In this document: positions 1 to 37,917 of the stretch, piece after piece
Numbering within the stretch: the stretch's first letter is position 1
How the letters are laid out: every line of letters starts with the position of its first letter
IMG/VR virus record: IMGVR_UViG_2648501563_000006
Location: 1 to 37,917 of that record
DNA from: a virus
Reading direction: 5' to 3' (one strand)
Length of the DNA stretch: 37,917 nt
Program-made: the position numbers and the translations under genes
The notes under the pieces: model-generated
What the model was told of the DNA's origin: nothing
Database searches by the model: none
The model's input: the letters and a program-made list of their open reading frames with translations, nothing else

Positions 1-101
1 CGTACGGGCTCCTAATACAACTGACTATCAATATCCTATCGGTAAACGATGGATAGATCAAGTTGGACTTAATGACTATACTTTAGTTGGAATAACATCA
101 A
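1..101. repeat. 101-nt terminal overlap identical to 37817..37917 (circular closure or terminal redundancy)
   Basis: Direct reading: the window starts cgtacgggctcctaatacaactgac... and the same string runs from 37817 to the last base. An ORF reads through the junction in frame. Confidence 0.95.
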
Positions 102-1051
102 TCGGTGGAGTTCTTTCAGGAACATGGAATCTTTTAGGCACTAATACAGGGGCTCTTAATACTCTTACTGGTGGTTCAGGGGGCGCTATTAGCCCTAGTG
201 CTGGAAATATTACATTAGCAGGTACAACAGGACAGATTACGACAACAGGTTCGGGAAGTACTATAACATGGTCTCTTCCTTCAGCGATTACTGCACCAGG
301 ATCACTTACAACTACAACCACGCTAACATCCGGAACTACATTAACTGTAGGTACAAGTGCTTCAGTCGGAACAACTCTTGGAGTAACAGGAGCCACAACA
401 TTAAGTTCTACTTTAGGAGTTACAGGACTTGCAACACTTGCAGCATTAACACAAGCAGGTACAGCTTCTATTAATGCTACAGGGTCAGCCGCAACCACAA
501 TTGGTGGATCATCAGGAGCTATAACAATAGCTGTTGGTGCCGGTAATTTGGCGATTAATGGTGCAGGTAATACCATTAATGTTGGTACGGATGCAGCCAA
601 TACAATTAACGTTGGTTCCGGAGCATATGCTTCTCTTATTACAATTGGATCGGTCACAGGAGCTGCTTCACTCGCATTAAAAGCAGGGACAGGAAATATC
701 GCTTTATCCACATCAGCAACAGGAACAATTACCTTAGGTTTAGCTACACAAACTGGTACAATTACTATAGGTGCTTCGACAGCAGGTCAAACTATATCAA
801 TTGGTGCTGCAGCTGGAGCTAACACTATAACTATAGGTTCTAGCACAACAGGTAACATAACTAATTTATCATCAGCTATCACAGCATTACCTGGACCAGT
901 GTATGTTTATACAGGAGCTGGTGCTCCTTCTAATGGTTTAGCATTGCATGTGGGAGATTTGTATATCAATACAACAGCCGCTTCAGCCACAACGAGAATG
1001 TATATAGCTACAGCAGCTAGCACATGGACTAACGTAACTTGCGCAGGTTAA
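1..1051 (+). CDS. tail fibre protein, 3' portion (ORF begins at ATG 37737 and crosses the junction; 376 codons in total)
   Basis: The frame is open from nt 2 to TAA 1049-1051 and is continuous with 37737..37816. Gly/Thr/Ser/Ala-rich repeats (TGTITLG, NTINVG) are typical of fibres. The 548 start in the ORF track is internal. Confidence 0.75.
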   Translation, partial: VRAPNTTDYQYPIGKRWIDQVGLNDYTLVGITSIGGVLSGTWNLLGTNTGALNTLTGGSGGAISPSAGNITLAGTTGQITTTGSGSTITWSLPSAITAPGSLTTTTTLTSGTTLTVGTSASVGTTLGVTGATTLSSTLGVTGLATLAALTQAGTASINATGSAATTIGGSSGAITIAVGAGNLAINGAGNTINVGTDAANTINVGSGAYASLITIGSVTGAASLALKAGTGNIALSTSATGTITLGLATQTGTITIGASTAGQTISIGAAAGANTITIGSSTTGNITNLSSAITALPGPVYVYTGAGAPSNGLALHVGDLYINTTAASATTRMYIATAASTWTNVTCAG

Positions 1052-1053
1052 AA

Positions 1054-1266
1054 ATGCTAAAGAATTTTTCAAGAATAGAAGCACAAGTAGGGAGTCGTTT
1101 ATATCATTTATCATGTGATATGGATTCTCCCATCACTGAAGTAAAAGAGGCATTATATCAATTCACAAAATATATAGGCCAGATAGAAGATAAATTAAAA
1201 TCAGATGCTCAATCATTGGAGCAACCTGTTCAAGAAAACCCACCTGTAGAATCAAAGGAAACCTAA
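1054..1266 (+). CDS. hypothetical protein (70 aa) between two fibre genes; a fibre assembly factor is possible
   Basis: ATG at 1054 lies in frame inside the track ORF 1039..1266, whose own start is TTG. Position only; no recognisable motif. Confidence 0.45.
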   Translation: MLKNFSRIEAQVGSRLYHLSCDMDSPITEVKEALYQFTKYIGQIEDKLKSDAQSLEQPVQENPPVESKET

Positions 1267-1267
1267 T

Positions 1268-1603
1268 ATGCCATCATTATTACCTGCAACAGCTCAACCA
1301 TTAACTCAAATATCGATAGGGGAAGCTAGTGTTGGAAGTTCTTATACTTCAGTGGGAACATTCACTTCATGGTTAGAAATTATGATTATAGTTTCTACTC
1401 TCGATGCTGCTGTTCAATTATCTTTTGACGGTGTTAATGCTCATATAGCTATTCCAGCAGGAAATAGCGAACCTGTTATATTTAATATCGATTTTAAATC
1501 TAATCTTTTGACGATGCCATTAACTTCAGTTTACGTAAAAAGAATAGGTACTCCTTCAGCTGGAAGCTTATATATAAGCGGATTTAGTTCATCTCTACAA
1601 TAA
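1268..1603 (+). CDS. hypothetical structural-module protein (111 aa)
   Basis: ORF with aagga upstream of the ATG, tightly packed between fibre genes. Confidence 0.5.
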   Translation: MPSLLPATAQPLTQISIGEASVGSSYTSVGTFTSWLEIMIIVSTLDAAVQLSFDGVNAHIAIPAGNSEPVIFNIDFKSNLLTMPLTSVYVKRIGTPSAGSLYISGFSSSLQ

Positions 1604-1610
1604 GGATGAT

Positions 1611-4600
1611 ATGCACCAAGACCTTTCACAACAAGCCTATTGTCAATCGGTAGGTACAAACTCGACCAATTATCCTGTCATCGATAAAAGAAATCCAACA
1701 GTAAATGACATATATTATCCTATTGGAAAGTTTTGGATTAATCAGACTGGCCCAAATCAAAGCTTATGGTATCTAAATTCGCTTTCTAATGCTACAGGTA
1801 CACTACAAGCACTTTGGATACCTATTTCTATTGAGACAGTATTAGCCACATTATCAGATACCGGCAATGCAAATATCGTCCCTCCCTCTTTAAGTAGCGC
1901 GAGTCCTCCAGATAATATCCAAATTATTGGTGGAACAGGTATAACTGTTGTAGGAAATGCGTCTAATAATAGTTTAACCATTACAAATACTTCTGGAGCT
2001 GCTGAGACACTAACCGGTAACGATGGTGTTGCCGTATCCGCTTCGGGTGGAACTATTCAAACTCTTGGTAATGTTGTTGCAAGCGGAACACATTCGGGAT
2101 ATCCTCTATACACATTCAATCCATCTAGTAATATTGAACAATGGGATATTCAAGTTGCATCTGCAATATCATCGACAAATATTGATTTAACCGGATTAGC
2201 AGCATTCAACAATACTCAGTTCGCCGTAGATTCTAATGGTTTTGTAACTTTGTACGGTGGTTCCGGTGCTCCGACATTGGGTATTACTCCAAATGCGCAT
2301 ACATCACCCGGCACTTCTCCTGTAGTACCAAATGCAAGTGGGGACATAATTATAGAAGGTGGAGCTACTTTTGCCACCGGAACACAAGCCAATCCAATAA
2401 GAACCAATTCTCTTGCTGCTAATACTATAGATCTACAAATACAATTAGCTGGTTCCCATGCAGCCACATCCACAGCAAATGATTTTGGTGTAGCTCAATT
2501 TGACTCTAATTCATTTGGTGTCACTAGTGGTTTTGTCACATTGAAAAATGGTGGCACAACAGGCGCGGTTACTTCTGTTATTGGAGATGATTCTAATCCT
2601 GTTGTACCAGCTTCTGGTGCTATTACTTTTGAAGGAACCGTTGTTGCTAATGCTACTAATGCTAAACCTGTTTATTTTCTTAAAGGCGCAACTAGCACTG
2701 AAGAACTAGAAGTTCAACTCACTACAACTAGCACATCAGGCTCGAAAAACATCAATAATGCCGGTCTAGCCTCATTTGATAGCGCTGCTTTTACAGTAGA
2801 TTCAGCTACTGGTTTCGTATCTCTAGTAGGAGGATCAGCTCCTGCGGTAGAGACATTAACCGGTAATACTGGTGGGGCAATTAGTCCATCATCCGGAAAT
2901 ATTGGAACTGTTGGAACTGGTAGTATCACAATTGTAGGATCTGGACATACTCTTACAACTGAATTAACAGGTTTAACTCAATATGATATTTTAGTTGGAC
3001 AAGGAAGTACAACGATAGGTTTAGTGGTTCCTTCGGCAACATCTGGTGTACCATTAATTTCCCAGGGATCTTCAAGCTATCCGGTATTTGGGACTGCCGT
3101 AGTAGCAGGAGGTGGTACAGGTGCCACAACTCTTACGGGTGTTTTGATCGGTAATGGAACATCTGCTATCACTGGAAATGCGATTACACAATATGATGTC
3201 TTGGTTGGGGGCGCTTCTAATGCTATTACTTCGATTTCACCAAGCACATCTGGATATGTTTTAACATCCAATGGCCCTGGAGAAAATCCGACATTTCAAG
3301 CAGTAGGAGCTTCTTCAATAACTCTTGATGGCGATTCAGGTTCAGCTAGTGGATCTACGATAACGATCAGTGGCGGAACATCAGGATTAACAACTACAGC
3401 TACAATAGCTACAATGGATATTACCGGTACTCTTAACGTATCCCACGGAGGAACGGGAGCTACTACACTTACAGGAGTGCTTACAGGTAATGGCACATCA
3501 GCTATTACAGCCAGTTCTGTCACGCAATACGATGTTTTAGTTGGTGGTGCTTCTAATGCGATTTCATCTGTAGGTCCTGGAACTTCAGGACAAGTATTGC
3601 AATCAGGAGGCGGAAGCGGTAATCCTGCTTATTCAACAGCTACATATCCTTCTAGCACGACAGTGAATCAAATACTTTATTCCTCTTCAAATAATACGAT
3701 TGCGGGTCTCGCAACAGGAAATAATGGTGTTTTAATCACTTCATCGGGTGGCGTTCCTTCTATTCTAGCAGACGGTACCACGGGTCAAGTTCTTACTGCC
3801 ACAACAGGTTCTCCTCCATCTTGGACAAGCATTAGTGTTACTGGGATCAGTACATTGGATGGTGATTCAGGTTCGTGTACCGGTTCAACCGTGACAATAT
3901 CAGGTGGAAGTACTGGTCTCACTACTTCAGCTTCATCCGCTACAATGGATCTAACAGGAACTTTAAATGTTGGACATGGCGGTACAGGTGATACTTCATT
4001 TACAGCTTATAGTGTAATTTGCGGTGGCACTACATCTACAGGTGCTTTACAAAACGTTTCTGGTCTAGGAACTTCCGGTTATGTTCTTACAAGTAATGGA
4101 CCGGGAGAGCTACCTAGTTGGCAGAACGCCGGTGATAATGCCCTCGCAATTACTATGGACGCTGGAACTTCGCCTATATCTCCTTCTTCCGGAGCTTTAG
4201 TATTTACAGGTGCACAAGTTGCTAGTGGTGTCGTAGGAACAAATGTAATACGCACAGATGGTTCTGCATCTAATACTATGACTCTTCAGATACAGAGATC
4301 AACTACAGCAGGATCATCAACTGTATCAGATAATGGAGTTTGTCATTTTAGTAGCACAGAGTTTAGCGTAGATTCTAATGGTTTTGTGACATCAAATAAT
4401 ATTACGCTTGTAGCCGGCACAGGAATAACTTTAAGTCCTAGCACCGGATTAGTTACACTCGGTGGAAGCATCACAATATCTTCAACAGGATCTGCCCTAT
4501 TTAATTACAAGAATGTGAATCATGGTTCCAGCCCTTATACAGTATTATCTACAGATCAATATTTATCTGTAGACTGTTCTGGGGGAACAGTAACATTGGA

Positions 4601-4793
4601 TTTTCCTAACACACCAACTACTTATCAAGTATGGTATGTAAAAGACAGAACAGGAAACGCTTCCACAAATAATATTTCGATTACAACTGTTGGCGGAACA
4701 GATACTATTGACGGTCAAACCACATACAAAATCGTTTCAAACTATGGTGCCGTTAATCTAATATATAATGGCACAAATTATGAAATTTTCTAA
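1611..4793 (+). CDS. long tail fibre protein (1060 aa) with internal repeats
   Basis: SD taagga before the ATG. Repeated ~100-aa units (LDGDSGS..GST.TISGG...HGGTG.T...QYDVLVGGASNAI...GYVLTSNGPGE.P) and a recurring F.VDSNGFVTL motif. The N-terminal YYPIGKFWINQ motif is shared with the fibre starting at 37737. Confidence 0.8.
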   Translation: MHQDLSQQAYCQSVGTNSTNYPVIDKRNPTVNDIYYPIGKFWINQTGPNQSLWYLNSLSNATGTLQALWIPISIETVLATLSDTGNANIVPPSLSSASPPDNIQIIGGTGITVVGNASNNSLTITNTSGAAETLTGNDGVAVSASGGTIQTLGNVVASGTHSGYPLYTFNPSSNIEQWDIQVASAISSTNIDLTGLAAFNNTQFAVDSNGFVTLYGGSGAPTLGITPNAHTSPGTSPVVPNASGDIIIEGGATFATGTQANPIRTNSLAANTIDLQIQLAGSHAATSTANDFGVAQFDSNSFGVTSGFVTLKNGGTTGAVTSVIGDDSNPVVPASGAITFEGTVVANATNAKPVYFLKGATSTEELEVQLTTTSTSGSKNINNAGLASFDSAAFTVDSATGFVSLVGGSAPAVETLTGNTGGAISPSSGNIGTVGTGSITIVGSGHTLTTELTGLTQYDILVGQGSTTIGLVVPSATSGVPLISQGSSSYPVFGTAVVAGGGTGATTLTGVLIGNGTSAITGNAITQYDVLVGGASNAITSISPSTSGYVLTSNGPGENPTFQAVGASSITLDGDSGSASGSTITISGGTSGLTTTATIATMDITGTLNVSHGGTGATTLTGVLTGNGTSAITASSVTQYDVLVGGASNAISSVGPGTSGQVLQSGGGSGNPAYSTATYPSSTTVNQILYSSSNNTIAGLATGNNGVLITSSGGVPSILADGTTGQVLTATTGSPPSWTSISVTGISTLDGDSGSCTGSTVTISGGSTGLTTSASSATMDLTGTLNVGHGGTGDTSFTAYSVICGGTTSTGALQNVSGLGTSGYVLTSNGPGELPSWQNAGDNALAITMDAGTSPISPSSGALVFTGAQVASGVVGTNVIRTDGSASNTMTLQIQRSTTAGSSTVSDNGVCHFSSTEFSVDSNGFVTSNNITLVAGTGITLSPSTGLVTLGGSITISSTGSALFNYKNVNHGSSPYTVLSTDQYLSVDCSGGTVTLDFPNTPTTYQVWYVKDRTGNASTNNISITTVGGTDTIDGQTTYKIVSNYGAVNLIYNGTNYEIF

Positions 4794-4816
4794 TTATTGA
4801 TAATTAAGAGGTAAAA

Positions 4817-6121
4817 GTGGCTTACAGAAACTACGACACAGCTGTATCTCATATCGTAGATCCTAACGGGTTTGGAGATTTTACTACAATTGGTTCAGCA
4901 TTAACAGCAGCTTCATCGGGTCAAACTATATTTATTCGACCAGGAACTTATACCGAGAATCCTACCTTAGTTGCAGGTGTCAATTTGACAGCTTTTGAAT
5001 GCGATAGCGCATTATCATCTACAAGTAATGTGATTATTAAAGGAAATTGCACTCTTTCTACAGCAGGGACAGTAACAATATCAGGTGTACAATTACAAAC
5101 AAACTCAGCAAACTGCATCACTGTATCGGGAAGTGTGGCCTCAATATTAAATTTAAATAATTGTTACATAAACTGCACGAATAATACCGGTATTTCTTAT
5201 AGTTCTTCAAGTTCTTCATCACAAATAAATATATTTAATTGTAATGGAAACCTGGGAACAACAAGTATCGGACTTTTTTCCGACAGTTCTTCTGGTTTAC
5301 TTTATTTTAGAAATTGCTATTTTACAAATTCAGGTAGTTCTACAACCGCTTCAACATGTTCAGCAGGTCAATTAAATACTTTCGCGTGTACTTTTAATAA
5401 TCCCTTGACATATAGCTCTTCAAACACGTCTTCATCCTTAGAACATACAGATATTGAAACGAATTCAACCAATTCCACATCTATTACAACAAGTGGTACA
5501 GGTACTTTAGGTGTAGACTATTGTTATATAGCTTCAGGATCAGCTTCTTCATTATCTATTGGTACAGGAACCACAATTATAGGATATTTTACTGAAATAA
5601 ATTCTTCAAATACAAATGCAGTTACAGGGCTAGGCACATTTTCTTCCAATGGAACGATATATGTTAATTCACATCTAAGTAACGTCACGACTCAATCAGG
5701 TGGGGCAATTTCAGGTATAACTCAGGGGACAGCTCCGAGCGCCGGTTTCATAGGTGAACAGTTTAGAGCTAATAATACAGTAAACACTCTTAGTAATAAT
5801 ACACCTACAAACATTACTTCTATTAATTTGACTGCAGGTATTTGGGATATATCCTTGGTAACATTAACTGAATTTTCAGGTGTTTCTACTCAAAACAGTG
5901 TGGCCATATCAACGAATTCAGCATCATTTACAGGTGTGACAGCAGGCGATAATTATCTCGTAGCTCAATTTACACAAACAGCTCCTTTTATTTGCTTGTC
6001 CATTCCGAGTTATAGGGTAACTATTTCATCTACTACAACATACTATCTTGTTGCTCAAATTACGTTTTCATCAGGAGGAGGAAATGTTATCGGAAGGATT
6101 TCAGGAACCAGAGTTGGTTAA
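4817..6121 (+). CDS. tailspike-like protein, probable right-handed beta-helix (pectin-lyase fold)
   Basis: GTG start after gaggtaaaa. The N-terminal GDFTTIGSALTAASSGQTIFIRPGTYTE resembles the start of beta-helix tailspikes and depolymerases. The body is Ser/Thr/Asn-rich and repetitive. Confidence 0.6.
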   Translation: MAYRNYDTAVSHIVDPNGFGDFTTIGSALTAASSGQTIFIRPGTYTENPTLVAGVNLTAFECDSALSSTSNVIIKGNCTLSTAGTVTISGVQLQTNSANCITVSGSVASILNLNNCYINCTNNTGISYSSSSSSSQINIFNCNGNLGTTSIGLFSDSSSGLLYFRNCYFTNSGSSTTASTCSAGQLNTFACTFNNPLTYSSSNTSSSLEHTDIETNSTNSTSITTSGTGTLGVDYCYIASGSASSLSIGTGTTIIGYFTEINSSNTNAVTGLGTFSSNGTIYVNSHLSNVTTQSGGAISGITQGTAPSAGFIGEQFRANNTVNTLSNNTPTNITSINLTAGIWDISLVTLTEFSGVSTQNSVAISTNSASFTGVTAGDNYLVAQFTQTAPFICLSIPSYRVTISSTTTYYLVAQITFSSGGGNVIGRISGTRVG

Positions 6122-6387
6122 AATCCATAATTTTCTTCAGTAAAATTGTACTGTGGAAATAAATATCGAGCTTTGTACAAAGGTTGAAAATTACCATATT
6201 CCATTATTTCTCGAGCATCTGTGAAATAATGCATATAGTCTGTCATAAAACATAAATATTTTTCTGACGTTTCATCTTTAATCAAAAATATTTGAAGTTC
6301 GATAAAGTACGTCGTCATAATATGTTCTACGATATCGTATTCATGCTCTTCAACATAATATACTTGTTCAGTCATCACATCCATCAT
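6118..6387 (-). CDS. hypothetical early protein (89 aa)
   Basis: ORF in a tightly overlapping leftward operon. Confidence 0.5.
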   Translation of the reverse strand: MMDVMTEQVYYVEEHEYDIVEHIMTTYFIELQIFLIKDETSEKYLCFMTDYMHYFTDAREIMEYGNFQPLYKARYLFPQYNFTEENYGF

Positions 6388-6628
6388 CTTTTCCCTCTTT
6401 TGTTTTCCATATTTTTTCGTAGTAATCCATAATTTTTAACATATCAAGTTTATATTGAGTATAAGGATAATCATTTATCATATAGTATGATGCAATTTGC
6501 GAAGCCATCGCACTAATCCATATACTGATGGAATATTTAGGCGAAGAATTTATAGCTTTATCCAATTTATTAAATGCATTTTTAAATTGCTCTGTGACTT
6601 CATTTCTTTCTGATTCAGGATCTTTCAT
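6368..6628 (-). CDS. hypothetical early protein (86 aa)
   Basis: ORF that overlaps its neighbours by a few codons, in operon-like packing. Confidence 0.5.
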   Translation of the reverse strand: MKDPESERNEVTEQFKNAFNKLDKAINSSPKYSISIWISAMASQIASYYMINDYPYTQYKLDMLKIMDYYEKIWKTKEGKDDGCDD

Positions 6629-6884
6629 TTTTGATCTTTCCTAGATTACATTCTTTTGCATTTTCAAGGTGATTTTTGATGTACTTTTCCAAAATTAAAA
6701 TCTGCATTTGCAAGTTATCGATTTGTGCTTGCAATAATCCTTGTTCTTTTGCTAATGTGGTGTGGCGTGTAAAGAGTCCTTTTCGCAGGTTTTCCACTGC
6801 TTTTGACTGACGTTTGAGCTCCTCACGGAGCTCTTCGTTTTCTGTTTTAGGAAAAAATTCTAATTGTATCATCTTTTTATACAC
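6615..6884 (-). CDS. hypothetical coiled-coil protein (89 aa; GTG start, alternative ATG at 6872)
   Basis: ORF with a charged, heptad-like sequence. Confidence 0.45.
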   Translation of the reverse strand: MYKKMIQLEFFPKTENEELREELKRQSKAVENLRKGLFTRHTTLAKEQGLLQAQIDNLQMQILILEKYIKNHLENAKECNLGKIKNERS

Positions 6885-6994
6885 CCATCATTATTTACTA
6901 TATAAGTATCTTGTGAAACGACTTTAACGGTAGCTTGAGCATAAGATGCAAATATTGTTGTGGCCAATATGGCAAACATAATCGTCTTTTTCAT
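6869..6994 (-). CDS. small secreted peptide candidate (41 aa)
   Basis: My own translation: MKKTIMFAILATTIFASYAQATVKVV..., a signal-peptide-like N-terminus. Below the ORF-track length cut-off. Confidence 0.3.
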   Translation of the reverse strand: MKKTIMFAILATTIFASYAQATVKVVSQDTYIVNNDGCIKR

Positions 6995-7081
6995 AGTATT
7001 TTCCTGTATTGTTGTTTTTCTTTAATTTCATCTAACCTTCTCTCAGCCATTCCACGATGGAATAACCAAGAAAAAAAACTC

Positions 7082-7930
7082 TTAATCATTTTCTAACCTA
7101 TACATTTCTATTGGTGTTTTTCTGTATTTTTCTAAGTCTATTTCTTTCAATTCGGGTATCGCTTTATAATCAATAGATCCTTTTCGTACTATTTTCGACA
7201 GTTTTATACCGCCCCCCTTGCAATTTGACTTTCCAGACATACATATGAGACTGCTTCTCAAATCTTCTTCCTCTTTTTCCAATTGCGTCATTTGATTTTT
7301 TATCTGTTTCCATTTTGCAGCTGTCTCTATCCATATATCATCTTCTTTCTGTATAAAATCTCTTTCTATCATTCTAGGAGCTGTTAAATTCTGTACACAA
7401 TCATAGAATTCAACCTCTTTACAGATCATATTTTTGATATATGATTCATCTCTGTTGACTACTATCACTTTCGATGAGTTATCACTGTAACTGAAATAAT
7501 AAGCTTTGTCAAGTTCACAAATAGCCATCTGATGTTGTAATTGTGGGAAATACTTCTCCGGTATATTGCCGGATAGGGCTATTTCATGATCCACTTTTCC
7601 GGGACATTTTATTTCTACGATATTTTTTCCTTCAATATCAATGCCATCTAAGCTTGCCATCATCCATTCATGTTCTTTATGGAAGAGTACCTGTGGAAAA
7701 ACCACCAATCCTGTTTCCTTTTCAAAAGCTTTCCTAGCGCTTTCTTCCATTTCTAAACCTCGTTTCATCGCTGATGATGAAAAGGATTCTTTTAATCCTA
7801 GTTTTTCTTCCCAGAGTTGATAAGGGGTCTTCCACGGGCTTACATGCATAATAACAGGCGCATCCGATGCGCCTATTTTATTTTTTCTTAACTCTAACCA
7901 CTCATTAGATTGTTGAATTAAAGCGCTCAT
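7082..7930 (-). CDS. YqaJ / lambda-Exo-like recombination exonuclease
   Basis: N-terminal W..LR...IGASDAPVIMHVSPWKTPYQLWEEKLG, then ASLDG and EIKCP motifs characteristic of the YqaJ viral recombinase family. Adjacent to recT. Confidence 0.85.
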   Translation of the reverse strand: MSALIQQSNEWLELRKNKIGASDAPVIMHVSPWKTPYQLWEEKLGLKESFSSSAMKRGLEMEESARKAFEKETGLVVFPQVLFHKEHEWMMASLDGIDIEGKNIVEIKCPGKVDHEIALSGNIPEKYFPQLQHQMAICELDKAYYFSYSDNSSKVIVVNRDESYIKNMICKEVEFYDCVQNLTAPRMIERDFIQKEDDIWIETAAKWKQIKNQMTQLEKEEEDLRSSLICMSGKSNCKGGGIKLSKIVRKGSIDYKAIPELKEIDLEKYRKTPIEMYRLEND

Positions 7931-7931
7931 T

Positions 7932-8735
7932 TTATGCCTCCATCGCTACTGATTCTAATACCATATCTTCTTTACCCATAGCCTTCAAAAATGCTTCTTC
8001 TTTCTTCTTGATAGCTGCATTTTTTACTCTATCATAAAATGCAACAGGTAGTTCGTAGAGAGAATTTGCATTAATAGGGTGTTTCTTTATGAAATTCATA
8101 ACGGTTTCTTGATATTCTACTTCGCAATCACCAAGAATTTCAATAAGAGTGTCCGCCATTTCTTTGGAGATTATCTCTACCACGGATTCTTCTCTATGTG
8201 TTGGAGCGTGATTATTGTTTTTTATTTCAATCAGTTCTTCGTGTGTATATCCGGCCCCCTTAATTACATCAGGAAATAATTGACGCGCTAACATAGACAT
8301 CGCTCTATTGTAAAGCATAATGCTAGGATATTTCTCATACATATTCTTGGCCAATCCGGCTCTCTTAGCATCATCCCATGAAAAAGTTATTGTCCAAGTG
8401 TCTCCGTTATCACATCTCTTTCCATGTAAAATGCATATCGTATTATCCGATTTAGGATCTTTTATAATGCTGTGTCCTTTCTGACGTATTAAAGACGCCA
8501 TCATTTCAGATGACATTCCTACTTTGCCTTGTACGTAATAAAGTCCACCATTCAACGCCTCTAAAGGATGAATATTCAAAGATTTGGCTTTCTGCACTAT
8601 GGCAAACAATCCTGCTTCACCCATCGATTGAAAATGTTTTGTCTTCATTAATGTTGAACACATGTTTGTCATCGTATCTACGTCTTTCAAAATAGTATCA
8701 AAACAAACTTCTTCTCTAATTGCTAATGTATTCAT
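7932..8735 (-). CDS. recT: RecT-family single-strand annealing protein
   Basis: Size, synteny with the exonuclease, and RecT-like central region (YYVQGKVGMSSEMMASLIRQKGHSI ... MLYNRAMSMLARQLFPD). Confidence 0.7.
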   Translation of the reverse strand: MNTLAIREEVCFDTILKDVDTMTNMCSTLMKTKHFQSMGEAGLFAIVQKAKSLNIHPLEALNGGLYYVQGKVGMSSEMMASLIRQKGHSIIKDPKSDNTICILHGKRCDNGDTWTITFSWDDAKRAGLAKNMYEKYPSIMLYNRAMSMLARQLFPDVIKGAGYTHEELIEIKNNNHAPTHREESVVEIISKEMADTLIEILGDCEVEYQETVMNFIKKHPINANSLYELPVAFYDRVKNAAIKKKEEAFLKAMGKEDMVLESVAMEA

Positions 8736-8743
8736 GTTATCTC

Positions 8744-9115
8744 CTAAGCTTCTAGCTGTGCTAATTCACGTTTATAATAATTCTTAACCCTTTCCGCTTC
8801 CCTATCCTTTTCTTTGTAATGCTCTATGACCATACAATCTAAATCTTGTATGTCTTCAATTATACCAGAACCAACATTAAAGTTTGTACATAGCGTCACA
8901 AGAGCATTAGCAATTTTTTTCTTATCTATACTCTCTCTAGCGTTGTATAGTTCATTACACAAATCAAGAACAGCTGCTTTCAATTCGCACTTAGGAATTT
9001 CATACTCAGCAAAACTTCCGGATTCACGATCATATGATGAATATCGATCCGTCATTCTCACGGCTTCTTCATAATCCTCATCGACCCAATAATGATATTG
9101 TTCATTGTACAACAT
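8744..9115 (-). CDS. hypothetical early protein (123 aa), first gene of the leftward operon
   Basis: ORF next to the divergent promoter region. Confidence 0.5.
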   Translation of the reverse strand: MLYNEQYHYWVDEDYEEAVRMTDRYSSYDRESGSFAEYEIPKCELKAAVLDLCNELYNARESIDKKKIANALVTLCTNFNVGSGIIEDIQDLDCMVIEHYKEKDREAERVKNYYKRELAQLEA

Positions 9116-9188
9116 GTTTAGTCTCCTGTATTTGGTTTCGACGATATTTCCTGATCTTCAGTTGGTTGGATCAACACCGTCTTGTCAT

Positions 9189-9210
9189 AAATGTAACAAA
9201 TGTAACATTT
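9189..9210. promoter_or_regulatory. operator-like repeat/palindrome in the divergent early promoter region
   Basis: aatgtaaca occurs twice in tandem (9190-9198, 9199-9207). A perfect inverted repeat AAATGT-a-ACATTT lies at 9198-9210, between the leftward operon and the Cro-like gene. Confidence 0.4.
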
Positions 9211-9336
9211 ATACGCAACATTTTTGTGCAAAAAAATTACAAAAGATAATTTAAAATTATGTTTACTATTGATTTATATTCAATACTTCGTGTATGTTTT
9301 CTTTATATCTAAATAAAAATGTCTTTGGAGGACTGT

Positions 9337-9576
9337 ATGGATCTATATGATTACTATTATACGATGAAAAAAACTACCGGTTTAACCATGAGTGAGTTTG
9401 CTGCACAACTTAAATGTACGAGAGCTCATGTTCAAGGATTGATCGACGGATCGAGACATCCAAGCTTCAATATGGCTCAAAAAATTGAAGAAGTTACGAG
9501 AGGCCAGGTAAAAAAATGGGAAGCGATAAAATGGGCATGCGATTGCTATGATCGTAAGAACAATATAAATCAATGA
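9337..9576 (+). CDS. Cro/CI-type helix-turn-helix regulator (alternative start 9319)
   Basis: ggagg lies 6 nt upstream of ATG 9337. HTH segment LTMSEFAAQLKCTRAHVQGLIDG. Confidence 0.7.
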   Translation: MDLYDYYYTMKKTTGLTMSEFAAQLKCTRAHVQGLIDGSRHPSFNMAQKIEEVTRGQVKKWEAIKWACDCYDRKNNINQ

Positions 9577-9630
9577 GATTTATCTTTAAAAAAATGTCTG
9601 GCAAGTGATAAAACGTGTATTTAAAAAAAT

Positions 9631-9652
9631 GCCTCGATCTTATGACCGAGGC
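9631..9652 (-). terminator. GC-rich hairpin whose U-run lies on the - strand
   Basis: GCCTCG-atcttatgac-CGAGGC, preceded on the + strand by A7 (a T-run downstream when read on the - strand). Confidence 0.35.
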
Positions 9653-9734
9653 TAAACCAAATATCTTTACCTCGCACCTAATCCAACCACGGAAATGCAA
9701 GATAAAAACAAAATTAAGCAAAGTATGCTCAATT

Positions 9735-9804
9735 AAGGAAACCCAATGAAGGAAATCCAATGAAGGAAATCCAATGAAGGAGGCCCAATGAAGGAGGCCC
9801 AATT
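9735..9804. repeat. five tandem 14-nt repeats (AAGGARRYCCAATG)
   Basis: Read directly: aaggaaacccaatg, aaggaaatccaatg x2, aaggaggcccaatg, aaggaggcccaatt. Confidence 0.9.
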
Positions 9805-9833
9805 TATAAGCAAAGGAGGACCAATAATGGTGG

Positions 9834-10020
9834 ATAAGAATCACACAATTAAGGAGGCCCAATTTATACGAACAAAAACCTCGAGAAGTGTGCATAAGAA
9901 TCGCACAATTAAGGAGGGTAACAAAAACAAAAACCTCAAGAAGTGTGCATAAGAATCGCACAATTAAGGAGGGTAACAAAGACAAAAACCTCAAGAAGTG
10001 AGGTGTGAATAAGAATCGAA
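9834..10020. repeat. three and a fraction 55-60-nt direct repeats (iteron-like)
   Basis: Units start at 9834, 9894, 9949 and 10009: ataagaatcRcacaattaaggagg...aaaaacctcRagaagtg. Confidence 0.85.
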
Positions 10021-10064
10021 TCGAATCGAATCTAATCAATTCTTTTCTTTTCTTTTCTTTTCTT
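10013..10064. repeat. simple pentamer tracts (GAATC)x4 and (TCTTT)x4
   Basis: gaatcgaatcgaatcgaatc at 10013-10032; tctttx4 at 10041-10060. Confidence 0.9.
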
Positions 10065-10158
10065 CTCTCCGCCCTTGTTGTTTTTAGGCAATGTTATGAA
10101 TAAAGTGTATAAGTAATAACAATTTATTGCAAGTTTTATCTGCAAAAAAAGGAAAGAA

Positions 10159-10422
10159 ATGAATCTAAGACCTATAGGAAACAATGTTTTAGCTAAATAT
10201 ATTATTGAAAATCAACCTGTAAAAGGTATTATGCTTCCTGATTCATCTATAAAGAAATCGCCTTGGCTTGAAGTTGTCGATTCTAGTTTAGAATGTGAAT
10301 ACCTCTTATCTCCCGGAGACAAAATTCTCATTGAGAAATATTCAGGATCTGATGTCACTTATCATGATCGTGAATATATAGTCGTTAATGCGAAAAATAT
10401 CTTAGCAGTGGAGCTATTATGA
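10159..10422 (+). CDS. groES: GroES/Cpn10-like co-chaperonin (87 aa)
   Basis: MNLRPIGNNVLAK...KGIMLPDS..KKS...EVV...SPGDKILIEKYSGSDV....EYIVVNAKNILAVE aligns motif by motif with bacterial GroES (MNIRPLHDRVIVK...GGIVL...VKVGDIVIF..YG......EEVLIMSESDILAIVE). Confidence 0.8.
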   Translation: MNLRPIGNNVLAKYIIENQPVKGIMLPDSSIKKSPWLEVVDSSLECEYLLSPGDKILIEKYSGSDVTYHDREYIVVNAKNILAVELL

Positions 10423-10462
10423 AAACGGGCCAAAGAACAAGGAAGAACTTCGGCCCAGACAT

Positions 10463-10609
10463 GGAGAATGGAGAATCTTTCGTCTTCTCCATCCTACAAA
10501 AACATCAATTATTTAACGTGGAAAGTCTTTCGTCTTCTCCATCCTACAAAAACTTGGAGAATGGAAAATCTTTCGCTTCTCCATCCTATAAAAATATCAA
10601 TTATTTAAC
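10463..10609. repeat. two ~55-nt direct repeats plus a partial copy, each with an internal inverted repeat, just upstream of the initiator gene
   Basis: 10463-10517 and 10556-10609 (ggagaatggaRaatctttcg(t)cttctccatcctaYaaaaaYatcaattatttaac), with a partial copy at 10520-10553. ATGGAGAA/TTCTCCAT arms. Confidence 0.85.
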
Positions 10610-10623
10610 AAGGATAATTTAAC

Positions 10624-11637
10624 GTGAATGATATCATTTCCGGCTTTGCTCACTCTTTTGATACAGGCATTGCCAAAGCAGTAGGAGTTAGTGCTGCTAT
10701 TGTCTTTAATCACATCGTTTATTGGTTGAGAATCAATGCTCGTCGCGACGACTCTTCTTTTCACGATGGAAAATATTGGATGTTTGAAAGTCAAAAAAAA
10801 ATGTCCGAATTCTTTGAATATTTTTCCGAAGATGAGGTCTTTAAGGCTATAAAAAAATTATTAGACTCCGGCCTCTTGATCAAAGGAAACTTTAACAAAA
10901 ATTCTTTTGACCGTACAGCATGGTACACTGTTTCTAATCAAGAATTGATTGTTGAAAAGAACAGAATTCAAGAAAAGATTACGATACCGTCAAACGACGG
11001 AATCGATGCTTGTAATCTAAATTCAAAAAAAGATTACGATACCGTCAAACGACGGAATGGAAAACGGCATTTGACGGAATGTATATATACAATAGAAAAA
11101 GAAGAATATAACAATCCTCCTCTATCATCTCCTCAAAAAAAATCGAACCTACAAAAAGATAACACATTGGAGGAGGAGGATTTTTTACCTTTTGATTTTT
11201 TAAACGATACAACCTTATCCCCATCTCAAAAGAAACGCTTATCCAAAGAGTTTCCGCGTGAGGATGTCGAAAAAGCTCTCAAAATCGCCAAAACTCAGAC
11301 CATCAAGAAGTCTCTGATGTCTCTACTCGTAAATATCCTCACTAATCCCGACAAATGGTCTGATAAACCCGAAGATCAACCTCTTACCCCACAACAGCAG
11401 AAAGCCTTGGAATATAATGCCCATCTCGTTGAAATCTCACCTCTCCTCGCTAAAAAGAACAAAAAGCTCTTCAAAGAAAACTCGATTTATGTGATTTTCA
11501 ACGGCAGAATTATGCAACTTTCTTTTAAAGCTTTTGATTTCTTGAGTGATATAGATTTAGCCTTAAAGGAAATCGCATCCATCAAGCCAAACGCCAATGC
11601 CTCTAATTCGAATTCTAAGGCACCACCATCGCATTAA
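10624..11637 (+). CDS. putative replication initiator / replisome organiser (337 aa, GTG start)
   Basis: Sits immediately downstream of the iteron-like repeats. The N-terminal region (IAKAVGVSAAIVFNHIVYWLRIN...MSEFF..FSEDEVFKAIKKLLDSGLL) looks like a winged-helix DNA-binding domain of phage replication proteins. Family not verified. Confidence 0.4.
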   Translation: MNDIISGFAHSFDTGIAKAVGVSAAIVFNHIVYWLRINARRDDSSFHDGKYWMFESQKKMSEFFEYFSEDEVFKAIKKLLDSGLLIKGNFNKNSFDRTAWYTVSNQELIVEKNRIQEKITIPSNDGIDACNLNSKKDYDTVKRRNGKRHLTECIYTIEKEEYNNPPLSSPQKKSNLQKDNTLEEEDFLPFDFLNDTTLSPSQKKRLSKEFPREDVEKALKIAKTQTIKKSLMSLLVNILTNPDKWSDKPEDQPLTPQQQKALEYNAHLVEISPLLAKKNKKLFKENSIYVIFNGRIMQLSFKAFDFLSDIDLALKEIASIKPNANASNSNSKAPPSH

Positions 11638-11735
11638 AATGATTAGACCAGTACCAACATAGCTGTCTAACCAAAAAATGCCTTGTAATCGATTTATGTG
11701 CGTTTTGTGAATTAAACACCTAACTCAAGGATTTT

Positions 11736-11981
11736 ATGGACTTTCTTGATGAATATATCCAGTGGGCTTTTAACCGTTTACCACAAATGGCCACTACCAA
11801 AGATCTTAGAAATATCGGCCTTTACAATTCCGATCAAGCTGCTGCTGCCGCTCGTCGAAAAGGTCTCGGTCCTCAATTTTTTAGAATCAATGCTCGCGTT
11901 ATTCTCTATCCAAAAAATGCCGTCATCGATTTCTTGACAAGATCCAAATGTTCACCCAGGAAAAATAAATATGCTCGTTGA
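11736..11981 (+). CDS. AlpA/Xis-like small DNA-binding protein
   Basis: MATTKDLRNIGLY....AAAARRKGLGPQFFRINARVILYPKNAVIDFL resembles excisionase-family HTH proteins. Confidence 0.45.
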   Translation: MDFLDEYIQWAFNRLPQMATTKDLRNIGLYNSDQAAAAARRKGLGPQFFRINARVILYPKNAVIDFLTRSKCSPRKNKYAR

Positions 11982-12723
11982 AATTCCAGGTATTCCAATT
12001 TCTAAATCCAGACATCGCACTTTCTTACGTCATGGGAAAATTATGACTTATGATTGCCAAAATGAAGAAAAACTATTCGTTAAGAATTTCTTGAAAAATT
12101 TTGTCAATCTCAAACTTACCTCTTTTAATCATGAAGATGTCATTGAAATTTCTAAAATTCTTAAAGCTCGTGCTTTTTCCATAAGCTTTAATTTTTATCT
12201 CCCTTTTCCTAAGACCGATTCTGTTGTACGAGAAAATCGTACACTTTGGGGTTTTGATCATATGACCGATAAACCCGATTGCGATAATTTAGAAAAATTT
12301 TATCTTGACTGTGCTAATGGAATTCTTTATCAAGATGATAGACAAATAATTCATATGGAATCTAAAAAAATTTACTGTTCCAAACCTAAAACCGTTATAA
12401 ATATTATGCCTGTTCATTCTATACAATTAGATCCTAAAGCTGAAAAAATATTTGAAAATATTTCTCCCTCCCAATTAGTCGAATTAATGGAGGTCATCAA
12501 TGAATTACATTCGTGCTCTTTGGATTTTGATGAAGAACCTATTATTCCGGATTCAGATCATAATCGAGAAATTTATCAAAAACGATTGGCCAGGACCGCC
12601 TGCCTTCTAAGTGAACTTAGTGAAGTTTATCTTCCCTATTTTAAGAAAATTAGCAAGTCTTGTCCTAATTATTATCTAGAATGTAAAACGGATTTACATA
12701 GATTTGGTAAACCTATTTGTTAA
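11971..12723 (+). CDS. rusA: RusA-family Holliday junction resolvase with C-terminal extension
   Basis: IPISKSRHR near the N-terminus and KPDCDNLEKFYLDCANGILYQDDRQI match the RusA catalytic Asp motifs. At 250 aa it is about twice the usual length. Confidence 0.65.
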   Translation: MLVEIPGIPISKSRHRTFLRHGKIMTYDCQNEEKLFVKNFLKNFVNLKLTSFNHEDVIEISKILKARAFSISFNFYLPFPKTDSVVRENRTLWGFDHMTDKPDCDNLEKFYLDCANGILYQDDRQIIHMESKKIYCSKPKTVINIMPVHSIQLDPKAEKIFENISPSQLVELMEVINELHSCSLDFDEEPIIPDSDHNREIYQKRLARTACLLSELSEVYLPYFKKISKSCPNYYLECKTDLHRFGKPIC

Positions 12724-12731
12724 GGAATATA

Positions 12732-12992
12732 ATGCTCGATCCACTTGATGAAATCTCTGATATCGATTCTCACATCATCGATAATGATTCTCCTCCCACA
12801 AAAAAACTAGCTTTTTTTGGCGCCCTTTTCTTCTTCCTCTCCCTCTTAATTCTAGGTCTTATCTTCTTATCGGGATGCACTTATCCCTTATCTCGGGATG
12901 ATTTTACTTTAAAAGAACAACCAAAGGAACCTAATTATGCCCCTCATAAAAAGCCCATCCAAGAAAGCCATAGGCAAAAACATCGCCATTGA
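12732..12992 (+). CDS. small membrane protein with a lipobox-like LSGC
   Basis: ATG 12732 follows aagga. Hydrophobic stretch LAFFGALFFFLSLLILGLIFLSGC. Confidence 0.4.
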   Translation: MLDPLDEISDIDSHIIDNDSPPTKKLAFFGALFFFLSLLILGLIFLSGCTYPLSRDDFTLKEQPKEPNYAPHKKPIQESHRQKHRH

Positions 12993-13086
12993 AGAAACTG
13001 AAGGTAATAAACCTCATAAACAAGCTGTTGCTATCGCTTTAAACGTAGCTCGTAAAGCCGGCGCTAAGATTAAGAAAAAAAAATAG
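12937..13086 (+). CDS. small basic protein (49 aa) overlapping the previous ORF out of frame
   Basis: My own translation: MPLIKSPSKKAIGKNIAIEETEGNKPHKQAVAIALNVARKAGAKIKKKK. It resembles a small conserved phage/bacterial protein family as I recall; not verified. Confidence 0.3.
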   Translation: MPLIKSPSKKAIGKNIAIEETEGNKPHKQAVAIALNVARKAGAKIKKKK

Positions 13087-13198
13087 TTTTTTATAAAGGA
13101 GTTCTATACCATGGGAGTTACTACTACAATCTTGATTCCACCCCAAAAGCCTGTTATTATTAATGATTGGCCTGCGGGGTCTTTTGGAGATTAATATC

Positions 13199-13411
13199 AT
13201 GTGGTTTTCTTCTAATTCTGTCTCTCCAAATGATGACGAAAATGTTCTTTGTATCAATGAAAATATATCTATGTGCCCCATTAAAGCTTATTTCGATGGT
13301 GAATCTAAACTATTCATTAGTCTAGAAACCCTTTGCACTCATCCCATTGCCGCTACTCATTGGTGCTATTGTCCTTCTTTCGATAGACGTAAAACCCCAT
13401 TAGCCGAATGA
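13199..13411 (+). CDS. DUF551-like protein (70 aa)
   Basis: MWFSSNSVSPNDDENVLC ... HPIAATHWCYCPSFD matches the W..v...P.....VL....vTHW.plP pattern of DUF551. The ATG is internal to the track ORF 13163..13411. Confidence 0.45.
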   Translation: MWFSSNSVSPNDDENVLCINENISMCPIKAYFDGESKLFISLETLCTHPIAATHWCYCPSFDRRKTPLAE

Positions 13412-13474
13412 ATTTTCTTGACTTGTGCTTCTTGCTATATAATATTAATTTTACATCAACTTAGGAGTCATCCC

Positions 13475-13627
13475 ATGGATAAACAAATTAGAAAAATTGA
13501 AAAGACTATTAGAAAAGATTCGAAACATGAAGAAAAAGAGCTCAAAAACCTAGAGAAAGCCGATAAAAAAAGAGATAAGGTTTGTGAGATGGGTGAAAAG
13601 GCTATCAAAATGAATAAAAAAAAGTAG
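13475..13627 (+). CDS. small Lys-rich hypothetical protein (50 aa)
   Basis: aggag lies upstream of ATG 13475, which is in frame within the track ORF 13418..13627. Confidence 0.35.
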   Translation: MDKQIRKIEKTIRKDSKHEEKELKNLEKADKKRDKVCEMGEKAIKMNKKK

Positions 13628-13633
13628 GTTACT

Positions 13634-14161
13634 ATGGCACCACCTAAAGGAATGAAATACGCTCTTGGTTGTACTACTGGAGGTAGACCTTCAAAATATA
13701 ACCTCGATAAAGAAGCTGAAGACCTATTGAGATTCGTCTCAAAAGATGATTGCTTGGCTCTCGAAGACTTCACTCACACTAAGCCCTACTTGGCCTCAGA
13801 GCTCTGTGAGTTCGCTAGAAGGTCAGATAATTTCTCCGCAGCCCTAAAGAAGGCCAAGGAGATCATTGGGAGGCGTAGAGAGCATATGGTGAGTACCGGA
13901 AAGATGAACTACGGGGTATGGTATAGGTCTGCAAGGCTCTACAGCAAGATTTTGATGCTTGATGAAGAGAATGTAAAAGATCTTGATATGGAAAGAAAAA
14001 TGAAATTGATAGATCATGAAGTAAAAAAACGTGCTGAAACCGCATCTACAATCACAGAAGACTTTATAAACCAGTATAAAGGCCTTATGAATCAACTTTC
14101 TGCATTGCAATCAAATCGTAATATAGCTGACAACAAGATCAAAGATGCAACCAAGTCATAA
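13634..14161 (+). CDS. terS: terminase small subunit-like DNA-binding protein
   Basis: N-terminal GGRPSKYNLDKEAEDLL....D..ALEDF...KPYLASELCEFARRSDNFSAALKKAK is the usual TerS HTH architecture. Located upstream of terL. Confidence 0.5.
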   Translation: MAPPKGMKYALGCTTGGRPSKYNLDKEAEDLLRFVSKDDCLALEDFTHTKPYLASELCEFARRSDNFSAALKKAKEIIGRRREHMVSTGKMNYGVWYRSARLYSKILMLDEENVKDLDMERKMKLIDHEVKKRAETASTITEDFINQYKGLMNQLSALQSNRNIADNKIKDATKS

Positions 14162-14505
14162 TGAGACACAGGTTGTGACATAGCCATTTGTGGAAGCTTC
14201 TCATAGTTCTCAATCATAACTTCCAATTCTTTTAAAAGATCCCTCTTAGTAAGTTTAGGAGGGGTAATTTCTTCGCTCTTAACATTTTCTTTAACTTCAG
14301 TTTGTTCTACTATTTTTGGAATAATCTCGTTACCTTCATCGTCAACACGAATAAAATTGTTCCAATTGCCTGAAGTTACACCACAACGAAAATAATCATT
14401 TCCGCCATCAACAACAACTTCACCACATTTGCAAGTCACATAATCGTGTCTATGAAAGCTTTCAATAACATCCTGGCATAATTTGCATTTGGCTCTATTT
14501 CTCAT
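14092..14505 (-). CDS. zinc-ribbon protein (137 aa)
   Basis: CKLC...H.H.....CKCG motifs. The convergent 3' end overlaps the TerS-like ORF by 70 nt. Confidence 0.5.
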   Translation of the reverse strand: MRNRAKCKLCQDVIESFHRHDYVTCKCGEVVVDGGNDYFRCGVTSGNWNNFIRVDDEGNEIIPKIVEQTEVKENVKSEEITPPKLTKRDLLKELEVMIENYEKLPQMAMSQPVSHYDLVASLILLSAILRFDCNAES

Positions 14506-14536
14506 AATAAAAATCTATAGGGTAAGTTAAAAAGAG

Positions 14537-14628
14537 GTCCTAATGAGATACAAATAGTATAGAAAGCCAGTTCATTCGGAGTAGGTAATTGGCTTTCATG
14601 CAATCAAGAGGGTTTTCATCATTAGGAC
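14537..14628. other. nested inverted repeats (10-bp outer stem enclosing an 8-bp stem)
   Basis: GTCCTAATGA (14537-46) pairs with TCATTAGGAC (14619-28). Inside it, GAAAGCCA (14562-69) pairs with TGGCTTTC (14590-97). Confidence 0.4.
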
Positions 14629-14673
14629 GAAACACAAACGTAACAAAAGACATGATTTTTAACAAGAATAAAT

Positions 14674-14688
14674 GTATATTATTATACG
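14674..14688 (+). promoter_or_regulatory. promoter-like AT palindrome GTATATTATTATACG (second copy inverted at 37621-37636)
   Basis: The same 15-mer lies 27 nt upstream of ATG 14716 and, on the - strand, 29 nt upstream of the ATG of gene 37403..37591. It contains a TATTAT/TATAAT -10-like core. Confidence 0.35.
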
Positions 14689-14715
14689 TTGACTGAAAGT
14701 CTACATTAAAATATC

Positions 14716-14913
14716 ATGAACTCTATCTCAGAAGAGGTTAGAATGACGTTGCTAGAATATATACAGACCACAAAAATTACAATCAAGAAGTTTTCGGATC
14801 AGTTGGGGTATACTCGCACGCATATAAGTAGAGTCATACATAATAAAACAGGTTTATCGAATAAACTTAAGAATCAAATATATATTATAACTAATGGCCA
14901 AGTAAATCTATGA
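14716..14913 (+). CDS. small HTH DNA-binding protein (alternative start 14743, preceded by gagg)
   Basis: ITIKKFSDQLGYTRTHISRVIHNKTG is a canonical HTH. Paralogous in layout to 9337..9576. Confidence 0.6.
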   Translation: MNSISEEVRMTLLEYIQTTKITIKKFSDQLGYTRTHISRVIHNKTGLSNKLKNQIYIITNGQVNL

Positions 14914-16199
14914 CAGCTCCCTTATCTCCCAAACAACTAGAATTCGTGCTCAATAGCACCGCTAAATGGAATCTTGCCCACGGATCTGTTAGAACGGGAA
15001 AGACAATTGGCACATTGTTTGCTTTTCTTCATGCATGTCATAATTGTCCCGATGGTGATATATACATGGTAGGGCACAGTTCTAATACTATTTATGAAAA
15101 TGCTATCAAGTTGATCTTTGATAGTCCTCAGTTTGCCATTTTTAGACCATTCTGCACTTGGTCTCCAGGAAATAGGATTCTCACATTTCAAGACAAGAAG
15201 ATAAAAGCATATGGAGCAGCGGACGAAGGTGCTATAGGTAACTTCCAAGGTAAGACGATGTCTCTTGTTTATTGCGATGAGATTACTTTATATCCACAAT
15301 CTATTATAGAGATGATAGATAGCCGATTGAGTAATACGCATAGCCGTGGATTTGCATCAATGAATCCAACATATCCTGATCATATAGTTAAGAAATGGAT
15401 AGATGCGGGTATGGAAGGAGATAAGAACTATTATTCTCTTCACTTCACACTCGACGATAATCCATTTGTGGATGATGATTATAAAGAAAGACTCAGAAAG
15501 AACACCACAGGGTTATTTTACAAAAGAAACTATCTTGGATTATGGTGTCTAGCTGAAGGCGCTATATTCGACTTTTTTGACCCACAGATACATGTAACTA
15601 AGAACCCTCCTCGAGCAGCTGAATATTGGATTGCTTCCATAGATTATGGGATCTCTAATGCTTTTGCTTGTTTGCTAATTGGCGTATCAACAGGAATGAG
15701 TAATCAAACAGGAAAGAGGCTATGGGTAGAGAAGGAATACTATTGGGATAGTAAAGTTGAGGGAAGGCAGAAACTTAATAGCGAACTAGCTAATGATGTG
15801 GCCGATATGCTCGAACCTTATGCGGTGAGAGCTATATATATAGACCCAAGCGCTTCCTCAATGAAAGTAGAGTTGAGAAGACGAGGAATGCACATCGTTG
15901 ATGCAGACAATGACGTATATAACGGTATAGAAAAGATGTGTAACGAAATGAAAATAGGTAATCTTTATATCCTAAGAGGTTGCAAAAACTTGATTAAAGA
16001 GATTCAGAATTACGTTTGGGACACAAAAAAGAGTAAGATGGGAGAAGATTCGCCTGTGAAAAAAGGAGACCATGCTATCGATGCATTGCGTTATGCAATT
16101 TACACACACAAAGTACAAATCTATAATCCCTTTCAGACAAAACACAATTCTGATGATTACATGAATTCAAGGTTCAATCATGGTACGAGACGCTTTTAG
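14910..16199 (+). CDS. terL: terminase large subunit
   Basis: Walker A GSVRTGKT, Walker B LVYCDEI, and a C-terminal nuclease region (IDYG....., GDHAIDALRYA). Confidence 0.9.
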   Translation: MTAPLSPKQLEFVLNSTAKWNLAHGSVRTGKTIGTLFAFLHACHNCPDGDIYMVGHSSNTIYENAIKLIFDSPQFAIFRPFCTWSPGNRILTFQDKKIKAYGAADEGAIGNFQGKTMSLVYCDEITLYPQSIIEMIDSRLSNTHSRGFASMNPTYPDHIVKKWIDAGMEGDKNYYSLHFTLDDNPFVDDDYKERLRKNTTGLFYKRNYLGLWCLAEGAIFDFFDPQIHVTKNPPRAAEYWIASIDYGISNAFACLLIGVSTGMSNQTGKRLWVEKEYYWDSKVEGRQKLNSELANDVADMLEPYAVRAIYIDPSASSMKVELRRRGMHIVDADNDVYNGIEKMCNEMKIGNLYILRGCKNLIKEIQNYVWDTKKSKMGEDSPVKKGDHAIDALRYAIYTHKVQIYNPFQTKHNSDDYMNSRFNHGTRRF

Positions 16200-16283
16200 T
16201 CAAAAAAGCACAACCTAACTCACCCCAACAAACCCGAACCAAACTAAACTCATCCGAACTCACCCAAACTTAACGTAACAAAA
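16200..16283. repeat. C/A-rich, G-poor spacer
   Basis: About 84 nt with only 4 G by my count (acctaactcaccccaacaaacccgaaccaaactaaactcatccgaactcacccaaac). Confidence 0.7.
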
Positions 16284-16712
16284 TTACTCTATAAGATAGA
16301 CTTTCGTCTCTTTAATTAGCAGCTTTGACTTTCTATTCAATGTTTGAACTAGATTTAAGCTGTGAATAAATTCATTTCTGCATTTCTTGTCTGTAATTTT
16401 ATCGATATCTATCTTAGACATTATCTTTTCTGTTGTTTTAATGCCTCTTTGGAATTTATTAGCCCTTTTTCTTGATTCATATCCTGACTGATTCTCTGAA
16501 TATATTTTTAAAGATCCTAACTCAGTTTTACAAAAATGACCTTTATCTTGCAATTCTTCCCTTAAAGCCATCAGGTCAAGCCTATAATCTTTAGATTCAA
16601 AATCACTATTTCTAAAGATCTTTGCAAGAACAACTCTATCAATATATCCTGCATCAATATATCCATTCTCAGAAAGAAATTTGTATATATCACTATACTC
16701 GTTTTTTTTCAT
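16284..16712 (-). CDS. hypothetical protein (142 aa), cassette gene 1
   Basis: ORF antisense to the late operon. No recognisable motif. Confidence 0.5.
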   Translation of the reverse strand: MKKNEYSDIYKFLSENGYIDAGYIDRVVLAKIFRNSDFESKDYRLDLMALREELQDKGHFCKTELGSLKIYSENQSGYESRKRANKFQRGIKTTEKIMSKIDIDKITDKKCRNEFIHSLNLVQTLNRKSKLLIKETKVYLIE

Positions 16713-16805
16713 ACATCCCTATCTTTTAATTTAAACGAAACCAAACTTACCTCAACCAAACCAAACGTACCTTAACTAAACCCACCTCAACGCAACTTAA
16801 TGATC
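16713..16805. repeat. second C/A-rich, G-poor spacer
   Basis: aaacgaaaccaaacttacctcaaccaaaccaaacgtaccttaactaaacccacctcaacgcaac. Same composition and short motifs as 16200-16283. Confidence 0.7.
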
Positions 16806-17423
16806 TCATTCTTGGAATGAAATCAGTTCAAACTTTCCGTAGCTACCAGTGGCTCTTTCGGGTCTCAGTTCGCATAGCCCATACTCATAGCCAGCTGTTT
16901 CGATAATTGTCTGTAACTCTTGTTCAGGTAGCAATTCAGTATCTAGGAATAAACCAAACTTCACTTCCCATTTGTGAAAAATTGGTCTTGTCCTCATGAT
17001 TCTAGCCATACCAACAACAACATTTTCAATGAAAACATAAGGTCTTTCACCTGATTTGTTGGTTTCATTATAGAGATAATCGATGTCTTTGCCTTTAAAT
17101 GGGATCAATGGATATCCAATCGGTTCATCTAGAATGATAGCCTTGGTCTGTCTTCCTTTCTTGAACTTCTTGGCAGAAGATTTGATACAGCCTTGAAGAC
17201 ATTTGGAAGGCATATATATACCTAGATTTTCATCATAGTACATAGACGCTTCAAATTCAATTCTTGACAGTGCCAAATGGTGTTCGTCTGTCTTCTTCTT
17301 AATACAAGTAATCTCCTTCATTTTTTTGGTGATAGGATGGAGTGGATTGCAAGCTTTATCGCAGTGCATGATTAATGGAGTGATTCCTTTGATATGGACA
17401 TTGTATTTCTTAATGTTATTCAT
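16806..17423 (-). CDS. hypothetical protein (205 aa), cassette gene 2
   Basis: ORF. The motifs GITPLIMH ... RTRPIFHKWEVKF ... AGYEYGLCELRPE...GSYGKFEL look like a conserved phage family that I cannot name. Confidence 0.55.
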   Translation of the reverse strand: MNNIKKYNVHIKGITPLIMHCDKACNPLHPITKKMKEITCIKKKTDEHHLALSRIEFEASMYYDENLGIYMPSKCLQGCIKSSAKKFKKGRQTKAIILDEPIGYPLIPFKGKDIDYLYNETNKSGERPYVFIENVVVGMARIMRTRPIFHKWEVKFGLFLDTELLPEQELQTIIETAGYEYGLCELRPERATGSYGKFELISFQE

Positions 17424-17566
17424 GGTTACCTCATTTGAAAATACATACCATAAAAAAATACTCTCATTTAGTCAACATATATTTTTTTATTGATTCATAT
17501 ATTTTCTTGTGTTAGCATTTTGTATTAGCAGGCATACCTAGAAGGCACTTAAAAAGCAAGATTAGT

Positions 17567-17706
17567 GAAGATTCGCCTGTGAAAAAAGGAGACCATGCTA
17601 TCGTGAAATTTACACACACAAAGTCTCTATTTATGACCCATACAAGCAAAATGAGAATCAAAAAGCTTGGTTAAAAGATAAATATACAATAACAAGAAAC
17701 ATGTAA
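17567..17706 (+). pseudogene. decayed duplicate of the terL 3' end
   Basis: 17567-17603 is identical to 16044-16080, and 17607-17624 to 16097-16114. Sixteen nt are replaced by 3 nt, which shifts the frame. The shifted frame reads IYTHKVSIYDPYKQNENQKAWLKDKYTITRNM*, against the TerL end IYTHKVQIYNPFQTKHNSDDYMNSRFNHGTRRF*. Confidence 0.75.
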
Positions 17707-17715
17707 GAGGTCATC

Positions 17716-17796
17716 ATGACATGGTGTGAAGCATTTCTTTATGCAATAATTGCGATGTGTGTAACAAATATCATTAAAAGCGTGTGGTTTAAATGA
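17716..17796 (+). CDS. small hydrophobic peptide (26 aa)
   Basis: gagg upstream. MTWCEAFLYAIIAMCVTNIIKSVWFK. ATGA overlap with the next ORF. Confidence 0.3.
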   Translation: MTWCEAFLYAIIAMCVTNIIKSVWFK

Positions 17797-17999
17797 ATAA
17801 TATCGAACATTATGATCAAGAACTCGTAGGTTATGACAATATTTCAACGAATTTAATCATGAGAAAATTCAAACTCAATGAGACGAAAGCGGAAGAAATA
17901 TACGATCAATTGCAAGAAATACGTTATGGAAGACACGTAAAAGAGCAGGTTAAATTTTTTAATCGTATTGACAAATTAAGAAAAACAAAAATCAATTAA
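17793..17999 (+). CDS. hypothetical protein (68 aa)
   Basis: ORF track; translationally coupled start. Confidence 0.45.
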   Translation: MNNIEHYDQELVGYDNISTNLIMRKFKLNETKAEEIYDQLQEIRYGRHVKEQVKFFNRIDKLRKTKIN

Positions 18000-18087
18000 A
18001 TAGTTTACAAAAGTGTCAAATTTCAAACATAATGATGATTATCAGACGTTGAATAATTAATAGCAACCCACAGAGTAAAGGAATACA

Positions 18088-18363
18088 ATGATTAAATTTG
18101 AGTTTTATGAACCGGCCAACTTACAACAACAAGAAATTGAATCTTTATGGCTACAAGACATTAATATGGATAATTGGGATTACATGTTATTTTTTGAAAA
18201 TGAACACGATTTCAGTATAGATAATGAAATATTTAAACTTGTTGTTCACCCGAAAAATTTCAACGTAGGAAACTTATTATCGGGTTGTTGTGCCAATATT
18301 TGGTATCCGGTAAAAAATTTCCGTGGTCGCAAGGGAATAATCGGTATTGCATATCATTCTTAA
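18088..18363 (+). CDS. hypothetical protein (91 aa)
   Basis: ORF track; aagga upstream. Confidence 0.45.
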   Translation: MIKFEFYEPANLQQQEIESLWLQDINMDNWDYMLFFENEHDFSIDNEIFKLVVHPKNFNVGNLLSGCCANIWYPVKNFRGRKGIIGIAYHS

Positions 18364-18446
18364 TAAAGAACAATTTCCATATTTGCCATAATAAAATATT
18401 TAGTATATCTTTTTTTCAAGGGATATTCGTTATATTTGGAGGCAAC

Positions 18447-20600
18447 TTGTCATTTTATTTTCCGCCCTGGAATAATGCTCTAGAACCAGATCAAGGCAAT
18501 GTCCGACAATGGTTAGATAATCTTTACTCAAAATTTCAACCGATCGAGCAATCACGTTGGAATCAAAGCAACATAGATACTTTATTCTATGCTGGATCTC
18601 AGACCTTTGTAAATAGATACTTTAATTTTAGTCCTTCCACAAGCTATCAACAGTACTATTTTAATTTGATACAGCAGCCTGTTAACATGATTACAGGCTA
18701 TCAAAGACAACATAGAAAATCGATTAATTATGTTCCCTCAGAAGGTGCTGATCCCAATACAACAGATCAATATACAAGAGCAATCACACATATTTCCAAT
18801 ACAAATGGTATTCATGAACAGTTCTCAAAAGCATGTGAATTATCTGCAGTTTCCGGAATGGTTTTATTGCAACCTTATTTAGATTATAGTGGTGATGATG
18901 CTGCTCAAGGAGAACTTAAACTTAAAATATGGGAATATAATGCCTTTTTGGTAGATCCCTATTTTAGAAGTCCGGACATGTCGGATGCTCAATTTGTATG
19001 GTGTCAAGAATATATAAGTAAAAAAGAGGCTGAAAATCGCTTTCCTGATAAAACCGAAATTATTACGCCCATGGCAGGGACGCCACAAAGATATGGATCA
19101 TTTTACTTCCTTCCAGAAAATTACAATATGGCTAGGAATGATCTTATGGTTCTGTCTTATGTATGGTACAAATGGAAACGTCCTAAGAAGCGTCTTTATA
19201 GTCGTACTAGGAACCAATTCTTTGATTTTGCTGGTGGAGACCAGAACTTAGAAGCTATTCTTTACAATATTCCTGATATGGAAGAGGTTACAGTTGAGAC
19301 ACCATGTTGGAAACTAGCTGTCGTTTTAAATGATCAACTCATGTTTCAAGGTGATAATCCTCTAGGATTCGATACATGTCCATTTATTCCTGTTTACTGG
19401 AACTATGAACCACACATAAACTACTATGATTTACGCGTTAGGTCACTTGTAAGGACTATGAGAGATCCACAATTTCTCTATAACTATAAAATCATACAAA
19501 ACAACGATATAGCCTCTGCCACAATCAATGCGGGATGGATGAGAAAGGTCGGTGCAGTAGCTAATGAGGATAATTTAAAGAAAGCAGGTCAAGGATGGGA
19601 TGTAATCATAAATGAAGGTTATGAATTATCCGATTGTCAGAAGATCATTCCTAGTGCAGTTCCTGAATCCGATCTAGCGTTGGCCCAACAGATGGGAGAT
19701 CTTATTTACAGCACAGCAGGAATAAATCTGGAAAATTGGTCAGGTCAAGATGATAAACAGACATCTAGTCTTACAGTACTTCTAAAACAAGCTGCTAACT
19801 TAATGGTTTTTCAGAAGTATTTTGATCAATGGGATTATGCCTTGAAGCAATTGGGAGACAGAATGCTTCAGATTGTTTTAAATAACTGGAATGCCGAAAA
19901 AGTATCTTTGCTGATTGGCGAGGAACCAACACCACATTTCTATTCTAGAATATTTGCTAAATATCAGGTGATAGTCGAAGAAGGATTGCTGACACCAACA
20001 CAAAAGAACTTCCAAGCTCAGCAGATGATGGAAATCAACGAAAGATTCGGCCGTGAAGTCATACCACCAAGCATGATAATCAAGGATATGAATATACAAG
20101 GTAAAGCTGAAATAATGGAATTCTTGCAAAAACAAGAAGAGCAAGCAGCTGCGCAACAACAAGACATGCAAATGGTTCAGCACGCTTTAGAAGATGCTAA
20201 ACTAAAAGAACTCTACAGTAGAGCTACAAGCAATTTGGCCACAGCTAGAGAAAGACACGGTAGAGCAGAAGCAGATATTGGCCTCTTTGAAGAGCGTCTA
20301 AGCGAGATTACACGTAACAGAGCTCTTGCAACTAAAGATAAGATGGCTGCATTATCTCAATTGGTTGAAACGATAGGTAAGTTCGGCGAACTAGAAACTA
20401 AAATGAAAATGAATGACATTGAACAATTTGACGCTCGCCAAGAAGGAAAAGAAGACATAGAGAAAATTGATGCCAAAAGAACAGCTATGTCTAACGATTT
20501 CCTTAGTGAAATCATGGGTAAAACAGGTCAGCAAAATCAACAAAATCCAATGCAACAAAATCAAGAACCCATGAATCAAATGCAAGAGATGTTAAGATAA
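18447..20600 (+). CDS. portal protein (TTG start preferred; the track ORF starts at 18285)
   Basis: ggagg lies 5 nt upstream of in-frame TTG 18447. About 717 aa, placed between terL and the scaffold. Long C-terminal coiled coil and a Gln-rich tail. Confidence 0.7.
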   Translation: MSFYFPPWNNALEPDQGNVRQWLDNLYSKFQPIEQSRWNQSNIDTLFYAGSQTFVNRYFNFSPSTSYQQYYFNLIQQPVNMITGYQRQHRKSINYVPSEGADPNTTDQYTRAITHISNTNGIHEQFSKACELSAVSGMVLLQPYLDYSGDDAAQGELKLKIWEYNAFLVDPYFRSPDMSDAQFVWCQEYISKKEAENRFPDKTEIITPMAGTPQRYGSFYFLPENYNMARNDLMVLSYVWYKWKRPKKRLYSRTRNQFFDFAGGDQNLEAILYNIPDMEEVTVETPCWKLAVVLNDQLMFQGDNPLGFDTCPFIPVYWNYEPHINYYDLRVRSLVRTMRDPQFLYNYKIIQNNDIASATINAGWMRKVGAVANEDNLKKAGQGWDVIINEGYELSDCQKIIPSAVPESDLALAQQMGDLIYSTAGINLENWSGQDDKQTSSLTVLLKQAANLMVFQKYFDQWDYALKQLGDRMLQIVLNNWNAEKVSLLIGEEPTPHFYSRIFAKYQVIVEEGLLTPTQKNFQAQQMMEINERFGREVIPPSMIIKDMNIQGKAEIMEFLQKQEEQAAAQQQDMQMVQHALEDAKLKELYSRATSNLATARERHGRAEADIGLFEERLSEITRNRALATKDKMAALSQLVETIGKFGELETKMKMNDIEQFDARQEGKEDIEKIDAKRTAMSNDFLSEIMGKTGQQNQQNPMQQNQEPMNQMQEMLR

Positions 20601-20662
20601 TATCGATATGGTATTATGAAGAAAAACAAAAAAAGAAAGCCTAAAAGGCTTAAGGAGTATAT

Positions 20663-20884
20663 ATGAGCGGAAGACGTATTGATGATCACTCATCACCATG
20701 GGGCGCAAAAGGGAAAGATAGCGTGTTTCCAGACGGCCCACACAAAGTTAAGAATGAATCTAGTGCTCAGGGAGTCGGTGCAGTGATGCAGTATGAAGAT
20801 ACTACTGAAGCTATCAAATCTCAGCAAGATATGAATAAAAAGAAAGTACATGGCCACCCACAAAAGTCCGGTCATCGTAATTAG
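20663..20884 (+). CDS. small basic virion-module protein (73 aa)
   Basis: aaggag upstream; ORF track. Confidence 0.5.
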   Translation: MSGRRIDDHSSPWGAKGKDSVFPDGPHKVKNESSAQGVGAVMQYEDTTEAIKSQQDMNKKKVHGHPQKSGHRN

Positions 20885-20899
20885 ATTCTTTCTCAACGA

Positions 20900-20923
20900 G
20901 AGGGGAATCTAACCCCTCATTTT
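20900..20923 (+). terminator. rho-independent terminator-like hairpin
   Basis: GAGGGG-aatctaa-CCCCTC followed by atttt. Confidence 0.55.
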
Positions 20924-20939
20924 AATCAAAGGTTAATGT

Positions 20940-21206
20940 ATGAAATCAGGTTTTAAAGATCCTACAGCTCCAAAAGGCAATACAAAAAAGATGAAATCCA
21001 CATGGAACTTTGATCAACCCGAATATGATGAGCGTAGCGGTTGCTTCGTCAATGCTGGTTCACATTATGGTGTGGGGCATCGTCAACCTGTTGGAAAAGA
21101 AGGAAATCCTAAAGAGAAAGTAGAAACTCTCCCAACAGGAAGGGTAAAAACTATGAGAGATGACCAAGTACCACATAAGAACTTAAGAATTGTGATGGAT
21201 GAATGA
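20940..21206 (+). CDS. small basic protein (88 aa)
   Basis: ORF track. The motif AGSHYGVGHRQPVGK is echoed in the next ORF. Confidence 0.5.
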   Translation: MKSGFKDPTAPKGNTKKMKSTWNFDQPEYDERSGCFVNAGSHYGVGHRQPVGKEGNPKEKVETLPTGRVKTMRDDQVPHKNLRIVMDE

Positions 21207-21364
21207 AAGCGCCAAAAGTTGCTCATACTTCCAATTCTAAAAAGGGATTAGGTGATTTCTACGGTACCGGTTTAAAAGCCAAGATGGGAAAGATGGTTGA
21301 AGGCGTAGGTACAATGGAAGTCACACCTAAGAAAATGAAGACGCCTCCTAAATCTTTGGCTTGA
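21203..21364 (+). CDS. small basic protein (53 aa)
   Basis: ATGA-coupled start. MKAPKVAHTSNSKKGLGDFYGTGLKAKMGK..., with a motif similar to the preceding ORF. Confidence 0.4.
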   Translation: MKAPKVAHTSNSKKGLGDFYGTGLKAKMGKMVEGVGTMEVTPKKMKTPPKSLA

Positions 21365-21373
21365 TAAGAAAAG

Positions 21374-21853
21374 TTATTTACTTGTTGATTTTGAGATCTG
21401 CTCATAAATAGAAAATATTTGCGAATCTTCTAAATCATCATCTTCTCGAGCTTCAAGCATCTCCCGATTTTTTATGAAGTTATGTATACTATCACAAACT
21501 GTTTTATTCTCCGTTAACTTTCCCATTGTAAATTGACTCCACAATTCTTTAGATGGGATCATCCATATAATCTTAATAATATCTGTGCCTGGATATACTT
21601 TAAATAACATGGAATTTGTTTGCGCTTGAGGTTTAGTAAGTCTAGGTTGCCATATGAGACGTTTTGTAACACCATCATCATCTGTGCGAGTATGTGCAAA
21701 TATGTAAAATGCATGATTACCAAAAGGTCTTTTCTTGATTAAATCATCACAACATTCAGCTATCGAAAATGATTGATTCGTAAAGTAATTTAAACGGTCA
21801 TGTGCATCAAGGATATTAATTCTCACATGTGCATCAAGCATATTAATTCTCAT
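21374..21853 (-). CDS. hypothetical protein (159 aa; start uncertain because of a 5' tandem duplication)
   Basis: ORF track. Confidence 0.5.
   Translation of the reverse strand: MRINMLDAHVRINILDAHDRLNYFTNQSFSIAECCDDLIKKRPFGNHAFYIFAHTRTDDDGVTKRLIWQPRLTKPQAQTNSMLFKVYPGTDIIKIIWMIPSKELWSQFTMGKLTENKTVCDSIHNFIKNREMLEAREDDDLEDSQIFSIYEQISKSTSK
21799..21852. repeat. 27-nt tandem duplication (2 copies, 1 mismatch) at the 5' end of the - strand ORF
   Basis: catgtgcatcaaggatattaattctca / catgtgcatcaagcatattaattctca. Confidence 0.9.
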
Positions 21854-22082
21854 TGGAGTTTCCTTTTTTTAGTAAACTTATCTCTTCACACATACATCTA
21901 AGTGCTTCGGGCAAATTAAAATCATCTAAAGGGTCTGAATACTCTTCTTTAAATTCTGCATACTCTTCTTTATATTCTGCAAAAAAATCTTCTCGTAATT
22001 TTTTCTGTTGTTTAACATATGTTTCAGACTCTTTTTTAAATATGTTTGTCAGTTCATCTAAGCTATATTTTTTCTTATCCAT
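21843..22082 (-). CDS. hypothetical acidic protein (79 aa)
   Basis: ORF track. Confidence 0.45.
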   Translation of the reverse strand: MDKKKYSLDELTNIFKKESETYVKQQKKLREDFFAEYKEEYAEFKEEYSDPLDDFNLPEALRCMCEEISLLKKGNSNEN

Positions 22083-22161
22083 ATCTTGCCTTATAATAAT
22101 TATTTTAGTTAAATGAAACTGAATCCTAACCGCAGTCCAGCGTAAAGGACAAAGGATATAT

Positions 22162-22815
22162 ATGACACCCGAAGTAAATTCAAGTCAAGATGTAAAAGCA
22201 AGTGATAAAGAACTTAACTTTAGAGCACTCCAAAACAAGTATGAAAAAGCATTAGAACAAGAAAGAAATGCACGTATAGAAGCCGAAAGAGTAGCTCAGG
22301 AAGCATTGAATCGAAAAAATGCAGAACATGAAGATGATGATGATTCTGAACCTTATGTAGACAAAAAAAAATTAAATAAGACTCTTGCAAAATTTGGAGA
22401 ACAAACTAAACAATTAACTCAAACAGAAATACAAAGAGCTGTGCAAATGGCTCGTGAGCAAGAAAAACAAGAATCATGGATTGAAAATAACCCTGATTTT
22501 TACGACACCCTACAAGAACATGCTGATAAACTCGTAAAAAAAACCCCCCAATTAGCTAAAACAATTTTACAAATGCCTGATAACTTTGAGAGACAAAAGT
22601 TAGTGTATCTTAACATTAAAGAGTTAGGTCTCGATAAGCCTGAGACTAAACAACAATCGATTCAAGAAAAAGTAGATGCTAATCGTAGATCTCCTTATTA
22701 TCAACCTTCAGGTGTAGCTACAGCACCATATGCTCAAGTAGGTGACTTTAGTCAATCAGGTCAAAAAAACGCTTACCAAAAAATGCAAGAACTCAAAAAA
22801 CAACTCAGAATATAA
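22162..22815 (+). CDS. scaffolding protein candidate
   Basis: Highly charged, helical/coiled-coil-like 217-aa ORF directly upstream of the capsid gene. Confidence 0.55.
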   Translation: MTPEVNSSQDVKASDKELNFRALQNKYEKALEQERNARIEAERVAQEALNRKNAEHEDDDDSEPYVDKKKLNKTLAKFGEQTKQLTQTEIQRAVQMAREQEKQESWIENNPDFYDTLQEHADKLVKKTPQLAKTILQMPDNFERQKLVYLNIKELGLDKPETKQQSIQEKVDANRRSPYYQPSGVATAPYAQVGDFSQSGQKNAYQKMQELKKQLRI

Positions 22816-22835
22816 TCACAGCCCTCCAAGGTTGG

Positions 22836-22856
22836 GGGCTTCTCCCGAAGCCCTTT
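22836..22856 (+). terminator. terminator-like hairpin after the scaffold gene
   Basis: GGGCTTC-tccc-GAAGCCC followed by ttt. Confidence 0.5.
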
Positions 22857-22857
22857 C

Positions 22858-22876
22858 ATGTAAAACGGCTTTACAT
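22858..22876 (+). promoter_or_regulatory. conserved hairpin ATGTAAA-acggc-TTTACAT, copy 1
   Basis: 19-nt exact repeat of 28857-28875. Confidence 0.5.
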
Positions 22877-22885
22877 TAGGAAGAT

Positions 22886-23029
22886 ATGTCAAAAAAAACA
22901 GAATTTAATTTTAGTAAAAAATTTAAATTAGAATATGTTCCGTTCGACGCAGAAATAAATACAGCTCATCGCATGAAACTTTGGTTTGAATATTGGATTT
23001 TGTCTCTTCTTGAAAACTATAAAAAGTGA
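22886..23029 (+). CDS. small ORF (47 aa), uncertain
   Basis: agga upstream. MSKKTEFNFSKKFKLEYVPFDAEINTAHRMKLWFEYWILSLLENYKK. Confidence 0.25.
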   Translation: MSKKTEFNFSKKFKLEYVPFDAEINTAHRMKLWFEYWILSLLENYKK

Positions 23030-23226
23030 GCAAGTTTATAAAAGAATATGAAGATGTTGACAATATATTATGGAATAATATTAAATTAAATTACGCTAGT
23101 CCGGCGTCAAGGATATTCGCGTTAGTGTGCTATCGCAAGCACTTTCTTACGATGTGATCGAAAACGAACGTATGTTAAGCTCGTTCACTGATCATCATAT
23201 CATATTAACCTCAATATGAGGTTTAC

Positions 23227-23457
23227 ATGTCTATTACTACTACAGGGAATTTAGGCCCTCTTATACTCCAGTCGCTCGCGCCTGCCATGTTATACGTGCC
23301 TACCCCTACTATGAACTATATTACCGTCTGCGATAAGGTCTCCATGCCTGCTAACGGCGGTACTACATGCAGATTTATGAGGCCAAGAGCCTTACAGCCC
23401 CCTACGATTCAATTGGGCAATGCCGGTATTGATCCCCCAGCCCAAGTTCCTCAGCGT
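23227..23457 (+). CDS. capsid exon 1 (77 codons)
   Basis: ATG follows gaggtttac. The exon ends CAGCGU, which pairs with the intron guide GCGCUG. Confidence 0.8.
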
Positions 23458-26400
23458 AAACGAGTTGCGCTGAATAAATCTTCGATAATTGACTTGGAAC
23501 TCCTCGCTGCTTAGCAGACGGAAGACAAGGCGCAAGCAGGGAAACCGTGCAGCGTGAACGACCAAATTCGAAGACCTAGAAATAGGATGCGATGGCCTGA
23601 ACATTATGGAAACATAATGAGGAAGAGCGAAATATCTTCCCGCCTCTTAATGAGGTCAAAAAAGTAACAGTATGGACATAATTGATGCCCAAATGGCGTT
23701 TTTCGGAACAGGTGAAGAAGTTTACTCGTATTTATTAGCTGCATAATTAACTTGATCTTTATATATAACCCATGTTAAAATCCTTGGAAAAAGGAGGATA
23801 ATATGGAAAGAAGTAAGGAAGAATTAATGTACTCATACGCTGCTGGAGCAATCGATGGAGATGGAGCAATTTATCTTGTTAAGGAAATTAGGTTATATAT
23901 TCCTTTTGTCCAGCTTGCAAAAAAATTTGGCATTTTAATTTCATCATTTAAAAATGATTTTGGTGGAATAGTGGGATCTATCAAACCTAGATTACCTCAC
24001 CATGCGCCATTACATTATTGGAGATTGAAAGGAGCTGAAAACTGTAAAGAATTCCTTGGGAATGTTTCACAATTTTTGGTTTACAAAAAAGAAAGGGCAG
24101 AAATTTTATTAGATTACATTGATAAAAATCCATTTGTAAGAGGAAAAACTCTAACTCAAGATCAGATGATTGAGAGAGAAAAGTATCATGTGAAAATAGC
24201 GTCATTGAATGATGAAGCTTATCTTCAAAATATTTCAATGGTTTCAAAAACATATGTTAACAACGAAGATCCAGCTTTTTGGGCATATGTCGCTGGCATA
24301 ATGGATACTGACGGATCTTTTTCTGTAAAGAGACAGAAAGGACATTCCGAAACAAAAAATCTTAGGTATATCCCCTGTATTCAAATATCAATGGCTTCTT
24401 TGGATGTAATAAATCACATAAGAAGGAATTGTGTTTATGGAACCGTGTGCGTAGTAAAAAACAAAAGTTGCTCACGTGGTTTTCATTATGCATGGAGTAT
24501 AGGTAAGAAACAGGATTCATCGGAATTTATAGAAAAAATACTTCCTTATTTAAAAGAAAAAAAAGAACAAGCTTCGATTGTCTTAGAGTTTTGCAAAAAT
24601 AGTGAAAATACTAAATATTGCAAAGCAGGAATTCCTAAAGAAGAATTGGAATTTAGAGAATCGTGTTATCAAAGAATTGTGGCTTTAAATAAAAGTGGCA
24701 GCCTGTTGTGTGATTCTCAATAAGGTTAGAGAACACATAAAACTTGGCTATATGCTGGAAACTCCTAAAACTATCGGTACCAAAGTGTGAAAATCTGATA
24801 GATGTAACAATGGACAATCAGCAGGGAAGGCTCGAAAGAGAACCCTCAACGACTACACGCCAAGGGCTCTGTAACCGCAGAAGTCAAGATATAGTCTGAA
24901 CAATGGTGAGAGCCATTGAGAGAGGAATAACAAGACTCTCCGCCATTTATAAATGGTCATAAAAGTAACAGATAGTGCATTATAAATGAACAAGTGATCC
25001 TTCAAGATCAAGAGGGGGTCCTAGCATGGGTCTCCGAACGTCTGGCCGTTTCGATGAGACAAGCCGAGGATTGAGATTAAGTCCTCGATAAACCTTTGGT
25101 AATTGACTTGGAAGGCTAAGGTAAATGAAAACAGAAATGGCAATGTTACCAAACGGTAACTATGAACAAATAATAAGTCCTATTCAGCATGCATGTATTT
25201 TTGAAAATTGGTGTTGTGTTGAATATAGATGGAAAAAAGGAAAACTTCTTCTTAAAATAGAAGATGGAGATCCTTACGAAGATGGTTATAGTTCTGAAGT
25301 GAATGTAAAATATTGTCCATTTTGTGGTTATAAACCAGAATGATTTTACTATGCCGACAAGGCGCAAGCAATGTAAAGCTGTTTTACATGTGCAGCGTGA
25401 GAGACTAAACCCAGAGGCCCGAAAGGGATGCGATAGTCCGAACATTCCAACGAAAGGGAATGAGTCTAGCAGAAATGACTAGACCATGTCGAAAGACAGG
25501 GTAACAGATTGTTAATTTTGCGCGATTACATTGTTTCAGCAGCCTCTACGTTAAATGCAGGTGGCGGCTCCAACGGTAGAATTGTTGCCGTTGTAAAATC
25601 AGACCTGATTGAGGTGGAACTCCTCGCTGCGTAAGCAGACGGACAACACTGCGGAACCCGAAAGGGACCGTAAACGAGTAAGGCGGTCAGACACTCGAAA
25701 GAGTGAAGCGGTACTCTAAACTCTATGGAGACATAGAGAGGTGGCAGAAATGATCACCCGCCTAGAAATAGGTCACAAAAGTAATAGAATGGATAACCCT
25801 ACTAATCTAGGTGTGAGCGACTTTTCATTAGTTGCAACCACTCTAGATACGAACAATAAAATGAGTGTTGTTCTAAAACCTTCTCTGATTGACTTGGAGT
25901 GCCTGGCTGCTTAAGCAGAGGTTAACAAGGCGGAAGGCGTAAGCCACCGTGAGAGACTAAGTGAGAGGGACGCGAAAGCGTATGCGATAGTCCGAACCAT
26001 GACTATATATAAAATCATGGAAGTTAGCAGAAATGACTAACTCGCTCGAAAGAGTGGTAACAGAATGGCTTATAAATTTATGAGCGGTATAGAAGGGATG
26101 GATAGATTTGGTACAGGCCCTGTACGTTCTGCATATTTTATGCTTACGTCAACTGAACTACAAAGTGACTTTGATTCTTTGGTAGGTCAAGGTTTCTTAA
26201 GCCAGTGGAACTATCCGACGCCAAATGCATCTGCACTGCCTTCTGAGTATGGATCTGTGTTTAACATCAGAATCCTGACAAGCTCTGAAGCTCCAGTTGC
26301 ACGTGGAACAAGTGCTAATGGTCAAGATGTCTATTACAGTACTGTATTAGGCAAACAAGCCATTACACATATTAACCAAGATGGTTATTCAATGAATTTG

Positions 26401-26541
26401 ATATATAGAGACCCATACTACAGTGGTATGTTGGCCCAAAACGCTACTCTTGCAGTTAAGTTTGCGCAAGCGCAGGCTATTACGCAAGATACAGCCATTA
26501 GAAACATTCTAAGTACCAGACTTTCGTCTGTAAACTATTAA
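23227..26541 (+). CDS. major capsid protein gene, split: join(23227..23457, 23675..23713, 24976..25071, 25512..25577, 25792..25857, 26068..26541), 323 codons
   Basis: The conceptual splice gives ...AQVPQR|DIIDAQMAFFGTG|CIINEQVILQDQEGVLAWVSERLAVSMRQAED|LILRDYIVSAASTLNAGGGSNG|DNPTNLGVSDFSLVATTLDTNN|AYKFMSGIEGMDRFGTGPV.... It reads like an HK97-fold capsid protein (N4 gp56-like by recollection). Placed after portal and scaffold. Confidence 0.8.
23458..23674 (+). mobile_element. group I intron I-1 (217 nt, no ORF)
   Basis: P1 is CAGCGU (23452-57) with GCGCUG (23467-72) and a U:G wobble at the cleavage site. GNRA-capped hairpins. P7-like GACCA (23560-64) / UGGCC (23593-97), with one mismatch. Ends gtaacagtatG. 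Confidence 0.8.
23675..23713 (+). CDS. capsid exon 2 (13 codons)
   Basis: DIIDAQMAFFGTG, in frame between I-1 and I-2. Confidence 0.65.
23714..24975 (+). mobile_element. group I intron I-2 (1262 nt) carrying a LAGLIDADG ORF; 5' boundary tentative
   Basis: The core lies after the ORF: a CTC-GAAA-GAG hairpin, then CAACGACUACACG (P7 5' strand, 24851-55) and AAGAUAUAGUCUGAAC (P7 3' strand, 24892-96). The three 3' hairpins and the gtaacagataG end are shared with the other introns. The 3' exon cannot extend upstream of 24976 because of a TAG. Confidence 0.7.
23803..24723 (+). CDS. double-motif LAGLIDADG homing endonuclease (306 aa), intron-encoded
   Basis: aaggagg SD. Motifs YAAGAIDGDGAIYL and YVAGIMDTDGSFSV. 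Confidence 0.9.
   Translation: MERSKEELMYSYAAGAIDGDGAIYLVKEIRLYIPFVQLAKKFGILISSFKNDFGGIVGSIKPRLPHHAPLHYWRLKGAENCKEFLGNVSQFLVYKKERAEILLDYIDKNPFVRGKTLTQDQMIEREKYHVKIASLNDEAYLQNISMVSKTYVNNEDPAFWAYVAGIMDTDGSFSVKRQKGHSETKNLRYIPCIQISMASLDVINHIRRNCVYGTVCVVKNKSCSRGFHYAWSIGKKQDSSEFIEKILPYLKEKKEQASIVLEFCKNSENTKYCKAGIPKEELEFRESCYQRIVALNKSGSLLCDSQ
24976..25071 (+). CDS. capsid exon 3 (32 codons)
   Basis: CIINEQVILQDQEGVLAWVSERLAVSMRQAED. Stops occur in all frames just upstream, and the frame ends in TGA just past the splice site. Confidence 0.75.
25072..25511 (+). mobile_element. group I intron I-3 (440 nt) carrying a 72-codon ORF in a hairpin loop
   Basis: P1 is CGAGGAU (25065-71) with GUCCUCG (25081-87). 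P7 is GACUA (25403-07) / UAGUC (25434-38). P8 is CCC-GAAA-GGG. Ends gtaacagattG. Confidence 0.8.
25125..25343 (+). CDS. intron-encoded 72-aa Cys-rich protein of unknown family
   Basis: taaggtaa precedes the ATG. Ends ...VKYCPFCGYKPE (zinc-ribbon-like CxxC), with additional Cys/His upstream. No GIY-YIG, HNH or LAGLIDADG motif seen. Confidence 0.5.
   Translation: MKTEMAMLPNGNYEQIISPIQHACIFENWCCVEYRWKKGKLLLKIEDGDPYEDGYSSEVNVKYCPFCGYKPE
25512..25577 (+). CDS. capsid exon 4 (22 codons)
   Basis: LILRDYIVSAASTLNAGGGSNG; the only open frame here. Confidence 0.75.
25578..25791 (+). mobile_element. group I intron I-4 (214 nt, no ORF)
   Basis: P1 is CAACGGU (25571-77) with GCCGUUG (25587-93). Hairpins CGG-AA-CCC-GAAA-GGG-A-CCG and CACUC-GAAA-GAGUG. 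P7 is GAGUA/UACUC, compensatory relative to GACUA/UAGUC in the other copies. Ends gtaatagaatG. Confidence 0.8.
25792..25857 (+). CDS. capsid exon 5 (22 codons)
   Basis: DNPTNLGVSDFSLVATTLDTNN; the only open frame here. Confidence 0.75.
25858..26067 (+). mobile_element. group I intron I-5 (210 nt, no ORF)
   Basis: P1 is GAACAAU (25851-57) with GUUGUUC (25867-73). Hairpins CGG-AA-GGC-GUAA-GCC-A-CCG and ACGC-GAAA-GCGU. Core strands GAGAGACUAAG and GCGAUAGUCCGAAC. Ends gtaacagaatG. Confidence 0.8.
26068..26541 (+). CDS. capsid exon 6 (157 codons plus stop)
   Basis: AYKFMSGIEGMDRFGTGPVRSAYFML...GSVFNIRILTSSEAPV...VYYSTVLGKQA.... The track ORF start 26065 (ATG) is the last 3 nt of intron I-5 in my model. 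Confidence 0.8.
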   Translation, partial: AYKFMSGIEGMDRFGTGPVRSAYFMLTSTELQSDFDSLVGQGFLSQWNYPTPNASALPSEYGSVFNIRILTSSEAPVARGTSANGQDVYYSTVLGKQAITHINQDGYSMNLIYRDPYYSGMLAQNATLAVKFAQAQAITQDTAIRNILSTRLSSVNY

Positions 26542-26552
26542 GGAGGTTTATT

Positions 26553-27671
26553 ATGGCTGAATATTCTCGCTTAATGAGCGGAAGCGTTTTGTCTAATGGT
26601 GGACAAACAGCAGTGATATGCCCTTCAATACCTAACTATATCGAAATTACCAATACGACTGAGATCACAGCTAATAGCGGTGGTGTTACTCGTGCTTGGT
26701 GGATGACCGATATGGGACAAAGTGCTGCAGCCTATATTACTACTACATCGGGTACAGATGCATCTTTGTATACAACAACCAACGGTTTTACTACTATTCA
26801 AGCAGCTTTGGCGCTTCAATATGGTGCAACCGTATTTTTGGGTGCTTCTGGTGTGGTGGCAAAAACATCGCATACAGTAATTACTGTAACCACGACAGCA
26901 GCTCATGGTTTAGTAACAGGTAACTGGATTCAATTCCAAAACCTTTACCAAACATCATCTACAGGTATGCAGCAAATTGCCGGATTGCCTTTTATGGTGA
27001 CGGTAACAGATAGTACTCATTTTACTGTATATTGGGATGGTAACGAATCCAATTATACCGCATTGAGTTCCGGTGGTTTGAATACCAATGCGAGCTTTAA
27101 GCAAATACTTTATCCAGTGCTCTATGCACCAGGTAATGCTTATATTGCAGCTGTATCTACAACTACAGGTGTAACTACTGTGACAACTACTGCTCCGCAT
27201 AATTTTAAAGTAGGGCAAGAGATTGGTTTTAGAATTCCTTCAGTATGGGGACCTTCTCAATTGAATGAATTACCTGATAACACAATCCCAGGAAGTCCAC
27301 AGTATTTCTATGTAGCGACTGTGCCAACAAGCACGACATTCACATTCTTGAATGCTCCTGCTTATACTGCGTTTACATCTAATCAGACTTTTGCAAGCTT
27401 TGTGGGCTTAAAATTCCCTCAAGTTTTTGCAACCGGCGATGTAAACAGTGGTGGCTATCCTTACACAGGTTATGCATTGTATCCTTCACCAACCGTATTT
27501 AATGGTTACACTTCCAGCACAACTGTTGGTGTGAGCACTATTAATGGTCCCGGTATCCAAGGGGGATATATTAATGCTACTTGGCAGGGATTTGTGATAG
27601 GTTCAACCATTGCGGGTAGTGCAAATGACCAGATATACTGGCGCGCTTATACCCATGATTTGAATACGTAA
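26553..27671 (+). CDS. virion structural protein (372 aa); capsid decoration or head-fibre candidate
   Basis: taaggagg SD. Sits directly after the capsid gene. Two copies of the module TAAHGLVTGNWIQF... / TAPHNFKVGQEIGF.... Confidence 0.55.
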   Translation: MAEYSRLMSGSVLSNGGQTAVICPSIPNYIEITNTTEITANSGGVTRAWWMTDMGQSAAAYITTTSGTDASLYTTTNGFTTIQAALALQYGATVFLGASGVVAKTSHTVITVTTTAAHGLVTGNWIQFQNLYQTSSTGMQQIAGLPFMVTVTDSTHFTVYWDGNESNYTALSSGGLNTNASFKQILYPVLYAPGNAYIAAVSTTTGVTTVTTTAPHNFKVGQEIGFRIPSVWGPSQLNELPDNTIPGSPQYFYVATVPTSTTFTFLNAPAYTAFTSNQTFASFVGLKFPQVFATGDVNSGGYPYTGYALYPSPTVFNGYTSSTTVGVSTINGPGIQGGYINATWQGFVIGSTIAGSANDQIYWRAYTHDLNT

Positions 27672-27700
27672 TATATATTATTTATTGAATATAATATTTT

Positions 27701-27731
27701 GGCGCTTTCCTTAAAAAAGAAGGCGCCTTAA
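27701..27731 (+). terminator. terminator-like hairpin
   Basis: GGCGCTTTC-cttaaaaaa-GAAGGCGCC followed by ttaatt. Confidence 0.45.
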
Positions 27732-27831
27732 TTCAAGAAAAAACTAACAATCTTAGTTGTAATAATATTTTGAATATTGCATCTTAGGGACGGGACAAAA
27801 TGTCCCCACCCTTGTGTAATAGAGGTATAAT

Positions 27832-28257
27832 ATGGCAACACCCTACCCATTCCCTGGACCTGTTCCACCTTATACTAATCTGCCTATTGAGTCTCAATAC
27901 TATAATCCAAGCCAGTTTTTCATATCAAATGTTACATTAGGAACAACCACAACCGTAACCACGACTGAGAACATGAATTATGTCATCGGTCAATTAGTTC
28001 GATTAATTATTCCTCCGATGTTTGGATGTAGACAGTTAAATGAACAACTAGCATATGTGATTTCGATTCCAAGTGCGAATCAAGTGACATTACAATTAGA
28101 TTCTTCAAGAAATGTAAATCAATTTACATCATCATCAAATCCAACACAACCGCAGATATTGGCTGTAGGGGATATAAATCAAGGAATAATCAATAGTACA
28201 GGAAGAGTAATGCTATCTACAACTATTCCGGGAAGCTTTATAAACGTATCACCATAG
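27832..28257 (+). CDS. virion structural protein (141 aa) carrying the same beta-module
   Basis: TVTTTENMNYVIGQLVRLIIPP.FGCRQLNEQLAYVISIPSANQVTLQLD. Confidence 0.5.
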   Translation: MATPYPFPGPVPPYTNLPIESQYYNPSQFFISNVTLGTTTTVTTTENMNYVIGQLVRLIIPPMFGCRQLNEQLAYVISIPSANQVTLQLDSSRNVNQFTSSSNPTQPQILAVGDINQGIINSTGRVMLSTTIPGSFINVSP

Positions 28258-28264
28258 GTAAAAC

Positions 28265-28846
28265 ATGAACGAAATCAAGAAACATAAAAGTACATCAGAA
28301 AAAGAACTTGATAACATGCAAAAACAATTCGATAATTTCGATTCTCAAGTGAAAGAAATGACACAAGACAGAATGAATGCAGCGCCAACAAAAGAAGTTG
28401 AACCTCAGACTAAGCTATCTCAATCTGAAATAGAAAAATCTAAAGACATATATCTGAAGCCTAAAAGAACCATCTCGAGCAAAGAAAGATTTAATGAAAA
28501 ATTTAGAGATGAATATAATTTTAGCAAAGAATATGTTCGATTTACAGCTGAAAATAAAGAGATTATAGGCGAAACGATAGAAATGTGGTCTAAACCATAT
28601 CCTGGTCTCCCTGCTGAAGAATGGGCGATACCCACAAATAAACCTGTCTGGGCACCTCGATATGTTGCAGAACAGATAAAAAGAGCAAAATATCATCGAT
28701 TAACGATGCAACAACATGTATCATCCGGAACTGACGGGATGGGACAATATTATGGTGCAATGGCTGTTGATACAACTGTGCAGAGACTGGATGCATTACC
28801 AATCAGCAATCATAAATCTATATTTATGGGTGCGAGTAATTTTTAG
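28265..28846 (+). CDS. hypothetical structural-module protein (193 aa)
   Basis: ORF track; position. Confidence 0.5.
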   Translation: MNEIKKHKSTSEKELDNMQKQFDNFDSQVKEMTQDRMNAAPTKEVEPQTKLSQSEIEKSKDIYLKPKRTISSKERFNEKFRDEYNFSKEYVRFTAENKEIIGETIEMWSKPYPGLPAEEWAIPTNKPVWAPRYVAEQIKRAKYHRLTMQQHVSSGTDGMGQYYGAMAVDTTVQRLDALPISNHKSIFMGASNF

Positions 28847-28856
28847 AAAAGATCGA

Positions 28857-28875
28857 ATGTAAAACGGCTTTACAT
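28857..28875 (+). promoter_or_regulatory. conserved hairpin ATGTAAA-acggc-TTTACAT, copy 2
   Basis: Exact 19-nt repeat of 22858-22876. Again lies between a stop codon and the next start. Confidence 0.5.
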
Positions 28876-28897
28876 TCATAAAATTAAAGGAAAAATA

Positions 28898-29083
28898 ATG
28901 GCTAAAGAAAAATGGATACAAGACATTAATATGAAGAAAGGCGCTTTACATAAAGCTCTACATGTTAAGGAAGGCGAAAAAATTCCTGAGGCCAAATTAA
29001 AAAAGGCAGAGCATAGCAAAAATCCAAAAACAGCAAAAAAAGCGAATTTGGCAGAAACTCTTAAAAAAATGCATAAAAAATGA
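28898..29083 (+). CDS. small Lys-rich protein (61 aa)
   Basis: aaagga upstream. KKGALHKALHVKEGEKIPEAKLKKAEHSKNPKTAKKA. Confidence 0.5.
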   Translation: MAKEKWIQDINMKKGALHKALHVKEGEKIPEAKLKKAEHSKNPKTAKKANLAETLKKMHKK

Positions 29084-30270
29084 ATTTACTTAGCGATATC
29101 ATCACATATATTCGTAGGATTATAAAAAGCCCTTCTAATACTGCTATAACAGATAATTTGTTATTGGACTATATTAATCGATTTTGGATTTTGGATGTAG
29201 ATGCTCGAATACAATTATTCGATTTAAAGACTACATATCAATTTCTAACACAACCTGGTGTAGATCGATATAATATGCCTTTATACAATATTCAGACAGA
29301 ACAGGGATCGCAAAATATATCTTTTTACCCCGTTTATCAGGGATTTTTGAGTCCTGCTTATATAAATGGAATACAAGCGCCATTACAAACGCAGGACAAT
29401 TCGTTTTTTAATATTTGGCCTAATATTACTCAACAAGCAAATGTGATAGGTGTGGGAGATGGCATCAATTCTAACTACACCTTAACATTTCCTATAGCAC
29501 CGGATAACTCTAATCCTGTCACGACACCTGTTTCTTATCTTTTAAGAGGGCATGTGGATATATCAGGTATCATCGCCACAAATCAAAATATAGATCCGCC
29601 TGTGGGTAATACATTGAATATGTCAATACCACAAAGTAGTATCAGCCCAGCTATTTATTTTAGCACCACGGATAGTACAGGTGCTAATATGACGGTACAA
29701 GATTCGGGACAGTTCTTAATGGGTAATGTAAATTATGGACTGTTAATGGTGCCAGGGACCAATCCATTTGGTTATTCCGCATTAAGTGGTGGCTATTCTA
29801 CAACTATCAACACTATTAATTATTATACTGGCGTAGCTAACGTGACATTTCCTTCGGTTGTACCTAAAGGTCAAAATATAAATGGGAACGCTTTTTTCTT
29901 TCAAACGGGATTACCACGAGCGATGCTGTATTATAATAACGTAATCACTCTCAGAAGCCCTCCAGATCAGCAATATCTTGTACAAATTGACGCATACTTA
30001 AGTCCTGCGGCATTTTTAAATTCATCATCAGCATTACAATTTGCTTATATGAGTGAATATATTGCACGAGGAGCAGCGAGGAAAATACTTTCAGATACAG
30101 GTGACGTAGAACAATTTATGTTTTATGAACCTATTTTTAGAGAGCAAGAAATCTTGGTGTGGAAACGTAGTCAAAGACAATTTACTCAAGATAGAACACA
30201 GACTATATATAGCCAAGGTATCAACCAAGGTCAATCAGGGTTTAACAATATTGGAGGTTCTACAATATGA
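29080..30270 (+). CDS. tail/adaptor structural protein (396 aa)
   Basis: ATGA coupling. Position analogous to a podovirus tail tubular/adaptor protein. Family not verified. Confidence 0.5.
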   Translation: MNLLSDIITYIRRIIKSPSNTAITDNLLLDYINRFWILDVDARIQLFDLKTTYQFLTQPGVDRYNMPLYNIQTEQGSQNISFYPVYQGFLSPAYINGIQAPLQTQDNSFFNIWPNITQQANVIGVGDGINSNYTLTFPIAPDNSNPVTTPVSYLLRGHVDISGIIATNQNIDPPVGNTLNMSIPQSSISPAIYFSTTDSTGANMTVQDSGQFLMGNVNYGLLMVPGTNPFGYSALSGGYSTTINTINYYTGVANVTFPSVVPKGQNINGNAFFFQTGLPRAMLYYNNVITLRSPPDQQYLVQIDAYLSPAAFLNSSSALQFAYMSEYIARGAARKILSDTGDVEQFMFYEPIFREQEILVWKRSQRQFTQDRTQTIYSQGINQGQSGFNNIGGSTI

Positions 30271-30863
30271 CATTTGCAGCATACACATCAGGGATTCCAA
30301 ACCCTCCAAATGATCCATCGGTGGATGTTTTCACGATGCAATCTAACGTTAATGCTATACCTCAATTAATTGACGTAGATCATGTCGGATTTAATAGCAC
30401 ATACGGTGGTACACATGCACAAGTGCAACTACAAGAATTATCGGGTATTGCCCCTCCAGGTGTACCAACAGGATTGGTAGGAAACGGCTTTGGAACATTA
30501 TATACAAATGTAATAAATGGAAATGGGGAACTTTGGTATGTTAGAGGAGCATCTACGACAGGTATTCAACTAACAGGTCCAGGAACACCTACAGTTTCAT
30601 CCAATGGTTATACATTTTTACCGGGTGGAATTTTAATGGAGTGGGGTAATTTTACAGCAACGAATATTTCTACAAAAGCTGTAACGTTTCCATTGGCATT
30701 TCCAAATAATGTGTTCAATGTACAAGTTACTTATGTGGTAAGTGATAGCAGTACGATACGAAATGGAGTCGAAAGTGGAACGATATCAAAAACAGGATTT
30801 ACATGGATAGGTACTTCTACAAGTAGTCTAATTTCAGTTTATTGGACAGCAGTGGGAAATTAA
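30267..30863 (+). CDS. short tail-fibre-like / receptor-binding protein (198 aa)
   Basis: The C-terminal GYTFLPGGILMEWGNFTA....KAVTFPLAFPNNVFNVQV resembles the common tail-fibre C-terminal domain (gp53-like, from memory). Confidence 0.5.
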   Translation: MTFAAYTSGIPNPPNDPSVDVFTMQSNVNAIPQLIDVDHVGFNSTYGGTHAQVQLQELSGIAPPGVPTGLVGNGFGTLYTNVINGNGELWYVRGASTTGIQLTGPGTPTVSSNGYTFLPGGILMEWGNFTATNISTKAVTFPLAFPNNVFNVQVTYVVSDSSTIRNGVESGTISKTGFTWIGTSTSSLISVYWTAVGN

Positions 30864-30864
30864 T

Positions 30865-33540
30865 ATGGGCGAAAAAATAATCGTTGGTCCAATAAATAGA
30901 GGTCTAAGAACAGATAGGACGCCGTTTGTAATAGATAACGACTCCTTTCCGACACTCATAAATGCCTATCAATGGCGTGGAAGGGTTAAAAGAAAACGAG
31001 GAACCTCCTTATTGGGAAGATTACAACGAATTATAGGTACAACCGATAATACGGGAGCCATAACAGTAACGATTTCTCCAACGCCGATCCTATCAGGATT
31101 AGTTTCATTTAATATCGGTACAGATATATTCACTGATCCGGGAGGCACGAGTCCCGTTACCTTAATAACTAATGGATCAGGAACAGCCACTTTAAATAGG
31201 ACATCCGGGCTTTTAACCGTTACAGGATCGATTGCTTCTTCTGGTGTAATATATTTCCCTACGCTACCCGTCATGGGTTTAGAAGATTTACAATTACAAT
31301 CTTCCCAGTACCCAGGAAATATCGCATTTGATACAGATTATGCATATAATATTGCATCTACCTCCCCAGTGACAATTACAGATGTAAGTTTTTATAAAAA
31401 TCCATTAGCTAGTGCTACATTACCCGGATATGTTCCTAAAAGTAATCTTACTCCATTATATTGGAACGGAAAAGATTACCAGCAATTTTGGTCAACTAAC
31501 TATGAGAACGCATTTTGGGCAACAAATGGCATAGATGTGCCCTATACAGGTTCTACAATAGGAATGCAATTTAAAACAATCAGTACTATAACGGCCACTA
31601 CCTCAACTACAGCTACAATATCTATAACATCTCATGGACTAGTAGTAGGAGATTTTATTTTCGTAAATGAAGTTTCAAATACAATGACGGGTATAAATTT
31701 TCAAACAGGTTACGTTACTACTGTTAATATTGATGGAAATACATTTATAGCTACATTTCCATTTGCTTCATTAGCCGGAAGCGCTTCTTCAGGTATAGTG
31801 CAATATCTTACAAATACAGCAGTTCCCGGAAAAGATTGTTTGCGATGGTATGATGGATCTCCCTCTGGTGGAACAGGAACAGGTTGGGTAAATTTTATGC
31901 CACCTTTGTCTCAAGGCATTTATTCGATTTCCGATTTACCACAAAGACAATATTATCTGGTTGGAGCTAAAATCATAATACCATTTCGAGACAGATTATT
32001 ATTTTTTGGTGTAGTTGTCCAGGCGTCATCAGGAAATCCTATTTATCTACAAGATACGGTAATATGGAGTCAGAATGGCACACCTTATTATAATTGTTCG
32101 TATACAAATACCCCAACTGCTACTGTCGATACACCAGTCAATGCAACTAACGTTTTTAATGCTATATTAACGCCAATAAATCAAGTAGCTACTTCACCCG
32201 CATTCTTCGAAGATCAGTTTGGTTTTGGTGGATTCATTGCAGCTGGGTTACAACAACCAATAACAGGTGTAGGACCTAATGAAGATGCGTTAATCATAGA
32301 ATTTACTACTATCCAAACTCGGTTTCTTTATACAGGAAACGATCTCGATCCGTTCAATTTCTACTTAATTAATGCGGAATTGGGATGTAGTAGTACATTC
32401 TCTGTGATCATTATGGATGAAGGAATTCTATCTCGTGGAAGTAGAGGTTTCATTATAACTAGTCAAACACAATCTATACGTTTTGATTTAGATATCTTAC
32501 CGCAATTTTCAGAGATAAGTTTAACGAATAATGGTGCGGAAAGAGTAACTGCGCAGAGAGATTTTATAAATGAATGGGTATATTTTACCTATCCTTCAAA
32601 TGAAAATACCTATACCTATCCCACACAAACTCTACAATATAATTATCGAGACAGAAGTTGGGGTATCTTTAATGAATCGTATACTACCTATGGACAGTAT
32701 CGAGCTAACACAGGTGATACATGGTTAACAATAGGTTATAACAGTTGGAATGCTTGGACTGTTCCCTGGACTTCCGGCACGTCTACTTTATTAGAACCTA
32801 AAATAATAGCGGGAAATCAGCAAGGTTTTATATTAATTCGTGATCAAGGAACTAATGAAGCAACATCACTATATATCCAAAATATAGTAGGAAGTGTGAT
32901 GACTTGTACTAATCACTGTCTTAATAATGGTGACTACATAGTAATAAGTGGTGTACAAGGAACTATAGGATCGTCGGTTAATGGAATGGTGTTTTCGGTA
33001 TCCTCTCCGTCCGTTAATTCATTCAATTTAAATCCTTCTATTCCATCAGGAACATATTTAGGCGGTGGTTTTATAACAAGGATGTATAATCCTCTGATTC
33101 AAACGAAACAATTTCCTGTTTCATGGCAAATGTCCAAGAAAACCAGATTAGGGCCACAACAATATTTATTTTCTACCACAGACAATGCACAAATTCAAGT
33201 TTCAATTTTTTTAAGCCAAGATTCAGAAAACTCATGGAGTAATCCAAATAATAACACACCACCCAATGGATTAATTTACTCACAAGTTCTTTATACATGT
33301 CCTGAAAGCACTAATTTAGGATTGACTCCTGCCAATGTAAATTTACAAATGCCTCTTACACCTGCTTTACAATCACAAACATGGCATCGAATAAATACAT
33401 CATTGATAGGAGATACAATACAAATAGGTTTTAATATGTCAGACTCTCAAATGAGAGATCCAACGTTAACTAATCAATTTTCAGAAATAGAATTGCATGC
33501 ATTTATATTGGATGTTTCACCTTCACAGGTATTGGCATGA
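30865..33540 (+). CDS. large tail structural protein (891 aa); tail tubular B / nozzle candidate
   Basis: Size and order. Contains two copies of the HG-type beta-module (ITSHGLVVGDFIFV..., CTNHCLNNGDYIVISGVQG...). Confidence 0.55.
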   Translation: MGEKIIVGPINRGLRTDRTPFVIDNDSFPTLINAYQWRGRVKRKRGTSLLGRLQRIIGTTDNTGAITVTISPTPILSGLVSFNIGTDIFTDPGGTSPVTLITNGSGTATLNRTSGLLTVTGSIASSGVIYFPTLPVMGLEDLQLQSSQYPGNIAFDTDYAYNIASTSPVTITDVSFYKNPLASATLPGYVPKSNLTPLYWNGKDYQQFWSTNYENAFWATNGIDVPYTGSTIGMQFKTISTITATTSTTATISITSHGLVVGDFIFVNEVSNTMTGINFQTGYVTTVNIDGNTFIATFPFASLAGSASSGIVQYLTNTAVPGKDCLRWYDGSPSGGTGTGWVNFMPPLSQGIYSISDLPQRQYYLVGAKIIIPFRDRLLFFGVVVQASSGNPIYLQDTVIWSQNGTPYYNCSYTNTPTATVDTPVNATNVFNAILTPINQVATSPAFFEDQFGFGGFIAAGLQQPITGVGPNEDALIIEFTTIQTRFLYTGNDLDPFNFYLINAELGCSSTFSVIIMDEGILSRGSRGFIITSQTQSIRFDLDILPQFSEISLTNNGAERVTAQRDFINEWVYFTYPSNENTYTYPTQTLQYNYRDRSWGIFNESYTTYGQYRANTGDTWLTIGYNSWNAWTVPWTSGTSTLLEPKIIAGNQQGFILIRDQGTNEATSLYIQNIVGSVMTCTNHCLNNGDYIVISGVQGTIGSSVNGMVFSVSSPSVNSFNLNPSIPSGTYLGGGFITRMYNPLIQTKQFPVSWQMSKKTRLGPQQYLFSTTDNAQIQVSIFLSQDSENSWSNPNNNTPPNGLIYSQVLYTCPESTNLGLTPANVNLQMPLTPALQSQTWHRINTSLIGDTIQIGFNMSDSQMRDPTLTNQFSEIELHAFILDVSPSQVLA

Positions 33541-34052
33541 GTACTACACAAAATTCCGGTCGACCTAATGGTGCGCCTTATCTTAGAACATCTAGAGAAT
33601 TTCCTGAGGATCCTAAAAAGTTAACTCTGCAGATTAGTAAGAGTTACATAGAGATCGCGAATGCAGTAAATAGTAGAACGATCTCAATATTTCCTATTTC
33701 TAATAGCATCCCCACAGGGGAAACATGGTATATCAATTCTACAACAGATTTGACAACAAATAACAATCAAAGACAACAGACTGTCAGACAAGTATACGTG
33801 TTTTCTACTATAGACACTGGAGCTACATTATATATTCCGCATTATATCACTAACTTTGTCATGTTTTCCAAAATTTATGGCACTTGTTATACCAATCTGC
33901 CAGATTATAGACCCATTCCCTATGCTTCAGTTGCTGCGAATACCAATATCGATGTTAGAGTCGATACTACAAATATTTATGTGGCTAATGGAACGGGATC
34001 ACCACAAATAAATTCCGGCATGATAATATTAGAATGGTTAACGTCTGTTTAA
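33537..34052 (+). CDS. structural protein (171 aa)
   Basis: ATGA-coupled ORF. Confidence 0.5.
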   Translation: MSTTQNSGRPNGAPYLRTSREFPEDPKKLTLQISKSYIEIANAVNSRTISIFPISNSIPTGETWYINSTTDLTTNNNQRQQTVRQVYVFSTIDTGATLYIPHYITNFVMFSKIYGTCYTNLPDYRPIPYASVAANTNIDVRVDTTNIYVANGTGSPQINSGMIILEWLTSV

Positions 34053-34093
34053 AAATAATAGTTGATGATATTCTGAAAAGAAAGAGGTGACAA

Positions 34094-34672
34094 ATGAATT
34101 CGATGAATGGCTTTGGTGGTCCTGTAAATAGAGCGAAGCCACATGCTCCATCAGGTTATAAATACGCTGAAAATTATACTCCAGAACAATGGAACGCCTA
34201 TGATAAATCACAAAACCTTTTTGATCCGGAAAGTTTATCCTATAGATTAGCACATGGTGATCAGGAAGCGTACAACGAATTAGAAGCTCCGGCATTGCGT
34301 CAATTCAGTCAACTACAAGGGAATATAGCCTCACGCTTTAGCGGTGGTGGTGGGGGAGCAGGAGCGTTAAGTTCAAGAAGAAGTAGCGGATTTCAAAATG
34401 CATTATCTTCTGCGGGTTCAAACTTTGCTCAGGACTTACAAGCACAACGTTTAGGACTAAGACAACAAGCTATTAAGGATCTACAAGGCATGTACAATGA
34501 TTTCTTAAGACAAGAGCCTTATAGTCTGCAAGCTAAGCCACAACAACAGCCAAGTGGATGGGGTGGAATATTGGGCGCAGGTCTTGGTGGTTTAGGCGGT
34601 TTTTTTGCAGGTGGTCCTTCTGGAGCATTATCAGGAGCTCAATTAGGATATGGAATAGGTTCAGGATTTTAA
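34094..34672 (+). CDS. internal virion / ejection protein candidate with a Gly-zipper C-terminus
   Basis: gaggtgacaa precedes the ATG. C-terminal GWGGILGAGLGGLGGFFAGGPSGALSGAQLGYGIGSGF. Confidence 0.5.
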   Translation: MNSMNGFGGPVNRAKPHAPSGYKYAENYTPEQWNAYDKSQNLFDPESLSYRLAHGDQEAYNELEAPALRQFSQLQGNIASRFSGGGGGAGALSSRRSSGFQNALSSAGSNFAQDLQAQRLGLRQQAIKDLQGMYNDFLRQEPYSLQAKPQQQPSGWGGILGAGLGGLGGFFAGGPSGALSGAQLGYGIGSGF

Positions 34673-34685
34673 TAATAGGTAATAT

Positions 34686-35993
34686 ATGGTTCAAATCATC
34701 CCGGCAAATCCAACAAAACAGTCATTTTCTCAGAAATTAGCAGGTGGTATAGGAAGAGGGTTAGAGATAGGCTCACAACTGTATGGAGAACATCAACAAA
34801 AACAATTATTAGCTCAAGAGAAACAAAGCGCCACTGATGCTATTCTACAATTGACCGGAAAAGATACATCCGGATTACCGTTGGAAATGCAAAAAGAATA
34901 TTTGTCTAAGGCACTTCAAGGTCAAAATGAACAAGCCAAACAGCAATCTAAATATCAATCTCAACTTGATTTGATGAAACAACTCGGACTCAATTTAGGT
35001 GAAGAAGAGGAAAATGAACCTACACAGGGACAGAGATTCGAAAAAAAACAACCTAAAGGCATTCTTAAACCTGAGTATGAAAATCTTGCATCTGAAAATA
35101 AACGAGCACAACCTTCAAAGCTAATTCCTGAAAATAAGATTCAAGCTATGGCATTAATTAATCCGGCTGTAGCTGACAAAATGCAAAAGCATAATGATAA
35201 TATAATGACTCAACAGAGACATGAAGAAGACATTGAACAGAAAAGATTTGAATCAGAAAGAAATTATCATACAAAAGCAACCATTGAAGCGGATAAAGAA
35301 ATTGAACAATTGCGTTCAGTAATACCTAAAAAAGAAATGGCTTTAGATTTTGCAAGAGGAGCTATAGAATCTGGAGAAATTGGAGCTTTTTCTCTTGCAA
35401 ATTTAGCTGAACGAACTGGTATTAATGAATTACAAAATGCTAAAGGTGCTCAATTAATTACAGCAGCTAAAGAAAATCTTTTATCTAATATGGGTCGAGT
35501 TAGTTCAAAAGGACAAAATCTTTGGTTTGAACAAAGATTAAATTCTATGTTTCCTAAAGTGGGTCAATCTGAAGAAGCAAATTTAACAATTCAAGAAATG
35601 TTGGATGCAGAAATCGCTTTAGATAAATTATATTTAGAAGAATATGATCGGTTAACTGAATCAGATGAAAAGAATTTTGGTTATGGAAGAAAAGATAGGG
35701 CAAAAAGAGCTCGATTAGCTATTAAACCAATGGAAAATCATGTGTTTAATCGTGCTGTATTTAGAATGAAGGAAATAGAGGAACAAGAAAAAGGATTAAG
35801 TGATATAAAAAAGAAAGTCGGTAAAAATGTTGATAAAGGAACTCCTTTAACTTTAGCAATGGCTAAATTATATTATGAAAAATATGGCGATGAAGCCGCA
35901 AAAATTGCTGAGAAAAATGGATATAAAATACCAACTTTAGAAGATTATAAATCATTTAGAGAACCTTCCCGCGAATTCCGAGAGGAGTTGTAA
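34686..35993 (+). CDS. internal virion protein candidate (435 aa, charged/coiled-coil)
   Basis: ORF track; T7-like gene order (inference). Confidence 0.5.
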   Translation: MVQIIPANPTKQSFSQKLAGGIGRGLEIGSQLYGEHQQKQLLAQEKQSATDAILQLTGKDTSGLPLEMQKEYLSKALQGQNEQAKQQSKYQSQLDLMKQLGLNLGEEEENEPTQGQRFEKKQPKGILKPEYENLASENKRAQPSKLIPENKIQAMALINPAVADKMQKHNDNIMTQQRHEEDIEQKRFESERNYHTKATIEADKEIEQLRSVIPKKEMALDFARGAIESGEIGAFSLANLAERTGINELQNAKGAQLITAAKENLLSNMGRVSSKGQNLWFEQRLNSMFPKVGQSEEANLTIQEMLDAEIALDKLYLEEYDRLTESDEKNFGYGRKDRAKRARLAIKPMENHVFNRAVFRMKEIEEQEKGLSDIKKKVGKNVDKGTPLTLAMAKLYYEKYGDEAAKIAEKNGYKIPTLEDYKSFREPSREFREEL

Positions 35994-35995
35994 TA

Positions 35996-37375
35996 ATGAA
36001 TAATACCATATTTGAATTGGTAAGAGAGAAACCGACAGAAGGCAAAGATGGTTTTTTGGAAATGGCGAAGAATGCACCTCAACCAAAAGACGATTCTTAT
36101 TTAAATTCCATTGCAGATTATGCAAAAACTTTTCTAAAGGGTTCAATAGAAGGAATGCAAAATTTAAGTAATATAATGGCGCCTTCAATTAGGACTCCTG
36201 AAATAAAAGAAGGTAAATTTCAGTTTGGTCTTACACCTTCGGAAAGATCGGAAAAATTGACAGAATCATTAGATGAATTATTGCCAACAGATGAGAGATA
36301 TATTCAAAGATCTATAAGAAGGGGATTAAATCAAGCTCCGTCTACGTTAGCTTTTCCTGGAACTCAATTATCTTCTTTACCTCGCTCCATAATTGCAGGA
36401 TTTGCTGGAGAGGGCGCAAAATCTCTTAATTTACCTGAGTGGGCACAAACAGCAGCTGAATTGACAGCATATATTGGACCAGATATAACAAAAAAACTTT
36501 TAAAAACAGGAAGTAATAAAGAAATAATTGAATTTGCGAAAAAAATGGGAATGACAGATGAACAGATCACACCTTTACTACAATCAGAATTTAAACAAAA
36601 ATGGTTATCTAAACTCTCTCCTAAACGAGGTTCAACTGAAGTAGCTTTGAAGAATACAAAAAAAGGACTTCAAGAATCATATAATTCTATTCAGAAATCA
36701 GAAAAAGCTTTAGTAGAAATATCAGAAATAGAAAATGGAAAACTCATTAATTCCTTGATGGAAAAAATCGATGAAATGCCTAGTCATATAAAATCAGAAA
36801 TAGAAAAAGATCTTCAAGAATTATTAAATAATAAAATTACTGGAAGATCGTTAATGAATTTTTTCAAAGACATTAATTCTAAATTTTCACAAAACACAAA
36901 TGAACTTTCTCTTTTAAAAAAACCTATAACTGATGCATTAAAAACAATATCTCCTGAAGTAGCTAAAGATTTTGAGATGGTAAATAATCTTTATACTAAA
37001 TATTATCGAATCGCATCTCGTTTAAAACCAAATCTCATGAGTGATATAATTGGAGCTGGAAAAGCTTTGGGGATAGGTATTTCCACATTAGGAGCATTGA
37101 CAGTCGGATATTATCCTCCATTAATTCATTTATTAGGGGAAAAAGCTGCTTCTAAATTAGCACAACATCTTTTGATAAATCCTAGATTACAGCAATTATC
37201 TGAAAAAATGATTATAGCAATGAATGAAAATAAGTTTGGAGTTATAAAAAAATTAATAAAATCTTTCGTTAATCAGATCAAAAATCAATCTCCTGAAACT
37301 GCAAGGGCTTTAGAAAATATTTCAGACAAAGATTTAGAGGAATTTCTTATGAATCAAAAAGAAAAAGCTGAATAA
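35996..37375 (+). CDS. internal virion protein candidate (459 aa)
   Basis: ORF track. Hydrophobic segment GAGKALGIGISTLGALTVGYYPPLI. Confidence 0.5.
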   Translation: MNNTIFELVREKPTEGKDGFLEMAKNAPQPKDDSYLNSIADYAKTFLKGSIEGMQNLSNIMAPSIRTPEIKEGKFQFGLTPSERSEKLTESLDELLPTDERYIQRSIRRGLNQAPSTLAFPGTQLSSLPRSIIAGFAGEGAKSLNLPEWAQTAAELTAYIGPDITKKLLKTGSNKEIIEFAKKMGMTDEQITPLLQSEFKQKWLSKLSPKRGSTEVALKNTKKGLQESYNSIQKSEKALVEISEIENGKLINSLMEKIDEMPSHIKSEIEKDLQELLNNKITGRSLMNFFKDINSKFSQNTNELSLLKKPITDALKTISPEVAKDFEMVNNLYTKYYRIASRLKPNLMSDIIGAGKALGIGISTLGALTVGYYPPLIHLLGEKAASKLAQHLLINPRLQQLSEKMIIAMNENKFGVIKKLIKSFVNQIKNQSPETARALENISDKDLEEFLMNQKEKAE

Positions 37376-37402
37376 AAACCAAAGCGAATATTCCTAAAAT
37401 AA

Positions 37403-37591
37403 TCATTTTCTTACTCCCTCTTTAAGCAAATCATAAAACATAACATGTAATGTATCCATTCTAGAATTGGCCGCATCGATTCTAGACGAATTAGATATCC
37501 ATAAAGTTATCAGAATAGCTGCTATAGCTATATTTACGCCAATAATAGCTAAAGTATCTGCGTGATTCTTAAAAAAATTTTCTTTTTCCAT
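37403..37591 (-). CDS. small single-TM membrane protein (62 aa); holin-like by shape only
   Basis: aaggagg SD. TM segment TLAIIGVNIAIAAILITLWI. Confidence 0.5.
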   Translation of the reverse strand: MEKENFFKNHADTLAIIGVNIAIAAILITLWISNSSRIDAANSRMDTLHVMFYDLLKEGVRK

Positions 37592-37620
37592 TATTTTCCT
37601 CCTTTATTTCTCTCTTCATA

Positions 37621-37636
37621 CGTATAATAATATACG
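37621..37636 (-). promoter_or_regulatory. promoter-like palindrome CGTATAATAATATACG (inverted copy of 14674-14688)
   Basis: See 14674-14688. Lies in the divergent region between gene 37403..37591 (-) and the fibre gene 37737 (+). Confidence 0.35.
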
Positions 37637-37736
37637 CTATCTAATTTATAAACAAGTACCAATCTTTTCTTTAAATTTTCGTATCTTTAAATTTAAATAA
37701 AATTTAAATTATAAATTGAACAAAAAAGGAGTCCAT

Positions 37737-37917
37737 ATGTCTTACCAACCAGGCGCAAATATTTATACACAAGGTTTCGGAAGTCGTCCAGAAAATGTTG
37801 AGGTTCCACACCTAGACGTACGGGCTCCTAATACAACTGACTATCAATATCCTATCGGTAAACGATGGATAGATCAAGTTGGACTTAATGACTATACTTT
37901 AGTTGGAATAACATCAA
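37737..37917 (+). CDS. tail fibre protein, 5' portion (continues at nt 1..1051 through the junction)
   Basis: aaaggag SD. MSYQPGANIYTQGFGSRPENVEVPHLDVRAPNTTDYQYPIGKRWIDQVGLNDYTLVGITS. The frame is open to the window end. Confidence 0.75.
   Translation, partial: MSYQPGANIYTQGFGSRPENVEVPHLDVRAPNTTDYQYPIGKRWIDQVGLNDYTLVGITS
37817..37917. repeat. terminal overlap, second copy of nt 1..101
   Basis: Identical by direct reading. Confidence 0.95.

What the first reader, a model, noticed from the sequence alone, without database searches (positions are those of the whole stretch)
16044..17706. A two-gene antisense cassette sits between terL and a decayed second copy of the terL 3' end
SEEN:
- The 37 nt at 16044-16080, inside terL, recur exactly at 17567-17603.
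- The 18 nt at 16097-16114 recur at 17607-17624.
- In the downstream copy 16 nt are replaced by 3 nt, which breaks the frame.
- In the shifted frame the downstream copy still encodes a diverged TerL C-terminus: IYTHKVSIYDPYKQNENQKAWLKDKYTITRNM*, against IYTHKVQIYNPFQTKHNSDDYMNSRFNHGTRRF*.
- Between the copies lie two - strand ORFs (142 and 205 aa), each bounded by G-poor C/A-rich spacers.
INFERENCE:
- The cassette arrived by recombination within the terL 3' end. It carried a replacement 3' end and displaced the original one. Islands that target gene 3' ends and restore them behave this way.
- The cargo genes are of unknown function. They are candidates for host-interaction (defence or counter-defence) morons.
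Basis: partly seen in the sequence, partly recalled or inferred. Interest (0 to 1): 0.65.

Follow-up and report, generated by a model that had tools for sequence, protein, structure and literature searches.

The report
Phage VIPR guide-RNA cassette behind terL
The two antisense genes wedged between the phage's large terminase gene and a leftover copy of its 3' end are a VIPR system: a small CRISPR-like protein, a helper protein and two guide RNAs built from 5-base repeats, a kind of phage-versus-phage weapon first described in 2026, which here seems to have arrived by recombination inside the terminase gene.

Summary
A 53-nt direct repeat with a 37-nt exact core brackets a 1.5-kb antisense insert, and a frame-shifted terL 3' end lies downstream.

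Fourteen of 70 related phages have terL almost abutting the portal gene. The relic tail best matches the tail of the closest TerL relative (L001). The intact tail is of a different lineage type.

The 205-aa protein is a Cas7/Csm3-like RAMP. It is 33% identical (E 6e-39) to the experimentally characterised Vipr of phage SUSP1.

The "C/A-rich spacers" are, on the cassette's sense strand, 13 and 14 tandem G(U/G)U-NN pentamers. These are vrRNA guides. The 142-aa protein is a vap-like partner.

Such arrays occur next to vipr homologues from many bacterial phyla. Among the ~120 loci checked, only one array lacked a vipr nearby.

In near-clonal strains of this phage, essentially all differences lie in the arrays: mostly NN changes, plus gain or loss of whole pentamers.

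No target was found.

Verdict: a new member of the recently described VIPR kind. It has a GUU rather than GGY repeat, and a clear insertion footprint in a terL–portal hotspot.

The parts
14910..16199 (+). terL, large terminase subunit, 429 aa and intact. Its last ~39 codons (from 16081) are the incoming replacement tail.
   Evidence: Pfam Terminase_6N and Terminase_6C; phrog_2 at E 2e-50. 80% identical to L001 TerL.
16028..16080 (+). Left copy of the direct repeat. The 37-nt exact core is 16044-16080, the inferred crossover zone.
   Evidence: two exact copies, none expected by chance.
16081..16199 (+). Replacement terL 3' tail (...DALRYAIYTHKVQIYNPFQTKHNSDDYMNSRFNHGTRRF*), of a different lineage type from the closest relative's tail.
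   Evidence: best tail matches are L026, L006 and L035 at 16/30; only 11/30 to L001.
16210..16279 (-). vrRNA-B repeat tract, 14 pentamers G[U/G]U+NN. NN = AC AA TG GA CG GA TA TG CG TT GG GA AG GT. It is followed by the small hairpin GCTTTT-TTGACT-AAAAGC, which overlaps the terL stop codon.
   Evidence: Strain L129 carries a 30-nt (6-unit) insertion here.
16284..16712 (-). vap-like accessory gene, 142 aa. The model shows a winged-helix-like N-terminal part and a long helical hairpin.
   Evidence: A homologue lies directly downstream of vipr in L027, L048, L051, L081, L082 and L131. The profile search found 96 homologues, one named wHTH by JGI. hhalign to SUSP1 vap1 gives 39% probability, E 3e-4, colinear. 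AF2 pLDDT 86, with no significant PDB match.
16732..16796 (-). vrRNA-A repeat tract, 13 pentamers. NN = GC GA GG TA AA AC TG TG GA AA TG TC TA. It runs up to the vap ribosome-binding site.
   Evidence: Strains L123, L126 and L129 differ here by substitutions, mostly at NN positions, and by loss of one 5-nt unit.
16806..17423 (-). vipr, a 205-aa single-RRM RAMP resembling Cas7/Csm3.
   Evidence: phrog_4652 at E 5e-45. AF2 pLDDT 93. The top 50 PDB fold hits are all Csm3, Cmr4 or type VII Cas7. 33% identity, E 6e-39, to SUSP1 Vipr.
17424..17550 (-). AT-rich region upstream of vipr with a promoter-like site, TTGACT-17-TATGGT, at 17475->17447. It holds no pentamer array.
   Evidence: the site count is not above shuffles, so this is only a candidate. 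Sequence read.
17551..17603 (+). Right copy of the direct repeat, with the exact core at 17567-17603.
17604..17706 (+). Displaced, frame-shifted original terL 3' tail (13-nt net deletion; IYTHKVSIYDPYKQNENQKAWLKDKYTITRNM*).
   Evidence: best match is the TerL tail of L001, 19/29 aa and 72% nt over 93 nt.
17716..17796 (+). 26-aa ORF that follows the relic. By eye it resembles the 29-aa ORF that lies ~160 nt downstream of the terL stop in L001; not tested by alignment. It marks the original downstream flank.
   Evidence: MTWCEAFLYAIIAMCVTNIIKSVWFK against L001 MIMKWPEALVCCMLIYSIAEIIKCLLEVI.

Best explanation
Window 16200-17550 is a compact VIPR (Viral Interference Programmable Repeat) system, carried antisense in the hypervariable terL-portal junction of a ~38-40 kb phage with a P22-like portal.

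**Shown here**
- The 205-aa protein is a Vipr-family RAMP.
- The 142-aa gene is the conserved partner found directly downstream of vipr.
- The two intergenic tracts are tandem G(U/G)U-NN pentamers on the operon's sense strand, with uninformative NN positions.
- These tracts are the only hypervariable part of the locus among strains.

**Inferred from the published SUSP1 and P. fulva work**
- The tracts are transcribed and processed into two vrRNAs.
- One Vipr protomer binds each pentamer. It sequesters the conserved triplet and presents the NN pair.
- The filament pairs with double-stranded DNA of the form NNxNNx..., about 38 and 41 bp here. This represses transcription in a competing phage, satellite or prophage, with the vap protein enhancing the effect.

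**How it got here (inferred)**
- A DNA segment carrying a ~180-nt foreign terL 3' end plus the cassette recombined with the resident terL inside the 37-nt identical core. The event was a single-crossover or unequal-crossover type of insertion.
- The foreign tail now completes terL, and the native tail was pushed 1.5 kb downstream, where it has since lost 13 nt.
- The phage's own YqaJ-type exonuclease module could promote such short-homology recombination.
For: **Fold**
- AF2 model with pLDDT 93.
- All top-50 PDB hits are Csm3, Cmr4 or type VII Cas7, E 5e-6 to 7e-4.
- BFVD hits include a protein named 'Cas system-associated RAMP superfamily protein'.

**Homology to the characterised Vipr**
- 33% identity over 197 aa, E 6e-39, to SUSP1 agp039. 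That locus has the same layout of vipr, a 146-aa gene and long repeat-bearing intergenic regions.
- 130 phage records match at about 35%.
- The SUSP1 RNA/DNA-contact residues H17, K33, R138 and R179 align with H20, K36, R146 and R187.

**Arrays**
- Pentamer logo: G 0.94, T 0.85, T 0.99, then 0.07 and 0.02 bits at the NN positions.
- In the terL-family and p205 loci (L001-L082) plus the window, arrays lie only in vipr-bearing loci, bar one orphan array in L074. They are always on vipr's sense strand, including L027 where the cassette is inverted. Shuffles gave none.
- 5-nt-periodic arrays also lie next to distant vipr homologues in Nitrospirales, Omnitrophota, Myxococcales, Methylobacterium, Bradyrhizobium and a phage NAD-gene cluster.

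**Microdiversity**
- 21 difference events in 1098 array nt, against 1 real event in about 24 kb of flanks, across 8 near-identical contigs.
- The indels are 5 nt and 30 nt.

**Literature**
- The VIPR definition, the 1-nt skip rule and the cryo-EM structures come from bioRxiv 10.64898/2026.04.26.720920 and 10.64898/2026.04.26.720927.

**Insertion**
- Repeat; empty sites; tail affinities; YqaJ.
- Recurrent terL relics in L011, L051 and L072.
Against: - The conserved triplet is GUU (position 2 is U in 85% of units, G in 9%), not the published GGY.
- The residue that stacks on G2 in SUSP1 (W178) is Leu here, and D177 is Glu. The code may therefore differ in detail.
- The window's two vrRNAs share no structured 3' tail, and their folds are not better than shuffles.
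- No natural target was found. Nothing scored above background in the window or in 118 loci. Six collection scans gave only chance-level hits.
- Expression, processing and RNP formation are untested. The promoter-like site is not above chance.
- The vap link to SUSP1 vap1 is weak: hhalign 39%, and BLASTP not significant.
- TerL tail types are mosaic across the family, so calling the relic 'native' rests on topology plus one best match.
- Both VIPR papers are preprints.
Confidence: 0.8

Rival explanations
1. A site-specific integrative island. The cassette is a small mobile element that targets the terL 3' end through a dedicated recombinase and restores it, as tRNA- or gene-3'-end-targeting islands do. 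The two genes are morons of unknown function.
For: Direct repeats flank the insert, and the gene's 3' end is restored. The vipr cassette also sits just downstream of terL in a second, distant phage family: L081 and L082, with TerL only 37-38% identical.
Against: - The 1.5-kb insert has only two ORFs, and neither is a recombinase.
- The cassette sits elsewhere in L131, on the other side of the portal gene.
- It occurs in both orientations.
- terL 3' relics accompany other cargo in L011, L051 and L072.
- The repeat has diverged flanks around an identical core, as homologous crossover gives, rather than a sharply bounded att core.
Confidence: 0.05
2. A local tandem duplication of the terL 3' end, followed by drift. 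The cassette was inserted separately between the copies, and no foreign terL tail was ever imported.
For: The two copies share 53 nt at 91% identity plus an 18-nt block.
Against: - Beyond the shared blocks the two tails belong to different tail types found in different relatives: 19/29 to L001 for the relic, 16/30 to L026, L006 and L035 for the intact tail.
- A perfect 37-nt core next to 5/16 mismatches and an unalignable tail is a crossover signature, not uniform drift.
Confidence: 0.05
3. The locus is VIPR-related but works differently from the published type II systems. The GUU clade might use another skip rule, bind RNA rather than DNA, or act as a decoy or regulator of the phage's own genes. 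Alternatively the system is decaying here.
For: - GUU replaces GGY, and W178 is Leu.
- No shared 3' tail.
- No target under the 1-nt skip rule, and skip rules 0, 1 and 2 were indistinguishable from shuffles on the sequence held locally.
- An orphan GTTNN array lies after the portal gene of L074, with no vipr in the DNA held.
Against: - Both ORFs are intact and identical across eight contigs from several samples.
- The arrays keep the triplet and vary almost only at NN positions and by whole units, which is what a working guide under diversifying selection should show.
- Key contact residues are conserved.
- The local target search had little power: about 1.3 Mb searched locally, and exact-match scans only.
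Confidence: 0.12
4. The C/A-rich tracts act on the + strand, as Rho-utilisation sites, insulators or plain low-complexity spacers in the late transcript. They are unrelated to the antisense genes.
For: They are C-rich and G-poor on the strand of terL and portal.
Against: - Their strand follows vipr, not the late operon. In L027, L081 and L082 they are G/T-rich on the terL strand.
- They have a strict 5-nt register with two unconstrained positions.
- They accompany vipr homologues in unrelated genomes, with GGA, GGC or GGT triplets.
Confidence: 0.02

Closest known systems
VIPR systems, closest to type II as exemplified by Escherichia phage SUSP1 and a Pseudomonas fulva prophage (bioRxiv 10.64898/2026.04.26.720920; structures in 10.64898/2026.04.26.720927)
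   Same: - A ~200-aa single-RRM RAMP, 33% identical to SUSP1 Vipr.
- A ~145-aa downstream partner gene, possibly winged-helix.
- Guides of 13-14 tandem pentamers with a conserved triplet and a free NN pair, within the published 9-16 range.
- Phage-encoded, with no cas genes and no CRISPR array.
- No self-target.
   Different: - The triplet is GUU (G, U>G, U) instead of GGY.
- The G2-stacking Trp is Leu, and the G1-contacting Asp is Glu.
- The arrays run straight into the next gene's ribosome-binding site or into the terL stop codon, with no conserved pseudoknotted tail.
- One vrRNA lies between vipr and vap and one after vap. SUSP1 has one upstream and three downstream.
- The locus lies antisense in a structural-gene hotspot rather than among early or replication genes.
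- Type assignment by phylogeny was not done.
CRISPR-Cas class 1 backbone subunits (Csm3, Cmr4, Cas7 of types III and VII; Csf2 of type IV)
   Same: RRM core, glycine-rich loop (RPERATGSYGKF) and thumb hairpin. These are the best structural matches. Oligomerisation along a guide RNA with periodic base flipping is the published parallel.
   Different: - TM-scores are only 0.45-0.52, and sequence identity is about 10-16%.
- The period is 5 nt rather than 6 nt.
- There is no repeat-spacer array, no Cas10, Cas11, Cas5 or Cas6, and no adaptation genes.
- PADLOC found nothing.
Integrative islands and prophages that insert into, and rebuild, the 3' end of a tRNA or protein gene
   Same: The insert is flanked by direct repeats. 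The gene is completed by element-borne sequence, and the displaced original 3' end remains downstream.
   Different: There is no integrase. The repeat looks like a homologous-recombination crossover, with an identical core and diverged flanks. The same kind of relic occurs with unrelated cargo in the same hotspot.
Moron or accessory-gene hotspots between conserved phage structural genes
   Same: The terL-portal interval ranges from about 60 nt to 5 kb among 70 relatives, with different cargo in each.
   Different: Here the exchange point lies inside the terL coding sequence. Each swap can therefore also replace the variable C-terminal tail of the terminase.

Membership tests
VIPR system | Vipr protein: a small (~20 kDa) RAMP with a single RRM core, a glycine-rich loop and a thumb | tested here: met
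   205 aa. AF2 pLDDT 93, with a beta-alpha-beta core, a beta-hairpin at 130-149 and a C-terminal RPERATGSYGKF loop. The top 50 PDB fold hits are all Csm3, Cmr4 or Cas7.
VIPR system | Sequence homology to an experimentally characterised Vipr | tested here: met
   BLASTP against SUSP1 agp039 (NC_028808 28474-29061): 33% identity over 197 aa, E 6e-39. I assigned that gene as SUSP1's Vipr from the locus layout and repeats.
VIPR system | Residues that hold the conserved triplet and the skip base in the SUSP1 cryo-EM structures (H17, K33, R138, D177, W178, R179) | tested here: inconclusive
   The aligned residues are H20, K36, R146, E185, L186 and R187. Four are identical, Asp becomes Glu, and Trp becomes Leu. 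The changed residues contact G1 and G2; position 2 of the repeat is U here.
VIPR system | vrRNA: 9-16 tandem pentamers next to vipr, with a conserved triplet (GGY or a related consensus) alternating with hypervariable NN | tested here: met
   13 and 14 units. The triplet is G/U>G/U at 1.6, 1.2 and 1.95 bits, and the NN positions carry 0.07 and 0.02 bits. The arrays are unique in the window. NN positions vary between strains. The consensus is GUU rather than GGY.
VIPR system | A conserved, structured 3' tail capping each vrRNA | tested here: inconclusive
   The two window arrays share no tail, and their folds are not better than shuffles (z -1.5 and -0.3). vrRNA-B is followed by a 6-bp hairpin. 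Relatives L082, L027 and L106 do have repeated motifs, some hairpin-forming, punctuating their arrays.
VIPR system | A minimal locus: vipr plus one vap gene, with no CRISPR array and no other cas genes | tested here: met
   There are two ORFs only. Neither has a significant Pfam hit, and NCBIfam and PADLOC gave none at all. The order vipr then ~140-156-aa gene is conserved in 9 loci.
VIPR system | A vap protein with a DNA-interaction fold (winged-helix-like in type II) | tested here: inconclusive
   The AF2 model (pLDDT 86) shows helices plus a beta-hairpin wing, then a long helical hairpin. Foldseek's best E-value is 0.25. hhalign to SUSP1 vap1 gives 39% probability, E 3e-4. One homologue is named wHTH by JGI.
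VIPR system | No self-targeting, and natural targets in competing mobile elements under the 1-nt skip rule (at least 80% NN match) | tested here: inconclusive
   No self-target: the best window scores are 18/26 and 18/28. No external target: the hits in IMG/VR and metagenomes (22/26, 20/28, 22/28, 22/26) extend no better than chance beyond the exact window used for the scan.
VIPR system | vrRNAs are expressed and co-purify with Vipr; programmable repression of DNA targets | not testable with these tools
   This needs small-RNA sequencing, pull-down and reporter assays.
CRISPR-Cas (type III or IV) | A repeat-spacer array and further cas genes (Cas10 or Csf1, Cas5, Cas6, Cas11) | tested here: not met
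   No CRISPR-type repeats were found, PADLOC and NCBIfam gave no hits for the two cassette proteins, and Pfam gave no Cas family for them or the flanking ORFs tested. Rfam found nothing.
Integrase-mediated island targeting a gene's 3' end | An element-encoded tyrosine or serine recombinase, with identical att cores at both ends | tested here: not met
   The insert has no recombinase. A 37-nt identical core exists, but it has homologous, diverged flanks, and similar relics lie next to unrelated cargo.

The most novel reading that the evidence does not exclude
**Focused diversification of the guides.** vrRNA tracts may be diversified in situ by a focused process: unit slippage, exchange between arrays, or targeted mutagenesis of the NN positions. 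That would give VIPR a primitive way of acquiring new specificities without Cas1.
- In eight otherwise clonal contigs of this phage, 21 of 22 real differences fall in 135 nt of array.
- Most are NN substitutions. There is also one 5-nt loss and one 30-nt gain.

**A different code in the GUU clade.** The change at repeat position 2 (G to U), together with Trp to Leu at the G2-stacking residue, may mark a VIPR lineage whose recognition code differs in detail from the published GGY rule.
Probability: 0.2. Interest if true: 0.8.

Novelty: new member of a known kind. Interest (0 to 1): 0.55.

Why it matters
VIPR was described only in 2026. It is proposed to be both the ancestor of CRISPR RAMP effectors and a minimal programmable DNA binder. 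This locus adds four things.

- **A natural variant of the repeat code.** The triplet is GUU instead of GGY, and the residues that hold G1 and G2 in the published structures are changed. This can be used to test how the protein reads the triplet.
- **Population evidence of guide evolution.** Within one phage lineage the guides change fast and almost exclusively at the NN positions and by whole units.
- **A clear footprint of how a VIPR cassette moves between phages.** It recombined inside the terL 3' end, in a terL-portal hotspot that also swaps the terminase C-terminal tail.
- **Spread beyond the published set.** The loci fetched here show the module in uncultivated phages and in prophage-like loci across many phyla.

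For genome annotation the lesson is practical. G-poor 'spacers' with a 5-nt period next to a ~200-aa hypothetical protein should be read as guide RNAs.

Tried and rejected
- **DNA search of 14900-18400 against GenBank phages:** no match.
- **Family searches for the two proteins:** Pfam, NCBIfam and PADLOC gave nothing significant. PHROGs gave only phrog_4652, of unknown function.
- **Rfam on 15800-18300:** nothing.
- **Early ideas for the periodic tracts:** I considered Rho-utilisation sites, bent DNA, iterons, and TRAP- or CsrA-type protein sponges. I dropped them once the strand was seen to follow vipr and the VIPR papers were found.
- **Target search:**
  - Window and 118 loci, skip rules 0 to 3 plus shuffles: no enrichment. 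The skip-3 'hits' are the arrays themselves.
  - Four IMG/VR scans with exact 9-unit windows and two metagenome scans with 10-unit windows gave 0, 1, 1, 3 (one sequence found in three samples), 0 and 1 hits.
  - Outside the selected part these hits extended at 4/8, 2/10, 4/10 and 2/6, which is chance level.
- **Word-indexed search with the 142-aa protein alone:** found only itself. A profile built from locus-derived homologues was needed.
- **BLASTP of the 142-aa protein against SUSP1 vap1:** not significant.
- **Foldseek of the vap model against the PDB:** nothing significant.
- **Contig L128:** it appears to join the repeat core to the relic-side flank. It is a scaffold with N runs and ends 18 nt past the core, so I treat this as an assembly artefact and not as evidence of an excised circle.
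- **Promoter and terminator scans:** counts are not above shuffles.

Full report
**1. The observation**

- The 37-mer at 16044-16080 recurs exactly at 17567-17603. Shuffled windows gave no match.
- With flanks, the repeat is 53 nt at 91% identity.
- After the core, the downstream copy has TGA in place of 16 nt. It then shares 18 nt (16097-16114 = 17607-17624).
- From there it encodes, in a shifted frame, IYTHKVSIYDPYKQNENQKAWLKDKYTITRNM*.
- Between the copies lie two minus-strand ORFs of 142 aa (16284-16712) and 205 aa (16806-17423).
- On its own strand, each ORF is followed by a tract that is G-poor on the + strand.

**2. What the 'spacers' are**

The repeat finder reported a 10-nt period. 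Reading longer examples in relatives showed the true unit is 5 nt.
- On the sense strand of the two genes the tracts read GTTNN, repeated.
- In the window there are 13 units at 16796->16732 and 14 units at 16279->16210.
- I pooled 24 arrays from the window and five relatives. Positions 1-3 are G (0.94), T (0.85; G 0.09) and T (0.99). Positions 4-5 carry 0.07 and 0.02 bits. The arrays were selected by a G[GT]T rule, which inflates the first three values but not the contrast with positions 4-5.
- A 28-nt pentamer pattern hits only these two tracts in the whole window. None is expected by chance.

**3. What the 205-aa protein is**

- Sequence libraries gave only an unnamed phage family, phrog_4652.
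- Their alignment shows the motifs PLIMH, RIMRTRPxFxxW and GLC(D/E)xRP...G.YGRF.
- The AlphaFold model is confident, with pLDDT 93.
- Its 50 best PDB matches are all Csm3, Cmr4 or type VII Cas7 backbone subunits (E 5e-6 to 7e-4, TM about 0.45-0.52).
- Viral matches include a protein annotated as a Cas-associated RAMP.

**4. The protein and the repeats travel together**

- Of the 80 terL relatives listed (of 154 found), three carry a homologue of the 205-aa protein (L027, L048, L051). So do L081 and L082, from a phage family with only 37-38% TerL identity.
- Pentamer arrays lie in exactly these loci, plus one orphan array in L074. They are always on the sense strand of the gene, including L027 where the cassette is inverted relative to terL. 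Shuffled loci gave none.
- A distant homologue (36% identity) sits in a large phage's NAD-salvage gene cluster. It is followed by a GGTNN array and a 156-aa gene.
- A scan of 185,579 species genomes found 32 loci across Nitrospirales, Clostridia, Methylobacterium, Bradyrhizobium, Nitrobacter, Omnitrophota, Planctomycetota, Myxococcales and others.
- About a dozen of these loci have 5-nt-periodic arrays directly flanking the gene. The triplets are GGA or GGC.

**5. Identification**

A full-text search found two 2026 preprints from one group. They describe exactly this architecture as VIPR. According to them:
- Vipr is a ~20-kDa ancestral RAMP, accompanied by a vap accessory gene.
- vrRNAs are made of 9-16 tandem GGY-NN pentamers.
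- One protomer binds each repeat and sequesters the triplet.
- The NN pairs base-pair with double-stranded DNA that has one skipped base per repeat.
- The outcome is transcriptional repression of competing phages, satellites or prophages.

I located the SUSP1 locus in GenBank (NC_028808: agp039 of 195 aa, agp038 of 146 aa, and repeat-bearing intergenic regions). Direct comparison gave these results:
- The window protein is 33% identical to SUSP1 Vipr over 197 aa, E 6e-39.
- Of the SUSP1 residues reported to contact G1, G2, Y3 and the skip-base phosphate, H17, K33, R138 and R179 align with identical residues.
- D177 aligns with Glu, and W178, which stacks on G2, aligns with Leu.
- That change fits position 2 of the repeat being U here. 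However, other clades with GGT repeats have Gly or Ser at that position, so I treat the correlation as a lead only.

**6. The 142-aa protein**

- Alone it finds only itself in the word-indexed search.
- Homologues sit directly downstream of vipr in L027, L048, L051, L081, L082 and L131. Longer 156-aa relatives sit there in L083 and L088.
- A profile search finds 96 proteins, one of them named a winged-helix DNA-binding protein by JGI.
- The profile aligns colinearly but weakly with SUSP1 vap1 (39% probability, E 3e-4).
- The model (pLDDT 86) shows a winged-helix-like N-terminal part and a long helical hairpin, but has no significant PDB match.
- It is best called a vap-like partner. Its function is inferred, not shown.

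**7. Guide microevolution**

- Eight contigs from several samples of one ENA project carry the identical 142-aa protein. They are 97.4-100% identical to the window over the cassette.
- All real differences but one lie in the two arrays: 21 events in 1098 aligned array nt, against 1 in about 24 kb elsewhere. Six further 'differences' are scaffold artefacts in L128.
- Three alleles exist. They differ by substitutions, six of the seven sites at NN positions. They also differ by loss of one 5-nt unit in vrRNA-A and gain of 30 nt (six units) in vrRNA-B.
- The events are not all independent. L123 and L126 share an allele.

**8. Targets**

- Under the 1-nt skip rule there is no self-target in the window.
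- There is no target in the ~1.3 Mb of related DNA held, and the skip rules did not differ from shuffles there.
- Exact-window scans of IMG/VR and JGI metagenomes returned only a handful of hits. Their matches outside the selected window were at chance level.
- The target is therefore unknown.

**9. How the cassette got there**

- The terL-portal interval is a hotspot. Among 70 relatives it spans about 59 to 5052 nt, and 14 are effectively empty.
- L001, the closest TerL relative (80%), has terL followed by small ORFs. One is a 29-aa ORF that by eye resembles the window's 26-aa ORF at 17716. The p91 homologue and the portal gene follow.
- The relic tail matches L001's tail best (19/29 aa; 72% nt over 93 nt). 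The intact tail matches a different tail type found in relatives whose TerL is only 63-66% identical.
- The repeat has 5 mismatches in its first 16 nt, then 37 identical nt, then divergent tails.
- This is the pattern expected if a segment carrying a foreign terL 3' fragment plus the cassette crossed over with the resident gene inside the identical core. The foreign tail would then be joined to the resident gene body, and the native tail displaced downstream.
- The element encodes no recombinase.
- The phage has a YqaJ-type exonuclease (7082-7930) next to an unassigned 267-aa gene. It also has RusA. These could support short-homology recombination, but that is inference.
- terL 3' relics also lie downstream of terL in L011, L051 and L072, next to cargo other than VIPR. 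The mechanism therefore belongs to the hotspot, not to VIPR.
- In L131 a 79%-identical vipr sits on the other side of the portal gene.

**10. Verdict**

- The cargo is a member of the VIPR kind, known since 2026. It has a GUU rather than GGY repeat and an unusually clear insertion footprint.
- Unshown: expression, RNP formation, the recognition rule in this clade, the target, and the exact recombination pathway.

Noticed in passing
L074 6484-6545: About 12 GTTNN pentamers (GTTGC GTTAA GTTAT GTTTA GTTGC ...) lie just after the portal stop codon of a related phage. No vipr homologue is present in the 9.2 kb held. This could be an orphan guide, perhaps using another phage's Vipr or acting as a decoy.
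   Followed up: partly
window 10010-10072: Simple tandem pentamers (GAATC)x4 then (TTTTC)x5 lie at the 5' end of the minus-strand ORF 9494-10039 and in the region just upstream of it. They are not of the G-K-T/NN type, and their role is unknown.
   Followed up: no
L051 7207-7292 vs 8307-8392; L011 7227-7288 vs 7499-7560; L072 2779-2810 vs 2989-3020: Other relatives also carry a second, diverged copy of the terL 3' end downstream of terL. In L051 the copy is followed by a paralogue of the gene that follows the intact terL (MAPQLMKM...). Recombination inside the terL 3' end is therefore recurrent in this hotspot.
   Followed up: partly
L009 6856-7185: A second fragment of terL (residues 56-165, 71% identical to the window's TerL) lies about 750 nt downstream of the intact terL.
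   Followed up: no
L083 5593-15317 (also L084, L085): A distant vipr-array-vap module is embedded in a large phage's cluster of NAD-related genes: NAMPT, ribose-phosphate pyrophosphokinase, NAD synthase, SIR2, Macro and isochorismatase-family genes.
   Followed up: no
L106 1-430 and 1010-1260; L082 6600-7810; L027 2800-3290: Long arrays in relatives are punctuated by conserved motifs, giving a CRISPR-like alternation of constant and variable segments. Examples are the hairpin GGTGCGCCAC-TGTGAAAG-GTGACGCACC in L106 and CCTTAAAGTTATGTAAATTCCT in L082. These may be the vrRNA tails or processing sites.
   Followed up: partly
L128 2141-2194: This contig joins the cassette-side terL tail and repeat core to the flank of the relic copy, as an excised circle or tandem copy would. 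It is a scaffold with N runs and ends 18 nt past the core, so an assembly artefact is more likely.
   Followed up: partly
window 14092-14505 (-): A DUF7695 gene (E 2e-19) lies antisense between the putative small terminase gene (13634-14161) and terL, overlapping the small terminase ORF's last ~70 nt. It is conserved in that position in most relatives.
   Followed up: no
L131 5001-6872: A vipr 79% identical to the window's lies on the other side of the portal gene, followed by two ~150-aa genes. The cassette therefore occupies different hotspots in related phages.
   Followed up: partly

Follow-up and report, generated by a model that had tools for sequence, protein, structure and literature searches.

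Within the window (the whole stretch of 37,917 nt analysed here, from an IMG/VR virus record), an earlier note on the sequence had singled out a locus in which the beginning and the end of a capsid-like protein are encoded far apart, and had proposed a capsid gene in six exons, with introns occupying about 70% of its length. What gene callers recognise at this locus are pieces of 95 aa and 158 aa, which raises the question of whether these fragments are parts of one gene and, if so, how the sequence between them would be removed. The evidence presented below indicates that the locus is very probably the gene for an N4-gp56 family major capsid protein (MCP) of an uncultured phage, divided into six exons by five group I introns. 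Related records bear names that point to soil, peat or groundwater as the habitat of this ~40-kb phage.

Reconstruction of the capsid gene

The earlier note had placed the cuts after an exon-terminal U and after the terminal G of each intervening sequence. These cuts keep the frame throughout, joining six exons into 972 nt that form a single ORF of 323 codons plus stop, and all five insertion points fall between codons. The exons are the following:

23227–23457, + strand: MCP exon 1, codons 1–77; uninterrupted in intron-less homologues; its 3' U pairs with the guide G
23675–23713, + strand: MCP exon 2, 39 nt, codons 78–90; exact blastn match to an intron-less homologue
24976–25071, + strand: MCP exon 3, 96 nt, codons 91–122; protein alignment and blastn
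25512–25577, + strand: MCP exon 4, 66 nt, codons 123–144; protein alignment and blastn
25792–25857, + strand: MCP exon 5, 66 nt, codons 145–166; protein alignment
26068–26541, + strand: MCP exon 6, codons 167–323 and stop; blastn match with an intron-less homologue begins at 26068

Introns account for 2343 of the 3315 nt of the locus (70.7%), in agreement with the earlier estimate. The spliced 323-aa ORF has 997 homologues, the best of which are 321–325 aa long and 86–93% identical at 99% coverage, and hundreds of capsid homologues of 321–325 aa, named N4-gp56 family MCP by JGI, are free of interruption. TIGR04387 matches the spliced protein with 75.7 bits (cut-off 60) in a single stretch, aligning residues 26–308 with profile positions 23–315 of 324, and PHROG 1357 (major head protein) yields one continuous match to residues 25–311. 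Alignment with 13 intron-less homologues reveals no gaps at any of the five junctions, as the earlier note had anticipated for contiguous capsid homologues, and the capsid-like motifs that it saw rebuilt there are borne out by the junction residues QR/DI, TG/CI, ED/LI, NG/DN and NN/AY (the slash marking the junction), which are invariant or nearly so in these homologues. The residues encoded by exon 2, DIIDAQMAFFGTG, are likewise conserved among homologues. At the nucleotide level, the blastn alignment of an intron-less homologue with the window is broken precisely at 23675/23713, 24976 and 26068; the breaks at the two edges of intron 3 (25071/25072 and 25511/25512) are ambiguous by 1 nt.

Splice-site signals

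At introns 1, 3, 4 and 5, a guide starting at intron nucleotide 10 pairs with the end of the upstream exon in a 7-bp P1 helix that closes with U.G at the predicted cleavage site. These are the four P1 helices reported in the earlier note, each of which can be extended to 7 bp. Only 33 of the 11253 U positions in the whole window show such a P1 hairpin, so that its presence at all four of these junctions is much more than chance would give. The P1 of intron 2, which was absent from the earlier four, was identified here as the pairing of AACAGGU (23707–23713) with GCCUGUU (24701–24707), the sole candidate of at least 6 bp in this 1262-nt intron. A 7-bp P1 closed by U.G, a defining trait of group I introns, is hence found in five of five introns. 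The reported GUAAYAG-NNN-G tail is also present in all five; each ends in a 3'-terminal G (omega-G), likewise a group I trait, and only the cut at that G maintains the reading frame.

A compact family of group I introns

Four of the five introns belong to a compact family, for which a family model (R1) was used to locate the cores:

23458–23674, + strand: intron 1, 217 nt, compact family; P2 and ORF both absent; ends GUAACAGUAUG
23451–57 / 23467–73, + strand: intron 1 P1, guide pairing
23473–23602, + strand: intron 1 R1 core, 116.1 bits
25072–25511, + strand: intron 3, 440 nt, compact family; P5 loop enlarged by an inserted ORF
25065–71 / 25081–87, + strand: intron 3 P1, guide pairing
25315–25443 (3' part, 50.3 bits) and 25087–25167 (5' part, 18 bits), + strand: intron 3 R1 matches
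25578–25791, + strand: intron 4, 214 nt, compact family, without ORF
25571–77 / 25587–93, + strand: intron 4 P1, guide pairing
25593–25721, + strand: intron 4 R1 core, 104 bits
25858–26067, + strand: intron 5, 210 nt, compact family, without ORF
25851–57 / 25867–73, + strand: intron 5 P1, guide pairing
25873–25997, + strand: intron 5 R1 core, 124.7 bits

Members of the family are ~210 nt long and combine a P1 loop of 9 nt with helices P3 to P8, including the P3/P7 pseudoknot, followed by GNRA-capped P9, P9.1 and P9.2 (hairpins read by eye) and the common tail; intron 3 can be aligned with the others once its ORF is removed. Pairing in the core holds in 94.7% of cells across 10 sequences, against ~40% in slid controls, with compensatory changes in 24 of 30 pairs. 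For 108 distinct members the corresponding values are 97.0% of cells against 35–50% in slid controls, with compensatory changes in 22 of 30 pairs, and none of 500 shuffles of this set reached the observed values. RNAalifold independently recovered P3–P6. Covariation thus strongly supports the core of a group I intron, P3-P4-P5-P6 plus P7-P3'-P8-P7' with its pseudoknot. The sequence of P7, of which the earlier note had picked out strands, is compatible with a putative guanosine-binding pocket: the P7 G-C pair, preceded by a bulged nucleotide, is invariant in 108/108, and the outer P7 pair switches between A-U and G-C. In IMG/VR more than 119 stretches match the family, and cultured phages also contain members of it that have escaped annotation.

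Michel and Westhof are said to have characterised subgroup IA, in 1990, by extra helices P7.1/P7.2 between P3' and P8. Both helices are absent from the compact family, in which P8 follows directly after P3', and P2 is also missing. Subgroup IA2 is the commonest group I type in phages (PMC11835236).

Nothing specific to the locus favours removal or bypass of the insertions by inteins, group II splicing, ribosomal hopping or frameshifting, and the presence of the full set of group I signatures leaves such routes a negligible probability. Inteins are ruled out by in-frame stops located 0–19 codons into every intervening sequence, insertions of 210–1262 nt greatly exceed what ribosomal hopping could bridge, and no group II intron was matched at the locus with Rfam.

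Intron 2, its endonuclease gene and the performance of RF00028

The remaining intron is a larger one, with the following features:

23714–24975, + strand: intron 2, 1262 nt, larger group I intron with P2 and an endonuclease gene in the P1 loop
24676–24918, + strand: intron 2 RF00028 match, 76.9 bits (gathering score 50)
24737–24901, + strand: intron 2 R1 match, 26.3 bits, E 9e-4
~24708–24742, + strand: intron 2 P2 hairpin, read by eye
23803–24723, + strand: intact LAGLIDADG homing endonuclease ORF, 306 aa, within intron 2 (PF00961)

The endonuclease ORF is preceded by AAGGAGG upstream of its ATG and contains two LAGLIDADG-type motifs, AGAIDGDGAI and AGIMDTDGSF, the motif near residue 15 having been seen by eye; Pfam PF00961 matches residues 164–254 with 28.1 bits (cut-off 23.1). 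R1 aligns full-length to the RF00028-matched core of intron 2, which links this intron to the compact ones.

The search with Rfam RF00028 proposed in the earlier note gave a divided answer: intron 2 alone passed the gathering threshold, and introns 1, 3, 4 and 5 gave no match even at E≤10. RF00028 also returned no matches on 13 loci rich in compact-family members, and its misses are therefore attributable to limited model sensitivity rather than being evidence against the fold. A lack of RF00028 hits, which the earlier note would have counted against the introns, is not a valid test for a family to which this model is blind.

Predicted splicing and the possible need for cofactors

With the protein restored exactly, a covarying core in four introns and an RF00028 match in the fifth, the structural reading is supported, and with it the view that all five introns would have to be removed for capsid protein to be made. 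That they do so by self-splicing is what we infer from their sequences. Each intron would fold in the late transcript and its guide pair with the last 7 exon nt; free guanosine would attack 3' of the U in the U.G pair, after which the terminal G would occupy the P7 pocket and the exons be ligated. Five such splicing events would be required for the mRNA of the 323-aa capsid protein. Ligated exon 3-4-5 junctions had no match in metagenome contigs, a null result that is uninformative because none of the strain-matching contigs found is from JGI.

Besides its group I core, intron 3 carries a candidate protein gene:

25125–25343, + strand: conserved Cys-rich ORF, 72 aa, in intron 3; 58 homologues

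Its 58 homologues are 57–100% identical, with H22, C24, C31, C64 and C67 invariant. The AF2 model of the 72-aa protein is all-beta (pLDDT 83), and no structural match for it was found in PDB or BFVD.

We regard it as unlikely, though worth weighing, that the introns are real and yet one or more of them, above all intron 1, need a protein cofactor or the core of a neighbouring intron; the LAGLIDADG protein acting as a maturase, or else the 72-aa protein, could for example be such a cofactor. The P7 of intron 1 has one A.C mismatch beside the presumed G-binding pair, at a position that is A-U in 108/108 relatives, and its autonomy is therefore uncertain. The conservation of the 72-aa ORF, which lacks a recognisable nuclease fold, and the core-less mini-introns of sister genomes described below, which imply help in trans, also speak for such dependence. 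Against it, intron 1 reaches 116 bits on the family model with its remaining helices all intact, the cores of introns 4 and 5 are complete and canonical, and self-splicing in vitro is the general rule among phage group I introns that have been characterised.

Recurrence, alleles and insertion sites in relatives

The five-intron locus is not restricted to one record. Seven contigs (L205 and L207–L212) from as many assemblies, six from ENA and one from Logan (SRR5247223), repeat the window sequence at 99.6–100% identity; L205 runs across all five introns, L207 and L208 across introns 3–5 with their flanks, and the remaining contigs contain parts of the locus. Because it was assembled independently in seven assemblies, the five-intron locus is not an artefact. 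Conserved 15–20-nt segments common to the introns could confuse de Bruijn assemblers, and variants do co-exist in one sample (L205, L206), but a chimera of intron-bearing and intron-less variants is most improbable given that contigs of different studies and assemblers (L205, L207, L208) repeat the locus base for base and that the reading frame is restored at every junction. L206, from the same sample as L205, is 99.8% identical in its flanks and lacks introns 1 and 2, revealing two alleles of the window phage with differing intron sets in a single sample.

Defective variants also exist in the population, such as L209, with a ~79-nt deletion inside the endonuclease ORF, and could suggest a dead, decaying capsid gene of a defective genome in which the insertions stay in. 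This is very unlikely for a gene whose six exons are in frame and 86–93% identical to functional-looking homologues, whose junction residues are invariant and guide helices all intact, and which recurs as the same allele at 99.6–100% identity in contigs of seven assemblies. Moreover, neither the ORF list nor profile matches revealed a second capsid gene in the window.

Across relatives, the capsid gene contains 0, 1, 2, 3, 4 or at least 5 introns at no fewer than 14 distinct sites. The sites of the window are occupied in several of them: 77/78 in L159, L203 and L204; 90/91 in L213, where the introns bear LAGLIDADG genes, and in L194, through a large insertion; 122/123 in L203 and L213; 144–146 in L159; and 166/167 in L258. 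The occupation of site 90/91 in L213 and L194 lends indirect support to the predicted cleavage of the intron-less allele by the intron 2 endonuclease. The capsid gene is a recurrent landing pad for mobile introns, and this range of sites and intron numbers, together with the two alleles of one strain in one sample, makes it naturally suited to studying how introns are gained and lost. The ORF-less introns may have spread through co-conversion with endonuclease-bearing neighbours or with the help of free-standing endonucleases.

Sister genomes additionally harbour core-less 'mini-introns' of 32–44 nt, in which the P1 and P10 guides covary and which in every case lie shortly upstream of a full intron; L206, the sister allele of the window strain, carries one. 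We tentatively raise the possibility that the capsid gene hosts a group I 'community' with division of labour, made up of endonuclease-bearing introns, ORF-less compact introns and these mini-introns. The latter, reduced to the guide (P1 with P10) and the terminal G, would be spliced by the ribozyme core of the full intron 66–90 nt downstream in the same transcript, and would be non-autonomous members of the group I class, much as MITEs are among transposons. The five-intron allele of the window would then be one state of a fast-turning system, and the core-less mini-introns, if spliced, a new kind of element.

Comparison with known systems

The remark in the earlier note that no precedent was known to it does not stand up, since a crAss-like capsid gene in five fragments has been published and sister contigs have at least five introns in the same gene. 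With intron-riddled phage capsid genes on record and sister phages equally intron-rich, the window locus is an extreme example of a known phenomenon, and not a first. The MCP gene of the crAss-like Zeta-group phage cMAG OLRF01000054 lies in five fragments, with group I intron-type domains encoded in three of the four spacers between them (Yutin et al., 2021; PMC7886860). Both are phage MCP genes in many pieces known from metagenomic sequence alone; however, the crAss-like phage is of 145–192 kb (PMC7886860), against ~40 kb and six exons here, and its introns were recognised by their endonuclease ORFs, whereas three of the five introns of the window are ORF-less and the RNA structure is supported by covariation. 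Mycobacteriophage LittleE and lactococcal phage Tuc2009 have a single capsid-gene intron each, that of LittleE containing a LAGLIDADG-like ORF and splicing efficiently (PMC3706429). They share with the window a group I-type intron in the most highly expressed late gene, and differ in having one intron per gene, with splicing confirmed by N-terminal protein sequencing and RT-PCR (PMC3706429).

The window locus is a clean and independently re-assembled case in which a small phage would depend on five splicing events for its most highly expressed late gene, and it makes it more pressing to ask how splicing can keep up with coupled translation. The introns of Staphylococcus phage Twort are usually classed as IA2, whereas the compact family of the window has neither a P2 nor space for P7.1/P7.2. 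Twort orf142 is described as containing three group I introns, against five here, for which self-splicing was shown (Landthaler and Shub, 1999, in PMC6669764); on that description, the two systems share several small group I introns in one protein-coding gene with very short exons between them. Jug (jumbo gut) phages contain numerous ORF-less group I introns, found with subgroup covariance models, of a mean ~206 nt, the same size class as the compact introns of the window, with essential genes such as terL in 2–3 fragments and splicing of 37 of 76 introns confirmed by metatranscriptome reads (PMC12880540). Jug genomes are of 360–402 kb with ~18.5 introns scattered genome-wide (PMC12880540), and five introns within one gene are not known to have been reported for them.

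The capsid genes of the present clade will be mis-called in viromes, because gene callers fragment them and RF00028 misses the compact family. Fungal mitochondrial cox1 offers a parallel, as a single gene that has gathered numerous group I introns at separate sites, some of them present in one strain and absent from another, and with LAGLIDADG cargo, as at the window locus; in contrast, the organelle genome in which cox1 resides is hardly pressed to stay compact, and maturases are needed by many of the cox1 introns.

Predicted spliced capsid gene and splice-site signals

The major capsid protein (MCP) gene lies at 23227-26541 (+), and the proposed exons and introns, with the closing GUAAYAG-NNN-G tail of each intron and the first stop codon met in the frame of the preceding exon, are as follows.

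Exon 1: 23227-23457, +
Intron 1: 217 nt, +; tail 23664-23674; first in-frame stop 23512-23514
Exon 2: 23675-23713, +
Intron 2: 1262 nt, +; tail 24965-24975; stop after 10 codons
Exon 3: 24976-25071, +
Intron 3: 440 nt, +; tail 25501-25511; UGA at its start, 25072-25074
Exon 4: 25512-25577, +
Intron 4: 214 nt, +; tail 25781-25791; first in-frame stop 25632-25634
Exon 5: 25792-25857, +
Intron 5: 210 nt, +; tail 26057-26067; first in-frame stop 25912-25914
Exon 6: 26068-26541, +

As the earlier note had proposed, the six exons (972 nt in total) join into a stop-free frame of 323 residues, and the five intervening sequences make up 70.7% of the 3315-nt locus. Homology search with this conceptual protein returned 997 homologues, the best 120 of which are 311-342 aa long (nearly all 321-326), with 84-93% identity at 96-100% query coverage, and many of these best 120 carry the JGI name "N4-gp56 family major capsid protein". 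The spliced protein matches TIGR04387 in a single stretch (75.7 bits, curated cut-off 60) and PHROG 1357 ("major head protein") over residues 25-311, and the genes around the locus encode terminase, portal and tail proteins. The predicted contiguity with intron-less homologues was borne out in an alignment with 13 of them, which has no gaps at 77/78, 90/91, 122/123, 144/145 or 166/167 and in which the residues beside all five junctions are invariant or nearly so. At the DNA level, comparison with the uninterrupted homologue L001 places exact breaks at 23675-23713, 24976 and 26068. The junctions of intron 3 (25071/25072 and 25511/25512) are ambiguous by 1 nt in this comparison, and the terminal-G rule settles them. 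Neither tblastn with the spliced protein nor megablast with 20 kb of window sequence found a cultured relative of the phage in INPHARED. The joined exon 3|4|5 junctions gave no matches in JGI metagenome contigs, a null result that is uninformative because none of the strain-matching contigs found comes from JGI.

The P1 helices described for introns 1, 3, 4 and 5 are present at the positions given in the note and can each be extended to 7 bp, with the last exon U opposite a G and the guide beginning at intron nucleotide 10. A comparable hairpin occurs at just 33 of the 11253 U positions in the whole window, so its presence at four junctions out of four is not due to chance. The GUAAYAG-NNN-G tail closes all five introns. 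It is common to the compact family formed by introns 1, 3, 4 and 5 and their relatives, to the larger intron 2, and to an intron at codons 114/115 of the related contig L206; pairing of the tail with J3/4 or J7/9, tried by eye, yielded no consistent partner.

In introns 1, 4 and 5, read in frame from exons 1, 4 and 5, the stop codon falls at intron nucleotides 55-57, in the P5 loop. With such early in-frame stops, ribosomes would be released short of most of the ribozyme core, which is consistent with what is known of the T4 introns. The stop positions may limit ribosome entry into the core, and the position shared by introns 1, 4 and 5 could be no more than a sign of shared ancestry. As explanations of the window's insertions, inteins, group II splicing and ribosomal hopping were discarded, given the in-frame stops, lengths and group I signatures of these sequences.

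A compact group I intron family missed by Rfam

The Rfam group I model (RF00028), which the earlier note had put forward as a check, detected intron 2 (24676-24918, 76.9 bits, gathering score 50); introns 1, 3, 4 and 5 went undetected even in a permissive run over 23200-26600 at E<=10. At its gathering score, RF00028 also gave no match in 13 loci holding many compact-family members, and lack of an RF00028 hit is therefore unusable as evidence against these introns.

Introns 1, 3, 4 and 5 show clear homology to one another and to single introns elsewhere in the same gene of IMG/VR relatives. A structure model was derived from ten such introns. Its P1 loop measures 8-9 nt in the introns of the window and P2 is missing; P3 leads into J3/4 (UGAUUGA), P4, an A-rich J4/5 and P5, then P6 and P6a. 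P7 carries a bulged nucleotide adjoining a G-C pair, P8 is mostly GNRA-capped and J8/7 reads AUGCGAU; downstream of the P7 3' strand the intron continues with GAAC, P9, two further hairpins and the conserved tail. Helices P3 to P6a were recovered independently by RNAalifold, with 16 of 20 pairs compensated. With the P3/P7 pseudoknot counted in, the complete model pairs 94.7% of cells across the ten sequences as compared with ~40% when partners are slid, and 24 of its 30 pairs are altered on both sides.

A DNA pattern for the family matched more than 119 IMG/VR stretches among the matches listed. A larger count, based on 127 pattern matches (108 distinct), gave 97.0% paired cells versus 35-50% with slid partners, a value reached by none of 500 shuffles. 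The P7 G-C pair is invariant in the 108 distinct sequences, and the outer P7 pair alternates between A-U and G-C. At the pair beside the invariant G-C, intron 1 carries A.C, a mismatch with no compensating change, so its splicing may depend on help.

A covariance model of the compact core (R1) scored 124.7 bits on intron 5, 116.1 bits on intron 1, 104 bits on intron 4 and 50.3 bits on intron 3, the core of which is divided by an open reading frame in the P5 loop. Intron 2 scored 26.3 bits (E 9e-4) in a full-length alignment to its RF00028-positive core, which links the compact family with a genuine group I core. R1 found no further match in the window. Since P8 comes straight after P3' and P2 is absent, the compact family does not look, from its predicted fold, like subgroup IA. 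The sequence data show the guide helices, the terminal G and a covariation-supported group I core.

Reading frames within introns 2 and 3

The sole candidate guide of intron 2 is GCCUGUU (24701-24707), whose partner AACAGGU ends exon 2. This guide lies 987 nt into the intron, immediately 5' of a P2 hairpin (read by eye) and the core, which places the 306-aa open reading frame at 23803-24723 in the P1 loop. The predicted product scores above the cut-off for Pfam LAGLIDADG_1, and the frame has two LAGLIDADG-type motifs and a strong ribosome-binding site. The protein also matches PHROG 5046 (E 6e-31) and PHROG 12980 (E 8e-14), both labelled "HNH endonuclease", apparently through a labelling error in the library. 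Contig L209, otherwise identical to the window, lacks ~79 nt within this frame (~498-505 of the contig; window 24041-24121), which suggests that part of the population carries a decaying endonuclease gene.

A 72-aa open reading frame (25125-25343, +) occupies the P5 loop of intron 3. Its 58 homologues are 68-114 aa long and 57-100% identical, and one His and four Cys never vary among them. In the related locus L213, a homologue again lies between MCP fragments, downstream of a LAGLIDADG frame. An AF2 model of it is confident (pLDDT 83) and all-beta. Neither a PDB profile search nor Foldseek against PDB and BFVD returned anything significant, Pfam and PHROG gave weak matches only, and NCBIfam gave none. 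A minimal HNH-type nuclease was sought by eye and could not be supported. The 72-aa frame is conserved intron cargo and cannot be recognised as a homing endonuclease.

Independent assemblies and allele polymorphism

The window sequence recurs at 99.6-100% identity in seven contigs from seven assemblies (L205 and L207-L212; six ENA assemblies and Logan SRR5247223). L205 covers 20131-27891, and hence all five introns, and L207-L212 cover parts of the locus. The five-intron locus is not an artefact. A further contig from the same sample as L205, L206, has flanks 99.8% identical to those of the window and a different gene interior (L206 2668-4290 compared with window 23227-25071): introns 1 and 2 are missing, introns 3-5 are kept, and A114|V115 holds a different intron, whose 309-aa LAGLIDADG gene runs on the opposite strand. 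A single strain therefore harbours alleles that differ in intron content. Despite the near-identical flanks, exon 2 of L206 shows many synonymous differences, and this pattern looks like a gene-conversion tract. The analysis also shows exact restoration of a conserved protein and presence/absence polymorphism at fixed sites.

Each intron would be removed by guanosine-initiated self-splicing from the late transcript. Homing would be driven by the LAGLIDADG enzyme, and co-conversion with the intron that bears it could extend to the neighbouring introns without open reading frames, which lie at distances of just 39 and 96 nt.

Mini-introns in sister genomes

Inspection of sister genomes revealed much smaller insertions in the capsid gene, of 32-44 nt, after the second base of codon 92 (TGCAT|), with 23 occurrences, 17 of them distinct. 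The window has none. The site is filled in L206 (2943-2986) and also in L265, L268, L269, L272-L277, L279, L282, L285, L288, L292, L297-L302, L307 and L309. Each of these mini-introns is preceded by a U and has G as its last nucleotide. All three modulo-3 length classes are represented, and removal of the insert always restores C-I/V-I-N-E. Exon GCUGCAU pairs with GUGCAGC in a P1 helix whose variable pair is A:U in 18 cases and G:C in five, the exon G being matched by an insert C, with zero mismatches. A P10 pairing joins UGAUU to 3' exon AAUCA (20 cases) or UAAUU to AAUUA (3), again with zero mismatches; chance matches of the same pattern outside capsid genes include all four base combinations. 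The P3-P9 core is absent, and a full intron, of one of several different types, lies 66-90 nt downstream of every mini-intron whose contig extends far enough. An analogous 37-nt insert occurs in L258 at 114/115 (~1723-1759, minus strand), the site of the full intron in L206.

The simplest reading of these features is that mini-introns are internally deleted introns, and they may be non-autonomous introns that use the ribozyme core of a neighbour. Ribosomal hopping over the mini-introns is disfavoured, since an exon with GUU would have unlike codons for take-off and landing, one conserved residue would be lost and the P10 covariation would be left unexplained.

Introns in relatives and other phages

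Among the 80 best IMG/VR relatives, the gene is uninterrupted in 71 and has an intron near the N-terminus in nine, at codons 22, 29/30 or 31/32 in eight of these and at 10/11 in L065. The window's own sites are shared by other relatives.

Window intron sites also occupied in related contigs
77/78: L159, L203, L204
~90: L194, L213
122/123: L203, L213
144-146: L159
166/167: L258

Additional intron sites were found at codon 21, codon 33, 69/70, 114/115, ~120, 181/182 and ~217. An intron lies inside an MCP homologue in ~35 of 119 pattern-selected loci among the matches listed, including capsid proteins just 30-50% identical. L258 (30-2550, minus strand) has five family cores, read as five full introns, within 1.8 kb of its MCP gene besides its 37-nt insertion, L237 has four family cores, and L276/L297 have at least three full introns and a mini insertion in the first 122 codons, with another intron starting at 122/123. 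L258 and L276/L297 equal or exceed the window in number of interruptions. In view of these similarly crowded genes, the window allele is extreme yet not unique.

The compact family extends to cultured phages. In Roseobacter phage CRP-118 (OR420741, ~35056-35455), an unannotated family member splits the ribonucleotide reductase gene between gp44 and gp45, both called "ribonucleotide reductase", and another is unannotated in Desulfovibrio phage 7757 (81361-81483). GTDB contigs L261-L272 are binned in MAGs that include Nitrosopumilaceae, Methanobacterium, Chlamydiia, Patescibacteria and Nitrospiraceae, and isolate and contig names of this group indicate fen, bog, palsa and groundwater samples. 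A host assignment from these matches was rejected: the MAGs span unrelated phyla, including archaea, and the phage-clade contigs in them are almost certainly binning contaminants.

Comparison with known systems

A single group I intron in a capsid gene has been described in LittleE and Tuc2009 (PMC3706429), and Twort, as cited in PMC6669764, has three introns in one gene. The MCP gene of a crAss-like Zeta phage lies in five fragments (PMC7886860), and Jug phage genomes have been described with ~18 introns of ~206 nt, their splicing proven by metatranscriptomics (PMC12880540). What the window contributes beyond these systems is one further intron, a small genome and a different phage clade, together with a structurally documented intron family undetected by Rfam. 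The mini-introns, a by-product of the analysis, may matter more than the capsid-gene case itself.

Follow-up and report, generated by a model that had tools for sequence, protein, structure and literature searches.

A podophage capsid gene with five predicted group I introns, four of which belong to a compact and widely dispersed RNA family

We consider it highly probable that a podophage major capsid gene is interrupted by five self-splicing group I introns, and that the four compact ones among them are separate lineages of a mobile intron pool, acquired independently. The gene, of the N4-gp56 type, occupies positions 23227–26541 on the plus strand of the viral DNA analyzed here (the window, 37,917 nt; IMG/VR record IMGVR_UViG_2648501563_000006), which represents a small tailed podophage with a genome of ~38 kb. 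Six phase-0 exons on this strand were delineated by colinearity with uninterrupted homologs: exon 1 (23227..23457, 77 codons, ending in CAGCGU), exon 2 (23675..23713, 13 codons, DIIDAQMAFFGTG, ending in AACAGGU, with its boundary set by the intronless homologs), exon 3 (24976..25071, 32 codons), exon 4 (25512..25577, 22 codons), exon 5 (25792..25857, 22 codons), and exon 6 (26068..26541, 157 codons plus stop). All five exon junctions are exactly colinear with the intronless homologs, which fix the boundaries independently, and these homologs (~322 aa) share 86–93% identity with the predicted spliced exons. A provisional 333-aa splice aligned to the phrog_1357 major head protein without a break; the predicted spliced product measures 323 aa.

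The five-intron allele was recovered from ten contigs of ENA and Logan samples with 99.9–100% identity over the capsid region; samples containing this phage include ERZ25039472, ERZ19037142, and SRR5247223. Searches of deposited phage genomes yielded no tblastn match to the provisional 333-aa spliced capsid and only short intron-core matches by blastn, the exact 323-aa spliced protein was absent from a collection of 15 billion proteins, and the exact spliced E1-E2-E3 junction was absent from metagenome contigs. Metagenome bins are uninformative on the host, because those of close relatives span unrelated groups (Parachlamydiaceae, Patescibacteria, Methanobacterium, Pseudomonadota, and others). 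A split terminase suspected at 14910–16199 was rejected, Pfam showing its N and C domains to be complete.

Introns I-1 (23458..23674, 217 nt), I-3 (25072..25511, 440 nt), I-4 (25578..25791, 214 nt), and I-5 (25858..26067, 210 nt), all on the plus strand, share a compact group I fold of ~210 nt that is devoid of P2. They were assigned by nhmmer and a covariance model (CM), with 146 bits and 150.9 bits, respectively, for I-1 and with two-part matches for I-3 (CM 78.7 + 19.7 bits), and by pair counts in I-1 and, from a hand alignment, in I-4 and I-5. Each opens with a 9-nt loop, a 7-nt guide, and an (A)UAAAYC joiner, and an AUUGASKUGGA box lies exactly 30 nt after the intron start, at 23488 (the P4 box of I-1, 23488–23498), 25102, 25608, and 25888, as a previous reading of the letters alone (the sequence-only reading) had described. 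The guides GCGCUGA (23467–23473, I-1), GUCCUCG (25081–25087, I-3), GCCGUUG (25587–25593, I-4), and GUUGUUC (25867–25873, I-5) form a P1 of 7 bp with a terminal U.G at the 5' splice site; every guide pairs 7/7 with its own upstream exon and 2–6/7 with the others, bearing out the claim that it matches no exon but its own. P10 runs of 3, 9, 5, and 6 bp are found in I-1, I-3, I-4, and I-5, respectively, the P10 guides of I-1 and I-3 lying at 23458–23466 and 25072–25080, the latter forming its 9 bp with exon 4. The four introns each end in G, and their removal joins the exons exactly as judged from intronless homologs. The proposed GUAAYAGNNNG end was confirmed in all five introns, at 23674, 24975, 25511, 25791, and 26067; the single extra match in the window, at 27003, is a chance occurrence.

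Most structural details proposed for the core likewise read as described. P7 pairs GAGUA (25676–25680) with UACUC (25712–25716) in I-4, GACUA (25955–25959) with UAGUC (25988–25992) in I-5, and 25403–25407 with 25434–25438 in I-3, again as GACUA/UAGUC, and the quoted P8 variants are present (CCUA-GAAA-UAGG in I-1, CCC-GAAA-GGG in I-3, CACUC-GAAA-GAGUG in I-4, and ACGC-GAAA-GCGU in I-5). A GCUGC/GCAG hairpin is found in I-1, I-4, and I-5, and the loop CAGAAAUGA, assigned to the second 3' hairpin, in I-3, I-4, and I-5. A CGG-AA-NNN-GNRA-NNN-A-CCG hairpin, taken to be common to all four, is confined to I-4 and I-5; P6 of I-1 and I-3 reads CGC-AA-GCA...UGC-A-GCG. In I-1, P7 pairs GACCA (23560–23564) with UGGCC (23593–23597), including the previously noticed A:C mismatch, which adjoins the G-binding pair and is unique among 92 distinct family members.

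The larger size of I-3 goes along with a 72-aa open reading frame in its P5 loop (25125..25343, plus strand), which ends with a CPFCG motif and weakly matches DUF6980 and phrog_4030. It contains no recognizable endonuclease and returned no PDB relative; seven relatives encode free-standing homologs elsewhere, in most cases immediately 5' of the capsid gene. Neither the family HMM nor the CM with filters off detected further family copies in the window. The Rfam group I model RF00028, applied to 23200–26300, left I-1, I-3, I-4, and I-5 unmatched even at E values up to 10, and none of ~50 nhmmer-found family copies in 19 other loci reached its threshold; known gaps of this model are discussed in PMC11878797. 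For orthologs of I-1, a P8–P7 pattern search of viral contigs gave nothing, and a P1-plus-joiner pattern produced 10 metagenome matches, approximately the number expected by chance on a rough estimate, none of which was recognized by the family HMM.

Covariation strongly supports the assignment of I-1, I-3, I-4, and I-5 to one group I family with compensatory helix changes, as had been proposed. When just the four window copies are considered, 176 of 180 cells are paired, and both partners vary at 31 of the 45 proposed pairs. A hand alignment of 11 family members yields 98.2% paired cells, compared with 65.7% upon shuffling and at most 44.6% with partners slid, and two-sided changes at 39/45 pairs. 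The CM alignment of 118 members from other contigs gives similar values (96.7% versus 66.9% shuffled; 41/45 pairs). From a MAFFT alignment that had not been fitted, RNAalifold retrieves P4, P6, P7, and the base of P5, and in a profile alignment of the 92 distinct members that uses primary sequence only, P3, P4, P6, and P7 are paired in 93–100%. P7 starts with a G-C pair in 115/115 CM-aligned members from other contigs, followed by a bulged nucleotide in some family members, and the splice-site U.G is present in 96 of 112 (CM alignment). Of 157 family members, 110 have a P1 paired at 7/7 positions, the most frequent loop length being 9 nt, and the P10 run averages 2.39 across the family versus 1.15 in shuffled controls, a value reached in none of 500 shuffles.

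Intron I-2 (23714..24975, plus strand, 1262 nt) differs from the others in harboring an endonuclease gene in its P1 loop and is the sole window intron detected by Rfam (RF00028 at 24676–24918; 76.9 bits versus a threshold of 50). Its guide, previously considered unassignable, was found: GCCUGUU at 24701–24707 pairs 7/7 with the exon end AACAGGU. The end of exon 2 was corrected to 23713. A P2 hairpin starts from ~24709, P7 pairs GACUA (24851–24855) with UAGUC (24892–24896), and the terminal G lies at 24975. Homology to the compact family covers the 3' domain, 24839–24974 (nhmmer with the 3' half, E 6.5e-11), and the family CM scores I-2 at 35.7 bits, with P4–P6 skipped and P2 present in addition. 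The proposal that five copies of a single family reside in this gene holds for four of them; I-2, which fits in its 3' half only and has a different P4–P6, is probably not a full member and would be a more conventional group I intron.

The I-2 gene (23803..24723, plus strand) encodes a double-motif LAGLIDADG homing endonuclease of 306 aa (Pfam LAGLIDADG_1, PF00961) with the motifs GAIDGDG and GIMDTDG and PDB matches to I-MsoI (E 5e-6) and I-CvuI; its 3' end overlaps the guide. In line with the sequence-only reading, this is the only recognizable homing endonuclease among the five introns, and neither intron reading frame contains intein domains. Endonuclease copies of 80–84% identity are found at the same capsid site in loci L331 and L332, where an intron orthologous to I-2 interrupts the gene at capsid residue 90, standing alone in that gene in L331. 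I-2 would spread to the same site by endonuclease homing following putative cleavage.

At least 120 viral stretches contain the compact family, as do at least 120 stretches from genomes or MAGs, and its host genes include capsid genes of two types as well as those for portal, tape measure, and ribonucleotide reductase. Among close relatives, ~25 insertion sites are distributed over this capsid gene, each alternative site being filled in only few genomes; no intron is present in ~70 of the 80 capsid loci nearest to this one. Related capsid genes include uninterrupted homologs as well as occupied sites: the I-3 site is also filled in L180, L221, L273, and L332, and the I-4 target CAACGGU recurs along with its guide in L162 and L121. 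Capsid genes of just 29–44% identity carry these same I-3 and I-4 targets. No other close relative was found occupied at the sites of I-1, I-4 (exact position), or I-5, so that independent acquisition by recombination is hypothetical for these three. Introns of more than 90% identity always reside at the same target; below ~80% identity, intron similarity tracks neither site nor host gene.

In the explanation that we favor, the 9-nt loop at the 5' end of each compact copy would form P10 with the first nucleotides of the downstream exon, and the following 7 nt would form P1 with the last ones of the upstream exon, a U.G wobble closing the latter helix at the splice site. The conserved core, comprising the P3–P8 pseudoknot, P4–P6, P7 with its invariant G-C pair, P9, P9.1, P9.2, and the terminal G, would excise the intron from late mRNA, so that an intact 323-aa capsid protein could be made. 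A very large mobile pool of such introns would occupy many alternative sites in the capsid gene and in other phage genes, with acquisition by recombination with intron-bearing relatives at colonized sites and occasional guide-directed insertion at new ones. To some extent, modules may afterwards be exchanged between copies residing in one gene.

In the relative L128, a single gene contains two introns of 93% identity at separate sites, each preceded by the 7-mer AGACGCT, and their homology begins exactly at this 7-mer. The pair suggests guide-directed jumping to a new site in L128, a sequence signature seen there and not in the capsid gene under study. It is conceivable, though in our view unlikely, that ribozyme transposons form a community in the capsid gene: autonomous compact group I introns would insert at new sites in abundant late mRNA by means of their guides, in the manner of the reverse-splicing type of insertion suggested by L128, and would also act in trans on their neighbors. 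Trans action would account for core-less mini-introns of relatives (described below), and I-1, with its A:C mismatch next to the G-binding pair, could be spliced with the help of the other four cores. The window copies follow unrelated targets and do not display the near-identical copies expected upon recent transposition.

The sequence-only reading had attributed the copies to intragenic proliferation, a single intron that multiplied within the gene, through reverse splicing or ectopic transposition, while guides adapted and helices drifted with compensation. We regard this origin as unlikely. The common architecture of the four compact copies would fit it, and the L128 pair implies that an intragenic guide-directed process exists in this intron family. 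Rare modules point the same way: P5 of I-1 and I-4 (CTCCTCGCTGC) occurs in only 3 other loci and the J8/7–P7 segment of I-3 and I-5 in 4 other loci, leaving room for some within-gene history. However, I-1, I-3, I-4, and I-5 are only 46–61% identical to one another, whereas each has many closer relatives (66–82%) in other phage contigs, which argues against a recent duplication within the gene. The copies rank each other 19th to 95th of 95 by whole-alignment identity, and these present ranks point towards a grouping with introns of other genomes. Across 17 multi-intron loci, introns of the same gene are not significantly closer than random pairs (0.653 versus 0.634, p = 0.16). For introns less than 80% identical, greater similarity brings no closer match between targets, and at different sites the targets of related introns are as dissimilar as those of unrelated ones. 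The occupation of the I-3 and I-4 targets in distant phages further speaks against multiplication confined to this gene.

That same sharing of targets between distant capsid genes, together with the constant target of introns above 90% identity, would be compatible with old residents of the capsid lineage, inherited vertically and precisely lost from most relatives. We nevertheless judge vertical inheritance improbable: with most of the closest capsid loci intron-free and ~25 patchily filled sites, very many independent precise losses would be needed, and the similarity of more diverged introns follows neither site nor host gene. It is very hard to believe that the insertions are other than introns, whether products of chimeric assembly, inteins, or parts of a pseudogene broken in a defective phage, a reading that the absence of the spliced protein and junction from collections would fit, but against which stand the identical arrangement in ten contigs, the open, phase-0 exons with their close match to intact homologs, the covarying RNA structure, and stops in frame with the upstream exon soon after entry into I-1 and I-2, which are therefore not inteins.

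Among known systems, a close parallel is orf142 of Staphylococcus phage Twort, a late structural gene that reportedly contains three group I introns devoid of reading frames, described by Landthaler and Shub in 1999, with splicing said to be demonstrated experimentally. Both genes have short internal exons, raising the possibility of exon skipping. Unlike orf142, the capsid gene analyzed here has five introns whose splicing is predicted, and its compact family lacks P2, is missed by RF00028, and can be traced to ~25 sites in one gene across relatives. The ~205-nt intron of Azoarcus tRNA-Ile (subgroup IC3), which possesses P2 and sits in the tRNA anticodon loop, resembles the compact family (~210 nt) in its minimal size, its P3–P9 core with GNRA tetraloops, and its protein-free nature; in contrast, no P2 intervenes between guide and P3 in the compact family, which includes P9.1 and P9.2 and resides in phage mRNAs. 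The Twort introns are cited in PMC11878797.

In crAss-like phages of the Zeta and Delta groups, group I introns split the major capsid gene into five fragments, and their density was called unprecedented in phage genomes from metagenomes (PMC7886860). Those introns are known via encoded protein domains in genomes of 145–192 kb and serve as a parallel only, whereas four of the five introns described here lack an endonuclease, reside in a ~38-kb genome, and are defined by RNA family and guides. Reverse splicing is credited with placing related group I introns at distinct rDNA sites (PMC1299323; review PMC3984707). These introns likewise represent one lineage at several sites of one gene, with target choice thought to be set by guide pairing of 4–6 nt; the phage family differs in its protein-coding host gene, far more sites per gene length, and mostly unrelated targets, and L128 displays the identical-7-mer signature directly. 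Splicing of capsid and tail gene introns was also reported for Cluster J mycobacteriophage (PMC3706429); the present case differs in that a single capsid gene harbors five introns and that the compact family is defined and widely dispersed.

The family matters for both intron biology and annotation. A widespread phage intron class is missed by the standard Rfam model, so that capsid, portal, and tape-measure genes harboring it will be mis-annotated as fragments. Endonuclease-free group I introns appear at new sites by a route that is unsettled. According to a review (PMC3984707), reverse splicing is without direct experimental support and rests on circumstantial rDNA evidence. The phage family offers a far denser natural data set, with ~25 sites in one gene of 323 codons, copies in the hundreds whose guides can be read, and one clear same-7-mer pair, and a small phage genome provides a setting in which introns could be moved, deleted, or mutated. 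Some relatives additionally carry core-less mini-introns of 32–49 nt that are reduced to a covarying P1, a short tail, and the terminal G; if spliced, these would be non-autonomous group I elements.

The major capsid protein is encoded by window positions 23227-26541, in six exons separated by five introns (I-1 to I-5, 5' to 3'). A provisional splice of 333 aa, in which the open frames on either side of the five insertions were joined, gives one continuous match to phrog_1357, a PHROG major head family, and has hundreds of uninterrupted metagenomic homologues of ~322 aa, some labelled N4-gp56 family major capsid protein by JGI. Every exon junction was fixed by alignment to eight uninterrupted homologues (86-93% identical), yielding exons at 23227-23457, 23675-23713, 24976-25071, 25512-25577, 25792-25857 and 26068-26541, all in phase 0, and a corrected product of 323 aa. 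Introns I-1 (23458-23674), I-2 (23714-24975), I-3 (25072-25511), I-4 (25578-25791) and I-5 (25858-26067) make up ~71% of the locus. Ten contigs of ENA and Logan samples contain the capsid region at 99.9-100% identity, with all five introns present in those that are long enough, which rules out an assembly artefact or an isolated defective molecule. Elsewhere in the window, the gene content is podophage-like and includes a P22-type portal, a complete large terminase, RusA and a YqaJ recombinase. In the protein collection, the capsid gene is listed as ORFs of 95 aa and 158 aa.

The motifs, spacings and helix variants that the sequence-only reading had listed for these introns were all found in the window sequence, including the box at a constant distance of 30 nt from the 5' splice site of four introns and the GUAAYAGNNNG end in 5/5. 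The Rfam group I intron model RF00028 matches the core of I-2 only (76.9 bits) and gives no match to I-1, I-3, I-4 or I-5 even at E up to 10; the fold was therefore tested directly. A structural alignment of 11 members (window copies and IMG/VR relatives) was built segment by segment, was left unchanged by MAFFT, and was scored for P1, P3, P4, P6, P6a, P7 (pseudoknot), P8, P9, P9.1 and P9.2. Standard pairs occupy 98.2% of its 495 cells, compared with 65.7% after shuffling and at most 44.6% with partners slid, and 39/45 pairs change on both sides, in an alignment whose hairpin parts were hand-fitted and whose long-range helices lie at set distances from conserved anchors. Three checks independent of the hand alignment agree on the fold, bearing out the compensatory helix changes proposed before. 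RNAalifold recovers P4, the base of P5, P6 and P7 on a plain MAFFT alignment; in a sequence-only profile-HMM alignment of 92 distinct members, P3, P4, P6 and P7 are paired in 93-100%, with several pair types each; and a seed-derived covariance model picked up 118 members on other contigs, whose alignment is 96.7% paired versus 66.9% shuffled, with 41/45 pairs covarying. Among these members, the first P7 pair is G-C in 115/115 and the splice-site pair U.G in 96/112. The four window copies alone pair in 176/180 cells, with 31 pairs changing on both sides. I-1, I-3, I-4 and I-5 are compact group I introns lacking P2, in which the guide is directly followed by a UAAAAYC joiner and P3. At its gathering threshold, RF00028 finds 0 of roughly 50 family copies (nhmmer count) in 19 loci (L061...L181) totalling 147 kb. 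Annotation that relies on Rfam misses this whole class and reports its host genes as fragments; that RF00028 is incomplete has been remarked on before (PMC11878797).

Each compact window intron forms a 7-bp P1 with the exon immediately upstream of it, as had been claimed, and its guide pairs with the other exons at 2-6/7. The 9-nt P1 loop is not inert: it forms P10 with the start of the downstream exon, over 3, 9, 5 and 6 bp in I-1, I-3, I-4 and I-5, respectively. P10 is enriched family-wide (mean run 2.39 versus 1.15 shuffled); P1 is a perfect 7/7 in 110/157 family copies, and the modal loop measures 9 nt.

The guide of I-2, which the sequence-only reading could not assign, is GCCUGUU at 24701-24707, pairing 7/7 with exon end AACAGGU. 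Its P1 loop therefore spans ~990 nt and houses a double-motif LAGLIDADG gene (306 aa) that overlaps the guide at its 3' end. Besides a P2 hairpin, I-2 possesses a conventional P4-P6, and it matches the compact family only in the joiner, P3 position, J8/7-P7, P9-P9.2 and tail; nhmmer aligns 24839-24974 with the family HMM at E 6.5e-11, and the covariance model scores 35.7 bits with the P4-P6 block skipped. I-2 is best described as a relative or hybrid of the compact family, not as a fifth copy. Orthologous introns at the same capsid residue, with endonucleases 80-84% identical, occur in relatives L331 and L332; in L331 it is the sole intron in capsid residues 1-298, the part of the gene covered. 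This distribution fits endonuclease homing.

How the four compact copies came to share a gene is best read as independent colonisation from a mobile pool, which would draw on a very large family. One P4-P6 pattern matches at least 120 stretches in IMG/VR and at least 120 in GTDB genomes and MAGs, and host genes comprise the window capsid type, a second capsid type (phrog_283), portal, tape-measure and ribonucleotide reductase genes. The copies share 46-61% identity with one another over aligned positions; other contigs contain many introns closer to each of them (66-82%), and over the whole alignment they rank one another 19th to 95th of 95. Introns within one gene are in general no more alike than random pairs. 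The search for intron-plus and intron-minus alleles in closely related capsid genes revealed ~25 sites, each occupied in few genomes, with most relatives lacking an intron. Window sites were recovered in part: that of I-3 is occupied also in L180, L221, L273 and L332, and among the mapped capsid genes of close relatives, no other is occupied at the I-1 site, the exact I-4 position or the I-5 site. Targets and guides of I-3 and I-4 recur in the distant capsid genes L159, L162 and L121.

Jumping of the kind proposed by the sequence-only reading does exist in the family. Contig L128 harbors two introns (3108-3318 and 3641-3846), 93% identical and 327 nt apart in one gene, both inserted after AGACGCT with guide GGCGUCU; homology starts exactly at the 7-mer and stops at the intron's last base, the flanking exons being otherwise unrelated. 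Judged from these sequences, the pair appears as a clean case of guide-directed jumping, carrying the signature expected of reverse-splicing-type transposition. For the window copies, the same process is not borne out at their mutual identity. Some exchange between neighboring introns is suggested by a rare P5 common to I-1 and I-4 and a rare J8/7-P7 module common to I-3 and I-5. In L108 (reverse strand, ~185-890 of the reverse complement), a residue-88 capsid intron contains a partial duplication of its own P4-to-P9.1 and carries the rare P5 module CTCCTCGCTGC, also present in the next intron of the same gene and in window I-1 and I-4; this points to recombination between copies within a gene. 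Recent duplication in place within the window gene is at odds with both the low mutual identity and the closer relatives elsewhere. Introns more than 90% identical always have the same target. Once identity falls below 80%, related introns differ in their targets as much as unrelated ones do (mean 4/7 differences in every identity bin), and simple reuse of an unchanged guide therefore does not explain most of the pattern.

Seven close capsid genes also carry insertions of ~32-49 nt at residues 88, 92 or 104; such mini-introns lie at L080 3198-3232 and L332 3715-3763, at capsid residue 92 in L264, L283, L221 and L213, and in L137 and L150. Each comprises only a loop, a 7-nt guide that in most cases forms 7/7 pairs, U.G wobble included, with the upstream exon, ~16-28 nt of tail and a final G; all lack a catalytic core. 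None of the six counted has a length divisible by three, some contain in-frame stops, and P1 covaries (GCUGCGU/GCGCAGC in L264, GCUGCAU/GUGCAGC in L283 and L221). They resemble deletion derivatives still subject to removal. A full-length intron accompanies 7/7 of them in the same gene, in a sample biased by most loci having been fetched by intron pattern, and they may be non-autonomous elements, possibly spliced by a neighbor's core.

The P5 loop of I-3 holds a 72-aa ORF (25125-25343) in which no recognisable endonuclease was found by Pfam, PHROG and PDB comparison. Free-standing homologues, 53-72% identical, lie outside the capsid gene in seven related phages (L079 3591-3806, L038, L041, L006, L005, L040 and L073), ~1 kb or less upstream of it in five or six of the seven and 3.2 kb upstream in L073. 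It thus seems that an ordinary small late gene has entered the intron or, conversely, left it.

The A:C mismatch noted in I-1 P7 is real: P7 reads GACCA/UGGCC, with A:C adjoining the invariant G-C. This adjoining pair is A-U in 91/92 distinct members, I-1 being the sole exception. Contigs of the window phage all align at 99.9-100%, with one or two differences each. A phage needs its capsid protein, and this genotype is found in several samples; I-1 is therefore presumably excised from the capsid mRNA, perhaps slowly or with help.

Known multi-intron phage genes include Twort orf142 and the polymerase and terminase genes of Bastillevirinae (PMC11878797); a crAss-like phage capsid gene occurs in five fragments (PMC7886860), and PMC3706429 reports a capsid-gene intron in Cluster J mycobacteriophages. 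In rDNA, the classic circumstantial argument for reverse splicing is the presence of related introns at several positions within one gene (PMC1299323, PMC3984707). New here are a defined compact family without P2 that the Rfam model misses, which may belong to a described subgroup, its density, with five introns in one gene and ~25 sites across relatives, and explicit retargeting of both P1 and P10.

Several further observations concern the relatives. In L080 (3339-3830, minus strand), an intron in the Val97 codon of a related capsid gene carries, antisense and inside its P6 loop, a single-motif LAGLIDADG ORF of 163 aa (Pfam PF00961). Insertion sites fall in codon phase 0 at 15/21 mapped sites in close relatives' capsid genes and 5/5 in the window, which may simply follow from the U required as the final exon nucleotide combined with U-rich third codon positions. 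Close relatives of the capsid gene are also carried by GTDB MAG contigs L213, L221, L264, L268 and L283, binned as Patescibacteria, Parachlamydiaceae, Pseudomonadota, Methanobacterium and Chlamydiia; the binning of these phage contigs is evidently wrong, and several of the MAGs come from bog, fen and palsa samples.

Follow-up and report, generated by a model that had tools for sequence, protein, structure and literature searches.

A probably self-splicing group I intron in a phage capsid gene forms P1 with a guide inside the last codons of its predicted LAGLIDADG endonuclease gene

The group I intron I-2 is the second intron of a phage major capsid gene and occupies positions 23714–24975 (1262 nt) of the window, the whole 37,917-nt stretch of IMG/VR record IMGVR_UViG_2648501563_000006 that was analysed. 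From comparative sequence data, we are highly confident that I-2 is a canonical group I intron, probably self-splicing, with a long-range 7-bp P1 and a P10, and with an endonuclease cassette in a 987-nt P1 loop. This corrects the original prediction: the intron has no unusual P1 and no need of a maturase. The guide had escaped notice because of its distance from the splice site: it is about 1 kb downstream, inside the last codons of the homing endonuclease gene in the P1 loop.

The capsid gene carries five introns in one 972-nt coding sequence, and I-2 is a phase 0 insertion that separates codons 90 and 91. The splice junction, 23713^24976, was set with uninterrupted capsid homologs of the N4-gp56 family (321–323 aa; tblastn), to which FFGTG|CIINEQ aligns with no gap or extra residue. 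Removal of I-2 restores the capsid frame, and the joined exons follow the uninterrupted proteins residue by residue at the junction. Among cultured phages, megablast and tblastn detected no close relative, the best match being a Pseudoalteromonas phage capsid with 23% identity. The exons and the intron were delimited as follows:

23675–23713, + strand: exon 2 of the major capsid gene (DIIDAQMAFFGTG), from tblastn of the 321–323 aa homologs and the duplex scan
23707–23713, + strand: P1 5ʹ strand AACAGGU, the last 7 nt of exon 2, with U23713 as the splice-site U
23714–24975, + strand: group I intron I-2 (Rfam RF00028, 76.9 bits on 24676–24918; junction set by homologs; core covariation)
24976–25071, + strand: exon 3 (CIINEQ...RQAED), from homolog comparison; UGC, its first 3 nt, provides the exon side of P10

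The homologs bear out the predicted intron, which had been drawn from after GGU 23711–13 to the end ...GUAACAGAUAG, and speak against the suggestion that the 5ʹ splice site lies elsewhere. A boundary a few bases or codons off, with another guide in use, could draw on the fact that a 1-base shift (GG|G...A|GUGC) yields an identical protein. However, there are no spare residues relative to the uninterrupted homologs, and only 23713^24976 combines a 5ʹ exon end U and an intron end G with a guide whose pairing to both exons is contiguous. This junction is common to all seven I-2 orthologs (the window, L001, L002, L031, L035, L036, and L210), and the terminal nucleotide, G24975, is kept in 7/7; a misplaced site is therefore a reading to which we give practically no weight.

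The exon end AACAGGU (23707–23713) and the guide GCCUGUU (24701–24707) form a perfect 7-bp duplex, with U23713·G24701 at the splice site. Contiguous with this P1, GCA (24698–24700) pairs with UGC at the start of exon 3 (24976–78) as a 3-bp P10; in L035, where exon 3 starts with UGU, P10 still pairs, by wobble. As the P10 strand adjoins the P1 guide, one 10-nt internal guide aligns both exons:

24698–24707, + strand: internal guide GCA|GCCUGUU, the unique and best duplex, invariant in the seven orthologs, lying in fixed codons, and present in the ORF-less L031

It had been stated that no G-initiated guide for AACAGGU could be found, which is refuted by this pairing. In the duplex scan, GCCUGUU at 24701 was the sole G-initiated guide of at least 5 bp in the whole of I-2, and it gave the best exon-end duplex over all 12-nt windows of the intron (−9.7 kcal/mol). 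When sequences were shuffled, a comparable guide match appeared in 2.2% of whole introns and in 0.07% of the 45-nt segments before the joiner. In four sibling introns, and in 23S rRNA introns sharing the P3-J3/4-P4 21-mer, the guide immediately precedes the A-rich joiner that leads into P3; in I-2, only P2 lies between guide and joiner.

Pseudoknot-free minimum free energy (MFE) folding, which is unreliable for group I introns and was weighed neither way, left P1 out of the minimum-energy structure both in an artificial ORF-deleted I-2 and in the intron of L031, which is naturally ORF-less. For the artificial construct, likewise folded pseudoknot-free, the ensemble gave probabilities of 0.34–0.45 for six of the seven P1 pairs and 0.10 for the outermost. 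RNAalifold on the ortholog alignment paired the guide GCC with the P3 strand; this was an artefact because the alignment was made without the exon, and in its place we set the structure by hand and counted pairs. The MFE fold of the ORF-deleted construct also pairs the exon end with the first intron bases, as would be expected if P1 formed in two steps, with a transient exon-end/leader pairing that keeps hold of the 5ʹ splice site while the distant guide is still being made and afterwards gives way to the canonical P1. Since transcription reaches the guide only about 1 kb past the splice site, an interim exon-end structure is likely; yet the orthologs conserve no leader element that is complementary to the exon end, and the ORF-less copy does without most of the leader. 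We consider such an exchange very unlikely and retain the single long-range P1, whose 987-nt loop may close slowly or depend on help in vivo.

The ribozyme core is complete from P2 to P9. The covariance-model match to RF00028 spans the full model (1–253) with an E value of 5e-18, its score lying above the gathering score of 50. Over the seven orthologs, the core comprises 70 pairs, of which 99.4% of cells are paired and 16 show compensatory changes, a level reached in 0/500 shuffles; P7 is invariant, and P3 has one one-sided change. A profile of the small sibling-intron family matches 24825–24976 by nhmmer (E 9e-5), showing that the 3ʹ domain resembles those siblings, in agreement with the predicted family core. 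The elements of the core are:

24708–24738, + strand: P2 hairpin (24708–18 with 24729–38); compensatory changes at two pairs, and pairing in 95.7% of cells
24739–24864, + strand: J2/3 (AAAA), then P3 to the P7 5ʹ strand (Rfam alignment; pair counts on seven orthologs)
24743–48 with 24859–64, + strand: P3
24754–24822, + strand: P4-P5-P5a
24823–46, + strand: P6-P6a, then J6/7
24851–55, + strand: P7 5ʹ strand
24865–24975, + strand: P8 to the terminal G (Rfam alignment; ortholog conservation; pair counts)
24865–85, + strand: P8, then J8/7 AAGAUA
24892–96, + strand: P7 3ʹ strand UAGUC
24901–57, + strand: P9, P9.1, and P9.2
to 24975, + strand: I-2 tail ...GUAACAGAUAG, ending at the terminal G

A second joiner had been proposed near 24798. 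The string GAAAAUC does exist at 24792–98 but lies within the P5a stem and loop, and the counterpart of the family joiner in I-2 is the A-run 24739–24742 (AUAAAA from 24737), just before P3. The pre-ORF string CCUUGG (23782–87), complementary to GCCAAGG, was considered as an alternative P3 strand and rejected because it is not conserved in L001, L002, and L036, is deleted in L031, and covaries with the Shine-Dalgarno region as a hairpin.

The endonuclease gene of the intron lies upstream of this core:

23803–24723, + strand: LAGLIDADG homing endonuclease gene, 306 aa, two motifs (Pfam; homolog conservation; AF2/Foldseek)

This is the 306-codon double-motif ORF that had been noticed about 90 nt past the 5ʹ splice site; its start is 89 nt after it. 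The protein matches PF00961 (LAGLIDADG_1) with 28.1 bits against a cutoff of 23.1. Among 46 homologs, D20 of motif 1 (YAAGAIDGDG) and D168 of motif 2 (YVAGIMDTDG) are invariant, and D170 is at least 90% conserved. The AF2 model (pLDDT 91, pTM 0.90) has a pseudo-dimeric alpha-beta-beta-alpha-beta-beta-alpha fold. Among its Foldseek hits, single-chain derivatives of I-MsoI and I-CreI rank first (E 1e-14, TM up to 0.72), followed by I-SmaMI, I-OnuI, and I-PanMI (E about 1e-11 to 1e-10, TM about 0.5–0.7), and derivatives of I-MsoI and I-CreI are also the best PDB sequence matches. The product is predicted to be a two-motif monomeric LAGLIDADG homing endonuclease. The last 26 nt of the ORF overlap P10, P1, and P2: the codons for the protein end, G S L L C D S Q stop, double as strands of P10 and P1 and as the 5ʹ half of P2, with the stop UAA (24721–23) inside the P2 loop. 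Since the guide lies within the last codons, the ORF fills the 987-nt P1 loop, consistent with its proposed insertion into the P1/P2 region.

The exon end (GGAACAGGT) and the guide (GCAGCCTGTT) are unchanged in 7/7 orthologs, and P1 is conserved among them without compensatory change. In 12 distinct intron-less alleles of the I-2 site, all three synonymous sites of GGN ACN GGN vary, and 0/12 read GGAACAGGT. Common descent or co-conversion during homing could be a partial cause of the exon-end invariance in intron-bearing alleles. We compared the codons of six ORFs, in which 11 of the 79 amino acid-invariant codons of at least fourfold degenerate residues (14%) were nucleotide-invariant. The three consecutive codons GGC AGC CTG, over P10 and P1, were all fixed, and the Leu codon that follows varied at 24708 only, just outside P1. 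By this comparative test, the guide codons are shown to be under constraint at the RNA level.

The ORF-less L031 intron lacks window positions 23751–24675 (925 nt), comprising the promoter-like leader and most of the ORF, and retains the tail, guide, P2, and core in an otherwise intact capsid gene. The 7-bp P1, which the 3-bp P10 adjoins, is thus invariant in seven orthologs, fixed even at synonymous positions, and retained despite a natural deletion of the ORF, which contradicts the suggestion of a weak or non-canonical P1. Relatives of the I-2 endonuclease are found at four other capsid sites, where the ORF is again bracketed by the 5ʹ splice site and a guide fitting the exon of that site:

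retargeted pair 1: exon AGACCCU, guide GGGGUCU
retargeted pair 2: exon GGAUCCU, guide GGGAUCU
retargeted pair 3: exon AGACCUU, guide GAGGUCU
retargeted pair 4: exon ACAGGUU, guide GACCUGU

A random-locus control for exon/guide pairing was not clean because many loci have near-identical exon ends, and we relied instead on the five distinct pairs. A metagenome scan with the P3-P4 21-mer returned many 23S rRNA introns and just one more I-2 ortholog, L210. An intron-bearing allele with the exon GGCACGGGT turned out to be an unrelated chance match in L006. Core-less introns with P1 and P10 only were also seen in relatives.

Five introns in 972 nt are a heavy load for one gene, and I-2 might be regarded as a decaying, non-splicing insertion in a source genome with a defective capsid gene. 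Against this stand the covarying and almost fully paired core helices, the RNA-level constraint on the guide codons, and the intact ORF with its catalytic Asp residues. In addition, the capsid exons are all intact, with about 90% identity to the uninterrupted homologs, and terminal repeats are present in the record, which is a complete genome. We rate decay as hardly conceivable, and a functional I-2 remains our reading.

Between the 5ʹ splice site and the ORF lies a leader with these features:

23714–23746, + strand: in-frame read-through of exon 2, EEVYSYLLAA then UAA (23744–46) (translation; ortholog comparison)
23752–23781, + strand: sigma-70-like putative promoter for the endonuclease (consensus scan; layout conserved at sites with different exon ends)
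23752–57, + strand: putative −35 TTGATC, with an 18-nt spacer to the −10
23773–81, + strand: putative TG-extended −10 TGTTAAAAT
23782–23797, + strand: hairpin CCUU(GGAAA)AAGG, overlapping the Shine-Dalgarno sequence AAGGAGG (23791–97)

We infer a promoter function for 23752–23781. The arms of the hairpin covary in relatives (CCUAGA/UCUAGG in L035, CCUG/CAGG in L036, CCAG/CUGG in L002, and CCUGG/CCAGG in L065); it would form in the long capsid pre-mRNA only, where it would mask the Shine-Dalgarno sequence. The 10-residue read-through tail is retained in the orthologs, 6/7 of which end in [LI]AA, and the same ending recurs in introns I-1, I-4, and I-5 of this capsid gene. In 45 distinct related endonuclease cassettes from five insertion sites, in-frame tails end in Ala-Ala in 22 cases and in [LIVM]-Ala-Ala in 21; the Ala-Ala ending, written in nine different codon/stop spellings, occurs in none of the 45 in the other two frames. 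Among the related introns, the pattern is strongly enriched.

The guides proposed in the original prediction, ACUUG (23750–54) and ACC..UGUU (23769–77), lie in this leader and would pair the splice-site U with A in a weak, non-canonical P1. Both strings are present; they pair with CAGGU/AACAGGU, bulged or over 5 bp, and the site scanned from 23748 reaches −5.6 kcal/mol. Maturase help from the LAGLIDADG protein would be possible, some proteins of this class being maturases (PMC3984707). However, the leader whose −35 and extended −10 boxes contain both strings is conserved at the exon ends AGACCCU, AAGAGGGU, and GACCUU; because it is shared by sites with such different exon ends, its strings cannot be guides for AACAGGU. 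They also vary in the I-2 orthologs (CAACGUGUU in L001, AUUUG in L002 and L036), are both deleted in the ORF-less L031, and compete with the far better canonical guide GCCUGUU. We judge their use as guides to be extremely improbable. Together with the pre-ORF "joiner", they look like the −35 and extended −10 boxes and one arm of the Shine-Dalgarno hairpin. No missing or defective helix, the mark of maturase dependence, was found: P1, P10, P2, and every core helix are in place and conserved, and the ORF-less L031 copy persists in an intact capsid gene. With P1 and P10 sound and conserved, nothing in the RNA calls for a maturase.

In the proposed mechanism of the canonical intron, the exon 2 end AACAGGU would pair over a long range with GCCUGUU, the cleavage site being marked by the usual U·G wobble. 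The expanded 987-nt P1 loop would act as a self-contained cassette of tail and stop, promoter-like boxes, Shine-Dalgarno-masking hairpin, and 306-codon LAGLIDADG gene, followed by P2, P3–P9, and the terminal G in standard order. In the long capsid pre-mRNA, the hairpin would keep ribosomes off the ORF and leave P1 free to form, and transcripts from the internal promoter, starting just past the 5ʹ arm of the hairpin, would be translatable. This regulatory logic would resemble that of I-TevI in the T4 td intron. Details of promoter use in the td intron with I-TevI were reportedly described by Gott et al. 1988. More tentatively, and with rather less than even confidence, we speculate that the first 33 nt of I-2 do more than stop ribosomes and add an ssrA-like Leu-Ala-Ala-COOH tail to the capsid fragment made from unspliced mRNA and that host ClpXP-type proteases remove the truncated protein; if true, a possibly assembly-poisoning capsid fragment would be cleared. 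In the literature, we found no prior description of Ala-Ala read-through tails or of core-less, P1/P10-only introns.

The layout of an ORF in the P1 loop is already known from published introns. Bacterial and organellar 23S rRNA group I introns with enzymes of the I-CreI family (I-CreI, I-MsoI, and I-CvuI) differ from I-2 in their host, an rRNA gene rather than a capsid gene. The P3-J3/4-P4 21-mer of I-2, AACUUGGCUAUAUGCUGGAAA, recurs in more than 100 introns from metagenomes, and the flanking sequence places many of these in 23S rRNA. The I-CreI-family enzymes of 23S rRNA introns are one-motif homodimers, whereas the I-2 protein is a predicted two-motif monomer. An ORF in P1 that overlaps P1/P2 is a documented arrangement (PMC3073962 Table 1; PMC3679873), and I-2 fits the "core creep" layout (PMC3073962) with its ORF at 23803–24723, guide at 24698–24707, and stop in the P2 loop, as do the four exon/guide pairs of its relatives. 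A close likeness in form is the tRNA-fMet intron of Synechocystis PCC 6803 (PMC3073962 Table 1), whose ORF also lies in P1 with its 3ʹ end over P1/P2, so that the guide is part of the coding sequence. It differs in its PD-(D/E)XK nuclease, its cyanobacterial tRNA host gene, and an overlap of 61 nt compared with 26 nt in I-2. Physarum polycephalum L1925 (I-PpoI) and other nuclear rDNA introns likewise have the endonuclease gene in P1, upstream of the core (PMC3073962 Table 1; PMC3679873); unlike I-2, they encode His-Cys box enzymes, reside in nuclear rDNA, and show no core overlap. The T4 td intron with I-TevI (PMC3073962 Fig. 2 legend) shares with I-2 a phage protein gene as host, an ORF 3ʹ end that contributes to ribozyme helices, a hairpin masking the ribosome-binding site, an in-frame stop a short way past the 5ʹ splice site, and a likely internal promoter. 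In contrast, td has a GIY-YIG enzyme in the P6 loop, and its stop comes directly after the splice site with no Ala-Ala tail.

For annotation, these results indicate that the guide should be sought downstream of an intron ORF too, not just beside the splice site. The natural deletion in L031 maps the minimal intron without an experiment, and the I-2 locus offers a clean natural case of dual coding: the C-terminal Gly-Ser of the endonuclease is written GGC AGC in I-2 and GGG UCU in relatives elsewhere, a choice of spelling that lets the guide fit different exons.

The window holds a complete phage genome (37,917 bp, terminal repeats), for which sequence searches against cultured phages found no close cultured relative. 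The portal gene, of P22 type, occupies 18285-20600. The 217-aa ORF next after it is taken as the scaffold gene, and the major capsid gene extends from 23227 to 26541. Its uninterrupted homologs, of which there are hundreds (321-323 aa, about 90% identical), are labeled N4-gp56 family capsid protein in some sources. The exon/intron borders were set by aligning these homologs with the window, which gave six exons and five phase-0 introns.

Exons (E) and introns (I) of the major capsid gene
E1: 23227-23457
I-1: 23458-23674
E2: 23675-23713
I-2: 23714-24975
E3: 24976-25071
I-3: 25072-25511
E4: 25512-25577
I-4: 25578-25791
E5: 25792-25857
I-5: 25858-26067
E6: 26068-26541

Across the I-2 site the uninterrupted homologs show ...FFGTG^CIINEQ... 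(^ marks the insertion site), so the junction 23713^24976 of the original prediction appears correct. I-3 carries a Cys-rich ORF of 72 aa (25125-25343), the sole match of which is a sub-threshold one to DUF6980.

The original prediction had found no G-initiated guide in I-2 for the exon 2 end AACAGGU (23707-23713), but one exists: GCCUGUU at 24701-24707 complements this end perfectly, with U23713·G24701 as a pair. It forms the strongest exon-end duplex among all windows of I-2 and is the only G-initiated guide of at least 5 bp in the intron. When whole introns were shuffled, such a match arose in 2.2% of cases; for the 45-nt windows at the family's usual guide place, the figure was 0.07%. Directly 5ʹ of the guide, GCA (24698-24700) pairs with the exon 3 start UGC. 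With these two pairings, GCAGCCUGUU is a textbook case of an internal guide that serves both P10 and P1. This layout recurs in the four sibling introns, whose P1 loops are short, and in each a UAAAYC-type joiner stands immediately 3ʹ of the guide.

Exon ends and guides of the sibling introns
I-1: CAGCGU, GCGCUG
I-3: GAGGAU, GUCCUC
I-4: AACGGU, GCCGUU
I-5: GAACAAU, GUUGUUC

Predicted fold of I-2
23714-24700: P1 loop, with the ORF inside
24708-18 with 24729-38: P2, with the ORF stop codon in its loop
AAAA: J2/3
24743-48 with 24859-64: P3
Following P3: P4-P5-P5a, P6-P6a, P7 (GACUA/UAGUC), P8, P9, P9.1 and P9.2
G24975: last nucleotide of the intron

The Rfam group I model gave 76.9 bits on 24676-24918. 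Among the five introns only I-2 reaches this model; I-1, I-3, I-4 and I-5 constitute a compact family undetected by Rfam. When the seven I-2 orthologs (the window and the related loci L001, L002, L031, L035, L036 and L210) were aligned, standard pairs occupied 99.4% of pair cells and compensatory changes were seen at sixteen pairs, values matched by no shuffle. The string near 24798, once read as a second joiner, sits in P5a. The 21-mer over P3-J3/4-P4, AACUUGGCUAUAUGCUGGAAA (24741-24761), recurs in more than 100 metagenomic introns, with exact copies in more than 120 metagenome contigs (L116-L235). Judged from their flanks, many of these are group I introns that interrupt 23S rRNA at several positions. 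As in the sibling introns, these metagenomic introns have the guide immediately 5ʹ of the joiner. With AACUUGGCUAUAUGCUGGAAA common to so many 23S rRNA introns, the I-2 core is thus assigned to the rRNA-intron lineage.

The 5ʹ leaders of the I-2 orthologs were compared with those of distant cassettes (endonuclease ORF plus leader) at sites with different exon ends. All shared one order: an in-frame tail and stop, a -35 box (TTGATC or TTGTGC), a spacer of 17-18 nt, a TG-extended -10 box (TAAAAT or TATAAT), a hairpin overlapping the Shine-Dalgarno (SD) sequence, and ATG. The hairpin covaries across cassettes, and a consensus scan of the I-2 leader returned TTGATC-18-TAAAAT with TG in front.

Predicted leader elements of I-2
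23752-57: -35 box (TTGATC), from sequence conservation
23773-81: TG-extended -10 box (TGTTAAAAT), from sequence conservation
23782-97: SD hairpin, from covariation

ACUUG and ACC..UGUU, which the original prediction had offered as candidate guides, fall within these elements: the former belongs to the -35 box, and the latter together with the supposed joiner 'UAAAAUC' makes up the extended -10. A third string, CCUUGG, supplies the 5ʹ arm to the SD hairpin. All are conserved whatever the exon sequence and deleted in L031, and therefore none is a guide. We infer the promoter and hairpin functions from sequence conservation. Transcripts would start about 7 nt past the -10, just beyond the 5ʹ arm of the hairpin; those from the internal promoter would thus lack this arm, and the SD would be masked only in the long capsid pre-mRNA. 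This arrangement suggests that expression of the endonuclease may be under separate control, as for I-TevI in T4 td, where an internal promoter is part of the same control logic. SD masking of this kind has been described for the T4 td system (PMC3073962).

The exon sequence GGAACAGGT and the guide GCAGCCTGTT are present in 7/7 I-2 orthologs, the six ORF-bearing copies of which share 74-100% protein identity. In 12 distinct intron-less alleles, all three synonymous positions of Gly-Thr-Gly vary and GGAACAGGT occurs in 0/12, which fits a P1 constraint on the exon; co-conversion or shared descent could also contribute to this pattern. For the guide side of P1, amino acid-invariant residues with at least 4-fold degeneracy were compared in the six ORFs. 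Only 11/79 codons are nucleotide-invariant, versus GGC AGC CTG, exactly over P10 and P1, where all are fixed; the next Leu codon varies at its third base only, just outside P1. This contrast shows that the guide is under RNA-level constraint. In L031, a natural ORF-less I-2 (L031:2530-2875) lacks the counterpart of window 23751-24675. It retains the read-through tail, the final 16 codons (which include the guide), P2 and the core; the capsid gene around it is otherwise intact. The same gene has a small-family intron after ...ITVCD (L031:2149-2367) and is without I-1.

The 306-codon double-motif LAGLIDADG ORF recognized earlier (23803-24723) was confirmed as such: its PF00961 score is above the Pfam cutoff, Asp at the catalytic positions is conserved in 46 homologs, and the AlphaFold model (pLDDT 91) is closest to single-chain I-MsoI/I-CreI, I-SmaMI and I-OnuI. 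PDB sequence matches are of the I-CreI family. Among endonuclease genes of phage introns, those of the LAGLIDADG type are indeed less usual than GIY-YIG or HNH ones (PMC3984707); nonetheless, this family is abundant in viral contigs, a profile search giving 171 relatives, of which 79 were kept, and most of those examined reside in the capsid gene family of the window. A homolog of 311 aa with 68% identity (L034:2501-3436), on a contig of 118 kb that also bears GAPDH and other cellular genes, has neither a downstream intron core nor the C-terminal guide-encoding codons and appears free-standing. Endonuclease genes in P1 are on record for nuclear rDNA introns (PMC3679873). In the Synechocystis tRNA-fMet intron, the ORF likewise lies in P1 and overlaps P1/P2 by 61 nt; the table that lists this intron also has Physarum I-PpoI (PMC3073962 Table 1). 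The I-2 layout is therefore of an already known kind.

In unspliced RNA, the exon frame runs into the intron up to a stop. The I-2 tail (23714-23746) translates as EEVYSYLLAA-stop, and those of I-1 (23458-23514) and I-4 (25578-25634) end in ELLAA and that of I-5 (25858-25914) in ECLAA; I-3 has a stop immediately after the exon and no tail. Tail ends were counted in three frames for related cassettes of the endonuclease, 45 distinct ones in all, which occupy five insertion sites.

Tail ends in frame, in frame +1 and in frame +2
Ala: 31/45, 4, 0
Ala-Ala: 22/45, 0, 0
[LIVM]-Ala-Ala: 21/45, 0, 0

The codons and stop that encode these ends come in nine different spellings. Our preferred reading is that the tails may act, in the manner of the ssrA tag, as a degron for the truncated capsid protein made from unspliced mRNA; a full-text literature search found no paper proposing such a degron on intron read-through tails.

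A hot spot with several different intron forms is found in relatives after residue 103 (QDP^V or QEG^V). At QDQEG^VLAW, many relatives carry elements of 946-987 nt composed of a leader, an ORF and a P10+P1 guide, AACAC/GCCCUCUU (L042:2417-3391, L078:2445-3390 and 12 similar loci); L004:7580-7628 is an ORF-less element of 49 nt. The 5ʹ exon ends in U, 17-22 nt separate the guide from the terminal (A/U)UG, and P10 covaries. Between guide and 3ʹ splice site, a small-intron-family profile found no P3-P9 core, and the same profile matched a core on one or both sides of the element at every locus. A complete intron starts about 55 nt downstream in L042, L078 and L004, the three loci that were read through. 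These elements look like group I introns that lack a core and borrow a neighbor's ribozyme; none is present in the window.

In other related copies, designated 'type a', the ORF is placed between the 5ʹ splice site and a guide matching the local exon; the position of this splice site was derived separately, from protein homology.

Exon ends and guides of 'type a' copies
AGACCCU, GGGGUCU: many loci
GGAUCCU, GGGAUCU: L060
AGACCUU, GAGGUCU: L065
ACAGGUU, GACCUGU: L099 and L100

With I-2 included, there are five independent exon/guide pairs; compared with AGACCCU/GGGGUCU, the pair of L060 shows a compensatory change. The guide is dual-coded: close to its C-terminus the endonuclease has a conserved Gly-Ser, which is written GGC AGC (24697-24705) with exon AACAGGU and GGG UCU with exon AGACCCU, the main other site (L056:2386-2400 and similar loci). 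Since the Ser codon is six-fold degenerate, the guide could be retargeted with the protein unchanged.
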